Shown piece after piece: positions 1 to 64,000 of a DNA stretch of 64,000 bases. The notes beneath the pieces were generated by a model that was not told where the DNA came from, did no database searches, and saw only the letters and a list, made by a program, of their open reading frames with translations. Position 1 is the first letter of the stretch. Every line of letters starts with the position of its first letter. The DNA is from Bacilli bacterium (lineage in GTDB: Bacteria > Bacillota_I > Bacilli_A > RF39 > UBA660). A program made the translations under genes and the position numbers. Location of the stretch: the NCBI GenBank assembly GCA_017411405.1, contig JAFQQE010000014.1, positions 1,067 through 65,066 on the forward strand. The letters are read 5' to 3'.

Positions 1-171
1 AAATTAGCTAATATGTGTTGCCTAACACAAAGTACAGTAGATAGTTTAGTTAATGGTAAATCTAAAAATCCAAAACTTTTAACTATAGTAAGAATTTGTG
101 ATGGATTAAATATTACTTTAAAAGAATTTTTTGATGATGAAATATTTAAAAATATAGATAGAGAAGATTAG
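1..171 (+). CDS. XRE-family helix-turn-helix transcriptional regulator (3' part, truncated by window edge)
   Basis: Frame 1 is open from base 1 to TAG at 169-171: KLANMCCLTQSTVDSLVNGKSKNPKLLTIVRICDGLNITLKEFFDDEIFKNIDRED. This is a typical Cro/C1 HTH with a C-terminal TLKEFF motif. Not in the ORF track. Confidence 0.75.
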   Translation, partial: KLANMCCLTQSTVDSLVNGKSKNPKLLTIVRICDGLNITLKEFFDDEIFKNIDRED

Positions 172-226
172 TAATACTAGAAAAAAACAAACATATAACT
201 TATAATTAAATTAAGGAGTATGTAAT

Positions 227-2395
227 ATGTATGCAGAAATATTAATACAATATGGAGTTAAAGTACTAGATAAAACTTTTACATATAAAATACCTAATAA
301 TATGAATATATCTATAGGTAATAAAGTAAAAGTTCTTTTTGCAAACAAAATTATAAATGGAATAGTATTAAATATAAAAGATAATACTGAATTAGAAAAT
401 GTATTAGAAATATTAGAAGTAGTGAATCCTGATATAAAATTAAATAAAGAATTATTAGAATTAGGTAATTATTTATCTAATATAACATATACTACTTTAA
501 TTAAATCTTATCAAACAATGTTACCTACTAGTTTAAAAGTGAAAAATATAACTTCAAATTATGAAAAATATGATGAATATTTAGTATTAAATAAAAGTAA
601 AGATGAAATATTAAAATATATAGAAAATAATAAAAGAGCTATAGCTCAAATAAAAATACTAAATGATTTATTAGATAATAAAAAAATAAATAAAAAAGAA
701 GTAAGTAATTCTTACAAAATTCTAATAGAAAAAGACTTGATTAAAATAATAAAAGAAAGAAAATATAGATTAAATAAAACTGATAACGAAAAAAAAGAAT
801 ATACACTAACTAAAGAACAAGAAAATGTAGTTAATAATGTTTTCTTAAATAGTAAAGATATATATTTATTATATGGTGTTACTGGTAGTGGTAAAACGAT
901 TGTATATATTGATTTAATAAAGAAAACGATTAAGAACAATAAAACTGCATTAATGTTAGTACCAGAAATAAGTTTAACTACCCAAATGGTAAATAGATTA
1001 TATGATTCTTTTGGTAGTGATGTTGCAATACTACATAGTGGATTATCTGATGGAGAAAAATTCGATGAATATACAAAAATATATAAAAATGAAGTCAGTG
1101 TAGTAGTAGGCACAAGAAGTGCTATTTTTGCACCCCTTAATAATTTAGGATTAATTATAATAGATGAAGAACATAGTACAACATATAAACAAGAGAGTAG
1201 TCCAAGATATAATACTATAGATATTGCAACTTGGAGAGGAAACTATAACAACTGTCCAATTATTCTAGGTAGTGCAACACCAAGTTTAGAATCCTTTGCA
1301 CGAGCTAAAAAGGGAGTATATAAATTACTTACTTTAACTAACAGAGTAGGAAACTTTAGATTACCATTAGTTAATATAGTTGATATGAGTCAAGAAATGA
1401 AAAAAAGAAATATGATATTTTCTAATGAATTAAAAGAAAAAATTAAAGATACTTTAGAAAGACATGAACAAGTAATGTTGCTTCTAAATAGAAGAGGATT
1501 CTCAACTATAGCAAGTTGTCAAAATTGTGGTTATACATATAAATGCCCTCATTGTGAAATATCTCTTATATATCATAAATCATCCAATCATTTGAGATGT
1601 CATTATTGTGGTTATACAAAATTATATAATGAAATATGTCCAGAGTGTAAAGAAGGTGCAATAAGAAACTTTGGAACTGGTACAGAAAAAGTAAGTGAAG
1701 AAATAAAAAAACTATTCCCTACTGCAAGAGTTTTAAGAATGGATGCAGATACAACGACTAAAAAAGGTAGCCATGAGAAATATATAAATATGATTTCTAA
1801 TGGATTAGTAGATATTATAATAGGTACACAAATGATATCTAAAGGATTAGATTTTCCTAATATAAGTTTAGTTGGTGTAATAAACGCAGATGAATCGCTA
1901 AATATACCAGATTTTAGAAGTCAAGAAAAAACATTCTCTCTTCTAAATCAAGTTAGTGGTAGAGCAGGTAGAAGTGGCATAAAAAGCAATGTAATAATAC
2001 AAACATTTAACCCAGATAATAAAATATTTGAATTAGTAAAAAATAATGACTATATAGGATTATTTAATTCAGAAATGATTATACGAAAAAAACTAAATTA
2101 TCCACCATATTACTATATACTTGGCATAAAAATATGCAGTAAAGATTATGAACTTGCTAGTAAACATGCAACTAAAATTTATAATTATTTAGAAAAAAAT
2201 ATAGATGATACATCAATTATATTAGGTCCAAGTACTGCAAGTATGTTTAAATTAAATAATATATATAGATTTCAAATAATAATAAAATACAAATTTGATA
2301 ATAAGTTAGAAAACTCTATAAAATTTATAGATCAATTATATTCTAAAGAAAAAGATATATATTTAGAAATTGATAATAATCCAATAAGTTTATAA
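227..2395 (+). CDS. priA: Primosomal protein N' (replication restart helicase)
   Basis: Walker A GVTGSGKT, IIIDEEH motif II, GSATPS, four CxxC pairs (zinc ribbon), GTQMISKGLDFP, QVSGRAGR; AAGGAG RBS upstream. Confidence 0.96.
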   Translation: MYAEILIQYGVKVLDKTFTYKIPNNMNISIGNKVKVLFANKIINGIVLNIKDNTELENVLEILEVVNPDIKLNKELLELGNYLSNITYTTLIKSYQTMLPTSLKVKNITSNYEKYDEYLVLNKSKDEILKYIENNKRAIAQIKILNDLLDNKKINKKEVSNSYKILIEKDLIKIIKERKYRLNKTDNEKKEYTLTKEQENVVNNVFLNSKDIYLLYGVTGSGKTIVYIDLIKKTIKNNKTALMLVPEISLTTQMVNRLYDSFGSDVAILHSGLSDGEKFDEYTKIYKNEVSVVVGTRSAIFAPLNNLGLIIIDEEHSTTYKQESSPRYNTIDIATWRGNYNNCPIILGSATPSLESFARAKKGVYKLLTLTNRVGNFRLPLVNIVDMSQEMKKRNMIFSNELKEKIKDTLERHEQVMLLLNRRGFSTIASCQNCGYTYKCPHCEISLIYHKSSNHLRCHYCGYTKLYNEICPECKEGAIRNFGTGTEKVSEEIKKLFPTARVLRMDADTTTKKGSHEKYINMISNGLVDIIIGTQMISKGLDFPNISLVGVINADESLNIPDFRSQEKTFSLLNQVSGRAGRSGIKSNVIIQTFNPDNKIFELVKNNDYIGLFNSEMIIRKKLNYPPYYYILGIKICSKDYELASKHATKIYNYLEKNIDDTSIILGPSTASMFKLNNIYRFQIIIKYKFDNKLENSIKFIDQLYSKEKDIYLEIDNNPISL

Positions 2396-2489
2396 AAAAG
2401 TGGTTGAAATAATCACTTTTTTATGTTACTATTTTTATAGAGTAGAAGAGTACTCGAGAAAAATAAAGGAAAAGGAAAGAGGTAAAATA

Positions 2490-4547
2490 ATGAACAAAAG
2501 ACAAAAAATAATAGTAAGTATAGTTGGTATATTTATAGTACTTTTAGCATTAGTAGGATTAACTTATGGTTACTTTTTAACAAGAATAATAGGTAATACT
2601 AATGATACTAGTGTAAGTATTAAAACAGCATTATTAGAACTTACATATGATGATGAAGACAATATCATCGATTTACAAAACCTAATGCCAGGTGGAACTA
2701 TACCACCTAAAACATTTAGTGTTACTAATACTGGACAAGGTGAAGTAGAATACGGAGTATATTTAGAAAATATTGTAAATGAATTATCTTTACAAGAAGA
2801 TTTAACAATATCAATTACATGTGTATCAGAAACACTTGATACAGATGTTACTCCAACTCCAAAAGAGTGTAAAGGGTTAGATTCTACACAATATCCGGAA
2901 GAAACAACTCAATTATTAACAAATGCAATAGAACCAAGTGTGAAACATAATTATACATTAACAGTAAATTATAGAGATCACGGGAATCAAAGTGTAGATA
3001 TGGGCAAAACAATAGAAGGAAAAGTACAAATTTATGCAGTTAATGATGTAATGGATGTAGTAGTAGATGGAACGAATCTAGAAGATACAGACGTACTTGA
3101 ATTACATAGTGAAGTTAAAACAGCAAGAAAAATAAATGGTAAATACACTTTTAAAGGAGTTATGCCAGATGATCATACTTTAAAAGTAGTAAGAGATGGT
3201 GAAGTAATAGCAACAAAAGAAATAACTATAGCAAGAGGCGAAACAGAAACATCTAATACTAGTGGTAGTGAAATAACAGTAACAGAAGAAACGTTAAAAA
3301 TAGCAATAAATATTGCTGGAGTAAGTAATGGAACAATTAATATAGAAACTCCAACTTTCCAAAATGCAACATCAATGTTAGCTTATAAGATAAAAGATAG
3401 TGCTGAAAAAGGAACTAATGGAACTAAGTTTGTAGAAACAGCACCATCAACAATTGGAAGTACTCCATCAACAAATTGGGAAGGTGGCATAGAAACTTTA
3501 AAACCTTATGATGAGACTTCATGGAAAGAATTAATAAATTCATCAGATATATTTATATATTATATCTCAAAAGAAGCTTATGATAATGGTGATTTAAATG
3601 GTGTTGATTTATATAATGGCTGTTATTATGGAGAAGGGTGTCCTGAGAGTGTTAAACAATACAATCCATCTAGCAATACATGTGAAGATTTAGAAGATAG
3701 CTATTTTTATGTGAATAAATATGATTTATCATCTTCTAATTATTTCTACGATGGAAAAAGTTTAAATAAAGCTTATTACGTTTCAGGTTGTATAAATGGA
3801 GTTCCTTCAGATGGAACAAAAGAAAAAAAAGAAGTTGTATTATCTAAAACAACTGATGATGATGGAACCACATATTTCTATAGAGGTAATGTTAAAGATA
3901 ACTATGTATCATTTGCAAATAAATGTTGGAGAATAATGAGAATCAATGGTAATGGTTCAATAAAATTGATACTAGAAGACGATAGTCAAACTTGTTCACC
4001 AAGTATGGATAGTAATTCACTAACAATACAAGCTAGTTTAAGTGCAGTTTCTTCTGAATCCGAAATTCCTACATTATCCGCTGGTGGATTTAGTGATTAT
4101 CAAAAAAATGAATTGAATAATTACATTTCATATTTAGAACCTGGTAAATGGTGTGTAGAAAATATTAGTTCTTCCACAACACCTAGTAATTTAAACTGTA
4201 ATGGAAGGGTAATAACAAATTATGACGATGATAATAAAATGTATGTTGGTACATTAACTCTCAAAGAAGCATATTATGCTGGAGGTACAAATGAAAATTT
4301 GAAAGGAAGCTACTTTTCTCATTATGTAATAGATGGTAGTGAGTTTGGTATGAACTTGGGAATGTTGTCATATAATGGGTTTCAAATGGGAGCTGATGAA
4401 TATTATCCTAATGTGTATTTTTATAATTATAATATATGGACTGACTATAGCACTATATATAATCCTCGTCCAGTTATAAATCTAAAAAAAGATACTTTTG
4501 TAACTAGAGGAACTGGAACAATAACTGATCCGTATGTAGTTGGATAA
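2490..4547 (+). CDS. Large secreted protein with SipW/TasA-class signal peptide and a conserved C-terminal domain (YFYRGNVKDNYV..WRIMRING...RPVINLK..GTGT..DPY)
   Basis: ATG 2490 follows GAGG. The N-terminus MNKRQKIIVSIVGIFIVLLALVGLTYGYF resembles SipW-processed signal peptides, followed by a camelysin/TasA-like LMPGGT...F-V-N-G segment. The ORF-track start at 2400 lacks an RBS. Confidence 0.6.
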   Translation: MNKRQKIIVSIVGIFIVLLALVGLTYGYFLTRIIGNTNDTSVSIKTALLELTYDDEDNIIDLQNLMPGGTIPPKTFSVTNTGQGEVEYGVYLENIVNELSLQEDLTISITCVSETLDTDVTPTPKECKGLDSTQYPEETTQLLTNAIEPSVKHNYTLTVNYRDHGNQSVDMGKTIEGKVQIYAVNDVMDVVVDGTNLEDTDVLELHSEVKTARKINGKYTFKGVMPDDHTLKVVRDGEVIATKEITIARGETETSNTSGSEITVTEETLKIAINIAGVSNGTINIETPTFQNATSMLAYKIKDSAEKGTNGTKFVETAPSTIGSTPSTNWEGGIETLKPYDETSWKELINSSDIFIYYISKEAYDNGDLNGVDLYNGCYYGEGCPESVKQYNPSSNTCEDLEDSYFYVNKYDLSSSNYFYDGKSLNKAYYVSGCINGVPSDGTKEKKEVVLSKTTDDDGTTYFYRGNVKDNYVSFANKCWRIMRINGNGSIKLILEDDSQTCSPSMDSNSLTIQASLSAVSSESEIPTLSAGGFSDYQKNELNNYISYLEPGKWCVENISSSTTPSNLNCNGRVITNYDDDNKMYVGTLTLKEAYYAGGTNENLKGSYFSHYVIDGSEFGMNLGMLSYNGFQMGADEYYPNVYFYNYNIWTDYSTIYNPRPVINLKKDTFVTRGTGTITDPYVVG

Positions 4548-4550
4548 AAT

Positions 4551-4574
4551 AAGTGATTTTGTATCACTTTTTTT
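4551..4574 (+). terminator. Intrinsic terminator
   Basis: AAGTGAT-tttgt-ATCACTT followed by a T run, right after the stop at 4547. Confidence 0.75.
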
Positions 4575-4629
4575 ATTTACTAAAATCTCATCATTTAGTA
4601 TAATCTATATTAGATAAAGTAGGGATAAA

Positions 4630-5307
4630 ATGAAAAAAATAATTATATGTATAGTGTTATTTTTAAGTTTAAATATAAGGGTTAATGCTTCTAATAATGA
4701 AGTAATAAATCTAGATTATTTTAATGATGAATTAATCGCTAGTAGAAAAGAACTTGATAGTATAAAAGGTAATAATGAAACTTTAACATATAATGTTTTT
4801 AATAATGGAGAAATAATATATAGTTTTATATTTAATGGTAACTACTATAAAGATTCTTATAATAGTATAGATTTAAAAATTAATGAAGTAAATATAAGTA
4901 ATGATATATTAGAAAAATTTAATGACAAAAAACTTATTAAGTTTAAAACAAATTATGAAGGATATTATCCTGAAGGTACTATATTGAAAATAAGAAATAA
5001 TAATAATTTTAATATTAATAAAAAGTTATATTTAACTAATTTTAAAAATAATAATTTACAAAATACTAAAGAAGTTTATATAGAAAATGATTTTATAAAT
5101 ATAGATATTAATAATGGTAGTACATATATATTAAGTTATAATAAGATAGTTAGTTCTAACACTCTTATATTATTTTATATAATATTAAGTATACTTATTA
5201 TAGAAGTTCTTATAATAATGTTTATAACAATAAGAAATAATAAAAAGCAAATCGCTAAAAAACAAACAAGTTCTATAAAATACACTAAAAAAATAAATAT
5301 AAAATAA
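4630..5307 (+). CDS. Secreted protein with C-terminal membrane anchor, unknown function
   Basis: Signal peptide MKKIIICIVLFLSLNIRVNA, beta-rich body, hydrophobic helix TLILFYIILSILIIEVLIIMFITI and a basic tail. Confidence 0.7.
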   Translation: MKKIIICIVLFLSLNIRVNASNNEVINLDYFNDELIASRKELDSIKGNNETLTYNVFNNGEIIYSFIFNGNYYKDSYNSIDLKINEVNISNDILEKFNDKKLIKFKTNYEGYYPEGTILKIRNNNNFNINKKLYLTNFKNNNLQNTKEVYIENDFINIDINNGSTYILSYNKIVSSNTLILFYIILSILIIEVLIIMFITIRNNKKQIAKKQTSSIKYTKKINIK

Positions 5308-5439
5308 GTATGTAAGGAATTCTTACATACTGAAAGTGATAGTAATTTAAAAGGAAAAGATATATTAATAGATTTAGTTATGAATTTTTTAAATAGAACT
5401 ATTTAATAAAATATGATATATTAATATTAGGTGATATTA

Positions 5440-5859
5440 ATGAAGTGGTTTAAAGATAACAAACAATTACTATATAAATATTTATTAGTTTTAATATTTA
5501 ATATAATATTACATATATTATGTAATTACTATTTTAAAAATAGTGAATATGTTTCTATATATTTACTATTTGCCGTTTTAATAAGCAATTTAATCATATA
5601 TTATATAAAAGGTATAGTAAGATATAAATATTATTTAGATATTATTTTAAATGTTATATTAGGTTTTATTATAATATTATTTACTAAAGATTTCTATATA
5701 TATTCTACATCTTTATTTAGTATCGTATTAGCGAATAATATAATATTTATGCGTAGTAGATTAAGTGAAAAATTATTAAAAAAAACTTTACAATATTTAT
5801 TAATATTATTAATAAGCATATTATGTGTATCTATTAACTTTTTATATTTTTTAATATAA
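5440..5859 (+). CDS. Small multi-pass membrane protein, unknown function
   Basis: About 5 hydrophobic segments. ATG 5440 is preceded by AGGTGA; the ORF track starts at GTG 5431. Confidence 0.65.
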   Translation: MKWFKDNKQLLYKYLLVLIFNIILHILCNYYFKNSEYVSIYLLFAVLISNLIIYYIKGIVRYKYYLDIILNVILGFIIILFTKDFYIYSTSLFSIVLANNIIFMRSRLSEKLLKKTLQYLLILLISILCVSINFLYFLI

Positions 5860-5869
5860 AAATTGTACT

Positions 5870-6286
5870 TTATTTAGTACAATTTTTTTGATTAAAATAA
5901 GCTTTTATATTTATTAAAATAATAGGTATAAATATTGCTAAATTAGATAAATTATAATTTATACTTTTAGTAAAATCTAATGCTAAAATAAATAACATAC
6001 ACCAAATTAGTATTGATATAAAATGTAAATAATTCTTTTTATATATAATACTAGTTATAGTAAGTATACTAATTAATAATATAAATGATATGATTAACGC
6101 CCACCAAGTAGAAGTATACATATTTTGTATTAATAATGCTAGATCACTTATTATTAAACCTTGACTTTCAATATAATTTAATCTATCCATATAATTAAAA
6201 TATATTAAAAAATATAATGCAAGTATTGTTTCTAAAAAAGTAACAACTAATAATAATTTGCTATTTTCTCTAAATAATTTTTTCAT
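5870..6286 (-). CDS. Four-helix membrane protein, unknown function
   Basis: 138-aa ORF with four hydrophobic segments and a GGTGA RBS on the minus strand; divergent from the tad locus. Confidence 0.65.
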   Translation of the reverse strand: MKKLFRENSKLLLVVTFLETILALYFLIYFNYMDRLNYIESQGLIISDLALLIQNMYTSTWWALIISFILLISILTITSIIYKKNYLHFISILIWCMLFILALDFTKSINYNLSNLAIFIPIILINIKAYFNQKNCTK

Positions 6287-6414
6287 ATCATCACCAAATT
6301 AATAATATCATAATTATTAAATATATAAAATAATAAATTATTTAAAAATGAGTAATAATACTTTATTTTTTTTTGCCCATTTGATATAATTTATATATCA
6401 TAGGGGAGATAGTT

Positions 6415-6753
6415 ATGAATAAGAAGGGACAAGCTTTAGTTGAATTTATTATTATATTACCAATATTATTGTTTATTATGCTAGCAATATTAGATTATGG
6501 ATTACTATATTACAATAAAACTAAATTAGAAAATATTATTACTGAAGTAAGTAAAATGTATAATAATAATGAACCAGAAGAAGAAATAAATAACTTTATT
6601 AAAAGTAATGATAAAAATTTAAAATATACTGTAACTATAGAAGATAAGTATACAAATATAAAATTATATAAAGAACACTCCTTTATAACACCAGGCATAG
6701 AAAAAATATTTAATAATAATATTATTGTTGAAAGGAAGGTGTATAATGAATAA
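6415..6753 (+). CDS. tadE: TadE-like pseudopilin
   Basis: Prepilin motif MNKKG|QALVEFIIILP with Gly at -1 and Glu at +5, followed by a hydrophobic helix; first gene of the tad cluster. Confidence 0.8.
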   Translation: MNKKGQALVEFIIILPILLFIMLAILDYGLLYYNKTKLENIITEVSKMYNNNEPEEEINNFIKSNDKNLKYTVTIEDKYTNIKLYKEHSFITPGIEKIFNNNIIVERKVYNE

Positions 6754-7183
6754 TAATGGTAAGGGAACTATTATATTTATAATTTTAATTCCAATATTTT
6801 TTATTATATCTATTATAATATGTGATACAGTAGTTAGTTATAGTGCTAATAAAAAATTTAAAATAACAACTGAAAAAATAATCAAAGAAACAGTAAGTAG
6901 TGATCTTTATTATGAAGACTATGACGAATATATAAAAACATTATATGAAAGATATAACTATGAAACAGATATGTTATATATTAATGCTACTGAAGATTAT
7001 ATTTATTTAGAAAATGAACATAAGTATTTTGGTTTATTATCATCTTTAAATAATAAGGGTGAATCTACAACAATAAAAATATTAGGTATACCTTTTAAAG
7101 TAAAGAAAAGTAGTAGAATTTTTTTAAAACTTGAAGCAAATATAATAAGTGAAGATGAAATAGAATTTATATATACAAAGTAG
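6746..7183 (+). CDS. TadE/TadG-like pilin-family protein
   Basis: MNNNGKG|TIIFIILIPIFFII prepilin-like N-terminus (no Glu+5). Overlaps the tadE stop; AGGAAGG RBS. Confidence 0.6.
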   Translation: MNNNGKGTIIFIILIPIFFIISIIICDTVVSYSANKKFKITTEKIIKETVSSDLYYEDYDEYIKTLYERYNYETDMLYINATEDYIYLENEHKYFGLLSSLNNKGESTTIKILGIPFKVKKSSRIFLKLEANIISEDEIEFIYTK

Positions 7184-7191
7184 GTGATGAA

Positions 7192-7950
7192 ATGTCTGTA
7201 ATTAAAAATAATATAATGTGTATTTTTGGTGTTAAAGGTGGTATAGGTAAAAGTACTTTAACATTAAATCTTGCAGGTGTTTGTTCAAATTTAAAAAAGA
7301 AAGTATTAATAGTTGATATGGATTTATATGGAGGTAGTATAGCTTTATCTTTAAATAAAGAAGTACATAAAACTATTTATAATTTTGTAGATGATTATAT
7401 TAATAATAGATATAAAGATTTAAATGATTATATTACAACTTATAATGATTATATAGACTTTATAGCATGTCCTAAAGATCCTAGAAAAGCGAATAAAATA
7501 AATAGTGAATATATAGAAATATTACTTGATAAAGCTAAATTTAATTATGATTTGGTATTAATTGATACAACACATATATTAGATGAAATAAATCTTAATT
7601 TATTAGATAAATCACATAAAGTATTATTTGTATTATCTAATGATTCATATGATATTAAAAATATGAGAAGTTTAATAAGTATATTTAAAGATCTAGAAAT
7701 AGAAAAATATAAGGTGGTTTTAAATAATAGTTTAAGACCTAATAGAGAATATTTTAATTTATATGATATTAAAAATGTAATAAAAACTAATATAGATTAT
7801 GAATTAAGTAGTAAATTTTATATTAAAGATATAGATAAATATGTAATGGATGCTAATATTATAACATTAGATAATAAATATATTAATACAGAATACTATA
7901 AAGTTTTAGAAGGTATAGTAGATTATGCTATAGGTGAAGATTATGAGTAA
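7192..7950 (+). CDS. CpaE/TadZ-like MinD/ParA-family ATPase
   Basis: Deviant Walker A GVKGGIGKST, VLIVDMD and LVLIDT motifs; lies directly before cpaF; no N-terminal receiver domain. Confidence 0.8.
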   Translation: MSVIKNNIMCIFGVKGGIGKSTLTLNLAGVCSNLKKKVLIVDMDLYGGSIALSLNKEVHKTIYNFVDDYINNRYKDLNDYITTYNDYIDFIACPKDPRKANKINSEYIEILLDKAKFNYDLVLIDTTHILDEINLNLLDKSHKVLFVLSNDSYDIKNMRSLISIFKDLEIEKYKVVLNNSLRPNREYFNLYDIKNVIKTNIDYELSSKFYIKDIDKYVMDANIITLDNKYINTEYYKVLEGIVDYAIGEDYE

Positions 7951-9268
7951 GAGTTTAATAAGTGCATTTGAAATAGAAAAAACTAATGAAACAAATATAA
8001 TGATTAATGATTATGATATTTTTCCAGATAAAGATTTATTAGAAAAATTAAGAAATAAAATAATAGAAAATGTTATTGATAAAAAAATACCAAACGATAT
8101 AAATTTAAAAGATTATATTAATGATGAAATAGATAAAAGTATTGAAGGATATGATTTAACTAATTTAGAAAGAAGTCATATATTCAATATGATTGAAGAT
8201 GAAATAAATGGAAAAGGTCCATTAGGAGAATTATTAAATGATAAAGATATTACTGAAATAATGGTTAATGGACCAGAAGATATTTATATAGAAATAGACG
8301 GAAGAATTATTAAAGATGATAGTGTTTCATTTATAAATGATGAACATATTATAAGAACAGTACAAAGACTAATACAACCTTTAGGTAGAACAATTGATAA
8401 TACTAATCCTATGATCGATTCAAGACTTGCTGATGGATCAAGAATTAATGCAATAATACCACCATTAAGTGTTAAAGGACCAGTTGTTACAATACGTAAA
8501 TTCAAAGATGAAATGGTTTCTATAGATGAACTATTAAGAATAGGTACACTTACTCCATATATGGCAAGATTCTTAAGTGCTTGTGTAAAGGGTAAACTAA
8601 ATATTATAGTTTGTGGTGGAACAGGTAGTGGTAAGACAACACTTCTTAATATACTAAGTGGTTTCATAGAAGATTATGAACGTATTATTACAATAGAAGA
8701 TGCAGCAGAATTAAGATTACATCAAAGTCATGTAATATCATTGGAAACAAAGACGGTAAATTACGAAGTGGGTAATGAGGTTACAATAAGAGATTTAGTA
8801 CGTAATGCTTTACGTATGAGACCAGATAGAATTATAGTAGGAGAATGTCGTGGTAAAGAAGCCTTTGATATGTTACAAGCTATGAATACAGGACATGATG
8901 GATCACTTACCACATTGCACGCTAATGGAGTAATAGATGCATTAAATAGATTAGAAACAATGGTATTATTAAGCGGTTTAGAAATACCTATTAAAGCAAT
9001 AAGAGAATATATAGAAAATGCAATAGATTTAGTTGTTAATATAGAAAGAATGCCAGATGGTAAAAGAAAAATAACTAATATCAGCGAAATAGTTGGATTT
9101 AATAATGATGAAATCAAACTAGAAACAATATTTGAATTTAAACAACAAGGACTAACAGAAAATGGTGAAGTAAGAGGAGAATTCATCTTACATAAACGAA
9201 CACCTCTTGTTTATAATAAAATAATTAATAGAGGTATAAAAGATATAGAAGATATGTTTAAAAAATAG
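7943..9268 (+). CDS. cpaF: CpaF/TadA pilus assembly ATPase
   Basis: Walker A GGTGSGKTT, ITIEDAAEL Asp box, ALRMRPDRIIVGECRG Walker B, MNTGHDGSLTTLHAN His box. Confidence 0.93.
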   Translation: MSKSLISAFEIEKTNETNIMINDYDIFPDKDLLEKLRNKIIENVIDKKIPNDINLKDYINDEIDKSIEGYDLTNLERSHIFNMIEDEINGKGPLGELLNDKDITEIMVNGPEDIYIEIDGRIIKDDSVSFINDEHIIRTVQRLIQPLGRTIDNTNPMIDSRLADGSRINAIIPPLSVKGPVVTIRKFKDEMVSIDELLRIGTLTPYMARFLSACVKGKLNIIVCGGTGSGKTTLLNILSGFIEDYERIITIEDAAELRLHQSHVISLETKTVNYEVGNEVTIRDLVRNALRMRPDRIIVGECRGKEAFDMLQAMNTGHDGSLTTLHANGVIDALNRLETMVLLSGLEIPIKAIREYIENAIDLVVNIERMPDGKRKITNISEIVGFNNDEIKLETIFEFKQQGLTENGEVRGEFILHKRTPLVYNKIINRGIKDIEDMFKK

Positions 9269-9282
9269 AAAGGAAGATATAT

Positions 9283-10287
9283 ATGGAAGCTAGTATAGTA
9301 GTGTTGTTATCTATTCAAATAATTTTAATTCTTTTAGCAGCATTTATATTAACTATTATACTTGATAGTCATAAAATGCTACATTTAGAAAATAGAATAT
9401 CAAATTATTCACTTACTATTGCTAGTCCTAAAGATATATCTACTTTTGATAAATTTTATATTCTATTATGGAAATTTATAAAAAAGATAAGTAAGATTAA
9501 TTCACATAGTGAACTAATAAAAAAATATAGTTTAAAATATGATAAATATATTGATTATAATGAAAAAAATGATAAAACAGGTATAGATTTGGTTAGTATA
9601 AAATTCTTAATAAGTATTATTATGGGTTTAATTTATATAATAAGTACATTTATAAGATTAAATTTCAATTTACCAATACTATTATTTATAATGATACTTT
9701 CATTCTTTATTGTAGATATATATTATAAATTAGAATATAAAAGTAGATGTAAACAAATAGAAGAAGACTTATTAGGTGCAATAATACTTATGAATAATGC
9801 TTTTAAAAGTGGTATGAATATAATAGAAGCCTTAAGTATTGTAGAAAAAGAAACATCTGGACCTATACAAAAAGAATTCAAAAAAATAAATAAAGATATT
9901 AAATATGGTTTAAGTTTAGAAACTACATTTAATAGATTTTATGAAAGAGTAAAAATAGAAGATGCTAAGTATTTAACTAGTAGTTTATCATTAATAAATA
10001 AAACTGGAGGTAATATAGTTAAAGTATTTAATTCTATAGAGAAAAATTTCTATGATAAAAAAAGAATTAACGATGAAATGAAATCGTTAATAAGTAGTAG
10101 TATATTTATGTATAGAATGTTAGTAATTATGCCTATTATTTTATCTTTAATAATTACTGCAATAAATTTAGAATACTTTAAACCTTTAATATTTACTACA
10201 TTAGGTAGATTAATATTATTAGCAATAATAGTATTATATATAATATATATTATAGTTATTAAAAAAGTAATAAAGGTGGATATGTAA
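9283..10287 (+). CDS. tadB: TadB-like (T2SS GspF domain) inner membrane protein
   Basis: Follows cpaF; AFKSGMNIIEAL, GPIQKEF, KTGGNIV GspF-type motifs and TM helices. Confidence 0.82.
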   Translation: MEASIVVLLSIQIILILLAAFILTIILDSHKMLHLENRISNYSLTIASPKDISTFDKFYILLWKFIKKISKINSHSELIKKYSLKYDKYIDYNEKNDKTGIDLVSIKFLISIIMGLIYIISTFIRLNFNLPILLFIMILSFFIVDIYYKLEYKSRCKQIEEDLLGAIILMNNAFKSGMNIIEALSIVEKETSGPIQKEFKKINKDIKYGLSLETTFNRFYERVKIEDAKYLTSSLSLINKTGGNIVKVFNSIEKNFYDKKRINDEMKSLISSSIFMYRMLVIMPIILSLIITAINLEYFKPLIFTTLGRLILLAIIVLYIIYIIVIKKVIKVDM

Positions 10288-10982
10288 TGAAGAATTTATT
10301 AAGAAAAAATATATATAGAAAAAAAACTATAAAAAAGATAGAAAAGAAATGTAAATTATTAGGTGTAAATAATACCATAGAACCAGTAATATTTATGAAT
10401 ATACGACTTTTAATAACTATACTTTTATTTCTAGGATTCCTATTTACTAATAACGGTTTTATATATGCTCCTATTATATCATTAGTATTTTATATAGGTA
10501 GTGAATATTACTTAGATTTAAAAATAAAAAAAAGAAGTAATAAATTAAATAATGAATCAATATTCTTTTTTCAAATATTTATTCTTTCTTTAGAAAGCGG
10601 TAAAAATTTGAAAGGAGCATTAGAATTAACTTGCGAGAATTTAAATAATGAAATAAGTGCAGAATTTAAACAAGCTTTATTAGAAGTTGAACTTGGTAAA
10701 AGTTTAACAGAAGCGCTGAATAGTATTAAAGAAAGAATTCCAAGTAAAGAAATAAATAATATAATATTAAATATTAAACAATCTAGTATATTTGGTAATA
10801 ATATAATAGATTCGTTAAATAATCAAATAGACTATTTAAGAGAAAATAGATTACTTAGTATTAAAGCTATAATAAATAAAATGCCTATGAAAATAAGCGT
10901 AATTTCAGTAATATTTATAATACCAATAGTGCTATTATTAGTATTAGGACCTGTTGTAATAAATTTTATATTAAATAGTTGA
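10287..10982 (+). CDS. tadC: TadC-like (T2SS GspF domain) inner membrane protein
   Basis: LESGKNL..AL, GKSLTEAL, FGNNIIDSL and KMPMKISV motifs; TAATG coupling to tadB. Confidence 0.82.
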   Translation: MKNLLRKNIYRKKTIKKIEKKCKLLGVNNTIEPVIFMNIRLLITILLFLGFLFTNNGFIYAPIISLVFYIGSEYYLDLKIKKRSNKLNNESIFFFQIFILSLESGKNLKGALELTCENLNNEISAEFKQALLEVELGKSLTEALNSIKERIPSKEINNIILNIKQSSIFGNNIIDSLNNQIDYLRENRLLSIKAIINKMPMKISVISVIFIIPIVLLLVLGPVVINFILNS

Positions 10983-11025
10983 ATAATAAAATATAATAAA
11001 TTATAATTAAATTAGAGGTGAATTT

Positions 11026-11391
11026 ATGAGTAAATTTTGTACAAATTGTGGACAAGAATTAAATGAAGATACAAATTTTTGTATTAATTGCGGAAAAAAA
11101 GTAAATGAAAGTAATGAAGTTAAAGAATCAGTAAATCAAAATAATATAGGTAATAATTCTGATAAAAAAAGCAAAATTGCCGCAGGTTTATTAGGTATAT
11201 TTTTAGGTTCTTTAGGAATACATAATTTTTATTTAGGATATACAGGTAAAGCAGTAGGACAATTATTAATTTCTATATTGTCTTGTGGAGCATTATCTTT
11301 TGTTAGTGGTGTATGGGGACTTGTTGAAGGAATTTTAATACTAACAGGGTCTATTAACCAAGATGCAAATGGAAATCCGCTTGGAGAATAA
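11026..11391 (+). CDS. Zinc-ribbon plus TM2-domain membrane protein
   Basis: N-terminal CxxCG...CxxCG; TM2 motif KSKIAAGLLGIFLGSLGIHNFYLG. Confidence 0.85.
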   Translation: MSKFCTNCGQELNEDTNFCINCGKKVNESNEVKESVNQNNIGNNSDKKSKIAAGLLGIFLGSLGIHNFYLGYTGKAVGQLLISILSCGALSFVSGVWGLVEGILILTGSINQDANGNPLGE

Positions 11392-11746
11392 AAAGGCTAT
11401 AAATATAATTGCAATAAGTGGAATAATACTTCTACTTATTGTTTATTTCTTAGACTTTAACTGTATATTTAAAACTATATTTAATATTCCTTGTATATCA
11501 TGTGGTTTAACAAGAGGGTTTATTTATATTCTAAAATTAGATTTAATAAATGCTATAAAAATGAATTTATTAAGTATACCTCTATTTATTACAATAATTA
11601 TATTTTATGTTTTATATTTCTTATGGATATTATTAAAAAAAGAATATATATTTAAATATTATAATTACATTATTAAATATTATAAATTGATAATTATTAT
11701 TTTAATTATCAATTGGATATATAATGTTATAAAATATATATATTAA
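11363..11746 (+). CDS. DUF2752-family membrane protein
   Basis: CIFKTIFNIPCISCGLTRGF...AIKMN motif. This family is commonly paired with TM2 genes. Start codon is uncertain (11363, 11369 or 11381). Confidence 0.78.
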   Translation: MQMEIRLENKKAINIIAISGIILLLIVYFLDFNCIFKTIFNIPCISCGLTRGFIYILKLDLINAIKMNLLSIPLFITIIIFYVLYFLWILLKKEYIFKYYNYIIKYYKLIIIILIINWIYNVIKYIY

Positions 11747-11804
11747 TATTATTCTTTTTTTAATATATTTTTTTATTATGAATATTATTTATTAAGGTGA
11801 TGTT

Positions 11805-13055
11805 ATGATAAAAAAAATAATATATAATTTTTTAATTATAATATTAGTTTTTCCTATTATAGTAAATGCTAGTTCTAATACAATAGCAAAAGTAGGGAAT
11901 AATTATTATGATACTTTAAGTGATGCTATAAAAAATTCTAATAACAATGATACTATAAAACTATTATCAAACGTTATATCAACAGAATCATTTGATATAA
12001 ATAAAACAGTTAATATTGATTTAAATGGAAATAATATTCTAGCACCATCAAACGTATTTGTAGTAAAAGGAGGAGTTTTAAATTTAAGTGGTAATGGTAC
12101 AATAAGAGAAACAGAACCTAATTATGGAGCAATAAAAGTAATGGGAAGTAGTAATCCTACTGATAATGATTATAGTATAGTTAATATAGGAGAAAATGTA
12201 AAGTTAGAGGGATGGTCAGGTGTATTTATTACACATGAATCATCGAAATCATATGGAGTAGTAGTAAATTTATTTGGAAAAATTAATGCAATAAGTGATG
12301 TTAATGGTGGAACAGGTATAGGAATATATGTAAATGGAAATATTAAAGATGAAACTAATTCACCAATAGTTAATATAAAGGATGGAGCAGAAATAACTTC
12401 AAACGGGAATGGACTATATATAGCAGGATATTCTAAATTTAATATAGGAGACGCTTTTATAAGTGGAGATGAATCTGGTATTGGTATTAAATCAGGTATT
12501 TTAAATATAAACGGTGCTAATATAATATCAGAAGGATTAGATAAAACGCCAACTGAAGGATATAATAATGGAATATATCCGAGTGGTACTGCTATACAAA
12601 TAGAATCTAATACAGGATATAGTGGAAACATTGAATTAAATATAAAAGATGGTTATTTAAGAAGTAAAAATAGTCATACAATATATGAATATATAGGTAA
12701 AGGTAATAGTACTAAAGTTAAAGATATAAATTTATCAGGTGGAACTTATGTTACTGAATCTAATAAAAGTACATTATATTTCTCAGATTCATTTAAAGAT
12801 AAACATAATAAATTTATAACTGGAGGTAAGTATAGGACAGATATAAAAGAATATCTAGCATCAGGATATAGTACAACTATAGAAGATGAATATTATGTAG
12901 TATCAAAAAGTACTATGAAAGAAATAATATTATATAACTCTAATGGTACTAAAAAATCATATGGAAAAATAATTACAATAATCATAGTTTCAATAATAAC
13001 ACTAGTATTAGTTTATTTAAATAGGAATAAATTAATAAATCTTGTTAAAAGATAA
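11805..13055 (+). CDS. Cell-surface protein with pectin-lyase-like beta-helix and C-terminal TM anchor
   Basis: Signal peptide; AKVGNNYYDTLSDAI..TIKLL start motif; repeated I-x-G/GIYV/GIGI rungs; C-terminal hydrophobic helix plus basic tail. Confidence 0.65.
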   Translation: MIKKIIYNFLIIILVFPIIVNASSNTIAKVGNNYYDTLSDAIKNSNNNDTIKLLSNVISTESFDINKTVNIDLNGNNILAPSNVFVVKGGVLNLSGNGTIRETEPNYGAIKVMGSSNPTDNDYSIVNIGENVKLEGWSGVFITHESSKSYGVVVNLFGKINAISDVNGGTGIGIYVNGNIKDETNSPIVNIKDGAEITSNGNGLYIAGYSKFNIGDAFISGDESGIGIKSGILNINGANIISEGLDKTPTEGYNNGIYPSGTAIQIESNTGYSGNIELNIKDGYLRSKNSHTIYEYIGKGNSTKVKDINLSGGTYVTESNKSTLYFSDSFKDKHNKFITGGKYRTDIKEYLASGYSTTIEDEYYVVSKSTMKEIILYNSNGTKKSYGKIITIIIVSIITLVLVYLNRNKLINLVKR

Positions 13056-13133
13056 TTGTAAAGTTTTTGTATTATAAAAAAAACTTATTTTAAATATGTT
13101 TTTTTTATGTTATTATTTAAGTAAGGTGAAAGT

Positions 13134-14306
13134 ATGAGAAGCAAGTTTAAGAATATGGACAAATTTTTATTTTTTCTTATGATCATTTATACTATACTTG
13201 GACTTGTTATGGTATTTAGCGCATCAAGTATGACAGCTGTATTAGAATATGGACAAAGTGAATCTTTCTTTTTTGTAAGACAACTAGTATTTGTTATTTT
13301 AGCTTATATTGCTGGATTTATTATATTATTTATTCCAAATTCTATAATTAATTTATTAAAAAAAATGAATAAATTAATTATATTTGGTGCAATAGGTTTG
13401 CTATTAATAACTTTACTTTTTGGAAAAACAATTAATGGGGCAAAAAGTTGGATTGATTTGGGTGTTATAAGTATTCAACCTAGTGAATTTGTAAAAACTA
13501 TGACAATATTGTTTATTGCATTTTCGTTTAATAATCCAAAGAAAATGTTTACTAAATTCAAGTTTTTAACGCCTTTCATATACGCTGTTATTTGTGTAGC
13601 ATTAATCGCATTTCAACCGGATTTTGGAACTGCTATGATTTTAGCAATAACATGCTTTTTTATGTTTGTTAGTTTACCACTAAAAGATTCTAACTATAAA
13701 AAATTAAAAATTATTGCTGGTGCATTTGCAGTTATATGTTGTTGTATGTTTTTCTTTGGAGGAGAAATATTAAAAAACACAAAAATATTAAGTGAAAAAC
13801 AACTTAGCAGATTAACGTTTACTAATCCTTGTACAAGATATAGAGAACCAACTGGATATCAAGTATGTAATGGTTTTATCGCAATAAATAATGGGGGATT
13901 ATTGGGTTCTGGCTTAGGTAATAGCACCCAAAAATTCTTGTACCTTCCAGAAGCATTTACAGATTTTATATTCCCAATAATAGTAGAAGAATTGGGAAGT
14001 ATAGCAGGGGCTTTTATAATAATTGGATTTTTAATAATGTTATATAGAATACTTAAAATTGCAAGAAATGCAGAAACATTAACTGGCTCTCTTTTAGCAT
14101 TCGGTACATTTTCATTAATTGTTACACACTTATTAATAAATCTACTTGGAGTATTAGCAATAATACCAATAACTGGTGTACCATTACCATTCTTAAGTAG
14201 TGGAGGAAGTTTCTTACTAAATATAATAATATTATTATTTATTACTGAAAGAGTAAGTATAGAAAGTAAAAATACTAAATTAAAAAGAGAAATTGCAAAT
14301 CTATAA
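13134..14306 (+). CDS. ftsW: SEDS-family peptidoglycan polymerase (FtsW/RodA/SpoVE)
   Basis: GLVMVFSAS, GAKSWIDLG..IQPSEFVK, QPDFGT, LPEAFTDFIF and GVPLPFLSSGGS motifs. FtsW versus RodA is not resolved. Confidence 0.88.
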   Translation: MRSKFKNMDKFLFFLMIIYTILGLVMVFSASSMTAVLEYGQSESFFFVRQLVFVILAYIAGFIILFIPNSIINLLKKMNKLIIFGAIGLLLITLLFGKTINGAKSWIDLGVISIQPSEFVKTMTILFIAFSFNNPKKMFTKFKFLTPFIYAVICVALIAFQPDFGTAMILAITCFFMFVSLPLKDSNYKKLKIIAGAFAVICCCMFFFGGEILKNTKILSEKQLSRLTFTNPCTRYREPTGYQVCNGFIAINNGGLLGSGLGNSTQKFLYLPEAFTDFIFPIIVEELGSIAGAFIIIGFLIMLYRILKIARNAETLTGSLLAFGTFSLIVTHLLINLLGVLAIIPITGVPLPFLSSGGSFLLNIIILLFITERVSIESKNTKLKREIANL

Positions 14307-14332
14307 TATGCTAAAAATATAGCATATTTTTT
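14305..14332 (+). terminator. Intrinsic terminator after ftsW
   Basis: AATATGCTA-aaaata-TAGCATATT followed by TTTT. Confidence 0.75.
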
Positions 14333-14343
14333 ATATAAAGAAC

Positions 14344-14373
14344 TTGTATAAAAATACAAGTATATGTTATTAT
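14344..14373 (+). promoter_or_regulatory. SigA-type extended -10 promoter of the small peptide gene, with a palindrome over the -35
   Basis: TTGTAT (14344-49), 18-nt spacer, TG-n-TATTAT (14365-73). The inverted repeat ACTTGTAT-aaa-ATACAAGT (14342-14361 region) overlaps the -35. Confidence 0.6.
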
Positions 14374-14446
14374 AGACATTAATATATTTAACATGCGTTA
14401 GTTGCACTCCTTATAATTAAATTATTAATTTTAAGGAGGTGAAGTG

Positions 14447-14524
14447 ATGAAACAAATAGATAAATTTTTATCTTTCGTTATAATCCTTCTATTTATATTT
14501 GTATTTATACTATTATTTAAATAG
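14447..14524 (+). CDS. 25-aa hydrophobic peptide, candidate type I toxin (MKQIDKFLSFVIILLFIFVFILLFK)
   Basis: Consensus SD AAGGAGGTG at 14433-14441, ATG 14447, TAG 14522-24; single TM helix flanked by Lys. Missed by the ORF track. Confidence 0.72.
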   Translation: MKQIDKFLSFVIILLFIFVFILLFK

Positions 14525-14641
14525 AATAAAAGCACACTAACGGGTTTTGGTTTTGTTAGTGTGCACAAACCAATTTAGGAGTGTACCTAACTAATCGATC
14601 TGTTAAGTATATCCTTTTTATTTTATGCAAATATCTTTGCT
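14525..14641 (-). ncRNA. Candidate cis-antisense RNA (type I antitoxin), about 115 nt
   Basis: Minus-strand TTGACA (14676-71), 17 nt, TATTAT (14653-48). It ends at the perfect 10-bp hairpin GCACACTAAC/GTTAGTGTGC (14532-14564), which has a U-tract only on the minus strand. Confidence 0.6.
14578..14624 (+). terminator. Intrinsic terminator of the small-peptide mRNA
   Basis: GGAGTGTAC-c-TAAC ... GTTA-a-GTATATCC stem (with G-U pairs) followed by TTTTTATTTT on the + strand. Confidence 0.7.
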
Positions 14642-14647
14642 AAATAC

Positions 14648-14676
14648 ATAATATCGTAATAAAATTTTTATGTCAA
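14648..14676 (-). promoter_or_regulatory. SigA promoter driving the antisense RNA
   Basis: Perfect TTGACA, 17-nt spacer, TATTAT; no protein-coding ORF lies downstream on the minus strand. Confidence 0.68.
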
Positions 14677-14847
14677 AAAATATAGAATAAAGAATATTAA
14701 TGTGATAAAATTTATATAGAGTAGAAAGAGCACTATTTCAAATAACTTTTATACTAACCTAAATGATAATCCATATGTAATTAATTAAAAAGAATTATAT
14801 ATCTAGATTAATTTCTTTTTTTTGTGTATAATATTTTTAGTGATTTT

Positions 14848-16155
14848 ATGAAAAATTTAAATAGTGAATTAGTAAAACAAATTAGTAATATAAAAGGTGA
14901 ACCAGAATGGATGTTAGATTTTAGACTTAATAGTCTTAAATCTTTCTTTGCGTTAGATAATCCTAGTTTTGGACCTAATATAGATATAGATTTTAATAAT
15001 ATAAATTATTATAAAAAAGTAAGTGATTTAAAAGATAATTGGGATAATGTTGATAAAGATATTAAAAATACATTTAATGAATTAGGGGTTATTGAAGCAG
15101 AAGAAAAATATTTATGTGGGGTATCTAACCAATATGAAAGTGAAGTCGTATATCACAAAAATAAATTTGATAATGATAATATAATATTTACAAGTACAGA
15201 TGAAGCATTAAAAAAATATCCGGAATTATTTAAAAAATATTTTAATAATTTAGTTAAATATGATGAAAATAAATATACAGCATTAAATGGAGCGTTATGG
15301 AGTGGAGGAACATTTATTTATATTCCACCATTTACTAAGCTAGATAGACCACTACAAAGTTATTTTAGAATCAATAGTGTATCTTTAGGGCAATTTGAAA
15401 GAACTATAATAATAGTCGATGAAGGAGCAGAGCTTTCTTATATAGAAGGGTGTACAGCTCCTACTTATTCTGAAAATAGTTTACATGCAGGAGTAGTTGA
15501 AATATATGTAGGTCGTAATGCAAAATGCAAATATTCAACTATTCAAAACTGGAGTACTGATGTATATAACTTAGTAACTAAAAGAGCAATAGTAGAAGAA
15601 AATGGCTTGATGGAATGGGTTGACGGTAACTTAGGAAGTAAAGTAACTATGAAATATCCTTCATGTATATTAAAAGGAGATTATTCCAAAGGTAATTCAA
15701 TAAGTATTGCATATGCAAAAAATGGTCAATACTTAGATGCTGGAGCTAAAATGATACATATTGGTAAAAATACTAAAAGCAATATAATTAGTAAATCTAT
15801 TGCAAGTAGTGGTGGAATAAGTAATTACCGTGGTACTACTAAGATATCTAATAGTGCAAATAATTCAATAGCAAGTATAAAATGTGATACAATTCTTTTA
15901 GATGATAAATCTATAAGTGATACAATTCCAAAAAACATAGTATTAAATGATACAAGTATAATAGAACATGAAGCATCTGTATCTAAAATAAGTGAAGAAA
16001 AATTACTATATTTAAAAGAAAAAGGTATAGATGAAGAAACAGCAAAATCAATGATAATAATGGGATTTATAAATGATTTTAAAAATGAATTACCAATGGA
16101 ATATGCTGTTGAATTAAATAGATTAATGAGTGGAGAAAATGTATGCAAGATCTAA
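14848..16155 (+). CDS. sufB: Fe-S cluster assembly scaffold SufB
   Basis: IEAEEKYLCGVSNQYESEVVY, ALNGALWSGGTFIYIP, GQFERTIII, YIEGCTAP, SLHAGVVE, HEASVSKI, ELPMEYAVELNRL. Confidence 0.93.
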   Translation: MKNLNSELVKQISNIKGEPEWMLDFRLNSLKSFFALDNPSFGPNIDIDFNNINYYKKVSDLKDNWDNVDKDIKNTFNELGVIEAEEKYLCGVSNQYESEVVYHKNKFDNDNIIFTSTDEALKKYPELFKKYFNNLVKYDENKYTALNGALWSGGTFIYIPPFTKLDRPLQSYFRINSVSLGQFERTIIIVDEGAELSYIEGCTAPTYSENSLHAGVVEIYVGRNAKCKYSTIQNWSTDVYNLVTKRAIVEENGLMEWVDGNLGSKVTMKYPSCILKGDYSKGNSISIAYAKNGQYLDAGAKMIHIGKNTKSNIISKSIASSGGISNYRGTTKISNSANNSIASIKCDTILLDDKSISDTIPKNIVLNDTSIIEHEASVSKISEEKLLYLKEKGIDEETAKSMIIMGFINDFKNELPMEYAVELNRLMSGENVCKI

Positions 16156-16676
16156 ATATTTATAACGAATCCTATTTAATAATAGGAGGACCAAATACTA
16201 AAAAAAGTGAAGTTGCTTTAAATTTAAGCAAAAAATTAAAATATAAACTTATTAATTTAGATAGAGAAAAACATAAATACTTTGATGATTTTACTGATTA
16301 TGATTTTAAAACATATCAAAATATATTAGATAATTATGGAATAGAAAAAGCCATAAATTATATACATAAATATGAAATGAAACATTTGAATTATATATTA
16401 GATAATATAGATAGAAATGTTATAATTGATTTTGGTAATACTTATACATTGATAAATGATAAAGAAATATTAAATAAAATAAAATTATATAAAAATATAG
16501 TATTATTAAATCCAAGTGAAGAATTGATAAATAAAAGTGATATTATAACAAAAAAGTTATATAATAATAAAATAAATAAAGAAATCTCTACTATTAACAT
16601 TAATATAGATAATAAAGAAATTAATGAAATAATAGAAGAAATTATAAATTATAAAAAATTTAAGGATATATTATAA
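16143..16676 (+). CDS. P-loop kinase-like protein (shikimate/nucleotide kinase fold, degenerate Walker A)
   Basis: LIIGGPNTKKSEVALNLSKKLKYKLINLD resembles the NMP/shikimate kinase start; VIIDFG resembles the Walker B region. Overlaps the sufB end by 13 bp. Confidence 0.55.
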   Translation: MQDLNIYNESYLIIGGPNTKKSEVALNLSKKLKYKLINLDREKHKYFDDFTDYDFKTYQNILDNYGIEKAINYIHKYEMKHLNYILDNIDRNVIIDFGNTYTLINDKEILNKIKLYKNIVLLNPSEELINKSDIITKKLYNNKINKEISTININIDNKEINEIIEEIINYKKFKDIL

Positions 16677-16790
16677 AAAAGAATAATTAAATTATTAAGT
16701 GTTATTAAAGTATTTTTTTGACTAATACTTAACACTTTTTCTTTTTTTATATGAAAAAATTTGTTAAAATATAATTTAGGATGGTGCATT

Positions 16791-19286
16791 ATGGAAGACG
16801 TAATAAAGAAAATTCATGAATATAGTTTAGAAGAGATAATGGAAGAACGTTTTGCAAGATATTCCAAATATATTATTCAAGATAGAGCAATACCTGATGT
16901 TAGAGATGGTTTAAAGCCTGTTCAAAGAAGAATAATTTATGCTATGTATAAAGATCATAATACACATGATAAACAATTTAAAAAATGTGCTAATGCAGTT
17001 GGTATAGTATTAGGTAAATATCATCCACATGGAGATTCATCAGTTTATGAAGCGATGGTACGTATGAGTCAAGATTGGAAACAAAATCACATATTAGTTG
17101 AAATAGATGGTAATAATGGTTCTATAGATGGAGATGGGCCAGCAGCATATCGTTATACAGAGACGAGACTTGCAAAAATAACTGAAGAATTATTAAGAGA
17201 TATAGATAAAAATACAGTTATGATGGCTCCTAACTATAGTGATACATTAATGGAACCAACTGTTTTACCAGCAAAATTCCCGAATCTTTTAGTAAATGGT
17301 ACAACAGGAATAAGTGCAGGTTATGCAACAAACATTCCTCCGCATAATTTAGGAGAAATAATAGATGCAACAATTTTAAGAATAGAAAAACCTAATAGTA
17401 CTCTTGAAGAAGTAATGGAAATAGTAAAAGGACCTGATTTTCCTACCGGTGGAATAGTACAAGGAATAGATGCGATTAAAGATGCGTTTTCTAAAGGTAG
17501 AGGAAAAGTTATTGTACAAAGTAAATGTGAATTTGTTAAAACAAAAGGAAAAGAACAAATAGTAGTATCTGAAATACCATTTGAAGTAAATAAACAATTA
17601 TTAGTAAAAAAGATCGATGATATTAGAATAGATAAGAAAATAGATGGAATCGCCGAAGTTAGAGATGAATCAGATAAAGATTCTAATATAAGAATTGTTA
17701 TAGATTTAAAAAGTGGAGCAGATAAAAATTTAGTATTAAACTATTTATTATTAAATACTGATTTACAAGCAAACTATAATTATAATATGGTAACTATAGT
17801 TAATCGTAGACCAAGACTGTTAGGAATAATACCAATATTAGATGCATATATAAATCATCAAAGAGAGGTTATAAAACTTAGAAGTGAATTCGATCTAGCT
17901 ACTGCTAAAAAAGAAATACATACATTAGAAGGATTAGTTAAAGCATTAAGTATATTGGATGAAGTTATTGCTTGTATTAGAAAAAGTAAAAACAAAACAG
18001 ATGCTAGAGATAATTTAGTTAGTGAGTTTTCATTTACTGTTGAACAAGCAACAGCAATATTGGATTTACAATTATATAGATTAACTAATTTTGATGTTAC
18101 TGTATTAGAAGAAAAACTTGAAAAATTAAGAAGCGCTATAGAATTATTAAATGAGATATTAAGCAATCCTAAAAAATTAGATAGTGTAATTAAAAAGGAA
18201 CTTAAAGATATTAAGAAAGAATATGCATTACCGCGTAAAACTGAAATTAAAAAAGAAGTAAAAGAAATTAAGATTGATGCTAGTGATTTAATTACTAAAG
18301 AAAATGTTATAGTAGTATTAACTCATGATGGATATTTAAAGAAGGTTAGTAAAAAGTCTTTTGCAAGTAGTGATGAAATCACTGGTTTAAAACCTGGAGA
18401 TTATGTTTTAAATCAATTTGATACAACTACTTTAAATAAATTAGTAATTATTACAAGTATGGGTAACTATTTATTCTTACCAATACACGAGATAATAAGT
18501 TGTAAATGGAAAGATTTAGGTAAACATATATCTAATTATGTAAGTATACATCCAGATGATAAAGTAATAAATTCATTTGTAATTACAGAAGGTAATAAAG
18601 AACAAGAAATAGTTTTATATTCGAAATTAGGTATGGTAAAAAGAACAAAATTGTCAGATTTTATAGTTGCTAGATTTTCAAAAACATATACATCAATGAA
18701 ATTAAAAGATAATGATGAAATAGTTTCTGCAGAAATATTGAAAGAAAAAAATATACTTGTAACTAAAACCGGATATTATTTAAATTATGATATTAATGAA
18801 ATTCCATTATGTAATGTAAAATCTGGTGGAGTAAAAGGAATAAACTTAAAAGATGATGAATTAGTAAGTGGTTTATGTTTTAACGATTTAGATGAATATA
18901 TAACTATATTTACTAATAAGAATACTGCTAAACGTATTAAATTAACAGAGTTAAATAGCCTTAGTAGAGCTAAACGTGGTAGTACATTAATCAAGAAAGT
19001 TAAATCAACTAATTATGAAATATTAAATGCTTTTATAACAAATAAAAATGATTTAATAGGACTAGTTAGTGATGAAATAACAACTATAAAAAATACTGAT
19101 ATTCCTATAATGGATGAAGTAAGTACTGGTAGTTCTATTAGTAAAGAACAAATAAAAAGTGTATTTAAAGCTGATGGTTTAATACTAATTAATGAAGACG
19201 AGATTGAATTACCTAAAATTAAAGAAGAAACTACTGAAGTAAAAGAAATGACAATAGATGATTTTATAAATGATTTTAAATTATAA
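16791..19286 (+). CDS. parC: DNA topoisomerase IV subunit A
   Basis: RFARYSKYIIQDRAIPDVRDGLKPVQRRI, HPHGDSSVYEAMVRMSQDWK and the catalytic RYTE. The N-terminus and QDWK are ParC-type rather than GyrA-type; C-terminal beta-pinwheel repeats. Confidence 0.92.
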   Translation: MEDVIKKIHEYSLEEIMEERFARYSKYIIQDRAIPDVRDGLKPVQRRIIYAMYKDHNTHDKQFKKCANAVGIVLGKYHPHGDSSVYEAMVRMSQDWKQNHILVEIDGNNGSIDGDGPAAYRYTETRLAKITEELLRDIDKNTVMMAPNYSDTLMEPTVLPAKFPNLLVNGTTGISAGYATNIPPHNLGEIIDATILRIEKPNSTLEEVMEIVKGPDFPTGGIVQGIDAIKDAFSKGRGKVIVQSKCEFVKTKGKEQIVVSEIPFEVNKQLLVKKIDDIRIDKKIDGIAEVRDESDKDSNIRIVIDLKSGADKNLVLNYLLLNTDLQANYNYNMVTIVNRRPRLLGIIPILDAYINHQREVIKLRSEFDLATAKKEIHTLEGLVKALSILDEVIACIRKSKNKTDARDNLVSEFSFTVEQATAILDLQLYRLTNFDVTVLEEKLEKLRSAIELLNEILSNPKKLDSVIKKELKDIKKEYALPRKTEIKKEVKEIKIDASDLITKENVIVVLTHDGYLKKVSKKSFASSDEITGLKPGDYVLNQFDTTTLNKLVIITSMGNYLFLPIHEIISCKWKDLGKHISNYVSIHPDDKVINSFVITEGNKEQEIVLYSKLGMVKRTKLSDFIVARFSKTYTSMKLKDNDEIVSAEILKEKNILVTKTGYYLNYDINEIPLCNVKSGGVKGINLKDDELVSGLCFNDLDEYITIFTNKNTAKRIKLTELNSLSRAKRGSTLIKKVKSTNYEILNAFITNKNDLIGLVSDEITTIKNTDIPIMDEVSTGSSISKEQIKSVFKADGLILINEDEIELPKIKEETTEVKEMTIDDFINDFKL

Positions 19287-19322
19287 AACATTTATTGTTT
19301 TTTAATAGTCAACAAAAAAAGG

Positions 19323-19351
19323 TTGACATAATATATTTATACTGATATAAT
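19323..19351 (+). promoter_or_regulatory. Consensus SigA promoter of rpsP
   Basis: TTGACA, 17 nt, TATAAT preceded by TGn; AAGGAGG RBS downstream. Confidence 0.88.
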
Positions 19352-19380
19352 AATTTCAGTTATGTGAAGGAGGATTAAAT

Positions 19381-19644
19381 ATGGCTGTTAAAATAAGATT
19401 AAAAAGAATGGGATCTAAGCAAAAACCTTTCTATAGAATAGTTGCTGCTGATTCAAGAAGTCCAAGAGATGGTAGATTTATTGAAACTATCGGAACTTAT
19501 AATCCAATTGTAAAAGAAAATAATGTTACAGTTGATGAAGAAAAAGTTGCTAAATGGATTAAAAATGGTGCTCAACCAACTGATACTGTTAAAAGTTTAT
19601 TAAGTAAAAATGGTATTTGGTCTAAAATTAAAAACAATAAATAA
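19381..19644 (+). CDS. rpsP: 30S ribosomal protein S16
   Basis: [42 protein letters not shown]. Confidence 0.98.
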
Positions 19645-19656
19645 GAGGTAAATAAA

Positions 19657-19908
19657 GTGGTAGAAGATGTAAAAAAATTTACTGAAGAATTAATTAAAAG
19701 TCTAGTAAGCGAACCTGATTTAGTTAAAGTACAAGATTTTCAAGATGAAGAAGAAAATCCAATTATAGAAATTATGGTAAGTGAATCTGATATGGGAAGA
19801 GTAATTGGAAAAAGTGGAAAGATAGCAAAAGCTGTTAGAACACTAATTCAAGCTGCTGCTTTTAATAAAGGTATAAAAAGAGTTAAGATAAATATTGATT
19901 CATTTTAA
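19657..19908 (+). CDS. khpA: KH-domain RNA-binding protein
   Basis: DMGRVIGKSGKIAKAVRTLI (GxxG motif); conserved position after rpsP. Confidence 0.92.
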   Translation: MVEDVKKFTEELIKSLVSEPDLVKVQDFQDEEENPIIEIMVSESDMGRVIGKSGKIAKAVRTLIQAAAFNKGIKRVKINIDSF

Positions 19909-19933
19909 TTCTTTTTTTGTATAAGGAGGATAT

Positions 19934-20857
19934 ATGGAAAAAGATATAGAATTTTTAAAAAAAATAATGAACATAAAACTTGATAAAATGATAAGCGATG
20001 AAAATTTTTTCAATTGGTTATATCCATTTACTACTGAAAATATAAGGGATTATTATAATATTTTAGATTTTAATGATAAAGAAGTATTAACTGTTATCGG
20101 AAGTGGAGATCATATTATAAATGCATTTTTAAAAGGGGCTAAGCATGTTGAAGGATTTGATAAGAATCCTTTAGCTAAATATTATTCAGAATTAAAAATT
20201 GCTGGTGTAAAAAGTTTATCGCGTGAAGAATTTATTTTATTTTTTTATAAATATTCACTATTTAAGAACAAAAAACATTACTTAAATAAAGATATATATT
20301 TTAATAAAATAAGAAATGATTTATCTATAGAATATAGAAAATTTTGGGATTATTTTTTTACTAACTATACGCATAAAGAAATATATAAATCTTATCTTTT
20401 TACAACAGATGTTTTAAATATAAAAACATTGATTCAAATAAATGATTATTTAAACGAAAATAATTATTATAAAGCAAAAGAAATATTAAAAGATAAATCT
20501 ATAGTTTATCACGACTTAGATTTAGCTGAATTAGATAAGTTAGATAAAAACTATGATATTATAATTTTATCTAATATTCCAGCATACCTTGATACTATAT
20601 ATGATTCGGATAAATTAAAACAATTTAGAAATTTAATAGAAAAATTAAATAAAAATGCTAATACAAAAATTGTAGTTAGTTATTTATATAACAATTTGAT
20701 AAATGATGAAAAATTGCCTGATGATATATATAACAAGATGGAAGTTAGAAAGTATTTTAATGAAAAAGAATTTGATTATATATCAATTAATAGCACTGAT
20801 AGCTTTGAATATAGGAATAATACAAAGGATAGTGTAATAATAACAAACAAAAAATAG
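19934..20857 (+). CDS. DUF3419/BtaA-like SAM-dependent transferase
   Basis: YPFTTENI, VLTVIGSGDHIINA, GFDKNPLAKYYSELK and IILSNI motifs match the DUF3419 Rossmann pattern as I recall it. Confidence 0.6.
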   Translation: MEKDIEFLKKIMNIKLDKMISDENFFNWLYPFTTENIRDYYNILDFNDKEVLTVIGSGDHIINAFLKGAKHVEGFDKNPLAKYYSELKIAGVKSLSREEFILFFYKYSLFKNKKHYLNKDIYFNKIRNDLSIEYRKFWDYFFTNYTHKEIYKSYLFTTDVLNIKTLIQINDYLNENNYYKAKEILKDKSIVYHDLDLAELDKLDKNYDIIILSNIPAYLDTIYDSDKLKQFRNLIEKLNKNANTKIVVSYLYNNLINDEKLPDDIYNKMEVRKYFNEKEFDYISINSTDSFEYRNNTKDSVIITNKK

Positions 20858-20876
20858 GACGTGATATCCTATTTTT
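20850..20876. terminator. Bidirectional terminator between convergent genes
   Basis: AAAAATAGGA-cgtgata-TCCTATTTTT; both stop codons lie in the stem. Confidence 0.78.
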
Positions 20877-21750
20877 CTTTATATATTTCTTCTTTTAATA
20901 ATTCTATATTATCTCTCATTAAAGTTGCATAATTTTCATTTTTTTCTCTTTCTTCGCTAGTCAAAACTGTTAATGTATGAAGTGATTTAATTTCTGCTCC
21001 AGCTTTTTTAACCTCATTAATAGCATCATTATAATTTTCATTGTTGGCTTCTAAATCTGTTACATATATAAATTTGTTATTTTTTTCTTTAATCAAATTT
21101 TTTGCTCTATTAATAGTATCATTATTTAATTCATCTGTTTCTTCTAAACTAATAACTTCAAAACCATAATTTTCTAAAAATTTAAAATAATCTTTTGAAA
21201 CTATAATAGTTGTATATGTTCCATTATTACCCAGTGTCTTTAAAGTTGTTTCAAATTCAGATAATTGTACTTTTAATGAATTATAATTTTCATCTATAGT
21301 TTCTTTAGTTATCTTACTTTCTATATATTGTTTTAAACCATTTTTAACATTTTGAGCTAACATTAAATAATTAGTAGGATTTAACCATAATTCATGATAA
21401 GAATTCTTTATAGCAAGTCCTTCACTAACATCTATAATTTTTAATCTACTATTTCTATTAACAAAACTAGCAGCAATTTTCTTTTCATCAGTTAATCCAT
21501 TATATACAAATAAGTCTCCTTTAGAATATTTCTTTATTTTATTATTAGATAAAGTATATTCATTAATATCAACTCCATTAGGATATATACTTTTAACTTT
21601 AGAATTATATCCATATAATTCTGAAACTAAATATTCTATTGGATATGTAGTTGTATAAATATCTGCATTATCTAATTCTTCAGTTTTAAAACAACCTGAT
21701 AAAATAAATAAAAAACTTGTTACAATAAACAATCTTAATAATCTTTTCAT
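20869..21750 (-). CDS. ZnuA/AdcA-fold solute-binding lipoprotein with altered metal ligands
   Basis: Lipobox LSGC after MKRLLRLFIVTSFLFI; TTTYPIEYLV, IYPNG, LFVYNG, LWLNP and IVSKDYF align to cluster A-I SBPs. ATG 21750 has a GAGG RBS. Confidence 0.78.
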   Translation of the reverse strand: MKRLLRLFIVTSFLFILSGCFKTEELDNADIYTTTYPIEYLVSELYGYNSKVKSIYPNGVDINEYTLSNNKIKKYSKGDLFVYNGLTDEKKIAASFVNRNSRLKIIDVSEGLAIKNSYHELWLNPTNYLMLAQNVKNGLKQYIESKITKETIDENYNSLKVQLSEFETTLKTLGNNGTYTTIIVSKDYFKFLENYGFEVISLEETDELNNDTINRAKNLIKEKNNKFIYVTDLEANNENYNDAINEVKKAGAEIKSLHTLTVLTSEEREKNENYATLMRDNIELLKEEIYKEK

Positions 21751-21757
21751 AATAACC

Positions 21758-21958
21758 TCACAAATCATAGCCACTTTTACCAAAAGGGTGGCATTTTAAT
21801 ATTCTTTTTATACCTAAATAACAACCCTTAATGAAACCAAATTCATTTATTTTAATTTTAGCGTATTCACTACAAGTTGGAACAAACCTACACATTGTAT
21901 GTGAATGTAAAGGAGTTATTTGGTATAAATTAATTAAAAATATACTAATTTTTTTCAT
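21758..21958 (-). CDS. yidD: Membrane protein insertion efficiency factor
   Basis: LYQ...[11 protein letters not shown]....[26 protein letters not shown]. Confidence 0.88.
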
Positions 21959-22139
21959 AACTATCACATATATTTTACTATATTTTATTAAATATGTAAA
22001 ACTAAATTTTATTATATAACTTTAATATATAATAAAAGTCATGTAAATATATGTAATTTGTGATAAGAAAAATACTAATTAGTTGATTTATTTTAATAAT
22101 TGTGTTAACATAATTCTACTTTTATTTAGGAGTGATTAG

Positions 22140-22646
22140 ATGAAACCAATTTATGAATGTGAATTAAAAGTATTAAAAGATTATTTAAGAAAAGATGGTT
22201 GTAAAAATAAAGAATTTTATACCTTAAGAGATGATTATGATACATTTACTTTTGGAAGTAGAGCGTATTTTGATGCAGTAAAAGAAGAACCAGATTTAGA
22301 TTATTTTACATTTAATAAAAGAGAAAAAATAGACTTTAATAAGATTTATGTTACTAAAACTATTTTACCATACATAGTAAGAGAAATAATTACAGGAAAA
22401 TTATTTTATTTACATGATGATGACAATACTGTATATGAAATAAACGAATTTAATCCAATTAAACCAGTTATTGTACCAAACTTAACTTTAAAGAAAATTA
22501 ATAGTGATAAAAAAGCATTAGAAAAATTTGGCGCATATGTAGAAAAAGCAAATTTTATTAAAGATTTAATAACTGAAATAAGTAACTATGAAAAAGATTT
22601 TTACGATCTAAAAGAGAATAATAAAAAAACTAAAAAAAGAGGATAG
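22140..22646 (+). CDS. Hypothetical protein (paralog of the next gene)
   Basis: AGGAG RBS; shares TKTI-P--V/Y-EIITGK-F and IKP-I blocks with 22648..23268. Confidence 0.7.
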   Translation: MKPIYECELKVLKDYLRKDGCKNKEFYTLRDDYDTFTFGSRAYFDAVKEEPDLDYFTFNKREKIDFNKIYVTKTILPYIVREIITGKLFYLHDDDNTVYEINEFNPIKPVIVPNLTLKKINSDKKALEKFGAYVEKANFIKDLITEISNYEKDFYDLKENNKKTKKRG

Positions 22647-22647
22647 T

Positions 22648-23268
22648 ATGAAAAATATTTATATAGGTGAATTATTAAATGTAAAAAAAGAATTTTTAAA
22701 TAAAAACTTTAGAGGAATAAAAAAATGTTCTGTTGAAGATTATGAACTAAAGAATTTTAAAGATTCTGTATTTAAAGAATTAAGTAAAAAAGGTTATTCT
22801 TATGAAGAAATAATAAAGAATAATAAAATTTTATTAGATAAATTATTTTTTACTAAAACTATTATACCTGGTGTATATAAAGAAATAATAACTGGTAAAA
22901 AGTTTAGTATTCCATATTTACATGAAAATAATTATTATTTTATAACAAATACTTATGATATTAAACCAATAATATTAAAGTCTAAATCTATAAAAAATAT
23001 TACATCAACTGATAATGATTTAAAAACATTATCAGAATATAAGGTTTCTTTAGAAGCATATATAAATAATAAAGATATAATTATGAAAGTTATAGATGAT
23101 ATAACAGAATATGAAAATAATGTACATAATATTTATAATAAAAAAATAAATGATTTTTTAGAATCAGTAAAAATTAGAATAAATAAAAATATTAATTTAC
23201 GTGAGGTAGAATATAAAAGGAGAAAGATTCTTTCTAAGAGTATAAAAGATATGGCAAAAAACAAGTAG
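22648..23268 (+). CDS. Hypothetical protein (paralog of the previous gene)
   Basis: GAGG RBS, 1-bp gap to the upstream stop; shared TKTIIPGVYKEIITGKKF block. Confidence 0.7.
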   Translation: MKNIYIGELLNVKKEFLNKNFRGIKKCSVEDYELKNFKDSVFKELSKKGYSYEEIIKNNKILLDKLFFTKTIIPGVYKEIITGKKFSIPYLHENNYYFITNTYDIKPIILKSKSIKNITSTDNDLKTLSEYKVSLEAYINNKDIIMKVIDDITEYENNVHNIYNKKINDFLESVKIRINKNINLREVEYKRRKILSKSIKDMAKNK

Positions 23269-23337
23269 ACCCAAGTGTTTACTTGTTTTTACTTGTTTAG
23301 TATTCAAATATTTGATAAAATGAATAGGGTGGAACAT

Positions 23338-23985
23338 ATGAAATTTTTAAGTGATTTAGGAATAGAAATAAAAAACAAAGAATTATTAAGAGTTTCTCTA
23401 ACACATTCTAGTTATACAAATGAATTTGGCGGAGAAAATTATGAAAGATTAGAGTTTTTAGGAGATTCAGTTTTGCAACTTATAATGAGTGAATATTTCT
23501 TTACTAATACTGAGTATAGTGAAGGAGATATGAGCAAGATTAGAGCAAGTTATGTTTGTGAAAATGCATTATATGAATATTCTAAAAAGATTAATCTTAT
23601 AGGTGCAATTAGAGTTGGTAATAGCTTAGTTGGAAGTGTAAACGAAACTATAGTAGCAGATATATTTGAAGCAGTCTTAGCAGTAATATACTTGGATAAA
23701 GGATATGATGTAGCTAAAAAATACGTTTTAGATATAGTTTTACCATATATTAATACTAATCATGTATTTTTAAGTGATTATAAATCACATCTACAAGAAA
23801 TGGTACAAACAGAAAAAAAATCATTAGAGTATGTTTTAATAGAAGAAACAGGACCTGCTCATGATAAAAGATTTAAAGTTAATGTATTAGTAGACGATAT
23901 AGTATTTGGAACAGGAATAGGAAAAAGTAAAAAAGAAGCAGAACAAAGAGCTGCTAAAAATGCAATAGAAAAAGTAGCAAGGTGA
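23338..23985 (+). CDS. rnc: Ribonuclease III
   Basis: Signature NYERLEFLGDSVL, ADIFEAVL and a C-terminal dsRBD (DYKSHLQE...GPAHDKRF...GKSKKEAEQRAA). Confidence 0.97.
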   Translation: MKFLSDLGIEIKNKELLRVSLTHSSYTNEFGGENYERLEFLGDSVLQLIMSEYFFTNTEYSEGDMSKIRASYVCENALYEYSKKINLIGAIRVGNSLVGSVNETIVADIFEAVLAVIYLDKGYDVAKKYVLDIVLPYINTNHVFLSDYKSHLQEMVQTEKKSLEYVLIEETGPAHDKRFKVNVLVDDIVFGTGIGKSKKEAEQRAAKNAIEKVAR

Positions 23986-23990
23986 ATTAA

Positions 23991-26936
23991 ATGAAGTTAA
24001 TAAGTATTAAAGCACATGGATTCAAGTCTTTTGCTGATAAAATAGAAATAAATATAAAAGATGGAATAACTGGTATAGTTGGTCCAAATGGTTCTGGTAA
24101 ATCTAATATAGTAGATGCTGTAAAGTGGGTATTAGGTGAACAATCAATTAAAAATTTAAGAGGTAGCCAAAACATGTCAGATGTAATATTCCAAGGAAGT
24201 AACTCAAGAAAACCTATGAGTCGTGCTTGGGTTAGTTTGACATTTGATAATAATGATCACTATTTAAAAAGTGAATTTGATACAGTAGAAATAAAAAGAG
24301 TAGTATATTCTACTGGCGAGAACGAGTATTTCATAAATAATGCTAAAGTACGCTTAAAAGACATAATAGAATTATTTATGGATACAGGATCAAGTACAAA
24401 TTCATTTAGTATTATTAGTCAAGGTAAAATAAGTGAAATATTAAGTGGTAAACCATTAGATAGAAGAACAATAATAGAAGAAGCAGCAGGAGTACTAAAA
24501 TATAAAAAGCATAAAGAAGAAACATTAAGAAAAATAGAAAAAGCAAACGACAACATAGATAAAATAGACTTAGTTATAAAAGAATTAGAAAATAGCTTAG
24601 AACCATTAAAACAACAAAGAGATGACGCAATAAAATATAAAAAATTAAAAAGTGAAAACGACGAACTAGATATAGTGTTAACTGCAATTGATATAAAGGC
24701 GAGCGAACAAGAATTAAATAAATTAAAACAAGTAGTAAAAGAATTACAAGAAGAAATAAATAGAATAGATAATACCTCTATAAAAGACACATCAAAATTA
24801 GAAAGACTTAAACTAACTAATACTAACTTAGATACAAAAATAAATGAATTAAATGAAGAACTAATTAATTTAAATAAAGAAATAAGTGAAACAGAAGCAG
24901 AAAAACAAATATCTTTAGAAAGAAAAAAATATAAAGTAGATGATATTAAATTACAAGATAATATAGTTCATTTAAAGGAAAAAGAATTAAGTATTAATAA
25001 AGATATAGATGTACTAAATAATACTATAAGTGAATTAAAAATAGATTTAGAAAACATAACTGATAAAATAAATAAAAATAATATAGAATATAAAAAAGTA
25101 ATAGAAGAAAAGAATAATATACTAGATAATTTAAATAAGAAAAATTTAAATATAGTAAAATTAAAAAATAAAATAACAATACTAGAAAATAATCTAAGTA
25201 ATGATACATCTATACCTAGTAGTGTTAAAAATATACTAAATAGTAAAAGTTTAAAAGGAATACATAATATAGTAGGCAAAGTTATTGATTCTGATATAAA
25301 ATATAAAGATTCTTTAAATGTAGCATTAGGATATAATGCTAACGTAATTATTATAGATAATGAAGAATGTAGTAAAAAAGCAATAGAGTATTTAAAAACA
25401 AATAAACTAGGAAGATGTACATTCTTTCCATTAAATATAATAAAAGAAAAAAAAGTAGATAATAATACTTTAGATATATGTAATAAACATAATGGATTTA
25501 TTAATACATTAGATAAATTAGTTACATATGATGAAATATATACTAATATTATAAAAAATATATTAGGTAATGTATTAGTAGTAGATAATATAGATAGTAT
25601 GAATAAGTTAGGTAAATCTATTAATTATTCATATAGAATAGTAACTTTAGACGGAGAAATACTACATACAGGTGGATCATTAACAGGAGGTTCACTAAAT
25701 AAAAATAACAATACACTATTAGATAAATTTGAATTAGAAAGTAGTAAAAATGAATTAAATACTATATTAAATGAAGAAAAAACATTAGAAGAAAAATTAA
25801 ATAAAATAGAAGAGAAAATATTAGAATTTAATAATATTAGAAATGATATAACAAATAAATATAATGAAACTAATAGTTTATTAAATATTAAAAATAATAA
25901 TTTAAATGATTTAATAAATACTAAAAACAATATAGAAAGTGAAATAAAAGGTAATAATAACTTACTTAATAATGCAATTGATGAATCATTAGATAATTTA
26001 TTAAATAAATATTATAAATTAACTAGTGATAAAGAAATATTACTTTCTAATATTAGTAAATTAAAAAGTGAAAAGAATGATTGTTTAAGTGAAATCAATG
26101 AAATAGAATTATCTAATAAAAAGATTAATACTAATTATAATAAATTAGTTATAGAACTTAAAAATAATGAATTAGAATTAAATAAATATGAATTAAAGAT
26201 GGATAACTTACTAATTAAGTTAAATGAAGAATACAGTATGACTTATGAATATGTTATTAAAAACTATGATTTATCTATAGATGAAAAAAGTTCGTTAAGT
26301 CGATTAAATACTATAAAAAGAGAACTAAGTTTACTTAATAATGTTAATCTAGGTAGTATAGATGAATATGAAAGAATAAATGAAAGATTTGAATTCTTAA
26401 CAAGTCAAAAATTAGATATAGTTAATTCTATAAATAACTTGATGGAAGTTATAACAGATTTAGATAATACTATGATAGAAAAATTTAAAGATACATTTGA
26501 TAAAGTAAATATAGAATTTAATAAAGTATTTAAAAAATTATTTAAAGGTGGAGTTGGTGAACTAAAATTAACCGAACCTGAAGATTTATTAAATACAGGA
26601 ATAGATATAACAGCATGTCCTCCAGGAAAAACTCTAAAGAGTATAAATTTACTATCTGGTGGAGAAAAGACTCTAACAGCAATAGCATTGCTATTTGCAA
26701 TACTAAATATAAGATATGTACCATTCTGTATACTAGATGAAGTAGAAGCAGCATTAGATGAAGCTAATGTTGATATGTTTGGTAACTATATAAGTGATTA
26801 TAAAGATAAAACCGAATTTATTATAATTACTCATAAAAAACGTACTATGGAATATGCTAATACTTTATATGGAATAACAATGCAAGAAAGTGGAGTATCT
26901 AAACTAGTTAGTGTAAAGTTGGATGATATAAAATAA
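23991..26936 (+). CDS. smc: Chromosome segregation protein SMC (short, 981 aa)
   Basis: HGFKSFAD, GPNGSGKSN, hinge GRCTFFPL and GGSLTGG, LSGGEKTLTAIALLF, LDEVEAALD, IIITH. Confidence 0.96.
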   Translation: MKLISIKAHGFKSFADKIEINIKDGITGIVGPNGSGKSNIVDAVKWVLGEQSIKNLRGSQNMSDVIFQGSNSRKPMSRAWVSLTFDNNDHYLKSEFDTVEIKRVVYSTGENEYFINNAKVRLKDIIELFMDTGSSTNSFSIISQGKISEILSGKPLDRRTIIEEAAGVLKYKKHKEETLRKIEKANDNIDKIDLVIKELENSLEPLKQQRDDAIKYKKLKSENDELDIVLTAIDIKASEQELNKLKQVVKELQEEINRIDNTSIKDTSKLERLKLTNTNLDTKINELNEELINLNKEISETEAEKQISLERKKYKVDDIKLQDNIVHLKEKELSINKDIDVLNNTISELKIDLENITDKINKNNIEYKKVIEEKNNILDNLNKKNLNIVKLKNKITILENNLSNDTSIPSSVKNILNSKSLKGIHNIVGKVIDSDIKYKDSLNVALGYNANVIIIDNEECSKKAIEYLKTNKLGRCTFFPLNIIKEKKVDNNTLDICNKHNGFINTLDKLVTYDEIYTNIIKNILGNVLVVDNIDSMNKLGKSINYSYRIVTLDGEILHTGGSLTGGSLNKNNNTLLDKFELESSKNELNTILNEEKTLEEKLNKIEEKILEFNNIRNDITNKYNETNSLLNIKNNNLNDLINTKNNIESEIKGNNNLLNNAIDESLDNLLNKYYKLTSDKEILLSNISKLKSEKNDCLSEINEIELSNKKINTNYNKLVIELKNNELELNKYELKMDNLLIKLNEEYSMTYEYVIKNYDLSIDEKSSLSRLNTIKRELSLLNNVNLGSIDEYERINERFEFLTSQKLDIVNSINNLMEVITDLDNTMIEKFKDTFDKVNIEFNKVFKKLFKGGVGELKLTEPEDLLNTGIDITACPPGKTLKSINLLSGGEKTLTAIALLFAILNIRYVPFCILDEVEAALDEANVDMFGNYISDYKDKTEFIIITHKKRTMEYANTLYGITMQESGVSKLVSVKLDDIK

Positions 26937-26944
26937 AAATTACT

Positions 26945-26972
26945 AAAGTACTTTTACTAAAGTACTTTTTTT
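26945..26972 (+). terminator. Terminator after smc, built from a 14-bp tandem repeat
   Basis: TACTAAAGTACTTT x2 (26941-26968) forms an AAAGTAC/GTACTTT stem plus T run, abutting TATAAT at 26975-80. Confidence 0.6.
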
Positions 26973-26996
26973 AGTATAATATTTTTGGTGGTAAAA

Positions 26997-27890
26997 ATGT
27001 ATTTAGGAAGTCATGTTTCTTTTGATAGTAAAGAACAATTATTAAAAAGTGTTAAAGAATGTATAAGTTATGGAGCGAATACATTTATGTTTTATACAGG
27101 CGCTCCTCAAAATACTATGAGAAGTGCTATTAATGATGAATTAACATATAAAGCATATGAATTAATGAAAGAGAATAATATAAACTTAGAAAAAGTAATA
27201 TGTCATGCTCCATATATAGTTAATTTAGCTAACGATTTAGATCCTAGCAAATATGATTTTAGTATAAATTTTTTAAAAAATGAAGTTAGTAGATTAGAAA
27301 CTTTAGGAATAAAATATTTAGTATTACATCCAGGAAGCAGTGTAGGAATAGAAAAATATCATGCATTAGATAATATAATTAATGGATTAAATAATATTTT
27401 GTATCAAAATTGTAACGTTGTTATATTGCTAGAAACGATGTCTGGTAAAGGTACTGAGCTTGGAACTAATTTAGAAGAAATAAAATATATAATTGATAAC
27501 ATTAAAGAAAAAAACAATATAGGAGTATGTTTAGATACATGTCATTTGAATGATAGTGGAATAGATATATCTAAGTTCGATGACTATTTAGATTTATTTG
27601 ATAAAGAAATAGGAATAGATAAAATTAAATGTATCCATATAAATGATAGCAAAAACAATATAGGTGATCATAAAGATAGACATGAAAATTTCGGGTTTGG
27701 AACTATAGGATTTGATAACTTAATAAATATTATATATAATCCTAGATTAAATAATATACCTAAAATATTAGAAACACCATACGTAGGAGAAAATAAAGAA
27801 TATCCTCCATACAAATTTGAAATAGAAATGATAAAAAATAAAGAATTTAATTCTAATCTAATAAACGATATTATTAATTATTATAAATAG
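26997..27890 (+). CDS. nfo: Endonuclease IV (AP endonuclease)
   Basis: LGSHVS, HAPYIVNLA, LHPG, LETMSGKGTE, DTCH, HIND, DRHEN, ILETP metal-ligand motifs. Confidence 0.95.
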   Translation: MYLGSHVSFDSKEQLLKSVKECISYGANTFMFYTGAPQNTMRSAINDELTYKAYELMKENNINLEKVICHAPYIVNLANDLDPSKYDFSINFLKNEVSRLETLGIKYLVLHPGSSVGIEKYHALDNIINGLNNILYQNCNVVILLETMSGKGTELGTNLEEIKYIIDNIKEKNNIGVCLDTCHLNDSGIDISKFDDYLDLFDKEIGIDKIKCIHINDSKNNIGDHKDRHENFGFGTIGFDNLINIIYNPRLNNIPKILETPYVGENKEYPPYKFEIEMIKNKEFNSNLINDIINYYK

Positions 27891-27899
27891 GAGAGCAAC

Positions 27900-29045
27900 A
27901 TGAATTTAATGGCAGATACAAAACTCATCAACGATTATATAAATGGAAACGATATAGAAAATTATACTTTAGATGAATTAGAGAACAATTCAAATTTTAT
28001 GTTATCAGTAATAAAATATACACAAGATAAAAGAATTTATAATTTATGCTCTAATAAGTTAAAGAATGATTATGAATTTATAAAAGAAATAATATTATTC
28101 TTTAAAGATGATTTTAAGTTTATTAATAAAGTAGCAGGAGATTTCATTGATAATAATAAATATAAACCAAATGTAATAAACATAACTGATTATCTAAATC
28201 CAGATGATAAAACTAAAGAAACAGAAATATTTGAACTATGTATTATTATGTCTAGAATATATAAGAAATATTATCCTGATGAATTTAATAAATATGCAGT
28301 TAATGTTACTTTATTTAAAGAAAGTAGCTTAATAGAAAATGAAATTATTTTAAGAGAAAATAAAAATGAACTTTGGGTTAAAGATTTAGGATTAGGTTTT
28401 AAATTATGTGCTCTAGCATTTCAAAATAGTGAAGAAATATTAAAAGTATTCATTGATTATTATTTAAATGAATTATTTTTTGTTCCTGATATGGAATCAT
28501 TATTACATAAAAAATTTATTAATAAAGAAGAATTTATTAATTATGGTATCAATAACTATATAATAAATCATATAAAAAAGTATGATGAATATTTAGCATA
28601 TTATATTACTAAAAGATTATACTTAACTAAAGATATAAAAAAGGACATAGATAAAATTATATATAATTGGGATAAGTATAACTATAATATAGAAAAACAA
28701 AAATATGATCTATTTATGGAAAAGTTATTAGAGTATAAAGAAGAAAATTTTATGAATATGCTATATTCATTAGATGAATTAATAGATTTTATAAAGAATA
28801 ATTTAGGGTTAGAAGATATATTTAATAAATACTATATAAAAGATTATATATATAGTGAAGAAGATAAGTACTATGATTCATTATTTAATAGAAATGGAAT
28901 TAAACTAGAAAAAATGAATGAAGAAGAAATAAAGTGTATTAGATATGTATATAGTCTTGCAAAGAGGATATTTAATAAGAAAATAGAACTAGATGAATAT
29001 AGTAACGTAATTAATATTAAAAGTTTGAGAAAAGTAAAAAGATAA
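27900..29045 (+). CDS. Hypothetical all-helical protein
   Basis: 381-aa ORF with a GGAGAG RBS. The N-terminal ELENNSNFMLSVI / KLKNDYEFIKEII segments resemble DUF4116-type helical repeats. Confidence 0.65.
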   Translation: MNLMADTKLINDYINGNDIENYTLDELENNSNFMLSVIKYTQDKRIYNLCSNKLKNDYEFIKEIILFFKDDFKFINKVAGDFIDNNKYKPNVINITDYLNPDDKTKETEIFELCIIMSRIYKKYYPDEFNKYAVNVTLFKESSLIENEIILRENKNELWVKDLGLGFKLCALAFQNSEEILKVFIDYYLNELFFVPDMESLLHKKFINKEEFINYGINNYIINHIKKYDEYLAYYITKRLYLTKDIKKDIDKIIYNWDKYNYNIEKQKYDLFMEKLLEYKEENFMNMLYSLDELIDFIKNNLGLEDIFNKYYIKDYIYSEEDKYYDSLFNRNGIKLEKMNEEEIKCIRYVYSLAKRIFNKKIELDEYSNVINIKSLRKVKR

Positions 29046-29120
29046 TATGTAAAATAATAAGTATACTATCTTTTTTTTTATATAAAAATATACTATAATA
29101 TTTATGAAAGAGTTGATTAT

Positions 29121-29381
29121 ATGAACGATATAAAATTTAATTCCTTAAATGAATTATATACAAGATTATTACCAGCATTAAATACTAAAGTAAATGAGTT
29201 GAAACTTAATGGGATAAGTTATATTAAAGTTGATGATATATGGGATTATTTAAGAATGCATAAATGGAATAAAAGTAGTAATCTTACTTTAAGTGAATGT
29301 GTAGATGATATATTAAATACAAGTGACTTAGAATATAAGAAATATATGAAAAATAAAATGAGTAGTATTTTAGGTGGGTGA
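29121..29381 (+). CDS. comN: ComN-like post-transcriptional regulator
   Basis: LLPALNTKVNEL...GISYIKVDDIWDYL...KW motif. In B. subtilis comN lies in the same chromosomal block upstream of relA-dtd. Confidence 0.7.
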   Translation: MNDIKFNSLNELYTRLLPALNTKVNELKLNGISYIKVDDIWDYLRMHKWNKSSNLTLSECVDDILNTSDLEYKKYMKNKMSSILGG

Positions 29382-31528
29382 AAAATTTGGAAACTATAAA
29401 TTATATTATAGAAAAATATAAAAACGATGGATTAGAAAGTGATAAGTTAAATTTAATAAAAGAAGCTTATCTTTATGCAGAAAAAAAACATGAAGGCAAG
29501 AAGCGTAAAAGTGGTTGTGATTTTATTGAACATCCTCTAGAAGTTGCAAAAATCTTAACTGATATCAATGTTGATGATACTACAATAGTAGCAGCATTAG
29601 TACATGAAACTATAAGTGAAAGTGATGCTACTAAAGAAGAATTAGAAGAATTATTTGGCATAGATGTTGCAAAAATTGTAGAATCCCTAACTAAGATCAA
29701 TAAGTTAAAATTAAATGATTCTAGTGAATCCGGAAGCATATATTTAAGAAAAGTTCTTGTAGGACTTTCAGAAGATGCGAGAGTTTTAATTATAAAACTA
29801 GCAGATAGATTACATAATATGAGAACACTATCTTACTTGCCAGAATATAAGCAAAAACAAAAAACTATTGAGACTATGAATGTTTTAATTCCTATAGCAC
29901 ATAGATTAGGGATAAATAGCATTAAAAGTGAGTTAGAAGATCTAAGTTTAAAATATTCTAAACCTGAAGTCTATAATAGTATACTTGAAAAATTAGATGG
30001 GACAAGAGAAGAACTAAATAAAGTATTAAATGATATGTTAGAAAGTATTAGTGAAATACTTAGTAGTCATAATATTAAATTTAAAATTAAAGGTAGAGTA
30101 AAAAGTGTATATAGCATATATACTAAATTATGTACCGGTCGTAAATGGAATGATATCTACGATATTTTAGCTATGAGAGCAATAGTAGAAAATATAAGCG
30201 ATTGTTACTTAGCTGCCGGATTAATACATTCTAAATATAGACCAATACCAAAACGTTTTAAAGACTATATAGCAATGCCAAAGGCAAATATGTATCAAAG
30301 TTTACATACATCAGTATTTGGTGATGATGGACACATATTTGAAATACAATTAAGAACAAAAGAAATGGATGAAATAGCAGAAAATGGTATAGCAAGTCAT
30401 TGGTCTTATAAAGAACATACATCAGGTAATATTAAAAACTTAATGGACCAAAAATTAGAACTATATAAAAATATAATAGATAGCCATGCAAATGATGAAA
30501 GTGATGAAGCATTCGCAAAATCTATGGAAGAAGAATTATTATCAGATTTAATTTATGTATTTACTCCAAAAGGTGATGTAATGGAGTTACCTCAAGCATC
30601 TACACCAATTGACTTTGCATATAGAATACATACTAATGTAGGAGAAAAAATGGTGGGTGCAATAGTAAATGAAAATATTGTACCATTAGATTATAAATTA
30701 CAAGATGGAGATATTGTAAAGATTAAGACTGATCCAAATTCTAAGCCAAACAAAAACTGGTTAAATATAGTAAAAACAACACAAGCAAAAAACAAGATCA
30801 AATCATATTTTTCAAAAATTGATAAAGAAAAATATATAGAAAATGGTAAAGATTTATTAGAAAAAGAGATTAAAAAACAAAAACTAGTTATTAAAGAAGT
30901 ATTAAGCGATAATAATATAAATAAATTATGTAAAGATTTAAAAGTTAAAGATCTAGAAGAAATATATTTAAATATAGGATCACTAAGATATACAGCAACC
31001 TATATAATTAATTTAATATATGAGGACAAAAAGAACGTACAAGATATTTTATTAGATAAAGTATTAAATAATAAAATAGAAAGTAAAAACAATTATAAAA
31101 AAGACATAATTGTAGATGGTTGTGATGATATATTAGTTAATATTGCAGATTGTTGCCATCCAGTAAAAGGTGATGACATAATTGGATATATAACTAAAGG
31201 TAATGGAGTAACTGTACATAAAAAAAATTGTGCTAATTTAAAAGGAATAGATACTAGATTAATTAGTGTTAGTTGGAATATGGATAGTGATAATTTATAT
31301 ACATCTAAATTAAAAATATATACATTTGATTCAAATAATAATTTATTAAATATAGTAACAAAAGCAAGTTTAAAAAGTGTCGTTATTTCATCTATAAACG
31401 AATTTAATTCTAATAATAAATATGGATATGATGTAATTGTTAAAGTAAAAAATAAAACTGCTTTAGAAGATTTTAAAGAAAGTATACAAACTTTACCATT
31501 TGTATCTAAAGTAGAGATAGAGGAATAA
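29378..31528 (+). CDS. rel: Long RSH (p)ppGpp synthetase (Rel), hydrolase motif degenerate
   Basis: HD, SYNTH (GRVKSVYSIY, YDILAMR, RFKDYIAMPKANMYQSLHT, EIQLRT), TGS (TPKGDV..DFAYRIHT), ZFD (CCHP..C) and ACT domains. Confidence 0.95.
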   Translation: MKNLETINYIIEKYKNDGLESDKLNLIKEAYLYAEKKHEGKKRKSGCDFIEHPLEVAKILTDINVDDTTIVAALVHETISESDATKEELEELFGIDVAKIVESLTKINKLKLNDSSESGSIYLRKVLVGLSEDARVLIIKLADRLHNMRTLSYLPEYKQKQKTIETMNVLIPIAHRLGINSIKSELEDLSLKYSKPEVYNSILEKLDGTREELNKVLNDMLESISEILSSHNIKFKIKGRVKSVYSIYTKLCTGRKWNDIYDILAMRAIVENISDCYLAAGLIHSKYRPIPKRFKDYIAMPKANMYQSLHTSVFGDDGHIFEIQLRTKEMDEIAENGIASHWSYKEHTSGNIKNLMDQKLELYKNIIDSHANDESDEAFAKSMEEELLSDLIYVFTPKGDVMELPQASTPIDFAYRIHTNVGEKMVGAIVNENIVPLDYKLQDGDIVKIKTDPNSKPNKNWLNIVKTTQAKNKIKSYFSKIDKEKYIENGKDLLEKEIKKQKLVIKEVLSDNNINKLCKDLKVKDLEEIYLNIGSLRYTATYIINLIYEDKKNVQDILLDKVLNNKIESKNNYKKDIIVDGCDDILVNIADCCHPVKGDDIIGYITKGNGVTVHKKNCANLKGIDTRLISVSWNMDSDNLYTSKLKIYTFDSNNNLLNIVTKASLKSVVISSINEFNSNNKYGYDVIVKVKNKTALEDFKESIQTLPFVSKVEIEE

Positions 31529-31529
31529 T

Positions 31530-31973
31530 ATGAAAGTAATAATACAAAGAGTTAAAGAATCAAGTGTTTCTATAAATAATGAAGTATATAATTCTATAAA
31601 TAATGGATTTATGATACTTGTAGGATTTACTGAAGGAGATACTAGTATAGATATAGATTACATAATAAAGAAAATAGTAAACCTACGAATCTTTGATGAT
31701 GAATCTGGCATAATGAATAAAAGTATAATAGACGTTGGTGGTAGTATACTTTCTATTAGTCAATTTACTCTTTATGCAGATACAAAAAAGGGAAATAGAC
31801 CAAGTTATATTAAAGCATTAAAAGGCGAATTATCTACTAAATTATATGATGAATTTAACGAAAAATTAAACAAAATAGTCCCAACTAAAACAGGAATATT
31901 TGGTGCTGATATGAAAGTTAGTTTAATTAATGATGGCCCTGTAACTATAATAATAGATAGCAAGGATAAATAA
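31530..31973 (+). CDS. dtd: D-aminoacyl-tRNA deacylase
   Basis: [29 protein letters not shown]. Confidence 0.96.
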
Positions 31974-31974
31974 T

Positions 31975-32223
31975 ATGAATAAATTAATAATAAATAGAAT
32001 TTATAAGCACTTTAAGGGTGATTACTACTTAGTAATCGATAGAGGTTACTACACTGAAACTAATGAAGAAGTAGTTATATATAGAAAGTTATATGACGAT
32101 GGTTCATTATATGTTAGACCTAAAGATATGTTTTTAAGCGAAGTAGATCATAAAAAATATCCCGATGTAAAACAAAAGTATAGATTTGAATTACAAGATA
32201 TAAAGAGTATTAATAAAAAATAG
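31975..32223 (+). CDS. DUF1653-family protein
   Basis: YKHFKGDYY...[14 protein letters not shown]....[25 protein letters not shown]. Confidence 0.85.
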
Positions 32224-32247
32224 CATCAAGAAATTGATGCTATTTTT
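32216..32247 (+). terminator. Intrinsic terminator ending the rel-dtd-DUF1653 unit
   Basis: AAAAATAGCATCAA-gaaa-TTGATGCTATTTTT, a perfect 14-bp inverted repeat. Confidence 0.82.
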
Positions 32248-32257
32248 AAAATAAAAC

Positions 32258-32286
32258 TTGCATAATATTACGTGGTGGGTTATAAT
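32258..32286 (+). promoter_or_regulatory. SigA promoter of the higBA-like operon
   Basis: TTGCAT, 17 nt, TATAAT; RBS AGGAAAGG and ATG at 32312. Confidence 0.72.
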
Positions 32287-32311
32287 ATGTATACAGGAAA
32301 GGTTTTGGCAT

Positions 32312-32638
32312 ATGATAATAACAAAAAGTAAAAATTACAATAAATCTTATAATAAATATATTATAAAAAAACATTTAATATTAGAAAAAGAAAGAATAAA
32401 TAATATTGAAAATATTATAATTTCATCAAAAAATTTACAAGATTTATTAAATAATCCTTATAAAAATATATATCATATTGAACAAAAACAAGGAAATTTA
32501 AAAGAATATTATACAGCAAGAATAAATAATAAAATGAGACTAATAATGAAACCTGTTGGAGATTATCCATATAATATTTTAGAAATAGAAACTATAGAGT
32601 TTCAAGATATAGATAATAAACATTATGGGGAGGGTTAA
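32312..32638 (+). CDS. higB: HigB/RelE-superfamily toxin (plasmid maintenance killer-like)
   Basis: 108 aa, basic. HIEQKQGNLKEYYTARINNKMRLI resembles the HigB L-x-G-x-L...S-x-R-(I/V)-N...R-(L/I) pattern; C-terminal HY; toxin-first order. Confidence 0.7.
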   Translation: MIITKSKNYNKSYNKYIIKKHLILEKERINNIENIIISSKNLQDLLNNPYKNIYHIEQKQGNLKEYYTARINNKMRLIMKPVGDYPYNILEIETIEFQDIDNKHYGEG

Positions 32639-32639
32639 T

Positions 32640-33659
32640 ATGAATGGATTTGGACCTATGTTAAAAGATTATTTAGAATATAATAAAATTTCACAAAGTG
32701 ATTTTGCAGACAGGTTAGAAATATCTTTAAAACATATGAACGAAATATTAAATGATAATACTAATATAAGTGAAGAATTAATGCTATCTATTAGTTTAAT
32801 TACTGATATTGATGTAAATTTAATATTCTATGTAGAAAATAAAAAAAGAATGTATAACTATTTAATAAAAAGATATGGGACTGAAAAAAATATAGAAGAT
32901 TTATTAAATTCTTATTATATAAAAGAAATGTATAAATTAAATTGGATAAAATTAAAAGATAAAGAATCATTCGTACAAAATGCATTAGATTTGTTAGAAT
33001 ATTTAAAAATATCTAACTTTGATAATATAAATAATTATATAGATAAAAGAATACTATATAAAAAGAGTGATAATGCTAATTTAACTAAAATATTTTTATG
33101 GATAAAAAGATGCGATGAATTGATAAAGAAACAAAATGTAACAGAATATAAAAAAGATAAATTAAATGAGTTATTAAAAGAATTAATAGAAGAAAGAAAT
33201 AATAAATTCAATAAAGAAAAACTTATTAAATTATTTAATGAACATGGGATATATTTAGTAATAGAAGATGCATTAAAAGGAACAAAAATAAGAGGTTGTA
33301 CAATGGTTAAAGGTAATAATCCTGCAATATATTTAACCACTTACTTAAAAGAAAAATCGTCTTTTTACTTTACTTTATATCATGAATTATCCCATGTAAA
33401 AAGTGATTATAATAGTTTGAAAAGTAAAATCATTATAAACGATGGAGACTTAGAAACTAAAAGTGATAATTTTGCATTAGAACAAATGATAAGTGAAAAA
33501 ATATATAAAGAAATACTCATGAATAGAAATCATGAAAAAGAAATATGTAAAAACAATAAAATACCTTTATCATTTCTTTATACAAGACTCGCATATGAAG
33601 GTATTATAAAATATAATTCTAAAGAATATTTAGCTAATAGAGAATTATTAAATGAATAA
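32640..33659 (+). CDS. higA: HigA-type HTH antitoxin fused to an ImmA/IrrE (M78) metallopeptidase
   Basis: N-terminal XRE HTH (FGPMLKDYLEYNKISQSDFADRLEISLKHMNEIL); FTLYHELSHV (HExxH) and LETKSDNFA in the C-terminal domain. Confidence 0.78.
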   Translation: MNGFGPMLKDYLEYNKISQSDFADRLEISLKHMNEILNDNTNISEELMLSISLITDIDVNLIFYVENKKRMYNYLIKRYGTEKNIEDLLNSYYIKEMYKLNWIKLKDKESFVQNALDLLEYLKISNFDNINNYIDKRILYKKSDNANLTKIFLWIKRCDELIKKQNVTEYKKDKLNELLKELIEERNNKFNKEKLIKLFNEHGIYLVIEDALKGTKIRGCTMVKGNNPAIYLTTYLKEKSSFYFTLYHELSHVKSDYNSLKSKIIINDGDLETKSDNFALEQMISEKIYKEILMNRNHEKEICKNNKIPLSFLYTRLAYEGIIKYNSKEYLANRELLNE

Positions 33660-33686
33660 AAATATAACAAAACTTTTGTTATATTT

Positions 33687-34613
33687 TTATTTTATACTAA
33701 AAGTACTAACTATATTATCATTAACATAGTATAAAACTTCATTTACATCATAATTATCACTTATAGATAAATTTATAGAATAAGTAACTTCCTCTAATAT
33801 ATTATTTGTTGTTATATCATTTAATATTCCTTCATTAAAATTTAATAATAATGTCTTATCCGTTTCGTTATAACTTAATAATTCTGTATTACTATTTAAA
33901 TAACTAATTAAATTAGTACTAAGCATTTTACTACTACTTAATTCTTTTATTATAATTTCTATTTTACTTATTTCATCATTAGTTATTTTAGTAACTGGTA
34001 CATAGTAATAATAATCTTTATACTTAGCATTATAATATACTGTAGTTTTAGTGGTATTATCTATAGTATTTATATTAAACTCTTTATTAATACCAATAGT
34101 TCTATCTAAGATAGTATTTAATCTTCTATTAGAATTAGGTAATTTATTTAATATATTTCCCTCAACAAATATAGAAACATAATCGATATTATCTAAACTT
34201 GTTATACTATATACTATTGCTTCTATCATTTTTTCTTCATTATCAATACTTACATTAAGTATTTCTTTACTAAAATTTAATTTAACTAATTTATCTTCAA
34301 TAGTTAAACTTAAAAGCTTAGTATTTTTTGGTATAACTTTATTAAAGCCTTCTCTAATATATTTATTAGAATCTATTGTTAATATACTTATAATTTCCTT
34401 AATTTTATCTTTTAAATCTTCACTAGTAAGAACAGTACTTACTCTAGATATATAATTATTTTGGTCCATTAAATATACAATATTAGTTTCACTAGTATGA
34501 ATAATATTACTATTTAATTCCACTTTTTTATCTGGAAATAAATATAATATACCCAAAATAAAAAGACATGATAAACTTATTATTATTTTTCTTAAAGCTT
34601 TTCTTTTTAACAT
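33687..34613 (-). CDS. gerM: GerM-like protein with two GerMN domains
   Basis: N-terminal TM; VYLMDQNNYISRV, IPKNTKLLSLTIEDKLVKLNFS, IEAIVYSIT...VSIFVEG; the second domain is similar (LNFNEGIL...VLYYVN). Confidence 0.75.
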   Translation of the reverse strand: MLKRKALRKIIISLSCLFILGILYLFPDKKVELNSNIIHTSETNIVYLMDQNNYISRVSTVLTSEDLKDKIKEIISILTIDSNKYIREGFNKVIPKNTKLLSLTIEDKLVKLNFSKEILNVSIDNEEKMIEAIVYSITSLDNIDYVSIFVEGNILNKLPNSNRRLNTILDRTIGINKEFNINTIDNTTKTTVYYNAKYKDYYYYVPVTKITNDEISKIEIIIKELSSSKMLSTNLISYLNSNTELLSYNETDKTLLLNFNEGILNDITTNNILEEVTYSINLSISDNYDVNEVLYYVNDNIVSTFSIK

Positions 34614-34667
34614 ATTAACACCTAATAAAGATTATGAATTATAAAAAAATATATTCTTTTATTATAC

Positions 34668-34696
34668 TTGAAAATTAATATTAAATTTAATATAAT
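34668..34696 (+). promoter_or_regulatory. SigA promoter for the small ORF-carboxypeptidase operon
   Basis: TTGAAA, 17 nt, TATAAT; back-to-back with a minus-strand TATAAT at 34661-66 facing gerM. Confidence 0.68.
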
Positions 34697-34720
34697 TTAA
34701 TTAAGATAAGGAGTATGTTT

Positions 34721-34822
34721 ATGGATAAAAAATTAGATATAATTATTGCGATAGTAGTATTTTTAATAGTAGTAATAGTAGGAATAGTAATAGGTTATTT
34801 GCTATATAAAGGAATATTATAA
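34721..34822 (+). CDS. 33-aa single-TM small protein (MDKKLDIIIAIVVFLIVVIVGIVIGYLLYKGIL)
   Basis: AAGGAG RBS at 34708-13; the stop TAA overlaps the ATG of the next gene (TAATG). Not in the ORF track. Confidence 0.68.
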   Translation: MDKKLDIIIAIVVFLIVVIVGIVIGYLLYKGIL

Positions 34823-35778
34823 TGAAAAAGATGAAGTTAAAAAAGAAAGTAAAAAGATTATTTATATTATGTATAATTTTAATTATAGGATTAGTTATTG
34901 GATATAATAAATATAAAGAATATCAATATAAAAAGACTAATGAATATAAATTAACTGTAGTAGGGTATACATTAGATGAATCTAAAATAATAATAGATAA
35001 ATTGAATAATGAAAATGAAAATTATTTTATTAATAATACTAAAATAGAATATATAATAGATTTAATTAATGAAAAATATTTTTTAGAGAAGAATTTACAT
35101 GAATATATAGATTATAAAAATAATAATAAAAGTAAAGAACTTAATGAAGTAGTTGCTTTAGTAAACGTTGGTGCTAATAAAGATTGGTATGATGTAAAAA
35201 AAGTTAAACCAACGGATCTTTCTAAAGGAGATTTAATATTAGTTAATAAGTTTAATTATTTGACTAAAGATTATGTTCCAGAAGAAATAACTTCTATAAG
35301 TTTAAGTTATGCTTATTCTGATAATAAAGTAAGTAAAAGATGTAACGATGCTTATATAGAAATGGCCAAAGCAGCAAAAGAGGATGGTATAAAACTAATG
35401 GCTAATAGTACTTATAGAACTTACGAAAGACAAGAGAAAGTATATAAAGATTATTATTATTCTAAAGGAATAAGCTATGCCGATAAATATGCAGCTAGAG
35501 CGGGATATTCAGAACATCAAACTGGACTTGCAATAGATATATTCACACCAAGTCATCCAACAACTAGTACGTTTGAAAATAGTGATGCATTCGTTTGGTT
35601 AACAAATAATGCGCATAAATTTGGATTTATATTAAGATATCCAAAAGGAAAAGAACATTTAACAGGATATGCATATGAATCATGGCATTATAGATATTTA
35701 GGTAAAGATATAGCAACTAAAGTATATGAATCTGGCTTAACTTATGATGAATATTATGCATACTATTTAGAAAATTAG
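34822..35778 (+). CDS. M15B D-Ala-D-Ala/L,D-carboxypeptidase (VanY/LdcB family), membrane anchored
   Basis: STYRTYERQ, ARAGYSEHQTGLAID (SxHxxGxAxD), ILRYPKGKE..TGYAYESWHYRY (ExxH); N-terminal TM. Confidence 0.9.
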   Translation: MKKMKLKKKVKRLFILCIILIIGLVIGYNKYKEYQYKKTNEYKLTVVGYTLDESKIIIDKLNNENENYFINNTKIEYIIDLINEKYFLEKNLHEYIDYKNNNKSKELNEVVALVNVGANKDWYDVKKVKPTDLSKGDLILVNKFNYLTKDYVPEEITSISLSYAYSDNKVSKRCNDAYIEMAKAAKEDGIKLMANSTYRTYERQEKVYKDYYYSKGISYADKYAARAGYSEHQTGLAIDIFTPSHPTTSTFENSDAFVWLTNNAHKFGFILRYPKGKEHLTGYAYESWHYRYLGKDIATKVYESGLTYDEYYAYYLEN

Positions 35779-35875
35779 ATAAATAAAAATTTAGTTAAAT
35801 AAACTAGATTTTTTTTAACTTTATTGATAATAATATAAATGAATGGTATAATTTTTAGAGTAAAGAGGTAAAAAT

Positions 35876-37015
35876 ATGTATAGAAAAACTTATGTTGAAA
35901 TAGATTGTGAAAAGTTAGAAAATAATATAAAAGAAATAAAAGAAAAATATAACGATTATAAGTACTATATTGGTGTAGTTAAAGCTAATGCTTATGGACA
36001 TGGCATAGAATCTGTTAAATATATGATTAAAGGTGGAATTAATTATTTAGCAGTATCTTCTTTAGAAGAAGCATTAAAGATAAGAAATATAGAAAAAGAA
36101 GTACCAATACTAATTTTAGAACCAATTAGTTATGATGGAATAAAAGTAGCAGTTGAAAACAATCTAACTATTACTATTGATAATAAAGAATATTTTGATA
36201 AACTTTTAAAAGATAAAATAAATATTAAATTTCATATAAAAGTTGATTCAGGAATGAATAGATTTGGTTTCAAAAATAGTGAAGATATAAAATATGTTTT
36301 TTTAAATAGTACAAGTTCATTATATTTAGAAGGAATTTATACTCAATTATTTAGTGGTGTAGGAGAAACTTATAAAAAAGAATTAAATAAATTTAAAACT
36401 TTAACTAACAATATAGATTTAAATAAAATTGAAATAGTTCATTTAGATCGTTCATTAACTTTAGAACAACATGATAAAAATGAATTTGAAACTGGTATAA
36501 GATTGGGAATATTAATGTATGGATTTAATAAGCAAAGATATGCTTTATCTTGGAAGAGAAAACTATTAAATAAAATATTAAATAAGAAAGATAATTTTGT
36601 TCCATCTAAATTAGAATTAAAAACTGTATTAAAATTTTTTACAGAAGTTATTGAAATTAAGGATGTATCAAAAGATGAAATAATTGGATATGGTGGAATG
36701 TATGATAATAAAGAAAATGTTCGTATTGCTATTTTACCATATGGTTTTGCTGATTTCTCATTTATTAATAAAAGTTATGTATATATAAATGGAAAGAAAT
36801 ATAATATAGTTGTTAATTATATGGATATTACGGCAGTTATTATAGATGATGATATAAAAGTTGGAGATAAAGTAGAAATATTTGGTGAAAATATTAGTAT
36901 AAGAGAGGCTAGTAGATTAGCTAATGTTAATGTATATAAACTATTAACAAGTATTACTTATAGAGTACCACGTATTTATAATTATAAAGGAAAAAAGAAA
37001 GAAGTAGAATATTAG
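35876..37015 (+). CDS. PLP-dependent amino-acid racemase, alanine-racemase fold, divergent substrate pocket
   Basis: GVVKANAYGHG (PLP Lys36), HIKVDSGMNRFG, IRLGILMYG, IIGYGG (catalytic Tyr), MD motif and RVPRIY end. Several pocket motifs deviate from Alr. Confidence 0.88.
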   Translation: MYRKTYVEIDCEKLENNIKEIKEKYNDYKYYIGVVKANAYGHGIESVKYMIKGGINYLAVSSLEEALKIRNIEKEVPILILEPISYDGIKVAVENNLTITIDNKEYFDKLLKDKINIKFHIKVDSGMNRFGFKNSEDIKYVFLNSTSSLYLEGIYTQLFSGVGETYKKELNKFKTLTNNIDLNKIEIVHLDRSLTLEQHDKNEFETGIRLGILMYGFNKQRYALSWKRKLLNKILNKKDNFVPSKLELKTVLKFFTEVIEIKDVSKDEIIGYGGMYDNKENVRIAILPYGFADFSFINKSYVYINGKKYNIVVNYMDITAVIIDDDIKVGDKVEIFGENISIREASRLANVNVYKLLTSITYRVPRIYNYKGKKKEVEY

Positions 37016-37023
37016 GTGATTTT

Positions 37024-38256
37024 ATGAAAGATTTTAGAGCATTAATTATTGGTAATGATATAAATGCATATTATTTAGCAAGATGTTATCATGAATTAAC
37101 AGGAAAAAAAGCAGATTTAATAGGCCTTATAGTGCCCGGTGTTAAACCATATGCATATACAAGATATACAAAGATATTAAACATTAAATATGTAGAAAAT
37201 TTATGGGATGAAAAAGTATTTCTGAATGCTTTAAACGAATATTATTTAGAGCATAAAAAAGAAAAAATATTATTAGTAAGTAGTAATGAAACATATGGAG
37301 AATTTATTGCTAAGAATCAAGATAAATTAAAGAAAAAATTCTATTTCAATTATCCTAGTGTAGATTTACAAAATACTCTAGTAAATAAAGAAAAATTTTA
37401 TAAAGCATATGAAAATAGTATAATAGATCTACCAAAAACAATATATTATGATTGTAATAAAGATGATAAAATAGACAAAGATATTATGTTTCCTGTAATC
37501 GTAAAACCAGCGAACGTTATATTATTTAAACATATTACATTTAAGGGTAAGAAAAAAATATATAGACTAAATTCAATGGAAGAACTTAATGAAGTAATAA
37601 ATAATTTTAAAGTTGGGGGATATAATGATACTTTAATTATTCAAGAATATATACCTGGAGACGATTCTAAATTATTTGATGCAGTAGTGTATGCTGATAA
37701 AGATAGTAAAGTAAAATTAGTGTCTTTTGCACAAATAGGATTACAAGAACATGCACCTAGTATGATAGGAAATGCTGCTGTTATAATAAATGGTTATAGT
37801 GAATATCCTGGTGTTACAGAACAAATAAATAAAATAAAAGATTTTATTGAAAGTATAAATTATCAAGGATTTGCTGAGTTCGATATGAAATACGATGAAC
37901 GAGATGGTAAATTTAAAGTAATGGAAATTAATGCAAGACAAGGTAGATGTTCATACTATATAACTCCGTGCGGATTTAATTTAATAGAAATACTTGCACG
38001 TGATTTAATATTTAATGATAGTATTGAATATCAAGTAGTAGAGAAACAACAATTAGAAGTTTTTGTACCAAAATGTATAGTAAAAAAATACATAGTCAAT
38101 GAAAAATATAAAGAAAAAGTTCTGGAACTTTGGAAAAGTAGAGTAAATCCATTAGATTATAAAAAAGATAATGGTATATTAAGAAAATTATTATTACTTA
38201 AAATAAAATTAAATTATATCAAGGCTTATAAAGAAAATATTTGGGATTGGAATTGA
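37024..38256 (+). CDS. asl: ATP-grasp D-aspartate ligase (Asl family)
   Basis: IGNDINAYYLARCYHE, FPVIVKPAN, LIIQEYIPGDD, IGNAAVII, FAEFDMKYDERDG.FKVMEINARQGRCSYY match the enterococcal/lactococcal Asl pattern. Confidence 0.82.
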   Translation: MKDFRALIIGNDINAYYLARCYHELTGKKADLIGLIVPGVKPYAYTRYTKILNIKYVENLWDEKVFLNALNEYYLEHKKEKILLVSSNETYGEFIAKNQDKLKKKFYFNYPSVDLQNTLVNKEKFYKAYENSIIDLPKTIYYDCNKDDKIDKDIMFPVIVKPANVILFKHITFKGKKKIYRLNSMEELNEVINNFKVGGYNDTLIIQEYIPGDDSKLFDAVVYADKDSKVKLVSFAQIGLQEHAPSMIGNAAVIINGYSEYPGVTEQINKIKDFIESINYQGFAEFDMKYDERDGKFKVMEINARQGRCSYYITPCGFNLIEILARDLIFNDSIEYQVVEKQQLEVFVPKCIVKKYIVNEKYKEKVLELWKSRVNPLDYKKDNGILRKLLLLKIKLNYIKAYKENIWDWN

Positions 38257-38260
38257 TAAC

Positions 38261-40096
38261 ATGTGTGGATTTTGCGGATTTGTAAGTAAAGAAAATACTA
38301 AGAATAAAAAAAAGATAATAAAAGAAATGTCAGATAGAATTATACATAGAGGTCCAGATAGTGATGGATACTATGTAGATGAAAATATTGCTATGGGATT
38401 TAGAAGATTATCTATAATCGATTTAGAAGGTGGTGATCAACCACTATATAATGAAGATAAAAATATTGTTGTAATGTTTAATGGAGAAATATATAATTTT
38501 AAAGAATTAAGAGATGTTTTAATTAATTTAGGACACAAATTTAAAACAAATAGTGATACAGAGACAATAGTTCATGGTTATGAAGAATATGGTACAAACA
38601 TATTTAATAAATTAAGAGGAATGTTTGGAATTATTATATATGATAAAAGAAACAATACATTTATTGGAGCAAGAGATTACTTTGGAATAAAACCTGTATA
38701 TTATTATAATAATGATAATTTATTTATGGTAGGATCAGAAATAAAATCATTTCTAAGTCATCCTGATTTTCAAAAAAAATTAAATAAAAAAGTATTAAGT
38801 CTTTATTTATCATATGGAACAAATCATATGGAAGAAACATTTTTTGAAAACACCTATAAATTAAAACCAGGGCATTTCTTTATATATAAAGATGGAAATT
38901 TAGAAATTAAAGAATATCATAAATTAAAATATGAGAAATGTGATGAATCTTTTGATTACTATAAAAACTTAGTTAGAGAAACTATAGAATCTTCTATAGA
39001 ATATCATCAAATAAGTGATGTTGAAGTAGGAAGTTACTTAAGTGGTGGAGTAGATTCATCATATGTAGTAAGTAAAGTTAAGCCAGATAAAACATTTACT
39101 GTTGGATTTGAAGGTAAAGGATTCTCTGAAATAGAATATGCTAAAGATCTGTCAAAACACTTTAAAATAAAACATTATTCAAAAGTAATTAGCGGCGATG
39201 AATTTTTTGAAATATTGCCTACAGTTCAATATCACTCAGATGAACCTAGCGCGAATGTTTCTACAGTTCCTCTGTATTTCTTGAGTAAATTAGCTCGCAG
39301 CAAAGTTAAAGTGGTTTTATCCGGAGAAGGTGCAGATGAAATGTTTGGAGGATACAATGAATATAATGATTCTAAATATGAAAAATTATATTTATCATTG
39401 CCTCATTTTATTAGAGCGACAGTAGCTGGCATTATAAAATATTTACCATACTTTAAAGGTAAAAATACTTTAATTAAATATGGCAAAAATTTAGATAAAA
39501 GATATTACAATAAAACAGAAATGTTTTTACCTAACGAAGTTAATGATGTATTAAATAGTAAATATCAAACTAATTTAAGTCCATTTGATTTATGCAAACC
39601 TTATCATGATGAAGTTAAAAAATCTGATGATGTATTAAGAAAAATGTATATAGATTTAAATTTCTGGTTACCAAACGATATACTTTTAAAAGCAGATAAA
39701 ATGTCTATGGCAAACAGTGTAGAATTGCGTGTACCATTCTTAGATAAAGAAGTATGGAATCTATCAAAAAAAATTCCAACAAAATATTTTGTAAAAGACG
39801 GAGAAACTAAACATATTTTTAGATGTATTGCTAAAGAAACTATTCCTGAAAGTTGGTCAAAAAGAAAGAAGTTAGGTTTCCCTGTTCCATTTGGTAATTG
39901 GATTAAAGAAGAAAAATATTATAATAAAGTAAAAGAAATATTCAATGAGGATTTTACAAAAGAGTTCTTTAAAATTGACGTAATAAATAAAATGCTAGAT
40001 GATCATTATAATGGAATCCTTGGTAATGGTAAAAAAATCTATACCATATATAGTTTCTTAATATGGTATAAAAGATTCTTTATAGAAGAAAATTAA
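38261..40096 (+). CDS. asnB: Glutamine-hydrolysing asparagine synthetase (AsnB/AsnH-type amidotransferase)
   Basis: N-terminal MCG, HRGPD, GFRRLSIID, NGEIYN, LSGGVDSS, LSGEGADEMFGGY, ELRVPFLD. Confidence 0.93.
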   Translation: MCGFCGFVSKENTKNKKKIIKEMSDRIIHRGPDSDGYYVDENIAMGFRRLSIIDLEGGDQPLYNEDKNIVVMFNGEIYNFKELRDVLINLGHKFKTNSDTETIVHGYEEYGTNIFNKLRGMFGIIIYDKRNNTFIGARDYFGIKPVYYYNNDNLFMVGSEIKSFLSHPDFQKKLNKKVLSLYLSYGTNHMEETFFENTYKLKPGHFFIYKDGNLEIKEYHKLKYEKCDESFDYYKNLVRETIESSIEYHQISDVEVGSYLSGGVDSSYVVSKVKPDKTFTVGFEGKGFSEIEYAKDLSKHFKIKHYSKVISGDEFFEILPTVQYHSDEPSANVSTVPLYFLSKLARSKVKVVLSGEGADEMFGGYNEYNDSKYEKLYLSLPHFIRATVAGIIKYLPYFKGKNTLIKYGKNLDKRYYNKTEMFLPNEVNDVLNSKYQTNLSPFDLCKPYHDEVKKSDDVLRKMYIDLNFWLPNDILLKADKMSMANSVELRVPFLDKEVWNLSKKIPTKYFVKDGETKHIFRCIAKETIPESWSKRKKLGFPVPFGNWIKEEKYYNKVKEIFNEDFTKEFFKIDVINKMLDDHYNGILGNGKKIYTIYSFLIWYKRFFIEEN

Positions 40097-40152
40097 TGTA
40101 AGATTTGTACATTAATTTTTATTTGTTATAATAACATTTAGTTGGAGAAAGT

Positions 40153-40842
40153 ATGAAAGTAAAATATTTTTATAAAGATGGTAAAATAGAAGTAATAGAT
40201 GATAATGACTTAGATAAAAATTTAATTTATGATTATCAAGATAATATACATGAAATATTTGAATTAGAAAATATAAACGAATATTTAGAAAAAGAAAAAA
40301 TACTTCAAATAAAAGTAATTAAAGATATTAATAAAAAAATAAATTCAAATAACGAAGTTATTAAAATTTGTAAAATTATATGGATATCTGTTAATATATT
40401 TATGTCAATAACTGCTCTAGTAAATATATTATATTTTATAATTTGGTTTTTATTATCTTCTATAATTTGTTATATTCCTTATATATCAAAAAAAGGAAAC
40501 AATAAAATGTTAAAAAAAGAAATAAACGCTAAAGATAAAAAAATAAAAACCATTAATATAGAATTAAAAAAGAATAACAATATATTAAAAAAATTATATG
40601 AAGATAAAAAAATTACTCAAGATAAATTAAATCATATAAAAAAGAAATTTAATTATATTTTTATAAGAGAAGAATTAGAAAAATTAAAAAAATATTTAAT
40701 GTTAGTAAATGATATAGGATATAATGAAAAAGAATATAGAAAATACTATAATAAAGATATATTAGAAGAAAAACTAAAAGAAGAATATAATAGCTACGAA
40801 ATAAAATTAATTAATAAATATTTTGAAGATAATAAACAATAA
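40153..40842 (+). CDS. Hypothetical protein with two central TM helices and coiled coils
   Basis: GGAG RBS and its own TG-n-TATAAT promoter; hydrophobic segment at about aa 74-115. Confidence 0.65.
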   Translation: MKVKYFYKDGKIEVIDDNDLDKNLIYDYQDNIHEIFELENINEYLEKEKILQIKVIKDINKKINSNNEVIKICKIIWISVNIFMSITALVNILYFIIWFLLSSIICYIPYISKKGNNKMLKKEINAKDKKIKTINIELKKNNNILKKLYEDKKITQDKLNHIKKKFNYIFIREELEKLKKYLMLVNDIGYNEKEYRKYYNKDILEEKLKEEYNSYEIKLINKYFEDNKQ

Positions 40843-40886
40843 AAGAATCTCTATTTAATAGGGATTTTTTTATAAAAAAAGTTTCT

Positions 40887-42527
40887 TTAATCAGAAACTT
40901 TAATATGTAATTTTGTTTTAAATTTATTAATCATAGATTTACCAAATATATCTTCTATTACATTTAATTTATAAGTTATAAATATATAAATTATACCTCC
41001 AATAACAGAATTAATTATAATTGTTATTATAGCGCCTAATTTACTATATATATCAAAATTTAAGAAATTGTTAAGAATTAATAAACTTATAACCATAACT
41101 AATATAGCAAACATAGATTTATAGAATATATTAATAGTATTTTTAAATTTAAGATCTTTACTTTCTTTCTTTAAGAAATGAATATTTAATGAAATACTTA
41201 ATATATATCCTAAGAAACTTGCAAATATACTACCTAAGAAACTTTCTATACCTATATATTTACATAAATACATTAAAGGAACATCTAATAAACCATTAGC
41301 TAAAAATCCTGCTATAACTGCAATATATACAGCTTTAAATTTATTCATAGATTGTAACATAGTAGAAGTAGATAAGTTTATATTAACTAATAAAGCAGTA
41401 AAGATATTAAATTGTAATATCAAACCACCATATTGATTTGTGTTATAAAATATAGTCCATATAGGAGTAGATAAAATACATATTCCAACAGTTAATGGTA
41501 AAGATGCAAAGACTATAATTTGTAACGCTTTATTAATTTTTAAATTAACATTTTTAAAATCATTTTCTACATAACTAGAAACTATATTAGGTATTAATGA
41601 CATTGTCATACCTAATACAATTGAGTTTACAATCATACTTATTTTTGGACACCAAGTAGAAATAGAAGAAGTAATGAATTCAACATCTGTTGCACTATAA
41701 CCTAAATTTTGTATAGTTCTTGAAACAAGAATCATATCTGTTGAAGAATATATATTTGTTATTAAATTTATTATTATAATAGGTATTGAATAATAGATTA
41801 TTTTCTTTATAATTTCTTTATTAGTTATTTTATCTTTTTCATATTCTTTATCTAGATTTAATTTATTTTTGTTTTTTCTTATTTTAATTAATAAATAGAT
41901 ATCAGCAGCAACCGCACCAAAGAATGCTCCTAATAAAGATATTCCAACAGCTAAAGTTAAACTTTGATTTAGTAGTTTATAAACTGTAAATGAACCAATT
42001 AATATAACTGCAATTCTAACTATTTGTTCTAATAATTGACTGACACTTGAAGGTGTCATAAATTTATGACCTTGTAAATATCCTTTAGTTACACTTAAGA
42101 ATGGAACAACTAAGATTGATGTTGCAACACACCTTATAACAAAAGTAACATCACTTATTGTATTTCCACCAGTCATATCTCCTAAAATTAAATGTGCAAA
42201 TGAACGAGCAAATATAAATAAGGCTAAGAACGATACAATAGATAAAATAGTTATTATTTTTTTTGACAATTTGTATGCTCTTGTTTTTGCTTCTATATAA
42301 CCTAATGTATCATATTCGCTAATAATTTTACTTATAGCATTAGGAATACCTGCAGATGATATACTTAAAAATATCAAATAAATATTATAAGCATAACTGT
42401 ATAAAGCGGCTCCTTGTGATCCTACTATAGAATAAAATGGAACAACATAAACCATGCCTAGTATTTTTATTAATACTATAAAAAAGGTTGCAATTAAAGT
42501 ACCTTCTATAAAACTATTTTTTTTCAT
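40887..42527 (-). CDS. MOP-superfamily flippase (YtgP/SpoVB/MurJ-like)
   Basis: SFIEGTLIAT..KILGMVYVVPF, YSYAYNIY...SAGIPNAISK, KGYLQGH, SQLLEQIVRI; about 14 TM helices. Confidence 0.86.
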   Translation of the reverse strand: MKKNSFIEGTLIATFFIVLIKILGMVYVVPFYSIVGSQGAALYSYAYNIYLIFLSISSAGIPNAISKIISEYDTLGYIEAKTRAYKLSKKIITILSIVSFLALFIFARSFAHLILGDMTGGNTISDVTFVIRCVATSILVVPFLSVTKGYLQGHKFMTPSSVSQLLEQIVRIAVILIGSFTVYKLLNQSLTLAVGISLLGAFFGAVAADIYLLIKIRKNKNKLNLDKEYEKDKITNKEIIKKIIYYSIPIIIINLITNIYSSTDMILVSRTIQNLGYSATDVEFITSSISTWCPKISMIVNSIVLGMTMSLIPNIVSSYVENDFKNVNLKINKALQIIVFASLPLTVGICILSTPIWTIFYNTNQYGGLILQFNIFTALLVNINLSTSTMLQSMNKFKAVYIAVIAGFLANGLLDVPLMYLCKYIGIESFLGSIFASFLGYILSISLNIHFLKKESKDLKFKNTINIFYKSMFAILVMVISLLILNNFLNFDIYSKLGAIITIIINSVIGGIIYIFITYKLNVIEDIFGKSMINKFKTKLHIKVSD

Positions 42528-42654
42528 AATAACCTCCAGTTACAAAAAAATTATATAATAAATATAAATATTTTGCATTATTTTAAATAAATTTATACAT
42601 TCACTTAACAATTTTAATATTATTTTGTATAATAAGAAATATGGGAGGATAATT

Positions 42655-43212
42655 ATGGAAAAAACAATGTTAGAAAAAATATTTAAGATGAATAGATTAA
42701 TTATGATTCTTCTTATAGCTATACTTATAGTATTAACTCTTGGAGTATCAAAAATGTATACAACAGATGAAAAAGAAGTAACTAATACAAATACTAACTC
42801 AGAATATAATACTAATTATGATGTTTCTTCATTTAAAGAAATTACAGCAGATGAATTAAAGAAAACAGTTAAAAAAGGCACTCATGTACTTTATATTGGT
42901 AGAGAAACATGTGGATGGTGTGCTGCTTTCTTACCAGCATTATGGGAAGCTGAAGAAGAATACAAATATCAAACTTTATATATTGATATTGCTAAAATAA
43001 TTGATTTTGAAAAAAATGTTATTTCAGATGAAGAAGCTTATAATACTATGATTGGTTTAACTGGCGAAGGCTATGAAACTTATGTAGAAGAAAATTTCGG
43101 GGCTACACCAATGGTTTTAGTATTTAAAGATGGAAAAATAATCGCTGCTACTACTGGATATACAGAGTATAGTACATTTAAAACATTCCTAAATGATGCA
43201 GGAATTAAATAA
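42655..43212 (+). CDS. Membrane-anchored thioredoxin-fold protein (CGWC)
   Basis: N-terminal TM; YIGRETCGWC, cis-Pro motif GATPMVLVFKDG; GGGAGG RBS before ATG 42655. Confidence 0.8.
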   Translation: MEKTMLEKIFKMNRLIMILLIAILIVLTLGVSKMYTTDEKEVTNTNTNSEYNTNYDVSSFKEITADELKKTVKKGTHVLYIGRETCGWCAAFLPALWEAEEEYKYQTLYIDIAKIIDFEKNVISDEEAYNTMIGLTGEGYETYVEENFGATPMVLVFKDGKIIAATTGYTEYSTFKTFLNDAGIK

Positions 43213-43223
43213 AAGAGATATTT

Positions 43224-43679
43224 TTATATATCTTTTTTATTTATATTATTATCTAAATAAGCAATACATAAATTTATTATACTTCCTGATACTTTATAAT
43301 ATTTTATATTCTCACTAACATTATTAAGAAAAAAATCATCTAATAATCTTTTAAAATAAAAAAACAATTGATTTTTAATTATTAAAAAATATTTCCTATT
43401 CTTATCAACATAATTTATTATATCTTTTGCTAAATAATCTAACGATCTTTTTCTTAATTTGTTTAATAAATATAAAGAATATATCTCGTCTATAAGTATA
43501 TTTAATTTATAATTTATAGCATCACTTATATTATTAAAATTATTATAAAAAGTTGTCCTAGATATATTTGATAATTCTGAAACTTCTTTTATCGTTATAT
43601 TATCAATCTCTTTATTTTCTAATAACTTAAATATAGACTCGGTAATAAAAAACTTAATATCTGATTCATTTTTATACAT
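43224..43679 (-). CDS. TetR/AcrR-family regulator
   Basis: ITESIFKLLENKEIDNITIKEVSELSNISRTTFYNNF HTH. Confidence 0.85.
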   Translation of the reverse strand: MYKNESDIKFFITESIFKLLENKEIDNITIKEVSELSNISRTTFYNNFNNISDAINYKLNILIDEIYSLYLLNKLRKRSLDYLAKDIINYVDKNRKYFLIIKNQLFFYFKRLLDDFFLNNVSENIKYYKVSGSIINLCIAYLDNNINKKDI

Positions 43680-43788
43680 ATTTATCTTCCTTTGTTCATT
43701 TTAATATAATTTAATTTGTGTAATATAATTAATAGTGTTATACTTAATTCAAGATTTTATTTTAATAAAAAAAATGGGAGATGACAAT

Positions 43789-46209
43789 ATGTTAGAATTA
43801 AAAAATATAAAAAAAGTATATAAGACAGGCAATTTTATACAAAATGCATTAGATGATATAAGTATTAATTTTAGAGCAAATGAATTTGTATCTATATTAG
43901 GACCAAGTGGAAGTGGTAAAACAACACTATTAAATATTATAGGTGGATTAGATCAATATACCGAAGGAGATTTAAAAATATGTGATGTAAGTACAAAAAA
44001 ATATAAAGACAAAGATTGGGATACTTATAGAAATCATAAAGTAGGATTTATTTTTCAAAGTTATAATTTAATTAATCATCAAACAATTTTATCTAATGTT
44101 GAACTTGCATTAACTTTAAGTGGAGTAAAGAAAAGTGTAAGAAGAAAAAAAGCATTAGAAGCCTTAGATAAAGTAGGCTTAAAAGAACATATAAATAAAA
44201 AACCAAATCAACTATCAGGTGGACAAATGCAAAGAGTTGCAATTGCTAGAGCTTTAGTAAATGATCCTAAAATAATTTTAGCTGATGAACCTACAGGTGC
44301 ATTAGATACAAAAACTAGCGAGCAAATCATGACGTTATTAAAAGAAATATCACATGATAAACTAGTGATTATGGTAACTCATAATCCAGAACTTGCAAGT
44401 AGTTATTCAACAAGAATAGTTAGTGTTAAAGATGGTAAAATCTTAAATGATACAGACCCTTATGATGGGAATGATAATAATGATAATAATTCTAAAGAAA
44501 AAAAGACAAGTATGTCATTTTTGACAGCGCTAAGTTTATCATTTAATAATTTATTAACTAAAAAAGGTAGAACAATTTTAACAGCATTTGCTGGTTCAAT
44601 TGGAATAATAGGAATATCATTAATTTTATCTTTATCAAACGGAGTACAAAATTATATAGATAAAGTTCAAGCAGATACTCTTACAAGCTATCCTCTAACA
44701 ATTGAAAAAGAGAGCGTTGATTTTGGAAGTATGATTAGTATAATGGCAGAAAACAATAAAAATAAAGAACACGATAAAGAAGCTATATATTCAAATGATA
44801 TAATGAATGATATTATAAGTACTATGAGTAGTGAAATTAGAACAAATAATTTAAAAGATTTTAAAAAATTCATAAATGAAAAAAAAGATATAAAAAAGTA
44901 TTCTAACGATATTAAATATTCATATGACTTAGACTTACAAATATATAGTAAAGATACAAGCAATGGGATCTTAAAATTAAATCCTAGTAATATTATGAAT
45001 ATATTAGGTATGGGCATAGAAAATAATAATATGGCTATGAATGCTGATATATTTAAAGAATTAACAAATAATGAAACTTTATTAAAAAGTCAATATGATA
45101 TATTAAGTGGGCGATTACCAAAAGAGTATAATGAAGTTATGTTAATTGTTGATGAAAATAATGAAATAAGTGATTATGCTTTATATAGTTTGGGTATAAA
45201 AGAACAAAAAGAATTAATAGATATGATGCAATCTATTAGTAAAGGAGAAAAGATTGAATCGCATGAACAAGTAAAATATAGTTATAAAGACTTATTAAAT
45301 ACAGAATTCAAAGTTGTTTTAAATAGTGATATTTATAAAAAAGAAAATGATAAATGGATAGATTATAGTAATGATATAAATTATATGAAAAAAGTAATCG
45401 AAGAATCACTAAGTTTAAAAATAGTTGGTATCATGAAACCAAGCGATTCATCTACTGTTGAAACAAGTGGTGGCATAGGTTATAAAAGTGAATTAACAGA
45501 ATATGTTATTAATGAAATAAATAATAGTAAAATAGTTAAAGAACAAAAAGTAAATAAAAATATAAATGTGTTTACTGGTAGTGAATTTGCTATAGGAGAA
45601 TCATTAGAAAATAATTATAAATCAATGGGAGTGGTTGATTTAGAAGATCCTAAAAGTATAAATATATATCCTAAAGATTTTGAATCAAAAGATATAATAG
45701 AAAATATTATAAGTGAATATAATGATTCTAAAAATGATGAAGATAAAATAGAATATACAGATTATGTAGGAATTCTAATGAGCAGTGTTACTACAATAGT
45801 AAATATTATTAGCTATGTACTTATTGCATTTGTAAGTATTTCATTGATAGTATCGAGTATAATGATTGGAATAATCACTTACATTTCTGTATTAGAAAGA
45901 ACAAAAGAAATTGGAATATTAAGAGCAATTGGGGCTAGTAAAAAAGACATTAAACGAGTATTTAATGCAGAAACATTTATAGTTGGTTTAATATCAGGTT
46001 TAATAGGTGTTATAATTACAACTTTATTAAATATACCTATTAACAAAATAATTTATAATTTATCAGGAGTTAACGTTGGTGTAAAACTTCCTATAATTGC
46101 GGCAATTATATTAGTTTTAATCAGTTTGACTTTAACAATAATATCTGGTTTAATACCATCAAGATTTGCTGCAAAAAAAGACCCAGTAATAGCATTAAGA
46201 ACTGAATAA
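43789..46209 (+). CDS. MacB-like ABC ATPase-permease fusion (FtsX domain)
   Basis: GPSGSGKTT, LSGGQMQRVAIAR, LADEPTGALD, VTH; TM1, large extracellular domain, ERTKEIGILRAIGA, DPVIALRTE. Confidence 0.9.
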   Translation: MLELKNIKKVYKTGNFIQNALDDISINFRANEFVSILGPSGSGKTTLLNIIGGLDQYTEGDLKICDVSTKKYKDKDWDTYRNHKVGFIFQSYNLINHQTILSNVELALTLSGVKKSVRRKKALEALDKVGLKEHINKKPNQLSGGQMQRVAIARALVNDPKIILADEPTGALDTKTSEQIMTLLKEISHDKLVIMVTHNPELASSYSTRIVSVKDGKILNDTDPYDGNDNNDNNSKEKKTSMSFLTALSLSFNNLLTKKGRTILTAFAGSIGIIGISLILSLSNGVQNYIDKVQADTLTSYPLTIEKESVDFGSMISIMAENNKNKEHDKEAIYSNDIMNDIISTMSSEIRTNNLKDFKKFINEKKDIKKYSNDIKYSYDLDLQIYSKDTSNGILKLNPSNIMNILGMGIENNNMAMNADIFKELTNNETLLKSQYDILSGRLPKEYNEVMLIVDENNEISDYALYSLGIKEQKELIDMMQSISKGEKIESHEQVKYSYKDLLNTEFKVVLNSDIYKKENDKWIDYSNDINYMKKVIEESLSLKIVGIMKPSDSSTVETSGGIGYKSELTEYVINEINNSKIVKEQKVNKNINVFTGSEFAIGESLENNYKSMGVVDLEDPKSINIYPKDFESKDIIENIISEYNDSKNDEDKIEYTDYVGILMSSVTTIVNIISYVLIAFVSISLIVSSIMIGIITYISVLERTKEIGILRAIGASKKDIKRVFNAETFIVGLISGLIGVIITTLLNIPINKIIYNLSGVNVGVKLPIIAAIILVLISLTLTIISGLIPSRFAAKKDPVIALRTE

Positions 46210-46300
46210 TTTGTAATAAAGTGTAATAAACAACACTTTATTTTTTTGTATTTTATTGTTTTTTAAAATTTATTATGCTAAAATTTAATAGGGTGAGATT

Positions 46301-48202
46301 ATGGCAAAATATGATGAAAGTTCGATAAAAATACTAGAAGGTTTAGATGCAGTTAGAAAAAGACCTGGTATGTATATTGGATCAACAGACAAAAGAGGAC
46401 TTCACCATTTAGCATGGGAAATTATAGATAACTCGATAGATGAAATAATTAATGGATATGGTTCAGTAATAAAAATCACAATAAATGAAGATGGAAGTTT
46501 AACGGTAAGAGATAACGGTAGAGGAGTTCCGACTGGTAAACATTCAAGTGGTAAAAGCACACCAGAAGTAATTTATACTATACTTCATGCCGGTGGTAAA
46601 TTTGAAGAAGCAGGCTACAAAGTAAGTGGAGGATTACACGGTGTTGGTGCAAGTGTAGTTAATGCATTATCTGAATGGATGGATGTTACTATATATAGAG
46701 ATGGTGTTATTAATACCATAAAATTTGAAAAAGGTGGGCATGTTAAAGAACCGTTAAAACAAATTGGTACTACGAAACAAACAGGTACTGAAGTAACATT
46801 TATGCCAGATAAAGAAATATTCAAAACTACACAATTCTCATTTACTACATTATGCGAAAGAATGCAAGAAAGTGCTTTCTTACTTAATAAACTTACAGTA
46901 GAATTAACAGATGTTTTAGATGATAAAAAAGTAATTTATCATTATGATAATGGATTAATATCATTCGTAGAGTATATTAATGAAAATAGAAATTGCTTAC
47001 ATAAAGTAGTTCCTATACATGGAATAAAAAATGATATAGAAGTTGATATTGCTTTACAATATACAGATTCATATAATGAAGATATATTATCATTCGTTAA
47101 TAATGTAAAAACAGGTGATGGAGGAACACATGAAGTTGGTTTTAAAACTGGTATAACAAAAGTTTTTAATGATTATGCAAGAACTAATAATTTATTAAAA
47201 TCAAAAGATACTAATTTTGATGGTTCTGATGTTAGAGAAGGTTTAACAGCAGTAATAAATTTAAAAATTCCTGAAAAATTATTACAATTTGAAGGGCAAA
47301 CAAAAGGAAAACTTGGAACCCCAGAAGCTAGACCAACTGTAGAAAGTATTGTTTATGACAATTTAAAATTCTTTTTAGAAGAAAATAGAGATACGGCAAT
47401 TACAATAGTAGAAAAAGCGCAAAAAAGTAAAATGGCTAGAGAAGCAGCTAGGCGCGCTAGAGAAGAAGCTAGAAATGGTAAAGGTAAAAAAAGTGAAGCA
47501 AAAAGTTTAAGTGCAAAACTTACACCGCCTCAAACTAGAAATCCAAAAATAAATGAATTATTTATAGTAGAAGGAAATTCAGCAGGAGGAACAGCTAAAA
47601 AAAGTAGAGATAGAAAATTTCAAGCGATACTTCCTTTAAGAGGTAAGATTATTAATACTGAAAAAGCTAACCTTTCTGATATATTTAAAAATGAAGAAAT
47701 TAATACAATAATTCATTGTGTTGGAGCCGGTGTAGGAAATGATTTTGATATAAAAGACATTAATTATGATAAAGTAATTATAACAACCGATGCCGATGAT
47801 GACGGTGCTCACATACAATGTCTACTATTAACTTTCTTCTATAGATTTATGAAACCATTAATAGAAACTGGACATCTTTATATAGCAATGCCTCCATTAT
47901 TTAGAGTAGACTATAATAAAGAAACTAAATATTTCTGGACTAATGAAGAATTAAAAGAATATACAAATGGAAAAACGAATTACAAAGTTCAAAGATATAA
48001 AGGATTAGGTGAAATGAATCCAGGACCATTCTGGGATACTACAATGTGTCCTGAAACAAGAAACCTTATAAAAGTATCAATTAATGATGCTGTATTGGCA
48101 GAAAAAAGAGTAAGTGTTTTAATGGGAGATGTAGTTGAACCAAGAAAAGAATGGATTAACGAAAATGTAGAATTTTCACTTGAAGATGACTATGTTTTAT
48201 AA
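46301..48202 (+). CDS. parE: DNA topoisomerase IV subunit B
   Basis: LEGLDAVRKRPGMYIGS, DNSIDE, LHAGGKF, GGLHGVGASVVNALS, VEGNSAGG, PLRGK, TDADDDG. The C-terminus VEPRKEWINENVEF is ParE-type. Confidence 0.9.
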   Translation: MAKYDESSIKILEGLDAVRKRPGMYIGSTDKRGLHHLAWEIIDNSIDEIINGYGSVIKITINEDGSLTVRDNGRGVPTGKHSSGKSTPEVIYTILHAGGKFEEAGYKVSGGLHGVGASVVNALSEWMDVTIYRDGVINTIKFEKGGHVKEPLKQIGTTKQTGTEVTFMPDKEIFKTTQFSFTTLCERMQESAFLLNKLTVELTDVLDDKKVIYHYDNGLISFVEYINENRNCLHKVVPIHGIKNDIEVDIALQYTDSYNEDILSFVNNVKTGDGGTHEVGFKTGITKVFNDYARTNNLLKSKDTNFDGSDVREGLTAVINLKIPEKLLQFEGQTKGKLGTPEARPTVESIVYDNLKFFLEENRDTAITIVEKAQKSKMAREAARRAREEARNGKGKKSEAKSLSAKLTPPQTRNPKINELFIVEGNSAGGTAKKSRDRKFQAILPLRGKIINTEKANLSDIFKNEEINTIIHCVGAGVGNDFDIKDINYDKVIITTDADDDGAHIQCLLLTFFYRFMKPLIETGHLYIAMPPLFRVDYNKETKYFWTNEELKEYTNGKTNYKVQRYKGLGEMNPGPFWDTTMCPETRNLIKVSINDAVLAEKRVSVLMGDVVEPRKEWINENVEFSLEDDYVL

Positions 48203-48407
48203 AAAAATGTAAAAAAAGCGTAAAGTTTTAAATTTTAATGATTTTAAAAATTAGTTAATAAAAATAAACAGAATTTAAAAATGTATATCAAAAAATACAT
48301 ATAATTCTGTTTTTTTGTTAATTTTTCGCATCCAATATTTATATTTTGTATTTTGATTTTAAAAACTTATTTTGCTATCTTTTTCTTACGAAAGGAGGAA
48401 TATAAAA

Positions 48408-48740
48408 ATGCAAAATATAGTTTTCTTAATAGGTAGACTAGCAAGCGAACCAGAACTTAAAAAAACTGAAAATTCTAAAGATTACTCAACTATAACAGTT
48501 GCAGTACCAAGAAGTTTTAAAAATCCTGATGGTTTATATGAAACAGACTTTATTAGATGCAATCTTTGGAATGGTATTGCTACAAATGTTAATGAATATT
48601 GCCACAAAGGTGACTTAGTTGGTATTAAAGGAAGAATTCAAGTTAGAAGTTATCAAGATAATGAAGATACTAAATATATAACTGAAATAATAGTAGATAA
48701 AGTATCGTTTTTATCTAGTAAGAAAGTAGTAGAGGAATAA
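48408..48740 (+). CDS. ssb: Single-stranded DNA-binding protein, short form without acidic tail (SsbB-like)
   Basis: NIVFLIGRL..EPEL, AVPR, TDFIRC..W, KGDLVGIKGRIQVRSY; 110 aa, no DDDLPF tail; AAAGGAGG RBS. Confidence 0.9.
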   Translation: MQNIVFLIGRLASEPELKKTENSKDYSTITVAVPRSFKNPDGLYETDFIRCNLWNGIATNVNEYCHKGDLVGIKGRIQVRSYQDNEDTKYITEIIVDKVSFLSSKKVVEE

Positions 48741-48766
48741 TCTGCTTTTCTCTATAAAGGGGTTTT

Positions 48767-49657
48767 ATGAACTATTATTATGAAATAAAAAATAAATTAA
48801 TTGATAATGAGATATATTCAAAAGTAAAGGATTATTCAAAAGAAAGACATAGAGTAATTACTTATTTTGAAATCGGAAGATTATTGAGTGAAACAGGTAA
48901 TAAGTATGGAGATAATATTATTGATGAATATTCTAAAAAGTTAGTAATAGAGGTTGGAAAAAAATATAATAGAAGAACACTTTTTAGAATGAAACAATTT
49001 TATAATACATTTAGTAATGAAAAAGTGTCCCCATTGGGGACACAATTAACATGGAGTCATTGTAGAGCATTATTGTGTATAAAAGATTATGATAAAATAA
49101 ATTATTATATAAATTTAACAATAAATAATAATTTGAGTAAAAGGGAGTTAGAGGAAAAAATAAAACATAACGAATATGAGAGAGTACCCCAAGAAACTAA
49201 AGATAAATTAATTGGAAAAGAAACATTAGAAATTAAAGATTTTATCAAAAATCCTATAATTATTAAAAACAAATATAATTATGAAATAATATCTGAAAAA
49301 GTATTACAAAGATTAATATTAGAAAACATTTCTTCTTTTTTAGACGAATTAGGTAAAGATTTTACCTTTATTAGAAATGAATATAAAATAAAAATAGGAG
49401 ATAAATATAATTATATAGATTTACTTTTATATAATATTAAATTCAAATGTTATATAGTAATAGAATTGAAAATAACTCAACTTAAGAAGGAACATATAGG
49501 ACAAATTCAAGCTTATATGAATTATATTGATAAGAACATTAAAACAATAGATGAAGCTAAAACTATAGGAATAATAATAGCTAAGCAAGATGACAAATAT
49601 ATTATGGAATATTGTAGTGATAATAGAATACTAACTAGAGAATATGATTTGATATAA
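48767..49657 (+). CDS. YhcG/DUF1016 PD-(D/E)XK nuclease-family protein
   Basis: YFEIGRLL, LTWSH, FIKNP, FLDELGKDF, YIDLLLYN..CYIVIELK, HIGQIQAYMNY, TIGIII. Confidence 0.87.
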   Translation: MNYYYEIKNKLIDNEIYSKVKDYSKERHRVITYFEIGRLLSETGNKYGDNIIDEYSKKLVIEVGKKYNRRTLFRMKQFYNTFSNEKVSPLGTQLTWSHCRALLCIKDYDKINYYINLTINNNLSKRELEEKIKHNEYERVPQETKDKLIGKETLEIKDFIKNPIIIKNKYNYEIISEKVLQRLILENISSFLDELGKDFTFIRNEYKIKIGDKYNYIDLLLYNIKFKCYIVIELKITQLKKEHIGQIQAYMNYIDKNIKTIDEAKTIGIIIAKQDDKYIMEYCSDNRILTREYDLI

Positions 49658-49703
49658 ATTTAAAAATATTAAATCAATAAAAGAATAAGAAAAAAAGAAC
49701 ATT

Positions 49704-50648
49704 TTACTGTTCTGAATTTAGTCGATCAAGATTGTATAATGGATTTATTTTACTTAATTTTTTAATACTTTTATCATCAGATTCTATAACTTTTAAATCA
49801 TTTTCAATATCTGAAGTATATAAATTATATGATATAAATTTTGTATAAATAAATAATCTTATTTCATCGTCGTTAGGTAATGTATATTGTTCATTATGTA
49901 CACAATTATTTATATGAGATAAGATTTTTTTATCTATATTGTCGACTATTTTATCTGCTTCATCTATTTCTAATTCTTCGTCTTCTTTATTCATTCTTTC
50001 TATAAATAAAAAGCTATCCGCTAATATTAATCTTATTAAAATACTTTTATATTTTCTAATATTATCTTTATTTATAATGCCATTACTAAGTGAAATAAAA
50101 TCTTCATCAAAGTCATCATTTAATAAAAAATCATCTAATAAATTTTCTCTATCAGCCTGATCTGTACTACTTAAAAAATTTAACATTAATTTTCTATATA
50201 AAACAGTTAAACTATTTACCTCAATAAATATTTTACTTATTTTATTTAACAAGTTAGAATACTTAATGTTATAATTATATATCTTTTTATCACTTTTTCC
50301 TAACAATAAAAACGCATATTGTGTAGTCTTAGCTTGAAACAATATATTATTATCTAAATTAAATTGTAAGTTATCAAATTCATTATTTATAAAATTCAAA
50401 TAGTCTTTATCTTTTACAAGAGAAGCATACATAACAGCATATTTTATCAATACTTCTTTATATGAACTAAAATATATTTTATTAAAATCAACAACTACAT
50501 TAAAAGGTAATCTTAATTTATTTCTATTAATTTTTAAAATAAAATCAAAATTTTTTATCCTTCTTTTATAATCATTTTGTAAACGATCTTTAAGTATAAA
50601 TTCATACATTAATTCTATTAGTTCATCCTTCATAATATTCATCTCCAC
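49704..50648 (-). CDS. Hypothetical protein
   Basis: 314-aa uninterrupted ORF between convergent and divergent neighbours; acidic patches; no recognised motif. Confidence 0.65.
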   Translation of the reverse strand: MEMNIMKDELIELMYEFILKDRLQNDYKRRIKNFDFILKINRNKLRLPFNVVVDFNKIYFSSYKEVLIKYAVMYASLVKDKDYLNFINNEFDNLQFNLDNNILFQAKTTQYAFLLLGKSDKKIYNYNIKYSNLLNKISKIFIEVNSLTVLYRKLMLNFLSSTDQADRENLLDDFLLNDDFDEDFISLSNGIINKDNIRKYKSILIRLILADSFLFIERMNKEDEELEIDEADKIVDNIDKKILSHINNCVHNEQYTLPNDDEIRLFIYTKFISYNLYTSDIENDLKVIESDDKSIKKLSKINPLYNLDRLNSEQ

Positions 50649-50730
50649 AAATATAAATTTTGATTATTATTATAATAATAAAATGTAATTAAATCAATAT
50701 AAAATTTATATATTTAATTAGGGTGAAAAT

Positions 50731-51498
50731 ATGAAAATTTTTAGATTAATAGGTATTATGACATTGTTAGTATTTTCTTTTTACTTAACAGATTTTGTTA
50801 CAGAACTTGCAATAAATACTAATCCTATAATGCAAAGTATCAAAATTAATAGTAATAATTATTTTGTAGAAAGTGTGAATGCAACTATTGATAAAAATAC
50901 AATTATACCTGGGATAAAGGGTAAAAAAATAAATGAGATGGAAAGTTTTTTAAATATGAAAGATTTCGGAGCTTTTAATAGTAATTATATTATTTATGAT
51001 GATATTAAACCAGAAATAAGTATAGAAAGTAATAAAGATAAAATAATAATATCTGGTAATAAAAATATTAGACAAGTAAGTCTATTGTTATTTAATAATG
51101 ATAATTTAATAGAATATTTAAAAAGTAATAAGATAAAATATTCTAAATTAATTAATTCTAATGATATTTTAGATGTTAATGAAAACATCAATATTGAAAA
51201 TGATAAAAAATTATTTGATAATATAGATACTCTATTAAAGAAAAAGGATTTAAATAAAAAAATATGTATATTAAATTATTCAAATATAGAAAGTTGTAAA
51301 GAAAAAGAATATTATTTAGTAAAACCAACCTACATAGTTAAAAATAATAATATAATCAATATTATTAATAATATAGAAAGTGGAAATATTTTGTTAATAG
51401 AAAATAATTTAAGTATAGAAAATTTAAAATTATTGATATCAAGAATAAATAATAAAGATATAGAAATTAATTATTTAAGTGATTTAATTAAAGAATAA
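50731..51498 (+). CDS. YlxY-like polysaccharide-deacetylase-family protein, catalytic motifs not evident
   Basis: N-terminal TM, VNATIDKNTIIPGIKGKKIN, IISGNKNIRQVSLLL, IESGNILL. No recognisable NodB metal-binding motifs. Confidence 0.55.
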   Translation: MKIFRLIGIMTLLVFSFYLTDFVTELAINTNPIMQSIKINSNNYFVESVNATIDKNTIIPGIKGKKINEMESFLNMKDFGAFNSNYIIYDDIKPEISIESNKDKIIISGNKNIRQVSLLLFNNDNLIEYLKSNKIKYSKLINSNDILDVNENINIENDKKLFDNIDTLLKKKDLNKKICILNYSNIESCKEKEYYLVKPTYIVKNNNIINIINNIESGNILLIENNLSIENLKLLISRINNKDIEINYLSDLIKE

Positions 51499-51555
51499 TA
51501 ATAGACTTTTAAAAAAAATATGTTATACTTATTAGTAGGAATGGTAGATGATTTA

Positions 51556-52350
51556 ATGAAAAAGAGAATAACAAGTGCAGTTATAATGATACTAATTATA
51601 ATACCTTTAATTATTTTAGGAGGAGTACCTTATAGTTTAGGTGTTGGATTAATAGGATGTATAGCATATAAAGAATTAATAGATTTAAGAAAAGATAAAT
51701 CCAATGAATTTCCTAATTTAATGAAAATTATAGGAATATTATGTTTATTATTATTAATATATAATAATTTTGAAAAATATGGGTTATTATTTGGTATATC
51801 TTATAAAGTATTATGTGGAGTTATTTTAATACTTTGTATACCAACTATATTTTATAAAGATGATTATAAGATAAAAGATGCGTTTGCATTATTAAGTGAT
51901 ACTTTATTTTTAGGAATAGGGTTTAATTTATTAATAAGTGTTTATAATTATAATGTTAAATATTTTATATTATTGATATTAATTACTACATTAACAGATA
52001 CATTTGCATTATTTGGAGGTAAATTAATAGGTAAACATAAATTTACTAGTATTAGTCCAAATAAAACTATTGAAGGATGTGTAGTAGGTTCTTTAATATC
52101 AACATTTATATGTACTATGTATTATATAAATTTAATTAATGTTAATACAAATTTATTAAGTATTATATTCTTTATATTATTATTAAGCATATTTGGACAA
52201 ATAGGAGATTTATTTTTCAGTGCTATAAAAAGAGAATTTAATAAAAAAGATTTTGGTTCTTTAATACCTGGGCATGGTGGAATACTTGATAGATTAGATA
52301 GTATAATATTTGTATTATTTGCTTTTGTATTATTAATAACTTATATTTAG
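51556..52350 (+). CDS. cdsA: Phosphatidate cytidylyltransferase
   Basis: [58 protein letters not shown]. Confidence 0.93.
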
Positions 52351-52361
52351 GAGGTAAAAAT

Positions 52362-53420
52362 ATGTTAACTTTAATAATTTTAATTTTAATGTTAGGAATA
52401 CTAATTTTTGTGCATGAATTTGGTCATTTCATAGTAGCAAAAAAAACTGGAGTTCATGTAGATGAATTTGCTCTAGGAATGGGACCTATAATCTTTAAAT
52501 TTAAAAGAAAAAATGATCCTACACTTTATAGTCTAAGATTATTTCCAGTAGGCGGCTTTTGTGCTATGGCAGGAGAAGTCGTAGAGGAAGAAGAAAAAAA
52601 ATTGAGTAAAGATAAGTATATGTGTAATAAGAAACCATATCAAAAATTTCTAATCCTTGTTGCAGGTGTAACAATGAATTTCTTATTAGCGTTTATTATT
52701 TTCTTCTTACAAAGTTTAATTTGGGGTAGTTCAAATCAATTAAGTGATGTTGGGCTAGTTACTGAAGATTCTCCGATTGCAAAAAGCGGAATAGAAGTTG
52801 GAGATAAAATATTAAGTATTAATGGAGTAAAAACAGATACATGGGATAAAATACAAATAGCTTTATCTTTGAAAGATGAAGATAAAAAATATGATTTCGT
52901 AGTAGAAAAAAAAGATGGTACTACTAAAAAATATGAAGTTACACCAGAAACAAAATATGATAAAGATGGAAATCTTGAAAGTATGACTTTTGGATTTGGT
53001 GTAGGAGATAAATTAAATAAAGGTTTTATAAATTCAATAAAATATGCTTTTGTAAAGCTTTATAGTATTTTCACAAGTATGGGATTAATTATAATAAAAT
53101 TATTTACAGGGCAACTTGGATTAAATAGTTTGTCTGGTCCTATAGGAATGTATTCAGTAGTAGGAGAATCTGCTAAGTACGGGTTTCAAAACATTTTATA
53201 CTTAACAGGATATTTATCTGTAAACTTAGGATTTATAAATTTAATACCTTTCCCAGCATTTGATGGAGGAAGAATACTTTTCGTAATTATAGAAAAAATT
53301 AAAGGAAGTCCTGTAAAACCAGAAGTAGAAAATTGGTTTCATACTATTGGTTTTATGTTATTAATGCTTTTAATGATTGTAATAACTTATCAAGATATAA
53401 TAAGACTGTTTACCAAGTAG
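52362..53420 (+). CDS. rseP: RIP metalloprotease (site-2 protease) with PDZ domain
   Basis: HEFGH, FALGMGP, LFPVGGFCAMAG, AGVTMNF, PDZ, NLIPFPAFDGGR. Confidence 0.93.
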   Translation: MLTLIILILMLGILIFVHEFGHFIVAKKTGVHVDEFALGMGPIIFKFKRKNDPTLYSLRLFPVGGFCAMAGEVVEEEEKKLSKDKYMCNKKPYQKFLILVAGVTMNFLLAFIIFFLQSLIWGSSNQLSDVGLVTEDSPIAKSGIEVGDKILSINGVKTDTWDKIQIALSLKDEDKKYDFVVEKKDGTTKKYEVTPETKYDKDGNLESMTFGFGVGDKLNKGFINSIKYAFVKLYSIFTSMGLIIIKLFTGQLGLNSLSGPIGMYSVVGESAKYGFQNILYLTGYLSVNLGFINLIPFPAFDGGRILFVIIEKIKGSPVKPEVENWFHTIGFMLLMLLMIVITYQDIIRLFTK

Positions 53421-53554
53421 ACAGTTTTTTTACATATTATAAAAAAAATATCAAAAAAAGTCTTTTCAAATTAATATTTTGTGTTATAATTTATTATAGG
53501 TAGGGTATAAATAATAGTAGTAATAATATACCTAACTGAAGAAAGAAGGGTCTT

Positions 53555-55066
53555 ATGAAAAATTTATTAAAAAAATTAGGGGTATTAAGTCTTATTACAA
53601 TAATATTAGCTCCCGTAATTGAATTACCGAAAGTAAAAGCAGCAGGAACAGGAATAAATTGTGAACCGCATTTACAAAATTATTTATTTTTAGATCAGTT
53701 TATGTTTTCACCTGGTAATGATGGAACTAGTTGGGTAGAAAACTATATTGATGATGGAGGAAGAACAACATCAACATATTTCTTATATGCTTTTCCAGAA
53801 CAATCTGAAAGTAAAATAGTAAGAGTTACATCAGTTGATCAATATAATTTAGATGAAAGTGATTCATATGAAAATGATTTAAAAAAATATTGGCAAGTAT
53901 TTAATTCAATAGCAGGTAGTCAAGACGGAATGTATTCTGAAGGCTTAGATAATAACACAAAATATACTGTTGGAAATGTATTTGTAAGGAATTCAGTTAA
54001 TAAGAACTATGAAGATATTGCAACTTTCCTACATGGAGTATGGCAAGATCAAGATGGGAATGGCGATTTTGAATACGCTTTTTGGGAGAAAAAAGGTGAA
54101 GTAAATGAAGTAACAAATTTATCATTTCAAAAAGTACTTGAAACAATAAATTCAGATATGGATAAAATGTCAATAGAAATTTTAGAATCTACAACTGGTA
54201 CTAATGGAGATATAGTTGCGAGCAATGAAAAAATATCAAGTGAATATTTCAACGATATAATACAAAACAAAAAAAACATAAAAAAAATAGATGATTTTGA
54301 TACTTTCCCAATATCAATTAAAAGACAAATAAAATTAGGAAATATGGATGCTACAGAATATTTTAATCAATTCGTATTTGGTCATGATGATGGGAACGGT
54401 AATAAAGTAATATATACTACAATTGAAAAAGAATCTCTACAAGAATTAACAGCAGAAGAAATAAAAACAGATTTAGAAAAAGGAACTATTATAACTGATA
54501 GTTTTAATGCGATTGCTAATACAAATATTGCGGAAAATAAAAATCACTATGTAGGATATCAAGATCTCAAAATGGAAAAAGCTGATTTTGATGAATTATA
54601 TGATACATTAGTAGATTTTGAACAAGGAATAAATTATTATTGGCCTGCAATATTAGCAGTTGAATATGAAACTTGTACAGTTGCTCAAGAAGAAATAAAA
54701 ACATGGAATTTAGAATATGATGGTAATGTATCAGATAATAGTGTAAAAAATATACCTGATGGAAGTAGTGCTAATGTAGGAGAAAGTATAAAAGTTAGTA
54801 CAAAAATACCTGAAAGAGAAGGATATAAATTCGAAAAATGGTGTGAAGATCCTGAAGGGAAATCAGGATGTTATGAAGCAAATGAAGAAGTAAAATCAGA
54901 TGACCCTGCAGAAATCATTTTACATGCTCAATGGGCAGAAGTTGGAACAACAGATAACGAAAAAACTGGAGTTATGTCATATGTAATAGGATTTTTAACA
55001 GTAGGATTAATTGCTGGAGGGATTTATTACATAGTACGTAAGAAAAATTTATTTAAACAAATATAA
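53555..55066 (+). CDS. Cell-surface protein with InlB-B/Flg_new-type repeat and sortase-like anchor
   Basis: Signal peptide ..PKVKA; acidic body; LEYDGN...IPEREGYKFEKW...LHAQW repeat; NEKTG followed by a TM helix and RKK. Confidence 0.68.
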   Translation: MKNLLKKLGVLSLITIILAPVIELPKVKAAGTGINCEPHLQNYLFLDQFMFSPGNDGTSWVENYIDDGGRTTSTYFLYAFPEQSESKIVRVTSVDQYNLDESDSYENDLKKYWQVFNSIAGSQDGMYSEGLDNNTKYTVGNVFVRNSVNKNYEDIATFLHGVWQDQDGNGDFEYAFWEKKGEVNEVTNLSFQKVLETINSDMDKMSIEILESTTGTNGDIVASNEKISSEYFNDIIQNKKNIKKIDDFDTFPISIKRQIKLGNMDATEYFNQFVFGHDDGNGNKVIYTTIEKESLQELTAEEIKTDLEKGTIITDSFNAIANTNIAENKNHYVGYQDLKMEKADFDELYDTLVDFEQGINYYWPAILAVEYETCTVAQEEIKTWNLEYDGNVSDNSVKNIPDGSSANVGESIKVSTKIPEREGYKFEKWCEDPEGKSGCYEANEEVKSDDPAEIILHAQWAEVGTTDNEKTGVMSYVIGFLTVGLIAGGIYYIVRKKNLFKQI

Positions 55067-55071
55067 AAATT

Positions 55072-55096
55072 AAGTCTATAATATAGACTTTTTTTT
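55072..55096 (+). terminator. Intrinsic terminator
   Basis: AAGTCTAT-aat-ATAGACTT plus T run. Confidence 0.72.
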
Positions 55097-55138
55097 AATA
55101 CTATAATATAATTAATTTATAATGAAAGGTAGTTATTA

Positions 55139-55495
55139 ATGAAAAAAAATAAAGAAATACTAAATCATTGTCCAAATTTTTATAAAATAAAAAACTATGA
55201 ATTTGATGAAAATGATTATATAACATTAAAAATAATTGGAATATATGAAGATTATATATTTAATATTGATATAAATAATGAAGAAGAAGTTAGAAAAATT
55301 GAAGAAATAGATTGTATAATTTCTAAATATGTTGATGATTATGCTTTTAGAAGAGAAATACAAAATAACTTACTTAATTTAAAAGTTAAAAGAGGTAGCA
55401 ATATAGTAGAAATTATCATAGAAAATTTAATAAGAATATTTAATACCTATGAAGATGGGTATACTAGAAATATATATTTTGCTAGGTGGATATAG
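55139..55495 (+). CDS. Hypothetical protein
   Basis: 118 aa, GAAAGG RBS, overlaps the next ORF; no motif recognised. Confidence 0.65.
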   Translation: MKKNKEILNHCPNFYKIKNYEFDENDYITLKIIGIYEDYIFNIDINNEEEVRKIEEIDCIISKYVDDYAFRREIQNNLLNLKVKRGSNIVEIIIENLIRIFNTYEDGYTRNIYFARWI

Positions 55496-55497
55496 AT

Positions 55498-56361
55498 ATG
55501 GAAGAATTTTTTTACGAAGAAAGTAACACTAAACATAATTTTTTAAAAATATTAGTTTTATTATTCATTATCGGAATATTTATAGGAATATTTATATATT
55601 ATAGAAAAGTTAATTCTATTAAACTAAAAAATATAACAATAGAAGCTGGAGAAACTTTATCTAAAAATGTTGAAGATTACTTAGTTAATGGTGAAAAAAA
55701 TAAAGATAAATATAACTTAGATATTAGTAAAGTAAATACAAATAAAGTTGGTTCTTATACTTATACAGTAAAACACAATAAACATATTGAAAAGGCTATT
55801 ATTAAAGTAGTAGATACTACATCACCTAATGTAACTTTAGAAAATATTACAATTGGTCCTAAAGAAGAACTAGATCCTAATTTATTAATAAGCAGTTGTA
55901 ATGATATATCTTTACCTTGTAGAGCATCATTCACTAATGATAGCGATATTGATAAACTAAAAAATGTTGGAACTTATAATATATCTATAACTGTAAGCGA
56001 TAATGTATTTAACACAATTAAAAAGTATGTTACAATAACTGTCAAAGAAGGAGTTACTTTTTCTAACACAATAACTAATGATATAAATTATTATTCTAAT
56101 AGTGAAAATGATACAACATTAGGACACACACTATTTTATAAATTTGATAAAGCTGTTATAGAAGATTCTCATGAATATGAAGAAAAAATAAGAGAAATAT
56201 CTGTTATAGAATATGATTTATATTTAGAAAAAGAAATTCATGATATAAAATTAATTACTGCATATAATAAATATGGTTACGTTATTGGTATACAAGTAGA
56301 AGTAACTTATATTGATGGAGTAAAAGAATTATTAAGTGAACAGGTGATTTATGAAAACTAA
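55498..56361 (+). CDS. Membrane-anchored protein with two bacterial Ig-like repeats
   Basis: N-terminal TM; ITIEAGE..LDISKVNTNKVGSYTYTV..IIKVVDTTSP repeated as ..KNVGTYNISITVSD..YVTITV. Confidence 0.68.
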   Translation: MEEFFYEESNTKHNFLKILVLLFIIGIFIGIFIYYRKVNSIKLKNITIEAGETLSKNVEDYLVNGEKNKDKYNLDISKVNTNKVGSYTYTVKHNKHIEKAIIKVVDTTSPNVTLENITIGPKEELDPNLLISSCNDISLPCRASFTNDSDIDKLKNVGTYNISITVSDNVFNTIKKYVTITVKEGVTFSNTITNDINYYSNSENDTTLGHTLFYKFDKAVIEDSHEYEEKIREISVIEYDLYLEKEIHDIKLITAYNKYGYVIGIQVEVTYIDGVKELLSEQVIYEN

Positions 56362-57814
56362 TAAAAAAAAGAATAATATTAAAAATGATAAAATTAATTT
56401 AGTAATTAAAATAATGTCTTATATATTACTTTTTATGTCTATATTATCATTAGGATTTATTATATACTTTGACTTGTTACCTGTAGCATATTTAATTTTA
56501 TTTATAGCTATAATAGGTGTAATAGTATTTGGCTTATTTAAATTATTAAATAGTAGATTGAGAAAGTGGATTAGAACTTTATTTCTTATTCCAACTATAT
56601 TATTAATATTTCTATTTGCTTTAATCTGTTTTTACTGTTATGGAACAATAGATTTTTTTGGTAGTATATTTGATATAGGAATAAGACAAGATTACTATTC
56701 TATATATGTTTTAAAAGATTCTTTATACAACAAAATAGAAGATTTAGAAGATAAATATATTGCGACACATAATATAGAAGATAAAGGTATTGAAAAATCT
56801 ATAGATAAAGTATCTAAAAAGATTGAATTTAAATTAGCAGAATATGCTTCTAATAGTGAGGCAGTAGAAAGTGTAATAAATAGTGAAAATGAAGCAGTAT
56901 TAATGTTAAATTCTAATATGGATATATTAAAAGAAGATAATGAATTATATTCTAATTTAAGGCCGATATATACATTTAGTGTCACAACGAAAGTAGAAAC
57001 CTTGTCAAGTGATAAAAATGTATTAAAAGAAAGCTTTGTTCTTTATATAAGTGGAATTGATACTAGTGGTAAGGTTGGAGCAAAAGCAAGAAGTGATGTT
57101 AATATTCTAGTAGCTGTCAATCCTAAAACTAATAAAATATTACTTCTAAATACACCTCGTGATTACTATGTTAATTTAGCAAGTTATAATAAAATGGATA
57201 AACTAACCCATGCTGGAGTATATGGTATTGAAGAATCAGTAAATACGTTAAGCAAATTATATAATGTAGATGTAGACTATTATGCGAGATTAAATTTTAC
57301 AACTTTTATAAATGTAGTAGAAAAATTAGACGGTATAACAGTAGATGTTCCTGTAAGCTTTTGTGAACAAACATCTGATAGAAAAAGTACAAAACAAATA
57401 TGTTTGAAAAAAGGTGTACAAACTTTAAACGGAGAACAAGCATTAGCATTATCAAGAACAAGACATACAATATCTGGTGGTGATAGGGGAAGAATAGAAA
57501 ATCAAATGTTAGTACTAAGTGCTATTATTGATAAAATCTTAAGCCCTAAAATAATAGTAAATTATACTAGTTTATTAAATAGCATATCTGATTCAATTGT
57601 AACAAATGTAGATCAAAAATCAGTTACAAGATTAATTAAGAATCAATTAGACGAAAATCCTAGTTGGAGTATTGAAACATTATCTACTGAAGGAACAGAT
57701 GCATATAAACCTACATATTCAACTGGTAATCAAAATGTTTATGTAATGGAACCAAAATTAGAAAGTGTAACAAATGCTAAGAATAAATTAAAAGAAATAT
57801 TAAATACTAACTAA
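56351..57814 (+). CDS. LCP (LytR-CpsA-Psr) family glycopolymer transferase, Cps2A-like
   Basis: Three TM helices, accessory domain, YISGIDT, RSDVNIL, TPRDYYV, DKLTHAG, GEQALALSRTR, GDRGRIENQ. Confidence 0.9.
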   Translation: MKTNKKKNNIKNDKINLVIKIMSYILLFMSILSLGFIIYFDLLPVAYLILFIAIIGVIVFGLFKLLNSRLRKWIRTLFLIPTILLIFLFALICFYCYGTIDFFGSIFDIGIRQDYYSIYVLKDSLYNKIEDLEDKYIATHNIEDKGIEKSIDKVSKKIEFKLAEYASNSEAVESVINSENEAVLMLNSNMDILKEDNELYSNLRPIYTFSVTTKVETLSSDKNVLKESFVLYISGIDTSGKVGAKARSDVNILVAVNPKTNKILLLNTPRDYYVNLASYNKMDKLTHAGVYGIEESVNTLSKLYNVDVDYYARLNFTTFINVVEKLDGITVDVPVSFCEQTSDRKSTKQICLKKGVQTLNGEQALALSRTRHTISGGDRGRIENQMLVLSAIIDKILSPKIIVNYTSLLNSISDSIVTNVDQKSVTRLIKNQLDENPSWSIETLSTEGTDAYKPTYSTGNQNVYVMEPKLESVTNAKNKLKEILNTN

Positions 57815-57903
57815 AACATTTAAATTGTGCTAAAAAGCACTTTTTTCTTTATTGAAAAATATAGATTATTAATATATAATAATAACAGTTAAGGAGTTTT
57901 TTT

Positions 57904-58359
57904 ATGTGTAAAGAAGAAGCAAAGTTATATATTCCAAATATATGTAATTTAATAAACAATAATATTAAACAATTATTAGATAGTGATATTATATTAGGAG
58001 ATATTAGTTTTTATTATCTAAAAGATAATGATGAAAATAAAATTGTATTTGATATAAAAGTACCTATAAATAAATATGAAAGAAATTATAACACAAATAT
58101 TTCAATTAAATATAGCGATTTGTTTTTTGAAGAATTATTAAAAAGTTTTTTAGTAAGTTCTTTAGAAAAATATGAATTTATAATAACAAAAATTAAAAAA
58201 AGTGATTACAACACTTTGAAAATAAGTAATATAAATGGTAGTGAGTTAAGAATAAATTTCTTTTACAATTTTGATAACATAGAAAAATTAATAGAAAATT
58301 ATAATAATAAAATAGATGAATACTTAAATAGTAATAGATTAACTTTAAAAAGAAAGTAG
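57904..58359 (+). CDS. Hypothetical protein
   Basis: AAGGAG RBS, own TATAAT; 151 aa; basic C-terminus RLTLKRK. Confidence 0.65.
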   Translation: MCKEEAKLYIPNICNLINNNIKQLLDSDIILGDISFYYLKDNDENKIVFDIKVPINKYERNYNTNISIKYSDLFFEELLKSFLVSSLEKYEFIITKIKKSDYNTLKISNINGSELRINFFYNFDNIEKLIENYNNKIDEYLNSNRLTLKRK

Positions 58360-58366
58360 TGATAAA

Positions 58367-60106
58367 ATGAATTTAGTTAGTTTTTTAGAAAAAAAATTAA
58401 ATGAGATATTAAAAAGTTTAGGATATAACGATGATGTAGTTTTAAATATATCTAATAGACCAGACTTAGGTGATTATCAATATAATGGATGTATGAAACT
58501 TGCAAGTATATCTCATGAAAAACCAGTTGATATCGCAAATAAAATAGTTAGTGAATTAGAAAAAACTAATTATTTTAGTAATATAAATATTGCCGGGCCA
58601 GGATTTATCAATTTAACTATAAATGATGAAACCTTAGTAAAATATATAAACGAAGTAATAAATGATTTTAATGTAAATACATACAAAGAAGACGAAACTA
58701 AAACAATATTTTTAGATTATGGTGGAGCTAATGTTGCAAAAGCTTTACATGCCGGGCATTTAAGAAGTCCTAATATCGGAGAAGCATTAAAAAGATTATG
58801 CGAAGCAGTTGGACATAAAACTATTAGTGATGTACACTTCGGAGATTGGGGTAGACCGATGGGACTTATAATATGTGAATTAAAAGAAAGATTCCCAGAC
58901 TCTCCATTCTTCAATCCTAATTTTAATGGACCTTATCCCGAGTGCCCTGTAACATTAGATGATTTGTATGAAATATATCCACTTGCAAGCGCAAAAGCAA
59001 AAGAAGATCCGTTATTTTTAGAAGAAGCAAGAGAATTGACTGTTAAAATGCAAAATAAAGAAAAAGGAATATATGATTTGTATCTATCATTCACTAAGCT
59101 TTCTATAGACGATATTAAAGATATATATAATAAATTAAATGCAACTTTTGATTTATACGAAGGTGAAAAAGATGCAGACGAATATATCCCAGAATTGTTA
59201 GATTATTTAACAAAAAACAATCTAACAGAGATTAGTGAAGGGGCTACAATAATAGATGTTAAAGAAGAAACAGACAAAAAAGAAATGCCTCCTGTAATAT
59301 TAATTAAAAGTAATGGTGGAGTATTATATGATACTACAGAACTCGCAACTCTTTATTCAAGAGCAAAAAGATATGATGTAGATGCGTATTTTTATTTAAC
59401 AGATATACGCCAAGAATTACATTTTGTTCAAGCTTTTAGAGCAGCGTATAAAACAGCTTTGGTAGATAAAAATGTTGATTTAGAATGGTTTGGTTTTGGA
59501 ACAATGAATGGACCAGACGGGAAACCATTTAAAACTCGTGATGGTGGAGTAATGAGTTTGAGAGAACTTATAAAAATTGTTGCATTAGAAACTAGAAAAA
59601 TAATAAAAGATAATATACCGGAAAACGAAAAGGATGATCTAGCTGAAAAACTAGCAATAAGCGCTATAAAATATGCGGATTTGCTTCCAAATAGATCAAG
59701 CGATTACTTATTTGATCCTGTTAAATTTAGTGATATAAACGGTAAGACAGGACCTTATCTTTTATATAGTACTGTTAGAATGGCATCCCTTTTAAATAAA
59801 GCAAAAGATATTAGTTCAGACAAATATAAAGTTATATCTACAAAAGAAGAAAGAGATATAATATTAAATCTATTAAATTTAAGCACTGTAATAGAAAAAT
59901 CATTCAACTCAAGAACATTAAATGAAATATGTGAATACTTATATCGATTAACTAATTCTTATAATTCATTCTATAGCAATCATGAAGTATTAACAGAAAC
60001 AGATTTAGATAAGAAAGAAAGTTATATTGCATTAACTAAATTAGTACATGATACTAATAAATATTTATTAAATATACTTGCAATAGACGTTCCAAATAAG
60101 ATATAA
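58367..60106 (+). CDS. argS: Arginine--tRNA ligase
   Basis: DYQYNG, AGPGFIN, DYGGANVAKALHAGHLRS (HIGH-like), FKTRDGG, GPYLLYSTVR, DALR C-terminus. Confidence 0.95.
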   Translation: MNLVSFLEKKLNEILKSLGYNDDVVLNISNRPDLGDYQYNGCMKLASISHEKPVDIANKIVSELEKTNYFSNINIAGPGFINLTINDETLVKYINEVINDFNVNTYKEDETKTIFLDYGGANVAKALHAGHLRSPNIGEALKRLCEAVGHKTISDVHFGDWGRPMGLIICELKERFPDSPFFNPNFNGPYPECPVTLDDLYEIYPLASAKAKEDPLFLEEARELTVKMQNKEKGIYDLYLSFTKLSIDDIKDIYNKLNATFDLYEGEKDADEYIPELLDYLTKNNLTEISEGATIIDVKEETDKKEMPPVILIKSNGGVLYDTTELATLYSRAKRYDVDAYFYLTDIRQELHFVQAFRAAYKTALVDKNVDLEWFGFGTMNGPDGKPFKTRDGGVMSLRELIKIVALETRKIIKDNIPENEKDDLAEKLAISAIKYADLLPNRSSDYLFDPVKFSDINGKTGPYLLYSTVRMASLLNKAKDISSDKYKVISTKEERDIILNLLNLSTVIEKSFNSRTLNEICEYLYRLTNSYNSFYSNHEVLTETDLDKKESYIALTKLVHDTNKYLLNILAIDVPNKI

Positions 60107-60111
60107 AAAAA

Positions 60112-60411
60112 TTATAGATTATTTAAATCTATAATATCATTAATATGTATATTTAGAGAACTATTACTAGGTAATTCTAGTATATTAGTTCTTTTTTTAT
60201 AATTAAATATAAGTATTCTATTAGGTTTTATATTTCTATTTATCTTTAAAACTTTATTATTTTTATCCAATAATATCACATCAATATTCTCTCTCATAAA
60301 AAAAGTATGTATACTTTTACAATTATTAAAAAGTAATCCATAATCTATATTTCTTTTATTCATTAAGCCAAAGAATCTATCTTTAAAACTTTTAGCTATT
60401 AATACTTTCAT
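60112..60411 (-). CDS. DUF192-family protein
   Basis: FKDRFFGLM..GLLF..SIHTFFM..IDVILLD..ILELP. Confidence 0.85.
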   Translation of the reverse strand: MKVLIAKSFKDRFFGLMNKRNIDYGLLFNNCKSIHTFFMRENIDVILLDKNNKVLKINRNIKPNRILIFNYKKRTNILELPSNSSLNIHINDIIDLNNL

Positions 60412-60518
60412 AATACACCTTCCATAAATTAATTATACTGTATTATTTTTTTTAATTCAATTGTTGTATTATAAAATAAAACATGATAATATATAATTTG
60501 CAAAAAAGAGGGATATCT

Positions 60519-61070
60519 ATGTTTTTAAAGTTTTTAATACTATTATATTTATCAAGTGTTTTTTATTCTTGTGCTATGTTTAGTTATGCAATGTACTTAC
60601 AAAAAAAACAAATGAAAAAAGATGGATTTCATGAAGTTTATAACAAGAAATCCATTAAAGAAAGAATAAAAAACTTTATATCTGACTATAGTTTTACAAT
60701 TATACCTGTTATTAATATATGTGTTATATTACCATTCTTCTTAGAAGATTTTGACGAATTATATAATGAATATATTAAATATGCTTTGAATTCAAAAAGT
60801 ATTATTTATTACAATAAAGAGATGGAAAATATAGACAACGAAATAAAAGAAATAAATATAAATAAAGATAATGAAAAAGAATATTATGAAAAACTAAAGA
60901 AAGTAATAATATTATATAAAAAGTATTTAAATGAATATAATAAATTAAAATATAAAGATCCTAATACTAAAAAAGAAATAGATATTATAAATGAAACATT
61001 AAATGAAAAAGAAAAAGAATTAAATAAATATGAAGAGAAAAACAAAGTATTAAAAAAGACAATTGATTAA
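60519..61070 (+). CDS. Hypothetical membrane protein with C-terminal coiled coil
   Basis: GAGGG RBS before ATG 60519; two hydrophobic segments (IIPVINI motif); Lys/Glu-rich tail. Confidence 0.62.
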   Translation: MFLKFLILLYLSSVFYSCAMFSYAMYLQKKQMKKDGFHEVYNKKSIKERIKNFISDYSFTIIPVINICVILPFFLEDFDELYNEYIKYALNSKSIIYYNKEMENIDNEIKEININKDNEKEYYEKLKKVIILYKKYLNEYNKLKYKDPNTKKEIDIINETLNEKEKELNKYEEKNKVLKKTID

Positions 61071-61196
61071 AAATAATAATTGTCTTTTTCATATTATTTT
61101 CAAATAAAATTAATATAATTGATATAAAAGTAATAGACTAATTTATAAAATTATTATATTATATTCTATAGTGTTTAAAAAAAGGAGAATAAAGAA

Positions 61197-63269
61197 ATGA
61201 AAAAGTATATGAATAAAAATGTTTTATTAAATTTCTTAATAAATTTTATACTTTTGTTTATATTAGAGGTTATATTTAAATTAGTTAATTTCTTTAATAT
61301 TATAGATTGGTCAAGTATAAGAATAATTATAGGTATTATTATAATTTCATTTGTTATTTCTTCTTTAGAATACTTAATTCCAAAAAAGTTACATAAATAT
61401 ATAAATATTATTTTTATATTTATATGTTCAATTTATAGTTTACTTCAAACAGCATTTAATAACTATATTGGAGTTTATATGTCTTTAGGTACTAGTAGTC
61501 AACTAACTAGAGTTATAGATTATGTTAGAGAATTTATACTTTCGTTTAAATGGTATTATTACTTTAATTTATTACCATTTATACTTATTTTAATCTATTA
61601 TATTTTCATAAACAAAAAGATAATTAATAAATTTAATATAAGTAATAATAAGAATAATTATAAAAAATTAGATAAAAAAATATTCATCAAAAAAGTATTG
61701 GTTTATTTTATATTCTTAACTATGATGTCTAGTCTTTATTCTATGACTTTATTTATGCCTTTTATGCAAAATAAATTACAAACTATTAGTAATGATAAAT
61801 TATTTATAAATCCATCAGTTCCTAGTATATCTATTAAACAATTTGGTATTACTACTTATGGATTATTAGATATTAAAAATTATTTTTTTCCGATAGAAGT
61901 TATTGAAGAATATAATATAGAAAATATGAATAAAGATAATTTAAATGAGAATATCAAAAGAACATTTGATGATAAAAAATGGATAAGTGTTATAGAAAAC
62001 GAAACTAATAACAAATATAATACTTTAAATAATTACTTTATAAATAATAATATAACTGATATAAATGAATATACAGGGTTATTTGAAGATAAAAACTTAA
62101 TTGTGATAATGCTAGAAAGTGTAAATGATATTATAATAAATGAGAAAGATTATCCTAATTTTTATAAAATGTATAATAATGGTATGAAATGGGTTAATAA
62201 TTATAGTCCAAGGAATAGTTGTAGTACAGGTAATAATGAAATGAGTGGAATGATAAGTTTATATTCTATATATAATACATGTACTGCTAATATCTATAAA
62301 GAAAATACATATTTCAATAGTATATTTAATCTATTTAATAATAAAAATTATTATACGTTTAGTGCACATAATTATACAGAACATTATTATTATAGAAATG
62401 ATATACATACTAACATGGGAAGTAAGAAATATTATGGAGTAGAAGAGTTAGGCATAGATTATTCTAATCAATATAAAAATTGGTCTAGTGATGAAGATTT
62501 TATGACTAAAGTTTTAGATATATTAGGTGCTATTGACCTTGATACTAAATTTATGACATGGTTAACAACAGTTTCTTCTCATCAACCGTATTATTATTCA
62601 TCCAAAGAGGGTGATATGTATTTAGATTTGTATGATGATTTAGATATTAGTAAGGATTTAAAAAGATATAAATCTAAATTAAAAATATTAGATAATGCAT
62701 TAGGTATACTTTTAACTGGATTAGAAGAAAAAGGTATATTAGATGATACTGTAATTGTTATGTTTGGTGATCATTATCCATATGGTTTGTCTACAGAAAC
62801 AATTAATACTGTGTTAGATTATGATACAGAAAAGGATTATGAAGCTGAAAGAGTACCTTTTGTTATATATAATAGTGAAATAGAAAGTAAAACTTTTCAT
62901 GAATACACATCATATATAAATATATTACCAACTATAGCTAATTTATTTAATTTAAATTATGATCCACGACTTTATATGGGAACAGATTTATTAAGTGAAG
63001 ATTATGAATCATTAGTTATATTTGCAGACGGTTCTTGGAAAAATGAAAATGCATACTATAATGCTTCTAGTGGAGAAATTGAGTATTATAAAGATTTTGA
63101 ATATTCTTTAGATGAAATAAAAGAAATAAATCAAAAAATAGAATTAAAAATACAAATGAGTAGTCTTGCTATTAAAAATAATTATTTTAACTACTTATAT
63201 AATAAATTAAGTGATAAAGAACAATCTATAAATACTAATATGACTAAAAATGATATAGAAGAATCATAA
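61197..63269 (+). CDS. LTA synthase (LtaS)-family sulfatase-like membrane enzyme
   Basis: Five N-terminal TM helices; NLIVIMLES, CSTGNNE (Thr nucleophile region), AHN, TVSSHQPY, LDNALG, VMFGDHYP, VPFVIY. Confidence 0.88.
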   Translation: MKKYMNKNVLLNFLINFILLFILEVIFKLVNFFNIIDWSSIRIIIGIIIISFVISSLEYLIPKKLHKYINIIFIFICSIYSLLQTAFNNYIGVYMSLGTSSQLTRVIDYVREFILSFKWYYYFNLLPFILILIYYIFINKKIINKFNISNNKNNYKKLDKKIFIKKVLVYFIFLTMMSSLYSMTLFMPFMQNKLQTISNDKLFINPSVPSISIKQFGITTYGLLDIKNYFFPIEVIEEYNIENMNKDNLNENIKRTFDDKKWISVIENETNNKYNTLNNYFINNNITDINEYTGLFEDKNLIVIMLESVNDIIINEKDYPNFYKMYNNGMKWVNNYSPRNSCSTGNNEMSGMISLYSIYNTCTANIYKENTYFNSIFNLFNNKNYYTFSAHNYTEHYYYRNDIHTNMGSKKYYGVEELGIDYSNQYKNWSSDEDFMTKVLDILGAIDLDTKFMTWLTTVSSHQPYYYSSKEGDMYLDLYDDLDISKDLKRYKSKLKILDNALGILLTGLEEKGILDDTVIVMFGDHYPYGLSTETINTVLDYDTEKDYEAERVPFVIYNSEIESKTFHEYTSYINILPTIANLFNLNYDPRLYMGTDLLSEDYESLVIFADGSWKNENAYYNASSGEIEYYKDFEYSLDEIKEINQKIELKIQMSSLAIKNNYFNYLYNKLSDKEQSINTNMTKNDIEES

Positions 63270-63302
63270 AGATATAATATTTTAAAATTTATATCTTTTT
63301 TT
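63268..63302 (+). terminator. Intrinsic terminator
   Basis: AAAGATATAA...TTATATCTTT plus T run. Confidence 0.7.
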
Positions 63303-63353
63303 ATTTTAAAAATTGTGTTATAATTAACTTATATTTAAAAAAGGGGAATCTTA

Positions 63354-63944
63354 ATGGGACAATACTTTACTAATGATGAAAACTTAAAAAGTGAATATAG
63401 AAATATAGTGTATAATTATAAGGAATATACTTTTAATTTTACAAGTGATTTAGGAGTTTTTAGTAAAGACAGAATAGATTATGCTAGCAAATTACTTATA
63501 GAAACTTATTTTGAAAACGCAAAGCCAGAAAGAAAAATTTTAGATGTGGGATGCGGTTATGGATTTATTGGGGTAACTTTATCTAAAATTACTAATTCTT
63601 ATGTAGATATGATAGATGTAAATAAAAGAGCAATACATTTATCTAACTTAAATATTAAAAACAATAATGCTAATTGTAATGCATTTATAAGTAATATATA
63701 TGAAAATATAAAAGACAAATATGACGTTATTATATCAAACCCGCCTATAAGAGCAGGTAAGAATGTATATATGGAAATAATTTTAAAAGCTAACGAACAT
63801 TTGAAAGAAAATGGAGAATTTTGGTTTGTAATGAATAAAGATCAAGGGGCAAAAAGTACAATAGAGAAAATAAAGGATGTTTATGAGGTAAACGTTTTAA
63901 ATAAAAGTAAAGGTTTTTTTGTAATTCTTTGTAAAAAGCGTTGA
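63354..63944 (+). CDS. Class I SAM-dependent methyltransferase, RsmC/YbxB family
   Basis: FTSDLGVFSKDRID, LDVGCGYG, DVNKRA, SNPPIRAGK. Confidence 0.88.
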   Translation: MGQYFTNDENLKSEYRNIVYNYKEYTFNFTSDLGVFSKDRIDYASKLLIETYFENAKPERKILDVGCGYGFIGVTLSKITNSYVDMIDVNKRAIHLSNLNIKNNNANCNAFISNIYENIKDKYDVIISNPPIRAGKNVYMEIILKANEHLKENGEFWFVMNKDQGAKSTIEKIKDVYEVNVLNKSKGFFVILCKKR

Positions 63945-63969
63945 CATAATCATTTTTTATTGATAAAAT
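63941..63969 (+). promoter_or_regulatory. SigA promoter for a gene beyond the window (rpoB follows ybxB in many Bacilli)
   Basis: TTGACA, 17 nt, TG-n-TAAAAT. The identity of the downstream gene is inferred from synteny only. Confidence 0.7.
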
Positions 63970-64000
63970 TTTAAATTGGTGGCGTAGTCTCTTTTAATTA

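Follow-up and report, generated by a model that had tools for sequence, protein, structure and literature searches.

A repeated, RNA-structured module in uncultured gut Bacilli is probably a new family of chromosomal type I toxin-antitoxin systems

Introduction

A 2025 paper gives three phyla as the only ones in which type I toxin-antitoxin systems have been catalogued. In the Bacillus subtilis pairs bsrG/SR4, bsrE/SR5, yonT/SR6 and txpA/RatA, the toxin and antitoxin genes are convergent, the toxin is a small single-helix membrane peptide of 38-59 amino acids, the Shine-Dalgarno sequence (SD) is partly sequestered, and an antisense RNA of ~100-200 nt has full complementarity to the 3' portion of the toxin mRNA. 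That the resulting duplex decays in an RNase III-dependent manner is established for this group, and for bsrG an SR4-induced change of SD pairing has been reported. The organisation of these B. subtilis 3'-overlap systems, in which the antisense RNA overlaps the toxin ORF, is described in PMC8594479. In Fst/RNA II, the par system of pAD1, the mRNA hides its 5' end in a 5'-UH and its SD in a 5'-SL, and the toxin combines a charged N-terminus and a hydrophobic helix with a PXXXG(C) motif, a conserved Trp and a charged C-terminal tail (PMC7472228). Fst/RNA II and SprA1/SprA1as share convergent promoters and an antisense RNA that stays clear of the ORF, and Fst has in addition a shared bidirectional terminator and a second complementarity, DRa/DRb, at the initiation region. 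In hok/Sok (fbi) and in aapA1/IsoA1 of Helicobacter pylori, both Gram-negative, the two ends of the full-length mRNA pair over a long distance and lock it in a translationally inert state; the antisense RNA acts on the initiation region or the 5' part, and the mRNA becomes active once its 3' end is trimmed.

Here we analysed a locus within a 64,000-nucleotide stretch of bacterial DNA (hereafter, the window), for which a preliminary description had proposed a new type I toxin family on the basis of an unannotated 25-residue membrane peptide with a buried SD. We conclude that the locus is probably a chromosomal type I toxin-antitoxin module, with a probability that we put at about 0.77 from the sequence comparisons given below, and that its family is apparently undescribed. 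The module is real, conserved and multi-copy, and it is most likely a type I pair in which a new sequence family is combined with a familiar architecture. The family numbers at least 159 copies in a lineage of gut Bacilli that is uncultured and has reduced genomes; it is invisible to gene callers and matches none of the RNA and protein libraries that were searched.

Results

The short ORF is one part of a ~340-bp module between ftsW and sufB

The host genome assembly amounts to 1.04 Mb in 29 contigs (23.7% GC, 78% complete), and the window itself is very AT-rich. Between its ftsW and sufB genes lies a module of ~340 bp, of which the short ORF is only one part: a toxin promoter is followed by an mRNA whose 5' and 3' ends pair, an SD hairpin, the peptide ORF and, on the minus strand, a convergent antisense promoter (Table 1). 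The SD, the ORF and the anti-SD hairpin of the preliminary description were all present when we re-read the sequence and ran an inverted-repeat scan, and the promoter that it had attributed to the gene could be read directly from the sequence as a predicted -35/-10 pair, at which homology to a second copy in the same genome also starts. Across the family, the toxin promoters mostly carry TATAAT together with a weak -35 (mostly 3 of 6). A promoter listed by the scan, TTAACA-18-TATAAT (14388-14417), was rejected, as its start would fall inside the hairpin and its position is not conserved in the family.

For the toxin mRNA, a consensus scan returned no terminator because the stem is GC-poor, and terminators were judged instead from folds and family comparison. 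Judged in this way, the gene does have a predicted terminator of its own, as had been claimed for it, in the form of a conserved, imperfect hairpin (14578-14614) followed by a U-tract. The toxin -35 falls within a perfect 8-bp hairpin, ACTTGTAT-aaaa-ATACAAGT (14342-14361), which is disrupted in the second copy and thus probably not functional.

Table 1. Positions of the module, its predicted parts and selected genes in the window.
Feature	Position	Strand	Details
FtsW-type gene	stop at 14306		a hairpin and T-run of its own at 14306-14333
Module	14342-14682		~340 bp
Predicted toxin promoter	14344-14373	+	-35 TTGTAT (14344-14349); extended -10 TGtTATTAT (14365-14373); start near 14380
Predicted toxin mRNA	14380-14624	+	~245 nt; fold z = -6.2; architecture common to all subfamilies
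5' arms of the closure	H1 14382-14394; H2 14396-14406	+	from MFE and covariation
Anti-SD/SD hairpin	14405-14441	+	14407-14413 pairs with 14432-14438, 14415-14420 with 14425-14430; loop 14421-14424
SD	14433-14441	+	AAGGAGGTG
Candidate toxin ORF	14447-14524	+	25 aa, MKQIDKFLSFVIILLFIFVFILLFK; stop TAG 14522-14524
Antisense intrinsic terminator	14525-14564	-	stem GCACACTAAC (14532-14541) / GTTAGTGTGC (14555-14564), 10 bp, 13-nt loop
Predicted antitoxin antisense RNA	14526-14641	-	~116 nt (14641 to 14526); fold z = -5.7
3' arms of the closure and U-tract	H2 14578-14591; H1 14602-14614; U-tract 14615-14624	+	U-tract TTTTTATTTT; arms also pair mutually as a local terminator hairpin
Antisense promoter	14648-14676	-	TTGACA (14676 to 14671), 17 nt, TATTAT (14653 to 14648); 11 of 12 consensus matches
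SufB-type gene	14824-16155	+	same strand as module
RNase III gene	~23350-23976	+	TIGR02191, 212 bits, above cut-off; within the window

The ORF encodes a conserved hydrophobic peptide

The candidate toxin has a charged N-terminus, one 18-residue hydrophobic helix and a C-terminal Lys. Although the ORF list gives a 26-residue form beginning with GTG (14444-14524), the ATG at 14447 is the better start because it lies 7 nt from the GGAGG core and is aligned with the ATG of the homologues. What is generally expected of a type I toxin, a hydrophobic, membrane-targeted peptide of fewer than 60 residues encoded by a short structured mRNA, is thus predicted in silico for this gene.

We extracted 159 modules from loci of relatives and of public metagenome-assembled genomes (MAGs), and found a peptide ORF with an SD in 112 of them. 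The ORFs are 24-31 codons long and fall into four peptide subfamilies: A (25 aa, MT[KIL]RE...LLF[KR]), which includes the window's peptide, B (30 aa, MKTKTF...AIKK), C (24-29 aa, MxKKD[LF]LI...) and D (30 aa, MRKSEK...KIVPTV), with the ORF, its ATG and its SD kept across all four. The pN/pS ratio ranged from 0.23 to 0.66 and was lowest in the annotated frame in six of six length groups (0.34 in subfamily A, again lowest in this frame), which indicates that the ORF is translated and constrained; the ratios are only moderately low, as expected where hydrophobicity is the main constraint on a peptide. The conservation on which the preliminary description had staked its proposal was therefore found, both as homologues and as purifying selection.

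No match to the peptides was found in Pfam, NCBIfam or PHROGs, and Rfam returned none for the window at E <= 10 nor for nine loci at E <= 0.1; permissive thresholds likewise yielded no Pfam toxin family and no Rfam antitoxin family. An exact cluster look-up in a collection of 15 billion proteins left nine of ten peptides absent, the window's among them, and placed the tenth in a cluster that has no name and contains one member found on 921 contigs. A literature search likewise brought up no description of this module family. Since no known toxin or antitoxin family was matched, the designation as a new family holds within these libraries and this literature search.

The SD is sequestered in a hairpin that is conserved across subfamilies

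The preliminary description had suggested folding the region downstream of the toxin promoter. Folding of 14378-14624 (247 nt) gave -63 kcal/mol, compared with -37.8 +/- 4.1 kcal/mol for shuffled sequences (z = -6.19; 0 of 200 shuffles as good), and the SD-burying hairpin appeared in both the MFE and the centroid structure, with AAGGAG (14433-14438) paired in the MFE. The helix described earlier was upheld in its main part, the pairing of 14407-14420 with 14425-14438 (an inverted repeat of 14 nt, 93% complementary, with a 4-nt loop), but the CAC/GTG extension assigned to it is not used in the MFE fold.

Using ordinary genes of this genome as controls, we found a pairing probability of the SD core of 0.87 in the full mRNA, compared with 0.51 in 97 ordinary genes that have a perfect GGAGG (p = 5e-18). 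When the 5' UTRs of 102 modules were folded on their own, pairing of the SD core with upstream sequence reached 0.81, compared with 0.38 in 300 ordinary genes (p = 3e-30). The anti-SD hairpin, whose absence from homologues had been named as a ground for abandoning the proposal, is conserved in them, with sequences that differ between subfamilies. On these predicted folds, the SD hairpin is not a product of chance.

An RBS switch, in which antisense binding or the 5'-3' pairing would toggle access to the SD, was rejected as a general mechanism. When the 3' UTR of 106 modules was constrained to be unpaired, as if bound by the antisense RNA, SD pairing was 0.86 either way, so that no action of the antisense RNA through the RBS is predicted.

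Long-range pairing closes the predicted toxin mRNA

Two helices, named H1 and H2, join the first ~25 nt of the predicted toxin mRNA to the ~35 nt immediately upstream of its U-tract. All subfamilies fold alike, with H1 (5' AGGAA... with ...UUCC), an internal loop, H2 and the anti-SD/SD hairpin stacked on this closure, followed by the ORF and by a hairpin adjoining the stop codon; the mean MFE of the family is -70 kcal/mol, compared with -34 kcal/mol for ordinary 240-nt mRNA starts.

Covariation was examined in an alignment (A3) of 63 distinct constructs, in each of which an artificial A8 spacer linked the 5' UTR to the 44 nt immediately upstream of the U-tract. RNAalifold recovered 23 pairs, 20 of them with compensatory changes. 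The alignment cells of H1 and H2 were 93.5% paired, compared with 34-47% when the partner was slid by 1-3 columns, and double changes were seen in 259 cells, compared with 13-43 after sliding (0 of 500 shuffles as high). Among the non-Watson-Crick cells, G-U combinations far outnumbered A-C ones (147 vs 25, p = 3e-22), which shows that pairing is selected in the plus-strand RNA and not as an inverted repeat in DNA. Local hairpins, formed by the two 3' arms together or by the two 5' arms together, were ~73-75% paired, above background and below the long-range form (86-93%); this suggests that local and long-range pairing are alternative conformations.

In the window copy itself the partner of H2 is ambiguous, as the MFE uses 14536-14541, an arm of the stop-codon hairpin, and the centroid and the family consensus use 14585-14591. 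It was also observed that, in subfamily A, the arms of the stop-codon hairpin (14532-14564) resemble the H2 arms GTGTACCTAAC / GTTAGTTGCAC (14396-14406 / 14578-14591), a resemblance that results in competing pairings in the fold of the window copy.

A convergent promoter is predicted to drive an antisense RNA

The putative antisense RNA consists of a 5' stem-loop, GCAAAGAUAUUUGC (14640 to 14627), an A-rich linker, a middle hairpin that is the complement of the toxin terminator, and its own terminator. This three-hairpin architecture is found in all subfamilies, with a median length of 117 nt. Its overlap with the toxin 3' UTR is perfect over 99 nt (14526-14624), and the second general hallmark of type I systems, an antisense gene with extended complementarity to the toxin mRNA, is therefore also present in silico. 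Apart from chance short frames, no ORF of at least 20 aa starts after the antisense promoter.

Among 137 distinct copies of this promoter, the -10 conformed to TAnnnT in 125, the -35 to TTGnnn in 115, and the extended TG was found in 127; by family comparison it is stronger than the toxin promoter, and homology between the window copy and the second copy stops just past it. At the other end, the terminator stem is followed by TTTTATT on the minus strand (14531 to 14525), and on that strand only, in a position that abuts the stop codon. Across the family the median distance from stop codon to hairpin is -1 nt, and the U-tract ends at the stop or within a few nucleotides of it. Of 102 modules, 81 have a U-tract of at least 6 of 9 after the stop-codon hairpin on the antisense strand, and 2 have one on the toxin strand. 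Antisense-strand folding gave the more stable form of this hairpin in 71 modules and toxin-strand folding in 28 (p = 1e-7), and the hairpin contained 113 G-U pairs when folded on the antisense strand vs 41 on the other. Together, the conserved promoter and the strand-specific terminator and U-tract argue that the predicted minus-strand RNA is real.

The module is repeated in the host genome and restricted to its lineage

A search with nhmmer, using an HMM of the antisense promoter and 5' end, identified seven loci in the host genome, namely the window copy, a copy of 94% identity on contig C14, and five diverged ones. The 94% copy extends exactly from the toxin -35 to the antisense -35 and its flanks are unrelated; its differences lie in loops, in linkers and in the last ORF codons (F to L, L to R, F to S and one silent), and leave the helices untouched. 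The other loci have the same order of parts and different peptides (MTKREFSLFIINLLLFFIVITLLYK, MKTKTFIIKVLKLIAIILLLSTLLVLAIKK, MKKRTFIVNVLRYICIILSLLIIMINAIKK, MFKKDLLIFSLIILIFLLVLLLFVVLI). Considering that the second copy carries Arg and Ser in its hydrophobic helix and that several copies are decayed, not every copy need be active. Two of the modules in this genome, C14:60164-60614 and C16:40213-40663, are closely related to each other; the former has a frameshifted peptide ORF (a pseudogene) and intact RNA helices and antisense promoter.

BLAST of the module gave matches in 33 of 61 related genomes, where the best-kept block (14602-14680) comprises the toxin terminator, equivalent to the antisense 5' end, and the antisense promoter. 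A 22-base signature pattern was found at 120 loci or more in public genomes, and nearly all of the matches listed were uncultured gut MAGs labelled Bacilli, Tenericutes, Mollicutes, Erysipelotrichaceae or Ca. Ventrenecus. In a GTDB-based set covering the window's family, a strict form of the signature occurred in 85 of 301 genomes and 70 of 214 genera, in up to 7 copies, compared with 0 for the reversed pattern in the same set; 28 other families of the class, sampled with 180 genomes, gave no match.

The preliminary description also held that the module had been inserted between ftsW and sufB, and this is supported only indirectly. Thirteen congeners have sufB and lack the module upstream of it, but ftsW is missing there too: neither was found within 1.5 kb upstream. 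A clean empty ftsW-sufB site was sought in these 13 genomes and none could be shown, because the gene order itself differs. The homologous copies nearest to the window's lie on other contigs of the congeners, and this variable location would fit a selfish or mobile module. As a separate observation, the 13 congeners carry another plus-strand ORF (up to ~490 aa) upstream of sufB, which in many of them ends ~25-40 nt before it, and the ftsW/module/sufB junction (14306-14824, compared with loci L165-L177) resembles a rearrangement point that is peculiar to this genome.

Discussion

Comparison with described systems

In its plan the module comes close to the bsrG/txpA group, with which it shares convergent genes, a small single-helix membrane peptide, an antisense RNA fully complementary to the 3' part of the mRNA (99 nt here) and a sequestered SD. 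By sequence, neither toxin profiles nor Rfam antitoxin models place it in the TxpA/RatA-BsrG/SR4 group; its peptides, of 24-31 residues, are shorter, and there is no similarity of peptide or RNA. Furthermore, and unlike that group, the antisense RNA stops at the stop codon without overlapping the ORF, the mRNA is closed by a long 5'-3' helix, and masking of the 3' UTR leaves the predicted SD pairing unchanged, in contrast to what SR4 does to bsrG.

The same convergent promoters and the same absence of ORF overlap are found in Fst/RNA II and SprA1/SprA1as, which also resemble the module in hiding the mRNA 5' end intramolecularly, in the SD stem-loop and in a charged N-terminus followed by a hydrophobic helix. 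However, the peptides lack the PXXXG(C) motif, the conserved Trp and the charged tail of Fst (subfamilies A-C contain no Pro, Gly or Trp, and their tail is only K or KK), and no Fst-type Pfam family was matched at E <= 10. Instead of one shared bidirectional terminator there are two, for the antisense RNA at 14525-14564 and for the toxin mRNA at 14578-14624, and their spacing of ~90 nt creates the long overlap. For a counterpart of DRa/DRb the indication is weak: the trans contact between antisense RNA and 5' UTR computed with RNAduplex had a mean z of -1.7, with 35% of values below -2.

The 5'-3' closure, together with alternative local hairpins of the co-transcriptional kind, is a likeness to hok/Sok and aapA1/IsoA1. 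Here, however, the antisense RNA covers the 3' arm itself and there is no leader ORF, whereas hok/Sok has the mok leader and an antisense RNA against the 5' region.

The family matters in several respects. Its size and diversity give an unusually clean covariation signal for a whole toxin mRNA, and hence a testable structural model comprising 5'-3' closure, a locked RBS and an antisense target in the 3' UTR. It offers natural variants for studying how such mRNAs are silenced and later activated. For annotation, it accounts for orphan sRNA promoters and for conserved intergenic blocks that look 'empty' in these genomes.

Alternative explanations

Each in-silico prediction of the type I reading that could be examined was borne out, and we consider the proposal of the preliminary description supported. 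The same anatomy would nevertheless fit a small membrane protein that is harmless, such as a regulator or a complex subunit, tuned by a cis-antisense RNA and having no toxin, addiction or defence role, the more so as the peptide is constrained only to be hydrophobic. We regard this as unlikely in view of the up to seven or more copies per ~1-Mb genome, the tandem arrays, the pseudogenes and the orphan antisense genes, a presence that is patchy and devoid of conserved neighbours, the combination of four divergent peptide subfamilies with one RNA architecture, and a double locking of the mRNA that is typical of toxins. It is very unlikely that the unit is a non-coding repeat (MITE/REP-like, or a locus for a structured sRNA) and carries its short ORF by accident. 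Its repetition as a highly structured ~340-bp unit, its inverted-repeat-like ends and the absence of nine of ten peptides from the protein collection might suggest so, but the ORF, ATG and SD would not then be expected to persist in four subfamilies with pN/pS lowest in frame in all six groups. The SD is moreover strong and optimally spaced, the excess of G-U over A-C points to pairing at the level of RNA and not of DNA, and neither a transposase nor target duplications were seen.

The position of the module, 200 nt upstream of sufB and on the same strand, raises the question of a cis-regulatory leader (a leader peptide or attenuator) for that gene. This can practically be set aside, given that the module has its own terminator and U-tract, occurs in unrelated contexts (six other sites of the host genome and, elsewhere, beside tRNA/tmRNA or dnaJ/frr), is absent from 13 congeners that do have sufB, and matches no Rfam leader. 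A short, cationic and hydrophobic peptide could also be a leaderless bacteriocin or be exported in some other role; we hold this to be highly improbable for a stand-alone ~340-bp unit near which no immunity, transporter or modification genes were found, and whose locked RBS and antisense RNA are not a bacteriocin arrangement.

Proposed mechanism

If the locus is a type I module, its weak toxin promoter would make the ~245-nt mRNA for a 25-residue, single-helix membrane peptide, and this mRNA would be translationally inert as made, owing to the 5'-3' closure and to the SD buried beside it. The stronger convergent promoter, with its extended -10, would produce the ~116-nt antisense RNA, which would meet the 3' UTR, probably making its initial contact by pairing of the loop of its own middle hairpin with the complementary loop of the toxin terminator hairpin. 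RNase III, which is encoded in the window, could then cut the ~100-bp duplex and keep the toxin mRNA low, as in bsrG/SR4 and txpA/RatA. Upon loss of a short-lived antisense RNA, the toxin mRNA would persist until some activating step, either processing or refolding, allowed the peptide to be made and to enter the membrane, where it would stop growth.

We also consider, tentatively and with more doubt than confidence, that the four arms (two in the 5' UTR and two in the 3' UTR) constitute a built-in refolding device. During transcription, the 5' hairpin and the local terminator hairpin, the latter being the antisense target, would form, and after release the arms would swap into the more stable 5'-3' form, hiding both the 5' end and the antisense target. 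If true, refolding would provide a timed window for antisense capture followed by a protected pool of dormant toxin mRNA, a logic that would be novel among Gram-positive 3'-overlap systems; the family would represent its lineage-specific expansion in ~1-Mb genomes.

Arrays, orphan copies and genomic surroundings

Some modules occur in tandem arrays, for instance five copies 350-520 nt apart at G101:C11:6247-7969 and four copies ~380 nt apart at G183:C3:43839-45021, with a further array at G256:C9:18319-20220; tandem arrays are typical of type I loci. At four loci (L017, L018, L022 and L025), the antisense promoter, the antisense 5' end and the 3'-UTR arms are kept and the toxin ORF is missing, and these would be either orphan antitoxin-like sRNA genes or decayed modules. 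Others adjoin tmRNA, tRNA or T-box genes (L021 1088-1440, L047 22-462, L092 3573-3736 and L009 2376-2449), neighbours that may mark islands or integration hot spots. Module-bearing contigs of 24-36% GC were also present in MAGs labelled Roseburia, Clostridium or Muribaculaceae (L089, L085, L087 and L042); these matches are probably mis-binned contigs of a low-GC Bacilli lineage, or else due to chance. Finally, the AAA AAA TAG that specifies the C-terminal Lys residues and the stop in subfamilies B and C (e.g. L003 1440-1450) also serves as the U-tract of the antisense terminator, so that one sequence is constrained by both strands.

Follow-up and report, generated by a model that had tools for sequence, protein, structure and literature searches.

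A minus-strand segment extending from position 14641 to approximately 14526 of the window (the whole 64 000 nt stretch of DNA analysed here) is likely to be a genuine non-coding RNA gene. It would supply a type I toxin–antitoxin-like module with its cis-antisense RNA, probably the antitoxin; the module also includes a 25 aa membrane peptide encoded at 14447–14524 on the plus strand. The core of the first-pass annotation, a convergent cis-antisense RNA lying over the 3′ UTR of the mRNA for a small hydrophobic peptide, is supported at the sequence level. On the same kind of evidence, the antisense RNA (asRNA) is a member of an undescribed multi-copy family of type I toxin–antitoxin-like modules, the range of which is one family of small-genome, uncultured gut Bacilli.

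The covariance model R1 returned 8 copies from the source genome, an uncultured MAG that is 78% complete (~1 Mb assembly). Matches were found in 82 of the 151 genera of the same GTDB family, with up to 14–17 copies per genome, often in tandem arrays, in related genomes of ~1.2 Mb; ~180 genomes representing other families of Bacilli gave no match. Several diverged peptide subfamilies occur within one genome. In 25 other genera, sufB had no copy closer than 1.5 kb, and the site occupied in the window is therefore not an ancestral one. At the gathering score, Rfam had no match anywhere in the window, and with E ≤ 10 only chance-level matches were returned for 14250–14850 (ctRNA_pT181, E = 1.5, plus strand). 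Six representative peptides, scanned against Pfam and NCBIfam (E ≤ 10), gave only noise, and full-text literature searches found no published description of the RNA/peptide family. The RNA family and the several peptide subfamilies that the modules add have no entry in Rfam, Pfam or NCBIfam, and their hosts, RF39-like Bacilli of the gut and rumen with genomes of ~1 Mb, are a lineage without a cultured model. Their unusual density raises the question of what role they have in reduced genomes, and the covariance model would allow unannotated copies to be marked in hundreds of MAGs.

The comparisons below use 65 aligned copies, 64 of them distinct. Alignment A3 was made by a covariance model with a structure given by hand, and is fitted to that structure. 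When full-length seeds were aligned with MAFFT and folded with RNAalifold, only the upper stem of the central hairpin (P2) was recovered, because the 5′-terminal hairpin (P1) and the terminator hairpin (P3) were misaligned.

The minus-strand consensus promoter proposed at the outset, TTGACA-17-TATTAT, is present at 14648–14676 as a strong promoter of the sigma-A type, with the −35 TTGACA at 14676–14671, a 17 nt spacer and the −10 TATTAT at 14653–14648. It scored 11/12, which is the joint-best score in the 2 kb region. The window contains two exact instances of TTGACA-N17-TATWAT, where 0.12 are expected, and the other instance drives rpsP (ribosomal protein S16). Looser promoter-like matches near the locus were not enriched (15 seen, 18 expected), and a single promoter copy is therefore not decisive; in DNA so AT-rich, a lone copy is weak evidence, and the weight of the case comes from the family. 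Every one of the 65 aligned copies retains the promoter block, always equally far from P1, with the consensus cTTGa-N17-TATGtTATTAT. Across the 64 distinct copies, conservation sets in exactly at the −35, and the sequence upstream carries zero information. The window copy has CG at the position where most copies have the TG of an extended −10.

The RNA predicted from this promoter runs from 14641 to ~14526 on the minus strand (~116 nt), with its 5′ end placed 7 nt past the −10 and its 3′ end inside a U-tract. These sequence-derived ends agree with the earlier estimate of ~115 nt from near 14641, and the overlap with the peptide mRNA, earlier put at ~90 nt, comes to about 97 nt (14526 to 14622, the mRNA 3′ end lying at ~14622). 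R1 matched the copy in the window at 14573–14643 (minus strand) with 72.5 bits and E = 5e-11, and a 124 nt antisense stretch folded at −33.9 kcal/mol (z = −5.2). All three hairpins that had been described from the sequence (GCAAA/TTTGC, the mirror of the mRNA terminator, and GCACACTAAC/GTTAGTGTGC) are at the positions given for them. P1 (14627–14640, GCAAA-GATA-TTTGC) lies outside the overlap with the mRNA. It is followed by a near-invariant A-rich linker, (C)AUAAAAUAAAAA, at 14615–14626, which is the complement of the U-tract of the mRNA terminator and the columns of which are invariant in alignments A1 and A2. P2 (14578–14614) consists of GGAUAUACUUAAC, a 10 nt loop and GUUAGGUACACUCC, and mirrors the mRNA terminator hairpin. 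In the window copy it has one C·A mismatch, which corresponds to a G·U pair in the mRNA-strand hairpin, and in the single-sequence minimum free energy (MFE) fold of this copy another pairing takes the place of P2. P3, the predicted intrinsic terminator of the asRNA (14524–14564), has a 10 bp stem, GCACACTAAC/GTTAGTGTGC (14564–14555 with 14541–14532), and a 13 nt loop, and is followed by TTTTATTC, which gives the U-tract UUUUAUUC at 14531–14524.

The two terminators are strand-specific, as had been noted from the sequence. Read on the plus strand, P3 runs into ACAAACCAA and lacks a T-tract, and it is only on this strand that TTTTTATTTT comes after the 14578–14614 hairpin. A simple terminator scan with a loop limit of 8 nt reported no sites, since the loops, at 13 and 10 nt, exceed that limit. 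The statement that no ORF follows the minus-strand promoter was nearly right. A TTG frame of 24 codons is found downstream of it (14630–14556). However, this frame has no Shine–Dalgarno (SD) sequence and ranges from 8 to 53 codons in length among the copies, so that no frame is conserved and this one is non-coding.

Variation among the copies bears on both the structure and the strand. In A3, four of the five P1 pairs are altered on both sides, e.g. CAAG/CTTG, CAAA/TTTG and ATGAAG/CTTCAT, and the P1 loop is most often GAAA. The upper helix of P2 is 98% paired in the 64 distinct copies, in an alignment fitted to the model structure, and contains, in a count uncorrected for phylogeny, 83 cells in which both sides have changed, a number reached in none of 500 shuffles. 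The lower P2 pairs as drawn fit poorly (54% paired) and are not reliable. P2 has 85 G·U and 3 A·C cells, and a strand-neutral stem search gave 49 G·U and 9 A·C cells for P3; both counts, made without correction for phylogeny, favour the antisense strand. With seeds from BLAST alone, the P2 counts were 25 and 1. A strand-by-strand search of the same DNA found a hairpin with a T-tract on the antisense strand in 61/65 copies and on the mRNA strand in 6/65. The conserved promoter, the strand-specific terminator and G·U pairs, and the lack of a conserved frame together indicate an asRNA gene complementary to the toxin mRNA.

On the plus strand, the peptide ORF (14447–14524, stop codon 14522–14524) encodes MKQIDKFLSFVIILLFIFVFILLFK, which has a single hydrophobic stretch and is preceded by a strong SD. 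An in-frame GTG at 14444 would extend the peptide by one residue. Opposite 52 of the 65 copies, the search for a partner picked a hydrophobic peptide of 24–31 aa preceded by a strong SD; a small number of these assignments are wrong frames or decayed ORFs. The mRNA is predicted to extend from ~14380 to 14622, its 3′ end lying in the U-tract at 14615–14624. Its promoter, as read from the sequence (14344–14373), has a weak −35, TTGTAT, at 14344–14349, an 18 nt spacer and an extended −10, TGtTATTAT, at 14365–14373, and other copies have TGnTATAAT about 7 nt before the conserved mRNA 5′ head. The plus-strand promoter favoured by the first-pass annotation, TTAACA-18-TATAAT at 14388–14417, was rejected, as it lies inside the conserved 5′ UTR segment that pairs with the mRNA 3′ end.

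SD sequestration, long-distance 5′–3′ pairing and, in Gram-positives, 3′-side asRNAs are hallmarks of type I systems (PMC8594479). In the window mRNA, an anti-SD, CACUCCUUA (14405–14413), is predicted to pair with the SD, UAAGGAGGUG (14432–14441), in a hairpin at 14405–14441, and comparable local hairpins are found in other copies. The mRNA 5′ head (14382–14411), AUAUAUUUAAC-AUGC-GUUAGUUGCACUCC, repeats asRNA P2 in the same sense, but with a loop 6 nt shorter, and is complementary to the 3′ terminator region of the same mRNA. In local alignments with asRNA P2, cognate 5′ heads scored 34.6, compared with 22.5 for non-cognate heads, 19.0 for reverse complements and 18.2 for shuffled sequences, and substitutions in the head were wobble-compatible in 73 cases and incompatible in 15. 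Since the 5′ end copies P2 in the same sense, the full-length mRNA is predicted to close as a 5′–3′ panhandle with the SD locked in its local hairpin. The window mRNA folded at −63 kcal/mol (z = −5.9) with the ends paired in MFE and centroid structures alike, and 5′–3′ pairing of 10–30 bp was seen in the MFE of 45/45 modules. With swapped heads, at least 10 such pairs formed in 24/45 modules for non-cognate and 11/45 for shuffled heads. In these models, the panhandle leaves the loop of the mRNA terminator hairpin single-stranded as a 6–8 nt bulge, and the cis elements that would keep the toxin mRNA untranslated, SD sequestration and 5′–3′ pairing, are both present.

A possible, though tentative, extension is that the asRNA mimics the 5′ end of the toxin mRNA. 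P2 and the 5′ head would then coevolve and compete for one 3′ UTR segment, the mRNA would toggle between a protected panhandle and a duplex exposed to RNase III, and the loop missing from the 5′ copy would provide the docking bulge. If so, the module joins Gram-negative-style 5′–3′ locking of the mRNA to Gram-positive-style 3′ antisense targeting. The 5′ head, the 3′ terminator and asRNA P2, which coevolve as a triplet, make up a directly testable design in which antisense RNA and intramolecular helix are competitors. Designs of this kind are also of interest for RNA devices engineered from type I systems (PMC12721322).

In the mechanism that we propose, the asRNA would be produced in excess, its promoter being stronger than that of the mRNA. 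Its P2 and P3 loops would dock on the mRNA bulge and on the loop of P3c (the complement of P3), and a perfect ~97 bp duplex would form, displacing the imperfect 5′ head. RNase III would cut the duplex, and the mRNA, having lost its 3′ terminator and protected 5′ end, would be degraded before the peptide is made. If asRNA synthesis stopped, the structured, stable mRNA would outlive the asRNA and the membrane peptide would be produced. We infer the displacement and decay steps by analogy, RNase III decay of 100–140 bp 3′ duplexes being established for txpA/RatA, bsrG/SR4, bsrE/SR5 and yonT/SR6 (PMC6562991). The rnc gene had been reported in the window, and a match to the RNase III catalytic domain is indeed found at 23374–23745 on the plus strand (PF14622, 113.5 bits, E = 5.7e-33; G000:C24:24440-24811) in an open frame of 238 aa. 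Its product is a candidate for the nuclease acting on the asRNA/mRNA duplex.

Three other readings of the locus were weighed. That no antisense transcript is made, the conserved block being a DNA-level or plus-strand element (such as a 3′ extension of the mRNA, a site bound by a protein or a mobile-element end) and the promoter a chance resemblance in AT-rich DNA, is the least probable of them. It accords with the lack of local enrichment of promoter-like matches (15, with 18 expected), but it does not account for a −35 and extended −10 at fixed spacing and a fixed distance to P1 in 64 distinct copies with nothing conserved upstream, for a terminator with its T-tract on the minus strand in 61/65, for G·U pairs that work on the minus strand only (85:3 and 49:9), or for a P1 that covaries like an RNA hairpin. 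It is also very unlikely that the asRNA acts chiefly in trans on the ribosome-binding site, as in Fst/RNAII and SprA1/SprA1as, with the 3′ overlap secondary. The asRNA does lie on the 3′ side without ORF overlap, as in those families (PMC8594479), and the CACTCCT that had been singled out as complementary to the toxin SD does occur in the window copy, within the 3′ arm of P2, and is a match to AGGAG(G)UG. This complementarity is not, however, a feature of the family. In 45 modules the best match between the asRNA and the SD window was 5.5 nt and −10.2 kcal/mol, no better than chance given the 5.6 nt and −10.1 kcal/mol of shuffled asRNAs, and a trans anti-SD role for CACTCCT as a family trait was rejected. 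The repeat common to the asRNA and the mRNA 5′ UTR is same-sense rather than complementary, and CACTCCT occurs in the window asRNA because P2 is a same-sense copy of the 5′ head that bears the true cis anti-SD. The cis anti-SD of most subfamilies lies downstream of the segment that the two RNAs share, and the asRNA contains nothing equivalent to it.

The remaining alternative accepts the asRNA and questions the toxin: the peptide may be a harmless small membrane protein, e.g. a regulator or a membrane-complex subunit, that is tuned by a cis-antisense RNA. We regard this as unlikely, but as a more serious contender than the other two. The peptides have no detectable similarity to catalogued type I toxins, and reviews note that many small membrane proteins of bacteria are not toxic. 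Against this, a locked SD, an mRNA closed 5′–3′ and a strong promoter dedicated to the antisense RNA are a type I signature (PMC8594479). A housekeeping membrane subunit would be expected to be single and syntenic, whereas these modules reach a high copy number (8 per Mb here, up to 14–17 elsewhere), form tandem arrays, include diverged peptide subfamilies in one genome and occupy variable genomic positions, the sufB site lacking the module in 25 other genera. A type I toxin–antitoxin-like module therefore remains the reading that we prefer.

Some known type I systems resemble the module in part. For hok/sok of plasmid R1 and aapA1/IsoA1 of Helicobacter pylori, the hosts are Gram-negative and trimming of the mRNA 3′ end is needed for activation. 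These systems likewise have a 5′–3′ closed mRNA with a sequestered SD, which are generic type I features, but their asRNAs target the 5′ part of the mRNA (PMC8594479), whereas here the asRNA is opposite the 3′ UTR, complementary to the 3′ partner of the long helix and resembling the 5′ partner. Fst/RNAII (par of pAD1) and SprA1/SprA1as, also from Bacillota, share a 3′-side asRNA without ORF overlap and toxins of about 30 aa (PMC8594479). They act outside the overlap, on the translation initiation region, a complementarity that is at chance level in the module described here, where the shared repeat is same-sense; they also have one shared bidirectional terminator in place of two separate strand-specific ones, and the module peptides did not match Fst-type toxin models in Pfam or NCBIfam. 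Multi-copy, convergent cis-antisense RNAs directed against small membrane toxins are likewise found in another gut member of the Bacillota, Clostridioides difficile (CD0956.2/RCd10 and CD0977.1/RCd11; PMC5961336, PMC7699646). A sequence relationship between these and the module was not detected. The C. difficile type I toxins are longer, and their loci are tied to CRISPR arrays or prophages.

The closest likeness in layout is to txpA/RatA, bsrG/SR4, bsrE/SR5 and yonT/SR6 of Bacillus subtilis, which also have convergent genes in a Bacillota host. [quoted passage not shown] Homology of the module to TxpA/RatA or BsrG-E-H/SR4-5 was not found in Rfam, Pfam or NCBIfam. The module peptides (24–31 aa) are shorter than the B. 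subtilis toxins and have an N-terminus of the KKKD/TKRE type and a C-terminal K or KK. The module differs further in that the 3′ segment targeted by the asRNA is also the pairing partner of the mRNA 5′ end, and in being chromosomal, multi-copy and, as far as seen, not prophage-borne. Of the earlier comparison to txpA/RatA and bsrG/SR4, the convergent 3′-overlap layout holds, but the extent of the overlap does not. The B. subtilis asRNAs overlap the 3′ part of the toxin ORF (PMC8594479), whereas the asRNA predicted here ends at the stop codon without entering the ORF. Its U-tract at 14531–14524 abuts the stop codon at 14522–14524, and in other copies P3 ends before the stop codon.

The intergenic region between an FtsW/RodA-like gene (13134–14306) and a SufB-like gene (14848–16155) includes a 25 codon plus-strand peptide ORF (MKQIDKFLSFVIILLFIFVFILLFK; 14447–14524) preceded by a perfect SD. 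Facing it on the minus strand is a predicted antisense RNA (asRNA), with a promoter made up of TTGACA (14676–14671), a 17 nt spacer and TATTAT (14653–14648). This is followed by the P1 hairpin GCAAA-GATA-TTTGC (14640–14627), an A-rich linker (14626–14615), P2 (14614–14578), which mirrors the plus-strand terminator hairpin, and, after a short linker, the 10 bp P3 hairpin (14564–14532) and UUUUAUUC (14531–14524). The predicted asRNA, read from 14641, is ~116 nt, with its 3' end at the stop codon of the peptide ORF, and the antisense stretch has a fold z of −5.2. As described in the first-pass annotation, the T-tracts are strand specific, that of P3 being on the minus strand only and that of the 14578–14614 hairpin on the plus strand only, and the overlap with the mRNA 3' UTR, there put at about 90 nt, is ~97 nt. 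Directly 3' of the FtsW/RodA-like gene, a hairpin followed by TTTTTT (ATATGCTA-AAAA-TATAGCATAT; 14307–14335) is probably the terminator of that gene, marking the left edge of an inserted module of asRNA and peptide genes.

When 14380–14680 was used as the query in a BLAST-type search, a second copy with 95% identity was found in the same genome, together with copies that are 80–86% identical in two congeners and many ~70 nt matches in other genera, which cover the promoter, P1 and the linker block. A covariance model covering P1, the linker and P2, built after 18 copies had been aligned (alignments A1 and A2), identified 8 copies in this ~1.04 Mb, 78% complete assembly. In the same GTDB family, matches were found in 82 of 151 genera, with as many as 14 copies in one genome, often arranged in tandem. 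An order-level draw returned matches in 92/151 genomes (up to 17 copies), all those listed belonging to the same family, and there were none in about 180 genomes of other Bacilli families. As the nearest SufB relatives are from uncultured gut and rumen MAGs labelled 'Bacilli', 'Erysipelotrichaceae' or 'Tenericutes' (e.g. Ca. Coprovivens, CAG:321), we conclude that the host is an RF39-like, small-genome organism of the Bacillus class.

Loose promoter-like matches near the locus are not above chance in such AT-rich DNA (15 versus 18 expected), and exact TTGACA-N17-TATWAT occurs twice in 64 kb versus 0.12 expected. The other occurrence (19323–19351, plus strand), with an extended −10 TG, lies ahead of rpsP, encoding ribosomal protein S16 (19381–19644). 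Among 64 distinct asRNA copies, the upstream consensus is cTTGa-N17-TATGtTATTAT-GaAT and then P1, at a fixed promoter–P1 distance and with zero sequence information 5' of the −35, which makes it a predicted promoter with a −35 and an extended −10. In the window copy the −35 is perfect, but the extended −10 TG is replaced by CG; the TG is retained in the 95% identical paralogue, L002. In a subset of copies (L130, L133, L135, L145, L156, L023 and L028), the −35 and spacer lie inside an inverted repeat with flanking T-runs (AAAACGCACTTGATAAAAGTGCGTTTTT) that resembles a bidirectional terminator superimposed on the promoter; the window copy does not have this repeat.

Among 65 aligned copies, a hairpin plus T-tract is present on the antisense strand in 61, in most of them 31–46 nt past P2, and on the mRNA strand of the same DNA in 6. 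The upper helix of P2 is 98% paired with 83 cells altered on both sides, a result reached by 0/500 shuffles, and slid controls are only 28–52% paired. P1 also covaries (CAAG/CTTG, CAAA/TTTG, ATGAAG/CTTCAT), with a loop that is usually GAAA. Of the P2 cells that can pair on one strand alone, 85 are G·U, favouring the antisense strand, and 3 are A·C, which would favour the mRNA strand; seeds obtained from BLAST alone, before the structure model, gave 25 versus 1, and a strand-neutral stem search of P3 gave 49 versus 9. These covariation and G·U counts are raw, include shared ancestry and do not come from phylogeny-aware statistics, and the signals recur at several pair positions and in diverged subfamilies. 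The lower P2 pairs of the assigned structure fit poorly, and in the window copy P2 is slightly better paired when read on the mRNA strand than on the antisense strand. The sole frame in the asRNA starts within P1 at a TTG, lacks an SD and varies from 8 to 53 codons among copies. Judged from sequence comparison, we consider the asRNA gene to be real, the core interpretation in the first-pass annotation to be correct, and the family to be a new one of a known kind.

Opposite 52/65 asRNA copies, a simple ORF finder returned a convergent peptide preceded by a strong SD, though a few of these assignments are in the wrong frame or correspond to decayed ORFs. Most of the peptides are 24–31 aa, and their subfamilies, which include MKKKDLLISFLILIIILLIVSLMILCIKK, MTKREFSQFIIIILLFILVFIILFK (the window's type), MKTKTFIIKVLKLIAIILLLSTLLVLAIKK and MRKQEKYLCSIIILLIIVILIILIKIVPTV, had no family match in Pfam or NCBIfam.

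Alignment of the 5' regions placed the mRNA start about 7 nt past TGnTATAAT, represented in the window by TGtTATTAT (14365–14373, plus strand; inferred start near 14380). TTAACA-18-TATAAT (14388–14417) was rejected as the mRNA promoter despite a good score, as the alignment sets the start by TGnTATAAT. An 8 bp inverted repeat (ACTTGTAT-AAAA-ATACAAGT; 14342–14361) across the weak −35 may represent an operator or a hairpin remnant, and is degenerate in L002.

The mRNA opens with ~30 nt that repeat asRNA P2 in the same sense, less 5–7 loop nucleotides. In the window, the mRNA 5' head is AUAUAUUUAAC-AUGC-GUUAGUUGCACUCC and P2 is AUAUACUUAAC-10 nt-GUUAGGUACACUCC; in another subfamily, both have GGAUACAUUUGA...AUCAGAUG. 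Mean local alignment scores of head against P2 were 34.6 for cognate pairs, 22.5 for non-cognate pairs, 19.0 for the reverse complement and 18.2 for shuffled sequences, and head and P2 coevolve. Since P2 is itself complementary to the terminator hairpin of the mRNA, a head that copies P2 is complementary to the 3' end of its own transcript. Minimum free energy (MFE) folds of full-length mRNAs include 10–30 bp of 5'–3' pairing in 45/45 modules, while 10 pairs were reached in 24/45 with a non-cognate head and 11/45 with a shuffled head. Head–P2 differences favour changes giving G·U over A·C in the 5'–3' helix by 73:15. The window mRNA (14380–14623) folds at −63 kcal/mol (z = −5.9) with its ends paired in the MFE and centroid structures and the SD in a hairpin with CACUCCUUA. 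In four predicted folds inspected, the terminator-hairpin loop stays unpaired as a 6–8 nt bulge in the 3' strand of the panhandle; the window copy has a less regular fold. The mRNA 5' end, mRNA 3' end and asRNA are thereby predicted to be in an unusual three-way relationship.

It had also been noted that CACTCCT in the asRNA is complementary to the toxin SD region. CACUCCU is indeed present, but as a consequence of P2 copying the 5' head; in the window's subfamily, the cis anti-SD is formed by the 3' arm of this head. Across 45 modules, asRNA–SD complementarity (5.5 nt, −10.2 kcal/mol) was no better than with shuffled asRNA (5.6 nt, −10.1 kcal/mol), and in most subfamilies the cis anti-SD is outside the segment common to head and P2. 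Thus, a trans anti-SD role is not supported.

Sequence comparison shows the parts of the module, their conservation and where they are complementary; from these we infer the following steps from asRNA excess to decay. SD sequestration and 5'–3' pairing, both recognised type I devices (PMC8594479), would hold the mRNA silent and stable, in line with the common scheme in which a stable toxin mRNA is matched with a labile antitoxin RNA. The asRNA is expected to be in excess, as its −35 plus −10 promoter is stronger than that of the mRNA (extended −10, poor −35), and P1, 5'-terminal and outside the overlap, probably shields its 5' end. First contacts would likely be between the P2 and P3 loops and, respectively, the complementary mRNA bulge and the loop of the mRNA complement of P3, with the perfect ~97 bp duplex then displacing the imperfect 5'–3' helix. 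RNase III, which is encoded in the window (rnc, 23374–23745) as previously noted, would cut the duplex, removing the terminator and freeing the 5' end for decay. This decay route is established for txpA/RatA, bsrG/SR4, bsrE/SR5 and yonT/SR6 (PMC6562991).

The layout, 3' overlap and presumed RNase III mechanism are those of the Bacillus subtilis type. However, no similarity was found in Rfam, Pfam or NCBIfam, and their asRNAs enter the toxin ORF (PMC8594479) whereas the window asRNA stays out; we therefore place the module outside them. Sparing of the ORF is shared with Fst/RNAII and SprA1/SprA1as, but the window module does not show their defining interaction outside the overlap. A closed mRNA is shared with hok and aapA1, but in those the asRNA is in a 5' position. 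Full-text literature searches found no description of this asRNA/peptide family.

The paralogue L002 (G000:C14:143658–143959) is a full module 95% identical to that of the window. Its peptide ends ...FILVFIRLSK rather than ...FIFVFILLFK, introducing a charged and a polar residue into the hydrophobic stretch, and may represent a toxin that is decaying or attenuated. Six more asRNA copies in this genome (L120, L123–L127; C17:101956, C25:120960, C16:40531, C14:60482, C17:151282 and C28:282) oppose peptides of other subfamilies (MTKREFSLFIINLLLFFIVITLLYK, MKTKTFIIKVLKLIAIILLLSTLLVLAIKK, MFKKDLLIFSLIILIFLLVLLLFVVLI, MKKRTFIVNVLRYICIILSLLIIMINAIKK). The simple ORF finder returned no peptide for two of them; one is at a contig end and the other may be an orphan asRNA. 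Head-to-tail arrays of 3–5 modules spaced about 350–520 bp apart are frequent in relatives (e.g. G101:C11:6259–8010, G183:C3:43851–45061, G069:C15:38498–39452, G195:C1:289180–290162). No module was found within 1.5 kb of sufB in 25 other genera (L040–L063, L094). One genome of the same genus has a module at an almost identical contig coordinate (G005:C45:15425), by which it is possibly at the same site. Thus, the module seems to have been gained and lost at the genus or species level.

Follow-up and report, generated by a model that had tools for sequence, protein, structure and literature searches.

Gene and domain organization of the rel locus

The RF39-like Bacilli are uncultured, abundant in the gut, and have genomes of about 1 Mb. 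The 64,000-nucleotide stretch of DNA analyzed here (the window) belongs to one such genome, named G000, and carries three consecutive genes on the forward strand. A gene for a ComN-like 'post-transcriptional regulator' (29121..29381; PF13797, 50 bits) is followed by a long RSH, the Rel ortholog (29378..31528; named RSH-1), and by dtd for D-Tyr-tRNA deacylase (31530..31973; PF02580, 190 bits). The comN-like stop and the rel start overlap by 4 nt, and dtd begins 2 nt past rel. This comN-rel-dtd arrangement is the canonical rel gene order of Bacilli and thus marks RSH-1 as the housekeeping Rel ortholog. The frame of RSH-1 comprises 716 stop-free codons from a GTG start, with the recorded gene call starting 3 codons downstream (713 aa), and the product scores 653.6 bits against the long-RSH family TIGR00691 (cut-off 499).

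From the N-terminus, RSH-1 contains an HD (hydrolase) domain (residues 30-179, 29465..29914), delimited by Pfam HD_4 (124 bits) and the conservation profile, and a SYNTH domain (residues 239-347, 30092..30418), identified by RelA_SpoT (127 bits) and by the residue table. These are followed by a TGS domain (residues 392-451, 30551..30730; 84 bits) and a helical and zinc-finger region (RelA_AH_RIS, PF19296, 33 bits; residues 463-624, 30764..31249) that carries CCHP...C and aligns to ribosome-bound Rel/RelA chains. All four domains score above their cut-offs. The C-terminal ACT/RRM-like domain (residues 639-713, 31292..31516) is matched weakly by ACT_4 (17 bits, cut-off 27); despite this score the C-terminus is alignable to Rel/RelA up to about residue 693, and the homologs contain PF13291. 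RSH-1 is thereby confirmed as a complete long RSH with the architecture HD-SYNTH-TGS-helical/ZFD-ACT. The first-pass annotation had called the synthetase motifs and the TGS, ZFD, and ACT domains intact, which holds, the ACT domain being a weak match.

The synthetase of RSH-1 is canonical at 16 of 16 scored residues (RK D R RKD K N Y Q H E Q R T), D262 (RelSeq D264) and E322 (E323) among them. Its motifs GRVKSVYSIY, YDILAMR, RFKDYIAMPKANMYQSLHT, and EIQLRT were all located, and the features of an intact Rel[HS] synthetase (D264, E323, RXKD, and YQSLHT) are present. Both the synthetase and the C-terminal domains are strongly conserved among the homologs of RSH-1.

The hydrolase site reads differently. 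Positions 29600-29620 of the DNA (gta cat gaa act ata agt gaa) encode V-H76-E77-T-I-S80-E81, so that H76-E77 (cat gaa, 29603..29608) replaces the HD dyad (RelSeq H77-D78), and S80-E81 (agt gaa, 29615..29620) replaces the catalytic ED pair (RelSeq E81-D82). In gap-free phmmer alignments with Rel of B. subtilis (6yxa, 8acu), M. tuberculosis, M. smegmatis, and T. thermophilus, 'vhetises' sits opposite 'lhdvvedt' or 'lhdtvedt'. Codons and alignments thus agree on the HD to HE and ED to SE changes that had been proposed from the sequence at first sight, and RSH-1 lacks the HDXXED motif of bifunctional Rel[HS]. The upstream and downstream elements said to be kept are indeed in place, namely R43 (RelSeq R44), H52 (H53), and ADRLHNMRT. 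The HD domain also keeps the Mn-ligand set H52, H76, E77, and D143, and the nucleotide-contact residues R43, N147, R149, and T150.

Among 118 homologs of RSH-1 (61-84% identical), E77 is conserved in 97%, S80 in 69% (with 10 residue types seen), and E81 in 85%, and the metal ligands together with R43, N147, R149, and T150 in at least 97%. The ED position takes the forms SE, IE, KE, NN, NH, TL, and others. The HE state with a drifting ED position is therefore lineage-wide, as an ortholog alignment had been expected to decide. In none of the about 180 sequences examined does D78E accompany an intact ED pair. The RSH-1 HD domain scores 165 bits against that of B. subtilis Rel and 57 bits against the pseudo-HD of E. 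coli RelA, and, judged from its sequence, is only lightly altered. In RelSeq, hydrolysis is abolished by D78A and by R44Q, and synthesis by D264G and by E323Q (Hogg 2004, cited in PMC13299517); HDXXED is missing from monofunctional Rel proteins (PMC2666561). We infer that RSH-1 has lost (p)ppGpp hydrolysis. Since the D78E replacement is conservative, Mn can also be coordinated by Glu, and E81 may stand in for D82 in the SE subclade, a weak hydrolysis by RSH-1 is conceivable.

The truncated paralog RSH-2 and other alarmone genes

A second RSH gene, outside the window in the same genome (G000:C17:65620-67056), encodes a 478-aa paralog named RSH-2. It is composed of HD, pseudo-SYNTH, Core helices, and TGS (Pfam HD_4 127 bits, RelA_SpoT 98 bits, TGS 56 bits) and ends at residue 478, about 35 residues past TGS, without the helical, ZFD, and ACT domains. 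Every hydrolase residue is retained, the HD domain reading RQEPYHHDEDDRHNRT. The SYNTH region reads KIDKKKDKNYRHQQKT and includes E323Q, a classic synthetase-dead change, along with R241K, K243I, R269K, R295K, Q309R, and R327K. RSH-2 thus shows the intact HD set and the loss of critical synthesis residues that define a SpoT[Hs] type, without the full-length C-terminal region (HEL, ZFD, and RRM around Core) of SpoT[Hs]. It is not an SAH, which has a single HD domain only, as RelA_SpoT and TGS are also present. The earlier proposal of a separate hydrolase gene is therefore borne out by the genome search as to its existence, while the candidate is a truncated Rel paralog rather than a Mesh1-like SAH.

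AF2 predicts a compact fold for RSH-2 with high confidence (pLDDT 94, pTM 0.90), and the N-terminal half of the model matches the catalytic domains of S. aureus Rel with a TM of 0.95 (Foldseek). The global TM values are 0.68 for B. subtilis Rel and 0.59 for SpoT_Ab, and they do not separate the SpoT tau-state from others.

An association of the short RSHs with toxin-antitoxin systems, phages, or mobile elements was considered and rejected. Their neighbors are ordinary chromosomal genes (polC, rpsP, HIT, murF-like), and no toxSAS or TA-like partner lies beside the short RSHs in the neighborhoods examined. The synteny, with ASCH upstream and polC downstream, is kept within the genus only, and the location is variable beyond it.

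A search of the G000 assembly, a MAG that is 78% complete, found no RelA_SpoT-domain gene beyond RSH-1 and RSH-2, and hence no SAS; without small alarmone synthetases, the toxicity argument built on RelP/RelQ in B. subtilis does not carry over to this genome. G000 contains five Nudix genes, none assignable to (p)ppGpp. SAH-like proteins of 183-265 aa and SAH-P-loop fusions occur in other genomes of the order and are absent from G000.

Distribution and phylogeny of RSHs across the order

The survey of the order covered 117 genomes of RF39-like uncultured Bacilli. All 117 long RSHs retain the 16 synthetase residues, and the H-HD-ED-D core is degenerate in 63 of them and canonical in 54. The short RSHs present the opposite picture: HHDEDD is kept in 52/52, and E323 or a normal synthetase is found in 0/52. 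At least 90% of the short family has Gln in place of E323, and R44, Y50, H53, HD, ED, D144, N148, R150, and T151 are invariant or nearly so. The divergence of the two catalytic domains is likewise reciprocal between the paralog types, with mean pairwise identities for HD/SYNTH of 0.61/0.43 in short, 0.50/0.63 in degenerate long, and 0.68/0.74 in canonical long RSHs.

Of the 63 genomes whose long RSH is degenerate, 37 also carry a short RSH, against 14 of the 54 whose long RSH is canonical (Fisher p=0.0004, kinship ignored); for any second intact HD_4 protein the corresponding numbers are 44/63 versus 23/54 (p=0.005, kinship ignored). Phylogenetic contrasts between the degenerate long RSH and the partner gave 5 usable pairs, all in the same direction and not significant. 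Among the genomes with a degenerate long RSH, 19 of 63 yielded no second HD_4 protein, which is more than MAG incompleteness (around 5-7%) predicts and argues that a partner of RSH-2 type is not obligatory. Furthermore, short RSHs stand alongside fully canonical long RSHs in 14 genomes, and are multi-copy in some genomes (3 in G057, 2 in G063).

Both the FastTree and the IQ-TREE LG+C20 trees recover the short RSHs as monophyletic (100), with the long RSHs of the order as their sister group (99); the duplication is thus old and lineage-specific. Sister lineages within the all-degenerate clade have NN, NH, TL, HL, or KR at the dyad. Outside the order, among the sampled Bacilli families and at E <= 1e-40, a second RSH match occurs only in one family (f3), where the second copies are full-length (about 670-736 aa) and not short; the remaining families have one long RSH each. 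The arrangements that occur side by side in the order may be read, by their motif states, as stages: Rel[HS] alone; Rel[HS] with [Hs]-TGS; [hS] with [Hs]-TGS; [hS] with a shrunken [Hs] or SAH; and [hS] without an RSH-type hydrolase.

A putative division of synthesis and hydrolysis and its relation to known systems

The motif states and how well they are conserved, the joint occurrence of the two genes, the trees, and the mirror-image divergence of the domains point to a reciprocal RelA[hS]/SpoT[Hs]-like split that probably evolved convergently in these Bacilli (probability about 0.7). The housekeeping, ribosome-dependent RSH-1 would most likely have turned synthetase-only, [hS] in Atkinson's notation, with an HD domain that should still fold and keep its Mn ligands and nucleotide contacts after losing the hydrolytic Glu-Asp pair. 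The degradation of (p)ppGpp would be provided in trans by RSH-2, the presumed physiological hydrolase, whose own synthesis activity is probably lost. The helical, ZFD, and ACT domains dock long RSHs on the ribosome; as RSH-2 has none of them, a ribosome-activated 'on' enzyme may be set apart from a free 'off' enzyme. The pair would derive from a separate Rel duplication at the base of the order.

The most serious alternative, which we regard as unlikely, is that RSH-1 is still bifunctional, with an H-H-E-D metal site and E81 sustaining slower or differently regulated hydrolysis and RSH-2 acting as an accessory enzyme. It would explain why the metal ligands, nucleotide contacts, and E81 are so well conserved, why the HD_4 score matches that of the intact paralog (124 vs 127 bits), and how 19/63 genomes manage with no other HD_4 gene detected. 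It is difficult to reconcile with the dyads NN, NH, TL, HL, and KR of the sister lineages, which cannot serve as a general base, and with the absence of HE from any sequence with an intact ED. HDXXED is moreover the accepted determinant of hydrolysis, the single change D78A being enough to kill it in RelSeq, and the HD domain evolves relatively faster than SYNTH in degenerate long RSHs.

A role of RSH-2 other than housekeeping hydrolysis appears quite improbable. RSH-2 would then act on (p)ppApp or another nucleotide, or be a relative of defense or antitoxin-type SAHs, and (p)ppGpp would be removed by Nudix proteins, another enzyme, or dilution. The variable location of short RSHs beyond the genus, their multiple copies in G057 and G063, the five Nudix genes of G000, and the antitoxin function of SAHs in other systems (PMC7229694) would fit such a role. 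Against it stand the nearly invariant Rel-type hydrolase and ppGpp-contact residues of the short family, the ordinary chromosomal neighbors with no toxSAS or TA-like partner, the lack of an SAS in G000, and the vertical inheritance of the clade from a Rel duplication. The chance that HE..SE reflects faulty sequencing or assembly, or a pseudogene in decay, is negligible: D to E needs one third-position change (GAT/GAC to GAA) and the genome is a 78%-complete MAG, but the 716-codon frame is intact, the other domains are strongly conserved, and an HE state shared by more than 115 independent homologs from many assemblies is neither error nor chance.

Firmicutes, including Bacilli, are generally taken to rely on a single bifunctional Rel, and the pairing of synthetase-only with hydrolase-only long RSHs is regarded as an invention of beta- and gamma-proteobacteria. 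Under the reciprocal split, gut Bacilli would have made a RelA/SpoT-type division independently and by another route, with 2-3 point changes costing the ribosome-docking copy its hydrolysis and with the ribosome-binding domains dropped from the hydrolase copy. Annotation of either gene in these genomes as a 'bifunctional (p)ppGpp synthetase/hydrolase' is probably incorrect. No paper on RF39 and the stringent response was found in our literature search. Canonical, intermediate, and fully split states occur side by side, and the order may represent a natural series for the splitting of a bifunctional alarmone enzyme after one old duplication. Such a compact comparative system could be used to ask why (p)ppGpp subfunctionalization is favored time and again, which residues are enough to silence either activity, and what roles pseudo-catalytic domains later take on. 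The metal and nucleotide contacts of the 'dead' HD pocket would be under selection, and instead of being a relic the pocket may therefore sense (p)ppGpp or nucleotides allosterically; a similar sensor role is conceivable for the Gln that is conserved in the pseudo-SYNTH of the short paralog. A combined reading, in which a natural splitting series goes together with repurposed dead pockets and with orphan [hS] genomes that would depend on an as yet undescribed (p)ppGpp hydrolase of non-RSH type, is tentative and on balance doubtful.

The closest relatives of RSH-1 are the bifunctional Rel proteins of Firmicutes (B. subtilis 6YXA, E 1e-148; S. equisimilis RelSeq 1VJ7; S. aureus 7OIW), with which it shares the architecture, the comN-rel-dtd neighborhood, and RXKD, and from which it differs by HE..SE in place of HD..ED and by the second RSH paralog in the genome. 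With E. coli RelA[hS] it shares the full HD-SYNTH-TGS-helical-ZFD-ACT architecture, the intact synthetase, the ribosome-binding C-terminal region, the loss of HDXXED, and, as predicted here, a separate partner hydrolase gene from the same ancestral Rel. Unlike RelA, RSH-1 nests in Bacilli Rel within the order's own Rel clade, has retained its Mn ligands, and is gap-free against the B. subtilis Rel HD, with no loop expansions. It scores 407 bits against the RelA equivalog NF008124 (cut-off 728) and has RFKD (that is, RXKD) instead of the charge-reversed EXDD of RelA (motifs defined in PMC2666561). With a lightly altered HD domain, retained metal ligands, and RXKD, RSH-1 would be RelA-like in function and not in sequence family; the convergence suggested by the first-pass annotation agrees with trees that place the origin inside the order, and membership in the RelA family does not.

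The Moraxellaceae pair of RelA[hS] and SpoT[Hs] (A. baumannii SpoT, 7QPR; PMC9974481), a full and reciprocal subfunctionalization, likewise consists of one pseudo-HD and one pseudo-SYNTH paralog, in another lineage and from another duplication event. RSH-2 and A. baumannii SpoT both have a pseudo-SYNTH, Core, and TGS beside an active-type HD. SpoT_Ab, unlike the truncated RSH-2, keeps its whole C-terminal region and needs it for hydrolysis, and its pseudo-SYNTH is extensively remodeled, whereas that of RSH-2 is marked by the conserved E323Q. C-terminal truncation costs A. baumannii SpoT much of its activity (PMC9974481), and the naturally truncated RSH-2 might thus be a weak hydrolase. SAHs such as Mesh1, RelH, and PbcSpo share with RSH-2 the HD_4 catalytic residues and (p)ppGpp hydrolysis in trans, which is predicted for RSH-2, but RSH-2 retains the pseudo-SYNTH, Core, and TGS. 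RshC, an [HS] protein of unclear origin in six Bacillus strains (Atkinson et al. 2011, PMC3153485), is by its description there, like RSH-2, an additional long RSH that breaks off inside the helical domain; a common origin of the two is disfavored by the RF39 short clade being sister to the Rel of its own order. RshB of Bacteroidetes and plant RSH2/3 are lineage-specific Rel duplicates with an HD domain diverged as in RelA (Atkinson 2011), and they offer precedents for repeated convergent subfunctionalization. In those cases the extra copy degenerates, whereas here the syntenic housekeeping copy would lose hydrolysis and the truncated extra copy would keep it.

Hydrolase-site degeneration of RSH-1

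The full-length Rel orthologue of the window (RSH-1, 29378-31528, + strand) comprises 716 open codons from a GTG overlapping the stop of the upstream gene and lies in a canonical comN-rel-dtd neighbourhood. Pfam matches above the cut-offs were obtained for HD_4 (124 bits), RelA_SpoT (127), TGS (84) and RelA_AH_RIS (33), together with a weak ACT_4 match. By NCBIfam, the protein belongs to the RelA/SpoT family (TIGR00691, 654 bits) and reaches neither the SpoT-type nor the RelA-type equivalog cut-off. The HD domain aligns without gaps to that of the closest solved structure, B. subtilis Rel (6YXA, E 1e-148), with 'alvhetisesd' facing 'gflhdvvedtd'. The DNA reads cat gaa (H-E) at the HD position (29603-29608, +) and agt gaa (S-E) at the ED position (29615-29620, +); R43, H52, ADRLHNMRT and all synthetase motifs are kept. 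The alignment and the codons thus agree with the first-pass annotation, which had described HE..SE beside intact synthetase motifs.

Searching at E<=0.001 gives no Pfam match for the 381-aa ORF (27900-29045, +) that separates nfo (endonuclease IV-like, 26985-27890) from the comN-like gene. On the downstream side, past dtd and a DUF1653 gene, two ORFs of 126 and 344 aa overlap (32258-33659, +); the longer shows a weak HTH match alone and a HELSH motif in translation, and is followed by a GerM-like (Germane domain) gene (33687-34613, - strand).

The window has a GC content of about 22% and comes from a 1.04-Mb assembly that is 78% complete; its nearest named relatives are RF39-type gut Bacilli ('uncultured Bacilli/Tenericutes', 'Mycoplasma sp. 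CAG:776', 'Candidatus Coprovivens'). A sequencing or assembly error as the source of HE..SE is effectively ruled out by HE recurring across the lineage in independent assemblies. Among the 120 closest protein clusters (61-84% identity, many independent assemblies), nearly all carry H-E in place of HD, the ED pair is replaced by SE, IE, KE, NN, LS, LC or others, and EIQLRT and RFKDY are invariant. We then scored columns over 118 full-length homologues, giving the equivalent residues of S. equisimilis Rel (RelSeq) in parentheses. H52 (RelSeq H53) and D143 (D144) are 100% conserved, H76 (H77) 99%, R43 (R44) 98%, and N147 (N148) and E77 (D78 position) 97%, as against 85% for E81 (D82 position) and 69%, with 10 residue types, for S80 (E81 position). 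The metal and nucleotide pocket of RSH-1-type HD domains is therefore conserved and the catalytic dyad, which drifts, is not.

A second Rel as the candidate hydrolase

A whole-genome search of the window's own genome revealed exactly two genes with HD_4 or RelA_SpoT domains, RSH-1 and a truncated paralogue outside the window, RSH-2 (G000:C17:65620-67056, 478-aa ORF); no small alarmone synthetase was found by the RelA_SpoT search, and five Nudix genes are present, none assignable to (p)ppGpp. RSH-2 contains HD_4 (127 bits), RelA_SpoT (98) and TGS (56), and ends about 35 residues past TGS. Aligned over 458 residues with a single gap, the two proteins are 39% identical and differ reciprocally: the hydrolase motif is VHETISES in RSH-1 and LHDVVEDT in RSH-2, and the synthetase motif is FEIQLRT and IQIQIKT, respectively. 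Besides E323Q, the synthetase of RSH-2 carries R241K, K243I, R269K, R295K, Q309R and R327K. In RelSeq, hydrolysis is lost with D78A or R44Q, and synthesis with D264G or E323Q (Hogg et al. 2004, as cited in PMC13299517); the accepted explanation for the missing hydrolysis of monofunctional Rel proteins is that they lack HDXXED (PMC2666561). A separate hydrolase had been postulated from RSH-1 alone, and RSH-2, with HD..ED intact and E323Q in its synthetase, is a candidate; sequence comparison supports its identification as the predicted separate (p)ppGpp hydrolase. An AF2 model of RSH-2 computed from 46 short RSHs has a compact fold (pLDDT 94.2, pTM 0.90), and its catalytic half superimposes on the N-terminal domains of S. 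aureus Rel (TM 0.95, rmsd 1.5 A); the model reveals no conformational state.

Distribution and origin of the pair in the order

With RSH-2 and HD_4 as queries, 121 genomes of the order were screened; about 190 gene regions were retrieved, and residues were scored at 16 hydrolase and 16 synthetase positions. The synthetase signature is complete in each of the 117 long RSHs (about 705-740 aa); the H53/H77/D78/E81/D82/D144 core is kept in 54 and degenerate in 63, as HE with NN, NH, SE, TL, DL, KR and others, and also as YR.., HD with NF, and others. HE together with an intact ED pair was never seen among the scored sequences of the order. The full hydrolase core is present in 52/52 short RSHs (about 400-530 aa) and a normal synthetase in 0/52; where long RSHs have E323, the short family has a Gln that is at least 90% conserved. 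Divergence between short and degenerate long RSHs is reciprocal, mean pairwise identities for HD and SYNTH being 0.61 and 0.43 in short, 0.50 and 0.63 in degenerate long, and 0.68 and 0.74 in canonical long RSHs. Other extra HD_4 proteins fetched and scored (SAH-like, 171-265 aa, and HD-P-loop fusions) keep HD..ED, except HD..EQ in G010 and HD..EN in G043.

Several further arrangements were observed. Some genomes hold several short copies (three in G057, L090, L218 and L219; two in G063, L092 and L220), and the long RSH of G057 reads HE..EE. Some short RSHs in which TGS is gone and SYNTH has decayed further (L268 of G062, 406 aa; L269/L270 of G069/G048, 413 aa; L267 of G051, 334 aa) look like intermediates from truncated Rel to stand-alone small alarmone hydrolase (SAH). 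Many genomes encode fusions of an SAH-like HD_4, with HD..ED intact, and a P-loop NTPase/kinase-like domain at the C-terminus that matches AAA_28 weakly; the open frames measure about 440-680 aa (for example L274 (G098:C10), L463 (G100:C4), L464, L465 and L462). The long RSH of G080 (G080:C1:73425-74846; L216/L293) is interrupted by one in-frame TAA, which marks a pseudogene or stems from an error in the assembly.

A short RSH accompanies 37/63 degenerate versus 14/54 canonical long RSHs (Fisher p=0.0004), and a second HD_4 protein of any kind, scoring above the Pfam cut-off, 44/63 versus 23/54 (Fisher p=0.005); the independent contrasts on the tree point in the same direction (3.0 vs 0.5) and, being only five, are too few for significance. 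No second HD_4 gene was found in 19/63 genomes with a degenerate long RSH, a number exceeding what assembly gaps would account for at a MAG completeness of 92-96%. Residual hydrolysis by some of the enzymes or another hydrolase type may explain this, or these slow-growing reduced organisms may tolerate the lack of a hydrolase.

Trees of 177 N-terminal regions (FastTree) and 72 representatives (IQ-TREE, LG+C20 PMSF) included Bacillales, Lactobacillales, Clostridia, Acholeplasmatales, Anaeroplasma and Erysipelotrichaceae as outgroups. In both, the short RSHs form one clade (support 100) that is sister to the order's long RSHs as a whole (support 99), which indicates a single Rel duplication near the base of the order and no transfer from elsewhere. 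RSH-1 falls within one large all-degenerate clade (49/49 sequences, support 96). About ten hydrolase-site state changes are placed on the tree, at least five being forced by well-supported branches alone, so degeneration arose several more times outside this clade. At E <= 1e-40, genomes of other Bacilli families each yield a single long RSH, except in one family (regions L385-L391, including 'Mollicutes bacterium LVI A0039') with Rel[HS], the bifunctional form, and a second full-length RSH of about 670-736 aa (in LVI A0039, L389:1264-3291 of G121, CP136953.1, about 1236.5-1238.6 kb). In this second copy the HD active site is destroyed and the 16 synthetase residues are all present, and it branches away from the RF39 clades; by sequence, it is another independent RelA-like duplication. 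The observation of the first-pass annotation is confirmed, and its interpretation, a convergently evolved RelA-like enzyme implying a separate (p)ppGpp hydrolase, is supported by the comparative evidence. The finding reaches beyond one gene to a reciprocal two-gene system spanning an order.

Proposed division of labour and known systems

The comN-rel-dtd locus, the retained TGS, helical/ZFD and ACT/RRM domains, established knowledge of long RSHs and matches to ribosome-bound RelA/Rel structures suggest that RSH-1 would act as a ribosome- and deacyl-tRNA-activated synthetase. Like that of RelA, its HD is probably a pseudo-hydrolase serving regulation or scaffolding (PMC9974481; PMC8012599). The parts retained by RSH-2 are HD, pseudo-SYNTH, Core and TGS. 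In A. baumannii SpoT[Hs], locking of the alpha6-alpha7 element by Core and TGS aligns the hydrolase site, and the pseudo-SYNTH plays a regulatory part (PMC9974481). Since it is without ribosome-binding domains, RSH-2 may be a free 'off' enzyme, constitutive or metabolite-regulated.

Our literature search found no publication on the stringent response in RF39. Rel duplicates are known to have subfunctionalised convergently more than once, as RelA/SpoT, RshB and plant RSHs show (PMC3153485). By its published description alone, Bacillus RshC resembles RSH-2 in architecture, with a truncation in the helical domain (PMC3153485). In inferred function, the pair is most like the synthetase-only RelA[hS] and hydrolase-only SpoT[Hs] of Moraxellaceae. 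In sequence, however, RSH-1 is a Bacilli Rel that fails the RelA equivalog model, has RXKD instead of EXDD, lacks loop expansions, and carries an HD much nearer to that of Rel than to the RelA pseudo-HD.

Follow-up and report, generated by a model that had tools for sequence, protein, structure and literature searches.

A conserved three-gene cassette joins an Alr-fold racemase to an Asl-family ligase and AsnB in many uncultured gut bacteria

We analysed a 64,000-nucleotide window of contig JAFQQE010000014.1, from a Bacilli bacterium of the RF39 lineage. The locus of interest and its flanks hold the following features:

34822-35778, plus strand: membrane-anchored M15B (VanY/LdcB-like) peptidoglycan carboxypeptidase (Pfam VanY, 141.7 bits)
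35824-35852, plus strand: promoter-like site, TTGATA-17-TATAAT with TG, a sequence match in the 97 bp that separate the carboxypeptidase and racemase genes
35876-37015, plus strand: Alr-fold (PLP fold type III) racemase, 379 aa (Pfam Ala_racemase_N and Ala_racemase_C; TIGR00492)
37024-38256, plus strand: Asl-family ATP-grasp carboxylate-amine ligase of the Alr-linked clade, 410 aa (AF2 fold; homology)
38261-40096, plus strand: AsnB-type glutamine amidotransferase, 611 aa (GATase_7 and Asn_synthase; TIGR01536, 503 bits)
40153-40842, plus strand: coiled-coil protein, 229 aa, with one hydrophobic (TM) segment (open reading frame; no family match)
40887-42527, minus strand: MOP-superfamily flippase (SpoVB/YtgP-like), convergent with the cassette (Pfam Polysacc_synt; weak MurJ)

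As an earlier note on this DNA had described, the four enzyme genes are co-oriented, and those for the racemase, ligase and AsnB are separated by 8 and 4 bp; the gap between the carboxypeptidase and racemase genes is 97 bp. That note also read the locus as a complete cluster for an A4-type D-Asp/D-Asn (D-Asx) or other acidic D-amino-acid bridge, with the carboxypeptidase as a member and a MurJ-like flippase 0.8 kb downstream. The carboxypeptidase gene is instead a neighbour and no conserved part of the cassette: a same-strand upstream VanY match occurs only on this species' own contigs (L002 and L003), and the one locus with a VanY match among 80 related loci (L110) has it on the opposite strand. 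The best NCBIfam match of the protein, LdcB, falls below its cut-off. The distance to the flippase gene was right (790 bp), but the gene lies on the minus strand, the MurJ match is weak (29.2 bits, compared with 88 bits for Polysacc_synt, the best Pfam match, and 140 bits for TIGR02900, below its cut-off), and the coiled-coil/TM open reading frame, found only in this species' contigs, lies in between. A flippase homologue follows asnB in 13/80 related loci, on the same strand in those from Acutalibacteraceae. Promoter-like matches are fewer here than in AT-rich shuffled sequence and are thus weak evidence for the site before the racemase gene.

The remaining three genes recur together. We surveyed the 80 related loci, of which 78 could be evaluated for an upstream Alr and 74 for a downstream AsnB. 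An Alr-fold gene lies directly upstream of the ligase gene in 75/78 and asnB directly downstream in 61/74, with both present at 58 of the 80 loci; the genes often overlap, and ligase identity among Alr-linked loci is 45-83%. Because the Alr-ligase-AsnB order recurs in this way, the gene arrangement is not due to chance. The loci span MAGs labelled Bacilli or Tenericutes as well as Acutalibacteraceae, and the ligase and racemase clades are both monophyletic and paired. RacD was found at 0/80 of these loci, and a search for RacD/MurI-fold genes, which the earlier note had proposed, returned none in this genome, in 16 genomes of the genus or at any of the 80 loci.

In the RacD/Asl (Aslfm, AslA)/AsnH pathway of Enterococcus faecium and Lactococcus lactis, a D-Asp and then D-isoAsn bridge is built on L-Lys. 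The cassette resembles that pathway in its ATP-grasp family, in having an adjacent racemase gene (by comparison with Latilactobacillus curvatus) and in its AsnB-type amidotransferase. It differs in that the racemase is a PLP-dependent Alr-fold enzyme rather than the PLP-independent RacD, and in that the three genes form one operon. Further counterparts are the ligase-RacD-AsnB operons of genome G037 and of Subdoligranulum variabile (record OY725879), which have three genes of the same ligase and AsnB families; there, however, a gene of the Asp/Glu-racemase fold follows the ligase gene, whereas here the Alr-fold gene precedes it. The G037 racemase passes TIGR00035 (146 bits vs a cut-off of 93). 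Since such homologous RacD-linked operons exist and the Alr-linked ligases fall in one clade, the swap of racemase partner is real at the gene level. The earlier note's proposal of a swap from RacD to an Alr fold therefore stands as a comparative pattern.

The ligase has no Pfam match above threshold. Its predicted structure (AF2; pLDDT 92.2) has an ATP-grasp fold, for which Foldseek returned biotin carboxylase, PylC, PurK and CPS at probability 1.0, and its family profile matches CPS, VanA and an L-amino-acid ligase. Along its whole length it shares 30% identity with the L. curvatus ligase (E 2e-60), whose gene adjoins aspS and an 'amino acid racemase' (aspartate-racemase-type) gene; identity is 30% to the L. 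fermentum ligase and 36% to the RacD-linked ligase of G037. In the ligase tree all Alr-linked ligases, every one from a MAG, form one clade (support 99), and RacD-linked ligases are placed elsewhere. These comparisons identify the protein as a true relative of the D-aspartate ligases, in a separate, well-supported clade. Consistent with the peptidoglycan context claimed in the earlier note, related loci show the gene orders murF-murE-ligase-asnB-asnB (L047) and alr-ligase-murE2 (L099), mraY adjoins the ligase gene in genome G012, and other neighbours are femAB, a Mur ligase, a class A PBP and spoIID.

Residues specific to the Alr-linked clade are Y129, V165, D219, G239, Q241, E285 and L345, and the active-site differences from RacD-linked relatives are acidic gains (N285E and V219D). 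In the alignment, position 285 falls in line with the CPS 'SNVQ' segment, two residues ahead of the Mg ligand Asp287. Acidic gains are the opposite of what would be expected for an acidic substrate.

The racemase passes the alanine racemase equivalog (TIGR00492, 211 bits vs a cut-off of 168) and groups with other alanine racemases of a separate 'cassette' clade (SH-like support 99). Like the housekeeping Alr/DadX enzymes of B. anthracis (2VD8) and G. stearothermophilus (1SFT), it retains the fold, the catalytic PLP lysine, the second-base Tyr270', Arg138, Arg224 and the Tyr359 gate (numbering from PMC2743695). Unlike in those enzymes, the middle layer of the entryway is substituted at each of its four residues (D173, R295', R314' and I357), here and across the whole cassette clade, and the gene is coupled to that of an Asl-family ligase. 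These residues have been called 'absolutely conserved' in alanine racemases (PMC2743695). In the cassette enzymes two arginines are lost and an Asp or Glu is gained at position 314'; this racemase additionally carries H168Q and Y289'F. The conserved, remodelled entryway suggests that the role of the racemase has changed or widened. The inner Tyr270'/Tyr359 gate, which in alanine racemases shuts out larger amino acids (PMC4517790), is retained in 71/76 cassette racemases.

No second true alr was found: the cassette racemase is the sole Alr of this genome, which also encodes Ddl (298 bits vs a cut-off of 262) and MurF. The earlier note would have yielded to a racD elsewhere combined with a sole, alanine-specific alr; we find a sole alr with the equivalog score and the inner Tyr gate, yet no racD. 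The cassette racemase is likewise the only Alr in most small cassette genomes, including the complete 1.54-Mb chromosome G060, and where it stands alone it most likely still makes D-Ala. In Acutalibacteraceae, in contrast, a single cluster holds both a canonical Alr (373 bits) and the cassette Alr (276 bits), and MurI is encoded outside it. Alr is absent altogether from sister genera that do have Mur ligases, so D-Ala supply in the family does not depend on one.

The third gene encodes a protein that begins Met-Cys, and no other AsnB homologue was found in the assembly. The protein shares 44-47% identity with its counterparts in RacD-type cassettes, and some cassettes (L047, L058, L059, L073 and L078) have two AsnB paralogues. 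AsnB homologues amidate mDAP in Bacillus subtilis (AsnB), Lactiplantibacillus plantarum (AsnB1) and Clostridioides difficile (AsnB). The present enzyme is also an AsnB-type protein of a Firmicute whose stem peptide is predicted to contain mDAP, but is operon-coupled to a putative side-chain ligase. That stem prediction comes from MurE, which has a DNPR motif (EDPR in G037) and passes the mDAP-ligase equivalog NF001126 (469 bits vs a cut-off of 373), pointing to an mDAP-type third residue rather than the L-Lys of the RacD/Asl/AsnH pathway. With this MurE and a racemase that passes the alr equivalog, the data do not support a complete D-Asx bridge on L-Lys, and D-Asx stays one candidate product only.

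We favour, at somewhat better than even confidence, a core consisting of a three-gene peptidoglycan-precursor module that runs from Alr-fold racemase to Asl-family ligase to AsnB. The racemase would supply a D-amino acid; the ligase would turn its carboxyl into an acyl phosphate and couple it to UDP-MurNAc-pentapeptide at the free side-chain amine of stem residue three, predicted to be mDAP-type; AsnB would amidate an adjoining free carboxyl, of the added residue or of mDAP; and the nearby SpoVB/YtgP-like MOP flippase would probably export the lipid-linked product. Several observations weigh against this module. The retained Tyr359 gate excludes larger amino acids in alanine racemases (PMC4517790), a sole Alr beside Ddl and MurF could be an ordinary housekeeping enzyme merely sited there, two genomes (G002 and G006) carry cassette-clade racemases unaccompanied by the ligase, and AsnB might serve as a housekeeping asparagine synthetase or as a ligase-independent mDAP amidase.

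A tentative alternative, on balance unlikely, pairs a genuine alanine racemase with a ligase that has come to use D-Ala (or D-Ser) in place of D-Asp and joins it through its alpha-carboxyl to the mDAP side-chain amine, with AsnB amidating the mDAP carboxyl. The intact catalytic and gate residues, the TIGR00492 score, the racemase's place as sole Alr in most small genomes, the translationally coupled or overlapping genes and the mDAP-type MurE all fit, and the acidic gains near Asp287 would suit an alpha-ammonium beside the activated carboxyl. PylC (PDB 4FFL/4FFM), among the closest folds, performs analogous chemistry, joining the alpha-carboxyl of a D-amino acid to the lysine epsilon-amine, but is only 16% identical and differs in pathway, acceptor and gene context. 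We know, however, of no natural precedent for a D-Ala side chain on mDAP, the Acutalibacteraceae keep a canonical Alr beside the cassette one, and an otherwise 'absolutely conserved' middle layer has been remodelled (PMC2743695).

We are more doubtful that the Alr-fold enzyme is a PLP-dependent Asp/Glu racemase replacing RacD, with the ligase adding D-Asp or D-Glu and AsnB amidating it to give a D-Asx/D-Glx bridge, A4-gamma-like on mDAP rather than A4-alpha on Lys. We know of no description of a fold-type-III racemase that acts on Asp or Glu. The alr-equivalog score of a sole Alr beside Ddl, the retained inner gate (PMC4517790) and the more acidic entryway and ligase (E285 and D219) all run against it. 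In its favour are the ligase's homology to Asl, the operons in which RacD fills the racemase role, the AsnB coupling common to both cassette types (some with two paralogues), the conserved remodelling of the entryway, and the sister genera that need no Alr. Acutalibacteraceae, with MurI, canonical Alr and cassette racemase but no RacD, would then have one racemase per D-amino acid.

Mere co-location seems improbable; here a housekeeping Alr, an ordinary ligase using scavenged D-Asp and an AsnH-like AsnB would share an order through inheritance and block transfer, with no hand-over of substrate. MurI and Dat were not found in the reduced cassette genomes, so D-Glu must be scavenged or made by an unrecognised route, in keeping with the precursor steps missing in RF39/ML615J-28 (PMC10868615), and the ligase-free racemases of G002 and G006 point the same way; the adjacency in 75/78 loci despite diverged ligases, the paired clades and the mDAP-type MurE do not. 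Very improbable is a non-peptidoglycan target, such as a surface polysaccharide whose uronic acid would carry an amino-acid amide and which the MOP/Wzx-like flippase would export: sugar acids are also substrates of ATP-grasp and AsnB-like enzymes and the flippase best matches Polysacc_synt, but the ligase has its homologues among peptidoglycan D-Asp ligases, its relatives adjoin murE, murF, mraY, femAB, PBP or spoIID genes, and the cassette contains no glycosyltransferases.

Returning to the peptidoglycan-precursor module, the cassette probably adds some D-amino acid to the cell-wall peptide. For the added residue, D-Asp/D-Glu and D-Ala or another small neutral residue are on a par, each a little short of an even chance, and something else is about half as likely as either. 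Collectively, the cassette occurs widely among uncultured RF39-like Bacilli and in Acutalibacteraceae, and appears to be a variant in its own right, the sister of the classical RacD+Asl(+AsnH) system for D-Asp bridges.

The earlier note had read the racemase, ligase and asnB genes of the window, with the peptidase gene before them, as a complete D-Asx cross-bridge operon acting on an L-Lys stem, in which an Alr-fold enzyme takes the place of RacD, the PLP-independent aspartate racemase partner of classical Asl (E. faecium, L. lactis). The four co-oriented open reading frames are present exactly as described, with intergenic gaps of 97, 8 and 4 bp, the two short ones as previously given. Family searches recovered the expected domains in three of the four (VanY, Ala_racemase and AsnB); the ATP-grasp protein had no Pfam match. 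The features are as follows.

34822-35778, + strand: M15B peptidase of the VanY/LdcB type, anchored in the membrane at its N-terminus (VanY 141.7 bits)
35876-37015, + strand: Alr-fold racemase (Ala_racemase_N/C; TIGR00492 211 bits, cut-off 168)
37024-38256, + strand: ATP-grasp protein, the ligase (no Pfam match over threshold)
38261-40096, + strand: AsnB (GATase_7 and Asn_synthase; TIGR01536 503 bits)
40887-42527, opposite strand to the cassette: MOP-family flippase (Polysacc_synt; weak MurJ match; SpoVB-like NCBIfam match)

A MOP-family gene does lie downstream, where a MurJ-like flippase had been reported, but its match to MurJ is weak, it is encoded on the opposite strand, and a 229-aa coiled-coil ORF separates it from the cassette. 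The peptidase had been counted as a member of the cluster; its adjacency is seen in the window species only, and it therefore falls outside the conserved unit, leaving a cassette of racemase, ligase and asnB. Among the other neighbors, a D-aminoacyl-tRNA deacylase gene (Tyr_Deacylase, 31530-31973), preceded by a RelA/SpoT gene, stands some 3 kb before the cluster and is probably ordinary housekeeping. At 42625-43212, adjoining the flippase, is a thioredoxin-fold protein resembling PedC/BrcD, a family of bacteriocin-maturation disulfide isomerases, with a match below cut-off, and an ABC-FtsX fusion gene (43735-46209) comes after it.

To survey how the operon is conserved, as the earlier note had suggested, we collected the 80 closest ligase loci from 185,579 species genomes (45-83% ligase identity), using a 10-sequence alignment as the query. 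An Alr-fold gene lies directly upstream of the ligase, often overlapping it, in 75 of the 78 evaluable loci, AsnB lies directly downstream in 61/74, and 58 of the 80 loci have both; RacD was found in none of the 80. A second arrangement is found in G037, a genome of the same class: after its ligase (36% identity) come a 222-aa protein of the Asp/Glu-racemase fold (TIGR00035 146 bits, cut-off 93) and then AsnB. Subdoligranulum variabile has this same ligase-RacD-AsnB order. A maximum-likelihood tree of 212 ligases places every Alr-linked enzyme, including a distant one at 36% identity, in a single clade (support 99). The window ligase is outside the RacD-linked clades, and the ligases of G037, S. 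variabile and Latilactobacillus curvatus fall in other clades of the tree. The cassette racemases likewise form one clade (support 99). The proposed swap of RacD for an Alr-fold enzyme was thus right: because there are two operon types and a single Alr-linked clade, the swap is a real evolutionary pattern and no accident of the assembly holding the window.

The Alr-linked clade is large, and its carriers are uncultured gut and rumen bacteria only (RF39-like Bacilli and Acutalibacteraceae). A search for cultured carriers returned MAGs only. The relatives of the host assembly are likewise MAGs, with labels of uncultured Bacilli, Tenericutes or Mycoplasmatota, and we take the host to be of an RF39/ML615J-28-like lineage. 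In Acutalibacteraceae, the order alr*-ligase-asnB-MOP flippase-alr recurs on one strand (loci L046, L048, L053, L055, L056, L060 and L095), so that two Alr-fold genes, one of the cassette type and one canonical, bracket the cluster. These genomes hold three types of racemase, namely the cassette enzyme (TIGR00492 276 bits), the canonical Alr 6 kb off (373 bits) and a MurI-sized PF01177 protein; RacD was not found in them. Our literature search found no description of a racemase-ligase-asnB triad.

The claim that the ATP-grasp protein is an Asl-type ligase holds in the family sense, by fold, by family profile and by homology to RacD-adjacent ligases. An AlphaFold (AF2) model built with 40 relatives as input reached a pLDDT of 92.2 and matched biotin carboxylase, PylC, PurK and CPS with a Foldseek probability of 1.0. 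The family profile matches CPS, VanA and an L-amino-acid ligase, and the Mg/ATP-binding residues K161, D287, E301, N303 and R305 are invariant or near-invariant in the family alignment; a phmmer search of the window ligase against the PDB gave no real match. As proxies for the E. faecium and L. lactis Asl enzymes, we used RacD-adjacent lactobacillus ligases from PLSDB records, where tblastn with a ligase relative had found a homologue on large lactobacillus replicons. Over its full length, the window ligase is 30% identical to the L. curvatus protein (E 2e-60), and it is 30% identical to that of L. fermentum (E 2e-53). The L. curvatus gene is annotated 'carboxylate--amine ligase' and stands in a run with aspS and a 233-aa 'amino acid racemase', and three relatives of the window ligase carry the automatic JGI annotation 'D-aspartate ligase'.

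Alr-linked ligases differ from RacD-linked ones (residue in brackets) by seven conserved changes: Y129 (C), V165 (S), D219 (V), G239 (L), Q241 (E), E285 (N) and L345 (W). E285 stands two residues ahead of the Mg-ligand Asp287, where it aligns with the 'SNVQ' segment of CPS, at the carboxyl/phosphate site. Judged from these residues, the net shift in the Alr-linked ligases is acidic, contrary to what would be predicted for a dicarboxylic substrate.

Several ligase relatives sit among genes for peptidoglycan synthesis. The order is murF-murE-ligase-asnB-asnB at L047 and alr-ligase-murE2 at L099, and in genome G012 the ligase directly follows mraY (TIGR00445 325 bits). Other neighbors include femAB, a Mur ligase and a class A PBP, with spoIID nearby.

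The stem to which a residue would be added is predicted to be of mDAP type, against the L-Lys type of the earlier reading. MurE of the window's assembly carries the motif ...TNDNPRCED..., and DNPR is the motif of mDAP-adding MurE enzymes; the protein passes the mDAP-ligase model (NF001126 469 bits, cut-off 373) and fails the Lys-ligase model (281 bits, cut-off 536). DNPR is also found in about 20 other cassette-bearing genomes. An mDAP-type pathway with precursor steps missing has been predicted independently for RF39 and ML615J-28 (PMC10868615). EDPR occurs in the MurE of the RacD-type genome G037, whose Lys/mDAP assignment uses the motif alone, as the NCBIfam MurE models cannot tell its EDPR enzyme from mDAP enzymes, and in the cassette-linked MurE2 of L099. 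Several related genomes hold two MurE paralogues (in tandem in G044, G065 and G066), one with DNPR and the other with DDPH or EDPR, and at L099:7509-9029 the EDPR copy comes directly after the racemase-ligase pair. By their motifs, such pairs suggest alternative third-position residues.

The cassette racemase combines canonical residues with an altered entryway. The PLP lysine, the second-base Y270', R138 and R224 are present in all 76 cassette racemases, the window protein included, and the inner-layer Tyr359, which in alanine racemases blocks larger substrates (PMC4517790), is kept in 71/76 and in the window protein. The middle entryway layer, formed by Asp173, Arg295', Arg314' and Ile357, is absolutely conserved among characterised alanine racemases (PMC2743695). 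In the cassette clade it is replaced, with G173 in 65/76, K or I at 295', D, E or N at 314' in 66/76 and N, S or T at 357 in 75/76; the window racemase has V/G, I, N and N at these four positions, as well as H168Q and Y289'F. In canonical Alrs from these or related genomes, the four residues are still D, R, R and I. The single clade, its replaced entryway layer, the three racemase types of Acutalibacteraceae and the genera of the family that lack Alr (below) favor a specialised racemase. Two congeneric genomes, G002 and G006, have cassette-clade racemases but no ligase, which counts against one.

The earlier note had proposed looking for a second alr and for a racemase of the RacD/MurI fold elsewhere in the genome (1.04 Mb, about 22% G+C). 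No second alr was found: in this 78%-complete assembly the window racemase alone matches PF01168. Most congeneric genomes and most of the small cassette genomes, the complete 1.54-Mb chromosome G060 among them, likewise have a single PF01168 protein. Neither RacD nor MurI was found, with no PF01177 match in the assembly, in 16 genomes of its genus or in most of the small cassette genomes, G060 again included, and a phmmer search of the assembly agreed. We reject D-Asp or D-Glu supply by a D-amino-acid transaminase, as PF01063 gave no match in the genus or in most of the small cassette genomes, including G060. These absences are profile-search results, and 15 congeneric genomes together with one complete chromosome back them. 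Genomes in which neither glutamate racemase nor D-amino-acid transaminase was found do have MurE, MurF and Ddl, and the single-Alr genomes hold a genuine Ddl (298 bits, cut-off 262) along with a MurF-like ligase. This 522-aa protein (contig C14:138505-140073 of the same assembly, outside the window; also L047:3032-4606) is encoded directly upstream of ddl. Where such ligases normally have their N-terminal domain, it has a very hydrophobic, multi-span segment of about 165 residues, and the TIGR01143 match starts only at residue 169 (234 bits, cut-off 289).

Four genomes from sister genera in the same family (G016, G017, G024 and G025) have three to seven Mur ligase-family genes and no match at all for Alr, MurI or Dat, so that this lineage would rely on D-amino-acid scavenging or on unknown racemases. 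Across the window's own family, several genera with 4-7 Mur ligase-family genes lack Alr altogether, and Alr is evidently not indispensable there.

AsnB begins MCGF, with an N-terminal Cys, and has both the Ntn glutamine amidotransferase and the asparagine-synthase domains. Its position after the ligase makes it a candidate for acting on a carboxyl of a peptidoglycan precursor. As the only AsnB homologue found in the assembly, it may also hold a housekeeping role. Pairwise AsnB identities give no clear split between the cassette types. Five cassettes (L047, L058, L059, L073 and L078) have two AsnB paralogues. Members of the second group share 53-54% identity with one another and 41-50% with the first group, which hints that two different carboxyl groups may be amidated.

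Collectively, the cassette is best read as a conserved module for peptidoglycan side chains, a reading built on homology, linkage and gene context, from which we infer the chemistry. The racemase would supply the Asl-family ligase, the ligase would acylate the third stem residue, predicted here to be of mDAP type, on its side-chain amine, and AsnB would then amidate the adjacent carboxyl. The earlier reading was right about the type of system and about the exchange of racemases; its Lys stem is contradicted, and neither a complete D-Asx bridge nor an aspartate racemase is established. That the added residue is acidic (D-Asp or D-Glu) is quite possible, though short of probable, given the family precedent, the retained coupling to AsnB, the two-AsnB cassettes and the one-racemase-per-D-amino-acid logic of Acutalibacteraceae. 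D-Ala or another small neutral residue is also a serious possibility that we would not yet call probable, because the Ala gate is intact, the racemase is the sole Alr and both enzymes show acidic shifts. Some other residue is unlikely. We reject a Van-type resistance cluster, since the ligase does not belong to the Ddl family (Dala_Dala_lig_C E 0.056, below threshold), the racemase retains the gate Tyr, as against Asn at Tyr354/359 in the serine racemase, and the racemase falls far short of the cut-offs of the VanT models.

The module offers a tangible candidate for a side-chain pathway new to peptidoglycan, and its racemase is a candidate for an enzyme of the alanine-racemase fold whose role has changed. 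It is a rather doubtful prospect that this racemase is the first fold-type-III enzyme to make D-Asp or D-Glu for cross-bridging, perhaps bifunctional for Ala and an acidic residue, and that the cassette yields an mDAP-based, amidated D-Asx/D-Glx side chain. If true, this would be a wall chemotype undescribed in Firmicutes, and a bifunctional racemase would also explain the source of D-Glu in RF39-like bacteria that have neither MurI nor Dat. As most small cassette genomes lack every known D-glutamate route, characterising the racemase could address two questions. If it is a plain alanine racemase, the ligase would still be an uncharacterised Asl-family branch in mDAP-type organisms. The product of the Alr-linked ligase would define the wall chemistry of its carriers and the muropeptides that host receptors could encounter.
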